UHGV virus genome: UHGV-2113578
Reading direction: 5' to 3' (one strand)
DNA: 16,259 nt
DNA from: a virus
Position 1 is the first letter of the stretch. Each line of letters opens with the position of its first letter. A model generated the notes under the pieces. The model made no database searches, was not told where the DNA came from, and saw nothing but the letters and a program-made list of their open reading frames with translations. Both the position numbers and the translations under genes were made by a program. Positions 1 through 16,259 of the stretch are shown here, piece by piece.

Positions 1-14
1 TAAAACGTTTTTCA

Positions 15-665
15 TCAGCGACCAATCACCACAACCTGACCACCATCACCTTCATCTGCCGTGCTGATCTCCTGAGATACCACCCGCGACCCCACACGCA
101 TTTCACCGTACAGAACGGGCAGGACATTGCCCTGGGCAACCATATTATCCAGTGAAGAAAAATAGGTGTTCTGTTTGCCGTTATCCGTTGTCTGTGTGCG
201 GGGGGTTTTGGGTTTAGGGGCCAGCATCTGTGCAACACCGCCAAGCGTCATACTGGCACCGAGAGAAAACAGCAGATTACTCGCCATAATTCCTACCCCC
301 GGCATCCATATAGCAACCGCCATAACAGCCGCCCCCAGCACAGCCTGAAACACACCGCCACTTTTGGCTCCTGCCAGACGCGGCACGATATGGATCACAG
401 CACCATTTGCCAGCGGTTCATTAAGACGGGCTGATAATTCCGTTTCACCTGTATCACGCCCGGCAATGCGTACCTGATACCAGCCGTCGCTCAGCTTCTG
501 ACGAAACGCCGGGAGCTGTGTGGCCAGTGCCCGGATGGCTTCAGCCCCCGTTTTCACACGAAGGTCGATGCGGCGACCAAATCGTTGTAAATCCCCGTAA
601 AGGCAGATGCGTGCCATGCCCGGTGACGCCANNNNNNNNNNNNNNNNNNNNNNNNNNNNNNNNNN
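15..665 (-). CDS. I: Tail tip assembly protein I (gpI-like); C-terminal portion and stop present, start codon lies inside or next to the N gap at 632-665
   Basis: Translation after the gap (ASPGMARICLYGDLQRFGRRIDLRVKTGAEAIRALATQLP ... GDGGQVVVIGR) matches lambda gpI as I recall it. Stop TGA at 15-17. Gene order K-I as in lambda. Confidence 0.85.
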   Translation of the reverse strand, partial: XXXXXXXXXXXXASPGMARICLYGDLQRFGRRIDLRVKTGAEAIRALATQLPAFRQKLSDGWYQVRIAGRDTGETELSARLNEPLANGAVIHIVPRLAGAKSGGVFQAVLGAAVMAVAIWMPGVGIMASNLLFSLGASMTLGGVAQMLAPKPKTPRTQTTDNGKQNTYFSSLDNMVAQGNVLPVLYGEMRVGSRVVSQEISTADEGDGGQVVVIGR

Positions 666-1301
666 GGTGTACCTCTCTCGTTTGCTCAGTTGTTCAGGAA
701 TATGGTGCAGCAGCTCGCCGTCGCCGCAGTAAATTGCGGCGTGATTCGGCACCGATGAACCAAAACAGCACAGCAGCACATCGCCCGGCTGTGCCGCTGA
801 CAACGGCACCTGATACAGCCCCGTCGCCTCCAGATTATCCAGATAGAGATTCTGGCCGTTACGCCACCAGTCATCCTCACGATGAAAGTCCGGCATCTCA
901 ATCCCCGCCAGATGATAAGCATCCCGGAACAGTGTGTAACAGTCCGTCACACCGTGCTCAAAGCGCCGCCCGGTGAGATGCGGCACACAGCGGAACTTAT
1001 GAATCGTCCCCCGGCAGACCAGCCACCACGGCAAATCACTCTGCACCTGCAGCCGCCGGTCGGCCTCACTCAGCCAGGGCAGACCACCGGGGTGGCTGTG
1101 GACCAGCGCCACCACCTCACCCTGCATTTCTGCCTGCAGCCAGTCTTCCGGCGACATACGGAAATACGCCTCCGGCTCACCGGAGATATTCACGCAGGGG
1201 AAATATCTTTCCCCCTCCGGCGTGCTTACCACGAAGCCGCACGACTCCGCTGGCGCACATCGCCGGGCGTGCGCCAGAATCGCTGATTCTGTCTGTGTCA
1301 T
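554..1301 (-). CDS. K: Tail tip assembly protein K (gpK-like) with JAMM/MPN and NlpC/P60-like motifs; interrupted by the N gap, so the true length is uncertain
   Basis: ATG at 1299-1301, 5 nt after the L stop. N-terminal MTQTESAILAHARRC, H-x-H-x7-S-x2-D motif (HSHPGGLPWLSEAD), Cys and His region (GVTDCYTLF ... HAAIY). After the gap a different frame reads WRHRAWHASAFTGIYNDLVAASTFV then TGA at 554-556, giving the expected K/I frame overlap. Confidence 0.85.
632..665. other. Assembly gap (34 N)
   Basis: Run of n characters in the sequence; it falls inside the K/I overlap region. Confidence 1.
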
Positions 1302-1306
1302 GGGAT

Positions 1307-1999
1307 TTACTGCGAAAGTTTGTTAATGGAAAGGAAGCCGCCAAAGTTGCCGACGTTATTGCGGAACTTACAACCGCTCAGGCATTTGCTGCATTTATCC
1401 TTCGTGATATCGGACGTTGGCTGGTCATATTCATCCGCGACAGCCGGACCGCTATAACCGCACTCGTCACCGCGATAGGTCCAGGTGCAGGTGTTGGCCA
1501 GCATGATACGTCCCGGAAAAACAGCGCCATCCGTTTCCGTCGGCGTGGACAGTACAAAGGAGGCACTCACCGCGCTCAGTTCGCTGCACTGCTCAATGCG
1601 CCAGCGGCTGATCACCTCCTGCTCCGGATCGGCATAACTGTTGACGAAGTTCACCGCATCCAGAAAACGGGCGTAAACCTTACGCCGGACCACCGTTCCG
1701 CCGACCAGACTCTGCATATCTTCCGCCATCCCGGTGACCATACCGTACAGGTTAGAAACCGTCAGCGTGGGGCGCGTACTGGTGCCTTTGCCATTCAGTT
1801 CAAAACCGCTCCCCTGAATGGGATACGGCTGATACTGTCGCCCCTGCCAGGTGACCGGCTCACCTTTTTCGTTCTGCTCATTACAGAAAAAATAACGTTC
1901 TCCACCGACCTCTGTCAGGTCGATTTCCCAGAACACCACGCTGGCCGACTGCTCCGCACGGGTGCATTCATTCAGTGTTTCCTGCCGGATATCCTGCAT
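1307..1999 (-). CDS. L: Minor tail protein L (gpL-like), with a C-terminal cysteine cluster
   Basis: 230-aa ORF MQDIRQETLNECTRAEQSAS ... matching lambda gpL. Start ATG overlaps the M stop as TGATG at 1997-2001. Confidence 0.9.
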   Translation of the reverse strand: MQDIRQETLNECTRAEQSASVVFWEIDLTEVGGERYFFCNEQNEKGEPVTWQGRQYQPYPIQGSGFELNGKGTSTRPTLTVSNLYGMVTGMAEDMQSLVGGTVVRRKVYARFLDAVNFVNSYADPEQEVISRWRIEQCSELSAVSASFVLSTPTETDGAVFPGRIMLANTCTWTYRGDECGYSGPAVADEYDQPTSDITKDKCSKCLSGCKFRNNVGNFGGFLSINKLSQ

Positions 2000-2328
2000 C
2001 AGTTCACCACCTGTTCAAACTCTGCGCTGAACTCAACACGCAGCATACTGACCCGCGACGACCATTTTGCGCAGGTCACCTTTATCTGCCGCCACTCATA
2101 AGGCGGCGTCCACAGAAAGGATTTCCAGCCCCCGTGCTCTTCCAGAAACGACTCCAGTACCGTGGCCTCCTCACGGGGGACAGAAAGCGTCACGCTGTAT
2201 GTTTTCAGGTTGGCATTCAGCCCGGCAGGCGCTCGCTGGGAATAGCCATCACCAAAGCGCACCTTTCTTACAGAAGGGGCCGAAGCCACATCCATACCGG
2301 GTTTCACTTTCCAGCGGAAGGTTTTCAT
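1999..2328 (-). CDS. M: Minor tail protein M (gpM-like)
   Basis: 109-aa ORF MKTFRWKVKPGMDVASAPSVRKVRFGDGYSQRAP ...; same length as lambda gpM. ATGA overlap with the H stop. Confidence 0.9.
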   Translation of the reverse strand: MKTFRWKVKPGMDVASAPSVRKVRFGDGYSQRAPAGLNANLKTYSVTLSVPREEATVLESFLEEHGGWKSFLWTPPYEWRQIKVTCAKWSSRVSMLRVEFSAEFEQVVN

Positions 2329-4886
2329 CGTCCACCTCCGGAGAACAGGCCACCATCACGCATCTGTGTCTGAATTTCATCACGGGCACCCTTGCGGGCC
2401 ATGTCATACACCGCCTTCAGAGCAGCCGGACCTATCTGCCCGTTCGTGCCGTCGTTGTTAATCACCACATGGTTATTCTGCTCAAACGTCCCGGACGCCT
2501 GCGACCGGCTGTCAGCCAGACTGCCCGGTGTACCGACATAACCACCGGTGGCATAGCCGCGCATCAGCCGGTAGAGATTCCCCACGCCAATCCGGCTGGT
2601 TGCCTCCTTCGTGAAGACAAATTCACCACGGTGAACAATCCCCGCTGGCTCATATTTGCCGCCGGTTCCTGTGAATCCTCCGGTTGCAAAATGGAATTTC
2701 GCCGCAGCGGCCTGAATGGCTGTACCGCCTGACGCGGATGCGCCGCCACCAACAGCCCCGCCAATGGCGCTGCCGATACTCCCGACAATCCCCACCATTG
2801 CCTGCTTAAGCAGAATTTCTGTCATCATGGACAGCACGGAACGGGTGAAGCTGCGCCAGTTCTGCTCACTGCCGGTCAGCATCGCTGCCATATTCTGTGC
2901 AATACCATCAAAGGTCTGCGTGGCTGCACTTTTTACCTGCGACATACTGTCCGTGGCGCTCTCTTCCCACTCACTCCAGCCGGACTTCAGGCCTGCCATC
3001 CAGCTCCCGCGAAGCTGGTCTTCAGCCGCCCAGGTCTTTTTCTGCTCTGACATGACGTTATTCAGCGCCAGCGGATTATCGCCATACTGTTCCTTCAGGC
3101 GCTGTTCCGTGGCTTCCCGTTCTGCCTGCCGGTCAGTCAGCCCCCGGCTTTTCGCATCAATGGCGGCCCGTTTTGCCCGTTGCTGCTGTGCGAATTTATC
3201 CGCCTGCTGCGCCAGCGCGTTCAGGCGCTCCTGATACGTAACCTTGTCGCCAAGTGCAGCCAGCTGGCGTTTGTATTCCAGCGTCTCATCTTTATGCGCC
3301 AGCAGGGATTTCTCCTGTGCGGACAGCTGGCGACGTTGTGCCGCCTCCTCCAGTACCGCGAACTGACTTTCTGCCTTCCACAAATCCCGGCGCTGCTGGC
3401 TGATTTTCTCATTCGCTCCGGCATGCTTCTCCAGCGTCCGGAGTTCTGCCTGAAGCGTCAGCAGGGCAGCATGAGCACTGTCTTCCTGACGATCGCCCGC
3501 AGACACCTTCACGCCGGACTGTTTCGGCTTTTTCAGCGTCGCTTCATAATCCTTTTTCGCCGCCGCCATCAGCGTGTTGTAATCCGCCTGCAGGATTTTC
3601 CCGTCTTTCAGTGCCTTGTTCAGTTCTTCCTGACGGGCGGTATATTTCTCCAGCGGCGTCTGCAGCCGTTCGTAAGCCTTCTGCGCCTCTTCGGTATATT
3701 TCAGCCGTGACGCTTCGGTATCGCTCTGCTGCTGCGCATTTTTGTCCTGTTGAGTCTGCTGCTCAGCCTTCTTTCGGGCGGCTTCAAGCGCAAGACGGGC
3801 CTTTTCACGATCATCCCAGTAACGCGCCCGCGCTTCATCGTTAACAAAATAATCATCCTTGCGCAGATTCCAGATGTCGTCTGCTTTCTTAAACGCAGCC
3901 TCTGCCTTAATCAGCATCTCCTGCGCGGTATCAGGACGACCAATATCCAGCACCGCATCCCACATGGATTTGAAGGCCCGCGCAGTCCTGTCTGCCCAGG
4001 TCTCCAGCGTGCCCATGTTCTCTTTCAGGCGGCGGGTCTGGTCATCAAACCCTTTCGTTGCGGCCTCGTTCGCCGCCTGCAATGCCCCGGCTTCATCGCC
4101 GGAACGCTGCAACTGAGCAACATACGCAATCTGCTCCGCCGTCACGTTATGGAACTGGCGTGCCATCGCCGTCAGCCCCGACGTCGGGTCTGTGGTCAGC
4201 TTCCCGAAGGCTTCAGCGACCTTGTCCACCTCCACGCCGGATGCAGAGGAGAAACGCGCCACACTCTGGCTGATGGACGCAATCTGAGCCTCACCGCTTA
4301 CCCCCGCCTTAACCAGTGCGCTGAGTGACTCGCTGGTCTGGTTAAACGTCAGCCCTGCCGCCTGCCCGGCTCTGGACAGGACCAGCATACGATCTGCCGT
4401 CAGTCCCGCCTGATTGCCGGAAAGGACCAGCATTTTGTTGAAATCGGACAGGGTTGAGTTGCCCTGATACCAGGCATACGCCAGCGCACCGGTCGCCACC
4501 GCCAGCGAGGTGGCCCCCACCATCGGCAGGGTGATCGCACCGGCAAGCCCCCTGAACATGGGGATCATCCCGCCGAAGGAGTCCTTCACCTGCCCCCCCT
4601 GTTGCAGCAGGATCAGCCACGGACTTTGCCCGCCTGCAAGCTGCGTGGCCACGTCGGTGAACTGTGCAGGCAGCATACGCATGGCGGCTTTATACTGCCC
4701 GACGGAAATCCCCGCTTTCTGTGCAGCCAGCGCCTGTCGGCTCAGCGACTGTTCAACGACTGCCGCTGTTTTTTTCGCATCACTTTCCGTACCGGAAAAA
4801 TGACGCCTGACTCTGGCCATCTGCTCGTCAAATCTGGCCGCATCCAGACTCAAATCAACGACCAGATCGCCTACCGGTTCAGCCAT
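2325..4886 (-). CDS. H: Tail tape measure protein H (gpH-like), 853 aa
   Basis: 853-aa ORF, the same length as lambda gpH. N-terminal MAEPVGDLVVDLSLDAARFDEQ, long Ala/Gln/Glu/Lys/Arg-rich helical region, Gly-rich hydrophobic segment near the C-terminus. Strong SD (AGGAGGAG) upstream of the ATG at 4884-4886. Confidence 0.95.
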   Translation of the reverse strand: MAEPVGDLVVDLSLDAARFDEQMARVRRHFSGTESDAKKTAAVVEQSLSRQALAAQKAGISVGQYKAAMRMLPAQFTDVATQLAGGQSPWLILLQQGGQVKDSFGGMIPMFRGLAGAITLPMVGATSLAVATGALAYAWYQGNSTLSDFNKMLVLSGNQAGLTADRMLVLSRAGQAAGLTFNQTSESLSALVKAGVSGEAQIASISQSVARFSSASGVEVDKVAEAFGKLTTDPTSGLTAMARQFHNVTAEQIAYVAQLQRSGDEAGALQAANEAATKGFDDQTRRLKENMGTLETWADRTARAFKSMWDAVLDIGRPDTAQEMLIKAEAAFKKADDIWNLRKDDYFVNDEARARYWDDREKARLALEAARKKAEQQTQQDKNAQQQSDTEASRLKYTEEAQKAYERLQTPLEKYTARQEELNKALKDGKILQADYNTLMAAAKKDYEATLKKPKQSGVKVSAGDRQEDSAHAALLTLQAELRTLEKHAGANEKISQQRRDLWKAESQFAVLEEAAQRRQLSAQEKSLLAHKDETLEYKRQLAALGDKVTYQERLNALAQQADKFAQQQRAKRAAIDAKSRGLTDRQAEREATEQRLKEQYGDNPLALNNVMSEQKKTWAAEDQLRGSWMAGLKSGWSEWEESATDSMSQVKSAATQTFDGIAQNMAAMLTGSEQNWRSFTRSVLSMMTEILLKQAMVGIVGSIGSAIGGAVGGGASASGGTAIQAAAAKFHFATGGFTGTGGKYEPAGIVHRGEFVFTKEATSRIGVGNLYRLMRGYATGGYVGTPGSLADSRSQASGTFEQNNHVVINNDGTNGQIGPAALKAVYDMARKGARDEIQTQMRDGGLFSGGGR

Positions 4887-5717
4887 ACCGGACTCCTCCT
4901 GCGATCCCTTCTGATACTGTCATCAGCATTACGTCATCCTCCGTCATGTCCGCCACATCCGGGGAAGCGGGGATAACTTCATTCCCGTCCGGGCCAAAGC
5001 GGACGCCTCCGGCAAGCCCTGCCGCTTTCTGCATCAGCACATCATCTTCAGGCTCTTCGTCAGCCTCACGCCGGTTCAGCAGACTGAAATCCAGCGGATG
5101 CATATCCGGATCGCTGAAAAACAGGCTGAGCACGGTGTACGTCAGCCCGGAAAAGTGCATATCCAGCAGAACATCATGAAAATAATGGGTACTGTAAAAG
5201 CGGTGCCAGTCGGCATACTCCGTGGATGACATCCCGGCAAGCATGGCACGCCAGTCGGGTCGCCCCATCTCGCGCGCCAGTTTCAGGGCAAAACTCAGCT
5301 CACCGTCGAACACTTTCCCGCAGAAACAGGCTCTGCAGGCCCGGCGTCCTCTGCCTGTTCAGGGGCATCATTCACCACAAACTCATACATACCGGACAGC
5401 CGGTACACCACGTTTTCAGCATGAGAAATTGCCTCTGTAGGCCAGGTGGTAAGCACTTCCTGCTCAATCTGTTTAACGGCTTCATTCATGGAAGGCATCT
5501 GCGTCTTCTGCGGATGGTTATGCCACAGGGACATCGCCACCACACAAGCACCGGTTCTGATGGCGTCTTCCACAGTAAACTTCCGGTTGCTGTCTGACTC
5601 CGCCTGTTCTGCCTGCCGTTTCATCAGGGCGAGATGCTCAATACGCTGCAGGGCTGACAGTTCAGAAAGCGTGACGGTCACACCGTTATGTTCAAATGAT
5701 TCGGTTTTCAGGAACAT
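4879..5717 (-). CDS. G-T: Tail assembly chaperone G-T fusion, made by a -1 programmed ribosomal frameshift at GGGAAAG
   Basis: G frame ends at TGA 5295-5297. The -1 frame continues from the slippery heptamer as VFDGELSFALKLAREMGR ... to the stop at 4879-4881, reproducing the lambda G/T arrangement. Confidence 0.85.
5295..5717 (-). CDS. G: Tail assembly chaperone G (gpG-like)
   Basis: 140-aa ORF MFLKTESFEHNGVTVTLSELSALQRIEHLALMKRQ ..., ending ... PVSAGKCSTVS; sits between V and H as in lambda. Confidence 0.9.
   Translation of the reverse strand: MFLKTESFEHNGVTVTLSELSALQRIEHLALMKRQAEQAESDSNRKFTVEDAIRTGACVVAMSLWHNHPQKTQMPSMNEAVKQIEQEVLTTWPTEAISHAENVVYRLSGMYEFVVNDAPEQAEDAGPAEPVSAGKCSTVS
5313..5319 (-). 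promoter_or_regulatory. -1 frameshift slippery heptamer GGGAAAG for G to G-T
   Basis: Minus strand reads CTGCGGGAAAGTGTTCGACGG; the heptamer sits 6 codons before the G stop, and the T reading frame is open from here. Confidence 0.8.
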
Positions 5718-5732
5718 CGCTGACTCTCCGGA

Positions 5733-6473
5733 TTAACTGGCGGTGACGTTGATTTCTGCAACCGCAGCAAGTTCACCATTACCGGATACGACCGGAATGT
5801 TGACCTTGCCTGCAGCAACACCTTTCACGGTGATGGTCATACCACTGACCGACACGGTGGCTTTTGTTTTATCCGCTGACACCGCACGGAAGCTCTTGTC
5901 GGTTGCGCCTTCCGGCTGGAATGCCACGGTCAGCGTGGTGCTCTGCCCTTTCACCACCGAGGTGCTGGCAGGCGTCACGGTCATGCCGGTTGCCGCTGTG
6001 ACCGTGCTGTGATCTTCTGCCATCGACGGACGGCCCACATTGGTGACCTTCACCGTGCGGGTGATCACTTCCTTCGCCGTCACCGCCTTACCGATACTGC
6101 TGACCCAGCCGCGGAACACATCGACCGTGCCATTCGGGAAGCGGATTTTATAGGCTCGGGTATCCCCTTCATTAAACCACGCCAGCAGCGCCTGCTGCCC
6201 CTGCTCTCCGGGCATCCACGCCAGCGTGAAGCTGGTATCTCCGGCAGATTTCTGCCCCTGCCCGGTCGCAGTCCAGTCCGCATCTTCATCATCGAGATAG
6301 CTGTCGTCATAGGACTCAGCGGTCAGTTCGCCGGGCGTCAGGTCTTTAACTTTAGCCAGACGCGACCAGTCAACGTCTGAAAGCGGGTTCGCATAAGGGT
6401 CACCGTTCCCCTTATAAACCCACAGTGTGGTCCCGGCCCCTTTCACCGGCATTACTGGATTTGGTACAGGCAT
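5733..6473 (-). CDS. V: Major tail tube protein V (gpV-like) with a C-terminal Ig-like domain
   Basis: Start taken at ATG 6471-6473 ([22 protein letters not shown]), preceded by GAGGA. The ORF-track start at 6503 would overlap U and is probably an artefactual extension. The C-terminal approximately 90 aa are rich in T/V/S, as in the Ig-like domain. Confidence 0.9.
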
Positions 6474-6480
6474 AGCGTCC

Positions 6481-6876
6481 TCACATTTCATAGGTAATGA
6501 CATAAGTCAGATCGGCTGAACTCCACAGGCCCGCATCATCGTCGCGTCGGTAGTCATAGCCACTGGCCACCATACTGGTGATCAACTCTGACAGTGCCGG
6601 GATATCGCTCATCACCGGATAAATCCGGGACTCCATCCACGAATCCAGCTCTGAATCCGGCACCTGAGCAGGCAGGAAAACTTCGATATGCAGCTCCGCC
6701 TGCCAGGTATCGCTGTCCAGCTCTTCGCCCGTGTATTCAGCGCCGGTGAGATAAACGGCAACTGCCGGAAAATCCGCCTCATCAAAAACAGCGGGGCGAC
6801 CATCAAAAAACGTCGCCCCGGTGTCATGCTTCTCCAGTGCATCCAGTACGGCTGCACGGAGTTCAGTATGTTTCAT
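6481..6876 (-). CDS. U: Tail terminator protein U (gpU-like)
   Basis: 131-aa [36 protein letters not shown] ...; same length as lambda gpU. ATGA overlap with the Z stop. Confidence 0.9.
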
Positions 6877-7451
6877 CGCTTTATTACCATCCTCAGTTGA
6901 TACTGCAGCGCATAGCCCAGCTCTTTCGGAAGACGTTCACGCCGTATCCGCTCAATATTTTGTTTAAACGCCGTGGTCAGCGGCACCGCCATCGGGATTT
7001 TCACCACATCAATGGGGTAACGGTTTTTCCCGGCCACACGCTGCATAACATGCCACCGACCATTTTTCAGTTGCTGAATAAACGCGCCGGGAATACGACG
7101 GTTACCCACCACAAGCACGCTGCCGCCACCTTTCAGGGATGAACGCTGCCCCTTTTTACGACGCCTGCGGCGCGAAAGGACAACCCGCGCATTACCCAGC
7201 TTGATTACGGGCAAATCCCCCCGGTTAACCCTGATTCTGGCCTGCGGATTTTTGACCGTGGCCCTTTTCAGCCTGGCCCTTTCCTTTACCAGTTTCCGGC
7301 GTACCTTTGTCTCACGGGCAACCTGTGACACCGACTGCGATATCGCGGATGAAGCAACGCGGTTAATGGCCATTGCGGCGGCACCGGGCACCGCCGTTCT
7401 GCTGATACGGCTGAGGTTTTCAACGGCCTGCTCAAGACCTTTTATGGCCAT
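6873..7451 (-). CDS. Z: Tail completion protein Z (gpZ-like)
   Basis: 192-aa ORF MAIKGLEQAVENLSRISRTAVPGAAAMAINRVASSAISQ ...; same length as lambda gpZ; SD AAGGGGGA upstream. Confidence 0.9.
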   Translation of the reverse strand: MAIKGLEQAVENLSRISRTAVPGAAAMAINRVASSAISQSVSQVARETKVRRKLVKERARLKRATVKNPQARIRVNRGDLPVIKLGNARVVLSRRRRRKKGQRSSLKGGGSVLVVGNRRIPGAFIQQLKNGRWHVMQRVAGKNRYPIDVVKIPMAVPLTTAFKQNIERIRRERLPKELGYALQYQLRMVIKR

Positions 7452-7816
7452 ACATCCCCCTTCCAGCGGCGACGGTTAACGGCAGGCGGTACGCCCCGCC
7501 CAAGCCAGAGATGACAGCTTCCGCCATCATCCGGCGAAATCCGGTCTATCCAGAAGTTTTCCTCACCGATGGTCAGCGTGTCGCCGCGCCGCAGCTGCCG
7601 CACATCATCAGTCCGGACAAACAGGGACGGGCTGGAGCCTTCAACGCGCACGCCCTGTCCGGCATAGCTGATATTTTCAGGGTCATCAAAAACACCACGT
7701 ATCACAGCACCGGACTGCTCACCGGATGTCATGGTGGCTGACGTTCCCATGTACCCGCGTATCGTTTCATCGGCGCAGGCAATGGCAGCATCGAACAGGT
7801 TATCGAAATCAGCCAC
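7442..7816 (-). CDS. FII: Head-tail joining protein FII (gpFII-like), 124 aa, apparently 7 aa longer than reference lambda FII
   Basis: ORF MADFDNLFDAAIACADETIRGYMGTSATMTSGEQSGAVIRGV ... AVNRRRWKGDVWP, stop TAA at 7442-7444 overlapping the Z start. Confidence 0.85.
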   Translation of the reverse strand: MADFDNLFDAAIACADETIRGYMGTSATMTSGEQSGAVIRGVFDDPENISYAGQGVRVEGSSPSLFVRTDDVRQLRRGDTLTIGEENFWIDRISPDDGGSCHLWLGRGVPPAVNRRRWKGDVWP

Positions 7817-7827
7817 AGCGCCTCCCG

Positions 7828-8223
7828 TTATTGCATTCTGGCCAGGCCGCGCTCTGTCATTTCAGCTGCCACACCGGCAGAGACACGGAACGCCGTTCCC
7901 GGCAGCACAAATGCCACAGCCTCATCCCGCGTGGCGTGAAGTGCATCAGTATGCAGCGTCACCAGTGCCACAACCGTGACCAGATCAGCCGTATCAGTCA
8001 CGGTATCCGGCTGCGCTGATACAACCTCATTTTCATGTCCGGTCAGCGCATTTTCCGGGCTGACAGATGTGTCCTGACCGGCAGCGTCATCCGTGTCATC
8101 AAGCTCCTCTTCCAGCTCTGCCACACGGAGTGCCAGTTCTTCTTTCGTCCCCGTCAGGCTGACATCACGGTTCAGTTGCTCACCCAGCACCTGAAGACGG
8201 GCAATCAGTTCATCTTTCGTCAT
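7828..8223 (-). CDS. FI: DNA packaging / head assembly protein FI (gpFI-like)
   Basis: Start taken at the internal ATG giving MTKDELIARLQVLGEQLNRDVSLTGTKEELALRVAELEEELDD ..., which matches the lambda gpFI N-terminus and length (about 132 aa). The ORF-track start at 8262 is probably an upstream in-frame extension. Confidence 0.85.
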   Translation of the reverse strand: MTKDELIARLQVLGEQLNRDVSLTGTKEELALRVAELEEELDDTDDAAGQDTSVSPENALTGHENEVVSAQPDTVTDTADLVTVVALVTLHTDALHATRDEAVAFVLPGTAFRVSAGVAAEMTERGLARMQ

Positions 8224-8264
8224 AGACTCCTCCACAGAGAGAAAATGGCCCCGAAGGGCCATGA

Positions 8265-9290
8265 TTACGCCAGTTGAACGGACACGAACTCATCAGGGTC
8301 AGCCAGCAGCATCAGCGGTGCTGACTGAATCATGGTGAACTCACGCGCCGGATCGCCGGTAGTCACCCAGTTTTTCGGGTAACGGGCAGAGGCGTTAATG
8401 CCTTCGCGCTGTGCGTCCGCATCCTGAATGCAGCCATAGGTGCGCAGACCGCGAGCCTGAGTGTTCCCCAGCACCATCGTGTTGTCCGGCAGGAAGTTCT
8501 TTTTGACGCCGTTTTCCACGTACTGTCCGGAATACACGACGATGGCCACATCGCCATACATTCCCTTATAGGACACCGCTTTGCCCAGGTCTTTTACCGC
8601 TGTCTCCAGCTCGGAATGAGAGCCGCGACGGGTATCCAGCTTCTCCTTGACGGCTTTGAAGGAACGGAACAGCGCCCAGCCTTTCGGATCAAACACGATG
8701 ATATTCACCACACCGCTGGCGTTCAGCGCGTAGGCTTCGATATCGTCGGTCGGGTCATACGTGGACTTGTCACGCTTGCTCCACTCCGTGCCGCCGGACT
8801 GCGTGATGTTATTCGCCTCACTGCGGCCCATATCCACCTCAACCGGATCGAAGGCTTCACCGGTCATGGTATATTTGCCCTTAAGCACGGCAGAAACTGC
8901 CTGCATCTCTTCGACCTGGGCAATCGCCAGATTTTCATCCAGCATATTCTGCCGAATAATACGGCGACGACGGTAAGCCGGGTCAGCCAGGTTCTGCGGA
9001 TCTTCATCCGGCAGGCGACGCAGGGTCATCTGCGGATTCACCTCATGCTTCGGCTTGACATAACCCGGCGTAAATTCAGAGGTGGAGCCGCCACGGGATC
9101 GGATAACCTCACCGGAAACAATCGGCGAAACGTACAGCGCCATGTTTACCAGTCCCGGAATTTGTGAGAGATAGACTTTTTCCGTGGTGAAAGGATAGGT
9201 TTCACGGAAAAACAGGCGCAGAAACAACGGATCGAACTTAAAGTGATGCTGGGTCGATGCCAGTAATTCTGCAGTTGTATATACAGACAT
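8265..9290 (-). CDS. E: Major capsid protein E (gpE-like, HK97 fold family)
   Basis: 341-aa ORF MSVYTTAELLASTQHHFKFDPLFLRLFFRETYPFTTEKVYLSQIPGLVNMALYVSPIVSG ...; same length as lambda gpE. Confidence 0.95.
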   Translation of the reverse strand: MSVYTTAELLASTQHHFKFDPLFLRLFFRETYPFTTEKVYLSQIPGLVNMALYVSPIVSGEVIRSRGGSTSEFTPGYVKPKHEVNPQMTLRRLPDEDPQNLADPAYRRRRIIRQNMLDENLAIAQVEEMQAVSAVLKGKYTMTGEAFDPVEVDMGRSEANNITQSGGTEWSKRDKSTYDPTDDIEAYALNASGVVNIIVFDPKGWALFRSFKAVKEKLDTRRGSHSELETAVKDLGKAVSYKGMYGDVAIVVYSGQYVENGVKKNFLPDNTMVLGNTQARGLRTYGCIQDADAQREGINASARYPKNWVTTGDPAREFTMIQSAPLMLLADPDEFVSVQLA

Positions 9291-9303
9291 AAATTATTTC
9301 CAT

Positions 9304-9324
9304 AAAAAAAGCCGCACAGGCGGC
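9304..9324 (-). terminator. GC stem-loop followed by a U7 tract in the D-E intergenic region (terminator-like or attenuator/stability hairpin)
   Basis: Minus strand reads GCCGC-CTGT-GCGGC then TTTTTTT, lying between the D stop (9346) and the E start (9290). Confidence 0.4.
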
Positions 9325-9345
9325 CTTTGTTGATGAAGGGGAAGA

Positions 9346-9678
9346 TTAAACGATGCTGATTGCCGTTCCGGCAAACGCGGTCCGTTTTTTCGTCTCGTCG
9401 CTGGCAGCCTCCGGCCAGAGCACATCCTCATAACGGAACGAGCCGGACTTGTAGAACGTCAGTGTGGTGCTGGTCTGGTCAGCAGCAACCGCCAGAATGC
9501 CAACGGCTGCACCGTCGGTGGTGCCATCCCACACAACCAGCTTACGGGTAGTGCCATCCAGCATCAGTGGGGTCATTGCAGGCGTTTTCGCACTCAATCC
9601 GCCAGGCGCAATTGCTGTATGAGCCGGATCACTGTTACCCAGCGGCTGGTAATGGTTAAACTCTTCTTTTGTCGCCAT
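9346..9678 (-). CDS. D: Head decoration protein D (gpD-like)
   Basis: 110-aa [55 protein letters not shown] ...; same length as lambda gpD; SD AAGAGG upstream. Confidence 0.95.
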
Positions 9679-9687
9679 AACTGCCTC

Positions 9688-10305
9688 TTATACCGGTAAA
9701 GCTTCAGGTGTATTAAGTAATTCTTTATTGGTATCAGATGCCAGGTTACCTGCAGCCAGCGGTGCCGGTGCCCCCTGCATCAGACGATCCAGCGCAGTGT
9801 CACTGCGCGCCTGTGCACTCTGTGGTGCAGCTGCCAGAATGCGGCGGGCCGTTTCCACGGTCATACCGGGGGTTTCGGCCAGCACACGTGCCTGTTCTTC
9901 GCGTCCGTGAGCTTCCTCACAGTTGAGGATCCCCATAATGCGGCTGTTTTCTGCCGCAACCGCAGCGGTGATCTGCGCGTTCACGTCCGGCTGCGCCGCG
10001 CTGGCGTTTTCGCCCTCCGTCGCTGGCACCACGTCAGTAACGTCAGCCTGCGAAGCAGTGGCTGAAACAGTTGTTGATTGAGTCTCTTTGGTCATTCGCC
10101 CTCCTGAGAGACGGGATTTACGTGCATCCAGTGCATCACGCATAACGGTGATCGCATCGGTGCTGTTGACAAGTTCATCAGCCAGTCCGGCATCAATGGC
10201 CTCCTGACCGCTGTACACTGCAGCCTCGGTATCCAGCACAGCCTGCACGGACAGGCCGGTATATGCCGACACCTTCTGCGCAAACATCCGGCGGGTTGCA
10301 TCCAT
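9688..10305 (-). CDS. Nu3: Scaffolding protein Nu3, nested in-frame within the 3' part of C
   Basis: In-frame ATG at 10303-10305 (MDATRRMFAQKVSAYTGLS ...), sharing the C stop codon, as in the lambda C/Nu3 arrangement. Confidence 0.7.
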   Translation of the reverse strand: MDATRRMFAQKVSAYTGLSVQAVLDTEAAVYSGQEAIDAGLADELVNSTDAITVMRDALDARKSRLSGGRMTKETQSTTVSATASQADVTDVVPATEGENASAAQPDVNAQITAAVAAENSRIMGILNCEEAHGREEQARVLAETPGMTVETARRILAAAPQSAQARSDTALDRLMQGAPAPLAAGNLASDTNKELLNTPEALPV

Positions 10306-10999
10306 CCGGGACTGCAGTGTCTCCCGGACATCACCCGGTAGATGGCTGTAGGGGTTGCCATCCACCTTATGGCTGCCGCTGTAAATCAGCGTGATTTCCA
10401 CGCCCTGTTTCTCCAGTGCAGCGCCGTAATTACTGTGAGCCATCATGACGCCGATGGAGCCTGTCCGGGCGGTCTGCGTGACCAGACGCCGGGAGGCGGC
10501 ACTGGCAAGCAGCTGACCTGCGCTGCAGTTCATGTCATTGGCCAGCGCCCATACCGGCTTTATGTCACGCACACGGGCGATGATGTCAGCGCAGTCAAAT
10601 GCCCCCGCCACCATCCCGCCGGGCGTGTCCATATCGAGCAGAATGCCGTCCACCATCGGATCGCTGGCAGCCTGTTGCAGACGGGCGATAATGCCGTTGT
10701 AACCGGTCATCCCCGAGTACGGCTGCAGCGCCCGCGTCCGGCTGACCAGCGTGCCGGACACCGGCAGCACGGCGATGCCGTTCATGACCTGATAACTGCG
10801 GGCCTGTCGTGGTCCGTCATCATCACCGGATAATGCCAGCGTCGCGAGTGCCTCCTGGGCAGTCAGGCTGTCGCCGGACACCGCATCCGTCAGGCGGCTG
10901 ATCCCAAGCTGGCCTGCAAGCGCACAAAAGAAAACCCGCGCATAGGCGGGTTCAAGCATCAGCGGCTCATTAAAAGCCATGCTGGCAATATGCGGGAGA

Positions 11000-11019
<20 letters not shown>
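9688..11019 (-). CDS. C: Capsid assembly protease C (gpC-like, ClpP/S49-type), starting at GTG
   Basis: GTG at 11017-11019 preceded by GAGGAGGAG; product (M)TAELRNLPHIASMAFNEPLMLEPAYARVFFCALAGQLGIS ... The ORF-track 488-aa version extends upstream into the B gene and is probably not real. Confidence 0.9.
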
Positions 11020-14700
<3,681 letters not shown>

Positions 14701-14726
<26 letters not shown>

Positions 14727-15246
14727 TCAGCAACCCCGGTATCAGTTCATCCAGCGCGGCTGCTTTGTTCATGGCTTTGATGATATCCCGTTTCAGGAAA
14801 TCAACATGTCGGTTTTCCAGTTCCGGAAAACGCCGCTGCACCGACAGGGGGATCCCGTCGAGAATACTGGCAATTTCACCTGCGATCCGCGACAGCACGA
14901 AAGTACAGAATGCGGTTTCCACCACTTCAGCGGAGTCTCTGGCATTTTTCAGCTCCTGTGCATCGGCCTGCGCACGCGTAAGTCGATGGCGTTCGTACTC
15001 AATAGTCCCTGGCTGGAGATCTGTCTCGCTGGCCTGCCGCAGTTCTTCAACTTCCCGGCGCAGCTTTTCGTTCTCAATTTCAGCATCCCTTTCGGCATAC
15101 CATTTTATGACGGCGGCAGAGTCATAAAGCACCTCATTACCCTTGCCACCGCCTCGCAGAACGGGCATTCCCTGTTCCTGCCAGTTCTGAATGGTACGGA
15201 TACTCGCACCGAAAATGTCAGCCAGCTGCTTTTTGTTGACTTCCAT
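14701..15246 (-). CDS. Nu1: Terminase small subunit Nu1 (gpNu1-like, winged-HTH cosB-binding)
   Basis: 181-aa ORF MEVNKKQLADIFGASIRTIQNWQEQGMPVLRGGGKGNEVLYDSAAVIKWYAERDAEIENEKLRREVEELRQ ...; ATG about 190 bp from cosN, as in lambda. Confidence 0.95.
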
Positions 15247-15267
15247 TGTTCATTCCACGGCCAAAAA

Positions 15268-15384
15268 CAGAGAAAGGAAACGACAAAGGCCCAAAAGTTC
15301 GTTTTCAGCACCTGTCGTTTCCTTTCTTTTCAGGGGGGGGGTTAAATAAAAACATTAAGTTACGGCGAAGAAGAACGGAAACGC
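15268..15384 (-). promoter_or_regulatory. cosB: cosB terminase-binding region: R3-like (15366-15384), R2-like (15307-15322) and R1-like (15268-15285) elements, with an A/T-rich presumed IHF-bending segment between R3 and R2
   Basis: Minus strand reads GCGTTTCCGTTCTTCTTCG ... GGAAACGACAGGTGCT ... TGTCGTTTCCTTTCTCTG. R2 and R1 form a 10-bp inverted repeat, GGAAACGACA / TGTCGTTTCC. Position between cosN and Nu1 matches lambda. Confidence 0.75.
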
Positions 15385-15414
15385 CTTAAACCGGAAAATT
15401 TTCATAAATAGCGA

Positions 15415-15445
15415 AAACCCGCGCGCCTGCCGCCCCGTGGCAGGC
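15415..15445 (-). promoter_or_regulatory. cosN: cosN-like terminase nicking site; inferred 12-nt cohesive-end segment at 15424-15435
   Basis: Minus strand reads CCACGGGGCGGCAGGCGCGCGGGTTTTCGC, which aligns base-for-base with the lambda cos junction (recalled as TTACG|GGGCGGCGACCT|CGCGGGTTTTCGC) but with substitutions in the core. Confidence 0.6.
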
Positions 15446-15828
15446 CACCCCACCGGAAGGACCCGCACAAATGAGAGCGTTTGTCATTAACATTTACAGA
15501 TAAGATGACGTACATCATTGAAACGCCATTCAGCCATATACCGGCAGCATTCGTAGTTGCACTCCGTAACTCTGCGACTAAGGTTAAAAACATGGCCCTC
15601 TTTTGCCACCGGCAAATCTTCAATGGATTTCCCCTGCCGGTTTTTTATTTTCGTCGATGCATAACATTGCATTTACATCAATAGCGGCTATTGTCATTAG
15701 TATGTTGCATCAATGCATGGGTGGTATTGGCGGTCTTCGCCGGCCGGTTCTGTGTAGCTGCTCCCTGTGACCGTTTTTTTATTTCTCACATTATCGCAGC
15801 CCCTCACTGAAGTGCTGCTGTAATGCAA

Positions 15829-15909
15829 GTTACTTGCGAACCAGACAAACGTCCTTGCCGTTAGTTTCAATACGCGAATACTGCGGTTTACCATCAATGA
15901 TGTCTGTCA
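15829..15909 (-). CDS. Candidate very small ORF (26 aa) directly downstream of, and in frame with, the 92-aa ORF
   Basis: ATG at 15907-15909 preceded by GAGGTG at 6-nt spacing; translates MTDIIDGKPQYSRIETNGKDVCLVRK. An overlapping alternative-frame 66-aa ORF (15697-15897) has a TTG/ATG start and no clear SD. Confidence 0.2.
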
Positions 15910-15946
15910 TTACGAACACCTCACCCGGCTGCAGTTCAACTGCACC

Positions 15947-16225
15947 TTACGGTAATTTCATGAAGGCAAATAGCGGACAGCCCGGATGACGAGCATCTTC
16001 TGTTGCTTCCAGCATTGATTCACCAAACCACTCCGTCGTAGCACGACCATCAGCAGCTTTGTAGTGGAGCAAGTACTGGTTTTCGCCATCCGCATACTGA
16101 GCGCGAGCTTTAACCTCACCCCATTCATCACTGATGCGTACTTCCACCAGTTGTGACAGTTCAAACTTAAACGGAATAGACACGACACCAACTAAAATCG
16201 GTTTGTTTTCTGTTTTTCCCATCAT
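15947..16225 (-). CDS. Hypothetical small protein at the right-arm end, upstream of cos (92 aa)
   Basis: ORF MMGKTENKPILVGVVSIPFKFELSQLVEVRISDEWGEVKARAQYADGENQYLLHYKAADGRATTEWFGESMLEATEDARHPGCPLFAFMKLP, with a strong SD (AGGAGA) 4 nt upstream of the ATG. Same strand as the late operon. I do not recognise a function. Confidence 0.55.
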   Translation of the reverse strand: MMGKTENKPILVGVVSIPFKFELSQLVEVRISDEWGEVKARAQYADGENQYLLHYKAADGRATTEWFGESMLEATEDARHPGCPLFAFMKLP

Positions 16226-16259
16226 CGTCTCCTGATATCGAAGCCCGTCGCCGCACCTG

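Follow-up and report, generated by a model that had tools for sequence, protein, structure and literature searches.

The 16,259-nt viral genome UHGV-2113578, referred to throughout in its full length as the window, most probably carries the cos site of a lambda-type prophage with a rare natural allele of the cohesive end, belonging to a documented and tolerated polymorphism. The allele, GGGCGGCAGGCG, recurs with its flanks in independently assembled Escherichia coli genomes, and adjoins a terminase that is essentially that of lambda.

A variant cosN sequence at the end of a lambda-type left arm

By its sequence, the minus strand of the window represents the left arm of a prophage of the lambda type. 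It runs collinear with bp 1-15458 of lambda, with a nucleotide identity of 96.5%, and the match stops exactly at window position 15435, the equivalent of lambda bp 1. The genes from Nu1 to I are all present and full length, except at the K/I overlap, which is masked. The cohesive-end sequence and the lambda-family terminase genes adjoining it were located as follows:

15424..15435, minus strand: cosN cohesive-end sequence GGGCGGCAGGCG, the inferred 12-nt 5' overhang; bp 1-7 as in lambda, bp 8, 9, 10 and 12 different
14701..15246, minus strand: Nu1, terminase small subunit, 181 aa, 98.9% identical to lambda gpNu1 (A75T, L132I)
12801..14726, minus strand: A, terminase large subunit, 641 aa, 99.5% identical to lambda gpA (D185E, V377A, I459V)

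The 12-mer stands on the minus strand in the context ...CCTGCC ACG GGGCGGCAGGCG CGCGGGTTTTCGC..., and the letters given for it by a first-pass annotation, its flanks ACG (left) and CGCGGGTTTTCGC (right) included, were exact. The lambda sequence that the annotation had given was also correct, as NC_001416 has GGGCGGCGACCT at bp 1-12. The number of differences between the two had been put at about five of 12; alignment gives four (8 G>A, 9 A>G, 10 C>G and 12 T>G, with position 11 the same). The conserved left half of lambda-type cos sites, GGGCGG(C), is identical to lambda over bp 1-7, and the differences fall within bp 7-12, the right half in which polymorphism is tolerated. The annotation had allowed that the canonical sequence might after all be present and have been misread; the alignment shows GGGCGGCAGGCG, and neither GGGCGGCGACCT nor any site two or fewer mismatches away from it was found in the whole window. 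The register of the 12-mer is confirmed by the records of phages 434 and ev243, which start at the physical left end and whose alignments begin at window 15435.

The ev243 record (LR597639.1 bp 1-12) opens with GGGCGGCGAC followed at once by CGCGGG, so that the CT of the cohesive end is missing; this is probably an end-assembly artefact of the deposited genome. A run of 34 Ns occupies window 632-665, inside the K/I overlap, where lambda has 30 nt. An apparent 428-aa fused K-I reading frame (15-1301, minus strand) was rejected as a gene, since its frame is shifted by the masked run and reflects masking rather than biology. Three minus-strand genes, FI (7828-8262, 88%), D (9346-9678, 89%) and I (15-630, 79%), stand much further from lambda than their neighbours do (96-100%), and look like small mosaic replacements within an otherwise lambda-like left arm on sequence comparison.

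Packaging elements flanking cosN

We then compared the remaining elements of the site with lambda. The heptamer GGGTCCT we take to be cosQ, corresponding to lambda bp 48473-48479 (Wieczorek and Feiss 2001). The elements of the window are, from left to right on the minus strand:

15458..15464, minus strand: cosQ heptamer GGGTCCT, packaging-termination signal, identical in lambda, where it is placed 23 nt before the nick
15436..15457, minus strand: cosQ-to-nick spacer, 22 nt (lambda 23), with the 13-nt patch GGGGTGGCCTGCC and a terminal conserved ACG, by pairwise alignment to the lambda right end
15422..15423, minus strand: conserved 5'-CG-3' to the right of the bottom-strand nick position; its left counterpart is the CG at 15436-15437
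15386..15418, minus strand: I2, AT-rich segment that separates cosN from cosB (cos bp 18-50; extent according to PMC4856287), identical to lambda
15371..15386, minus strand: cosB R3, gpNu1 binding site, identical to lambda
15350..15362, minus strand: cosB I1, IHF site, identical to lambda
15313..15328, minus strand: cosB R2, inverted gpNu1 site, identical to lambda
15270..15285, minus strand: cosB R1, gpNu1 site, identical to lambda

Coordinates of the four cosB elements were taken from the curated annotation of phage 434. To the right of cosN, bp 13-70 are 100% identical to lambda, and I2 and the cosB array R3-I1-R2-R1, which lie between cosN and the small terminase gene and would confer lambda packaging specificity, are lambda-identical in all five elements. 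CG dinucleotides border both nick positions, the sequence reading A-CG, then GGGCGGCAGGCG, then CG-CGGG. High conservation among lambda-like phages is reported for the 7-bp cosQ, the left cosN half and the pair of CG dinucleotides that flank cosN (PMC4669245).

The flanks had been described as near-identical to lambda and free of indels, which is true of the right side and fails on the left. There, only the ACG next to cosN matches lambda, after which 13 nt differ (GGGGTGGCCTGCC in the window versus GATCCGACAGGTT in lambda) and one nucleotide is deleted. cosQ, itself intact, is consequently separated from the nick by 22 nt, as opposed to 23 in lambda; a function for this spacing is putative, and the spacer varies widely among natural cos sites. 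An assignment of the divergent patch to I2 was rejected, because the literature locates I2 on the other side of cosN, before cosB, in a stretch that the window shares exactly with lambda. Compared with lambda, the site shares the order cosQ-cosN-I2-cosB, cosN bp 1-7 and 11, the CG flanks, I2, R3, I1, R2 and R1, whereas cosN bp 8, 9, 10 and 12, the 13-nt patch, the cosQ distance and the right-arm DNA past cosQ are different. The DNA to the left of cosQ is unrelated to the lambda right end and is about 86% similar to phiSTEC1575-Stx2k. It contains a 92-aa open reading frame upstream of cos (window 15947-16225, minus strand) that matches PHROG 1935, a family of unknown function (E = 4.5e-51); the small open reading frames between it and cos gave no family match.

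Between I1 and R2 the window has a C9 homopolymer (AACCCCCCCCCTG; 15333-15341, minus strand; cos bp 95-103), located 83 nt from cosN, where relatives have AAAACACCCCCTG or AAAATACCCTCTG. The tract is unique among approximately 115 lambda-type cos loci examined, the closest variant being C7, and may represent either a genuine cluster of substitutions or an error of sequencing.

Comparison with published right-half variation

Variation of the kind seen in the window has been described. Differences at bp 7-12 are common among lambda-like phages, occurring at bp 9 and 12 in N15 and phiD326 and at 8, 9 and 11 in Gifsy-1 (Feiss et al. 2015, PMC4669245), and the cosN of mEp213/LLS, GGGCGGCGCGCT, differs at bp 9 and 10 (PMC12315714). 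We verified the N15 sequence as GGGCGGCGTCCG. Like the window, these phages have their differences within bp 7-12 and retain the left half, the CG flanks and cosQ. The expectation that lambdoid phages share a highly conserved cosN is therefore sound for the left half and not for the right. Changes in the right half had an unmeasurable effect on cos cleavage and a minimal phenotype: C11G was silent, whereas the symmetric G2C cost about 10-fold, and lambda terminase gave equal yields with lambda or N15 cosN (PMC4669245). The reason proposed is that TerS bound at R3 places TerL for the bottom-strand nick, rendering that nick insensitive to local sequence (PMC4669245).

Two differences set the window apart from these precedents. 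It has four changed positions, more than N15, phiD326, Gifsy-1 or mEp213/LLS, and it combines them, bp 10 included, whereas the published tests were of single mutations and of the two-position N15 allele (PMC4669245). In addition, the terminase of the window is essentially that of lambda, whereas the TerL of N15 shares 64.9% identity with the lambda protein and that of LLS matches it only weakly. A literature search with both 12-mers and their complements returned unrelated papers alone, and the allele of the window is apparently unnamed in the searchable literature.

Recurrence of the allele in E. coli

We next determined how often the allele occurs elsewhere, using 32-nt queries that were counted only when the exact 12-mer matched, against 5,426 complete E. 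coli genomes. Canonical GGGCGGCGACCT was found at 7,394 places in 4,089 genomes, and GGGCGGCAGGCG at 9 places in 8 genomes, or approximately 0.1% of E. coli lambda-type cos sites. The carriers are SE11 (two places), EC21Z-048, EC71, APEC E19035, three 729_* isolates and NCCP 15734, and the allele was found once more, with the exact left flank of the window and a different right side, in MB06234. A second alternative, GGGCGGAAGGCG, occupied 166 places in 155 genomes, 16 of them on plasmids. This sister allele is carried by E. coli prophages (ETEC H10407, TUM1881) and by two phage records, PhiR46_1 and YDC107_1. From bp 8 to 12 it matches the window, as the left flank and the lambda-type cosB often do too; it differs in having A rather than C at bp 7, and is about 18 times commoner in E. 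coli (166 versus 9 places). In IMG/VR, 82 contigs had alternative alleles, about 78 of the A type (GGGCGGAAGGCG) and 4 of the C type (GGGCGGCAGGCG). GGGCGGCAGGCG would most likely be derived from, or ancestral to, GGGCGGAAGGCG by the one substitution at bp 7.

A collection of 50,697 phage records contained neither the exact GGGCGGCAGGCG 12-mer nor the 22-nt cosQ-cosN spacer of the window. The record PhiR46_1 (PV340565), titled a complete genome, has GGGCGGAAGGCG adjoining lambda-type Nu1 and A. Each base state of the window 12-mer is therefore known in a deposited phage, since bp 1-7 occur in lambda and bp 8-12 in PhiR46_1. As support for function of the window allele this record is suggestive; the sign that the phage has been propagated is its GenBank host field, where ECOR13 is listed, a host other than the strain suggested by the phage name.

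YDC107_1 (CP025712.1) belongs to Ravinvirus, the genus of N15-like phages, yet has lambda-type I2 and R3. Together with the 16 plasmid places of GGGCGGAAGGCG, this suggests that there are plasmid-prophages that combine a lambda-type cos with an alternative allele.

The allele is shuffled independently of terminase

If the right half of cosN were matched to the enzyme, residues of gpA should track the allele. The full-length gpA proteins encoded downstream of cos were compared position by position, 35 from canonical and 38 from alternative loci, and no residue tracked the cosN allele or showed a fixed difference between the two groups. The three differences of the window gpA from lambda are all conservative; I459V is common in both allele groups, and D185E and V377A were seen in the window only. 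A contig with the sister allele (L164) encodes a gpA that is 100% identical to lambda's. Alternative alleles occur with lambda-type cosB (about 65 loci), with H10407-type cosB (19 loci; Nu1 identity to lambda 53-83%) and with two further cosB types, as well as with a DUF1441 TerS and a larger terminase in MB06234, so that they adjoin at least 4-5 different cosB/terminase modules. With no allele-specific gpA residues and several modules, the allele appears independent of terminase type.

The left flank is combined just as variously. The flank of the window with its 22-nt spacer was found in E. coli genomes with canonical cosN (12), with GGGCGGAAGGCG (44) and with GGGCGGCAGGCG (1). In MB06234 (NZ_CM129882.1 2810199-2813234), a window-like left flank and GGGCGGCAGGCG are followed, straight after CGCGG, by an unrelated right side encoding a DUF1441-family small terminase and a larger terminase; because the right side switches directly at this point, a mosaic junction lies at the very edge of cosN. 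Since alleles, flanks and terminase modules combine in these various ways, cos behaves as a mosaic junction, and the allele could move between phages for that reason. From these sequence comparisons we conclude that right-half alleles and packaging enzymes are reshuffled independently of one another.

With respect to cosQ-to-nick spacing, two classes were observed: 23 nt in lambda and most others, and 22 nt in the window, H10407, TUM1881, SE11 and others. The 22-nt class comprises at least 57 complete E. coli genomes and all three cosN alleles, and no isolated phage record was found with it. A covariation of the 22-nt spacing with the allele, hinted at by the IMG/VR contigs, was rejected on the strength of the 12 E. 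coli genomes in which canonical cosN has the same spacer.

Symmetry and annealing of the cohesive ends

The first-pass annotation had pointed to a local dyad, CCTGCC...GGCAGG, as kept. It is present in the window and is not conserved among relatives. CCTGCC is mostly accompanied by GGAAGG (18 loci), CCTTCC (in SE11) by GGCAGG, and the alternative allele also occurs on lambda-type left flanks without the dyad; the perfect CCTGCC/GGCAGG pairing is the exception, and we rejected it as a conserved feature. Its centre, moreover, lies about 5 bp to the left of the nicking symmetry axis. The published measure of symmetry takes in a 16-bp cosN, made up of the 12 bp and the 2 bp bordering them at either end. 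It counts 5 symmetric pairs in lambda, likewise 5 in the window, where G3:C10 is lost and C4:G9 gained, and 4 in the A allele. The predicted duplex energy of the window's own ends is -20.0 kcal/mol versus -19.0 for lambda, and the window ends would thus anneal mutually as stably as lambda's. Annealed to a lambda-type complementary end, a window end has a predicted energy of only -11.8 kcal/mol.

Proposed processing of the site

The mechanism by which the window allele would be processed is not new, and is described here by analogy with lambda. gpNu1 bound to R3, R2 and R1, with IHF at I1, would anchor gpA. This subunit would nick the top strand at the left edge of bp 1 and the bottom strand at the boundary of bp 12 and 13, leaving a 12-nt 5' overhang, GGGCGGCAGGCG, at the left end, with its complement at the right end; termination at the downstream cos would be directed by cosQ together with cosN. 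In the right half, the bottom-strand nick would depend on the terminase anchored at cosB, whatever the local sequence; it follows that an essentially lambda terminase should cut the window allele normally.

Alternative explanations

Besides a genuine cos variant, the first-pass annotation had offered a damaged nicking site and an assembly error. The latter is scarcely credible. The window does have oddities, such as the unique C9 homopolymer 83 nt away and the masked run of 34 Ns, and the stretch is rich in GC. However, 8 complete E. coli genomes, the work of different laboratories, share the identical 32-nt sequence across the site, the same 12-mer and flanks recur in MB06234 and 4 IMG/VR contigs, the sister allele is in 155 genomes, and four specific substitutions without an indel would be an atypical pattern of error. 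As the alleles recur in independent E. coli genomes and IMG/VR contigs, an assembly artefact is excluded, and the proposal of a genuine variant is borne out. A damaged or poorly functional site in a non-packaging prophage, owing to the four changes and perhaps also to the 1-bp shorter cosQ-cosN distance, has more to recommend it and is nevertheless unlikely. The rarity of the allele (9 places versus 7,394 canonical) is also what would be expected of a mildly deleterious variant, and none of the 50,697 phage records has the allele or the 22-nt spacer. The change at bp 10 breaks the symmetric pair G3:C10, and the changed bases adjoin the bottom-strand nick, which at termination needs cosQ (PMC4856287). 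Against this, every genetically required element is intact (cosQ, the left half of cosN, both CGs, I2, R3, I1, R2 and R1), the changes are confined to the tolerated right half (PMC4669245), and the structural genes, as far as the left arm in the window extends, are without decay, Nu1 to I being full length apart from the masked overlap. PhiR46_1, a phage record, has the same bp 8-12. Furthermore, the allele and its sister are found on several flank haplotypes and with several terminase modules, which implies horizontal spread by working phages.

We also considered that cosN and terminase might form a co-evolved pair with a new nicking specificity, in which gpA is adapted to the different right half. 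The 4-5 changes of the alternative alleles exceed those of any cosN variant in PMC4669245 or PMC12315714, and within the IMG/VR sample the 22-nt spacer accompanied alternative alleles solely (21 loci, versus 0 of 107). Yet the gpA of the window is 99.5% identical to lambda's, with one substitution that is polymorphic regardless of allele and two that are restricted to the window; there are no segregating gpA residues among the 35 and 38 sequences, a lambda-identical gpA adjoins the sister allele in L164, several unrelated TerS/TerL modules adjoin alternative alleles, and canonical cosN has the 22-nt spacer in 12 E. coli genomes. This explanation is largely refuted and very improbable. A rare, tolerated natural allele of a lambda-type cos site is thus the reading that we prefer.

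Possible consequences of right-half alleles

A further, improbable idea is that the alternative right-half alleles (GGGCGG[C/A]AGGCG) constitute cohesive-end compatibility types. If so, packaging from a canonical to an alternative cos would yield a chromosome whose ends have 4-5 mismatches, and because predicted annealing would fall from about -20 to about -12 kcal/mol, such a mixed-end chromosome would cyclize poorly. Mixed-cos settings of this type would include tandem or neighbouring prophages, cos-bearing islands and mixed concatemers. The allele would then be a cheap barrier to helper/satellite hijacking or hybrid packaging instead of being neutral, and the linked 22-nt cosQ spacing could be part of the same adaptation.

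For the preferred reading, a rare tolerated allele, the significance is more modest. The adjacency of an essentially lambda terminase (gpA 99.5-100%) to a cosN differing at 4-5 of the 6 right-half positions offers natural corroboration of the laboratory conclusion that cosB-anchored terminase positions the bottom-strand nick, and would extend that conclusion to wild prophages; as a discovery it carries little weight. In practical terms, cos finders that match GGGCGGCGACCT would miss approximately 2% of E. coli lambda-type cos sites, which affects prophage end calling, genome re-orientation and cos-based cloning. The exact lambda cosQ-cosN-I2 sequence was also found in assemblies of Raphidiopsis brookii D9 and Aeromicrobium sp. 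PE09-221 and in an Alicyclobacillus fastidiosus 'plasmid', where it is likely to be lambda DNA contamination or control DNA.
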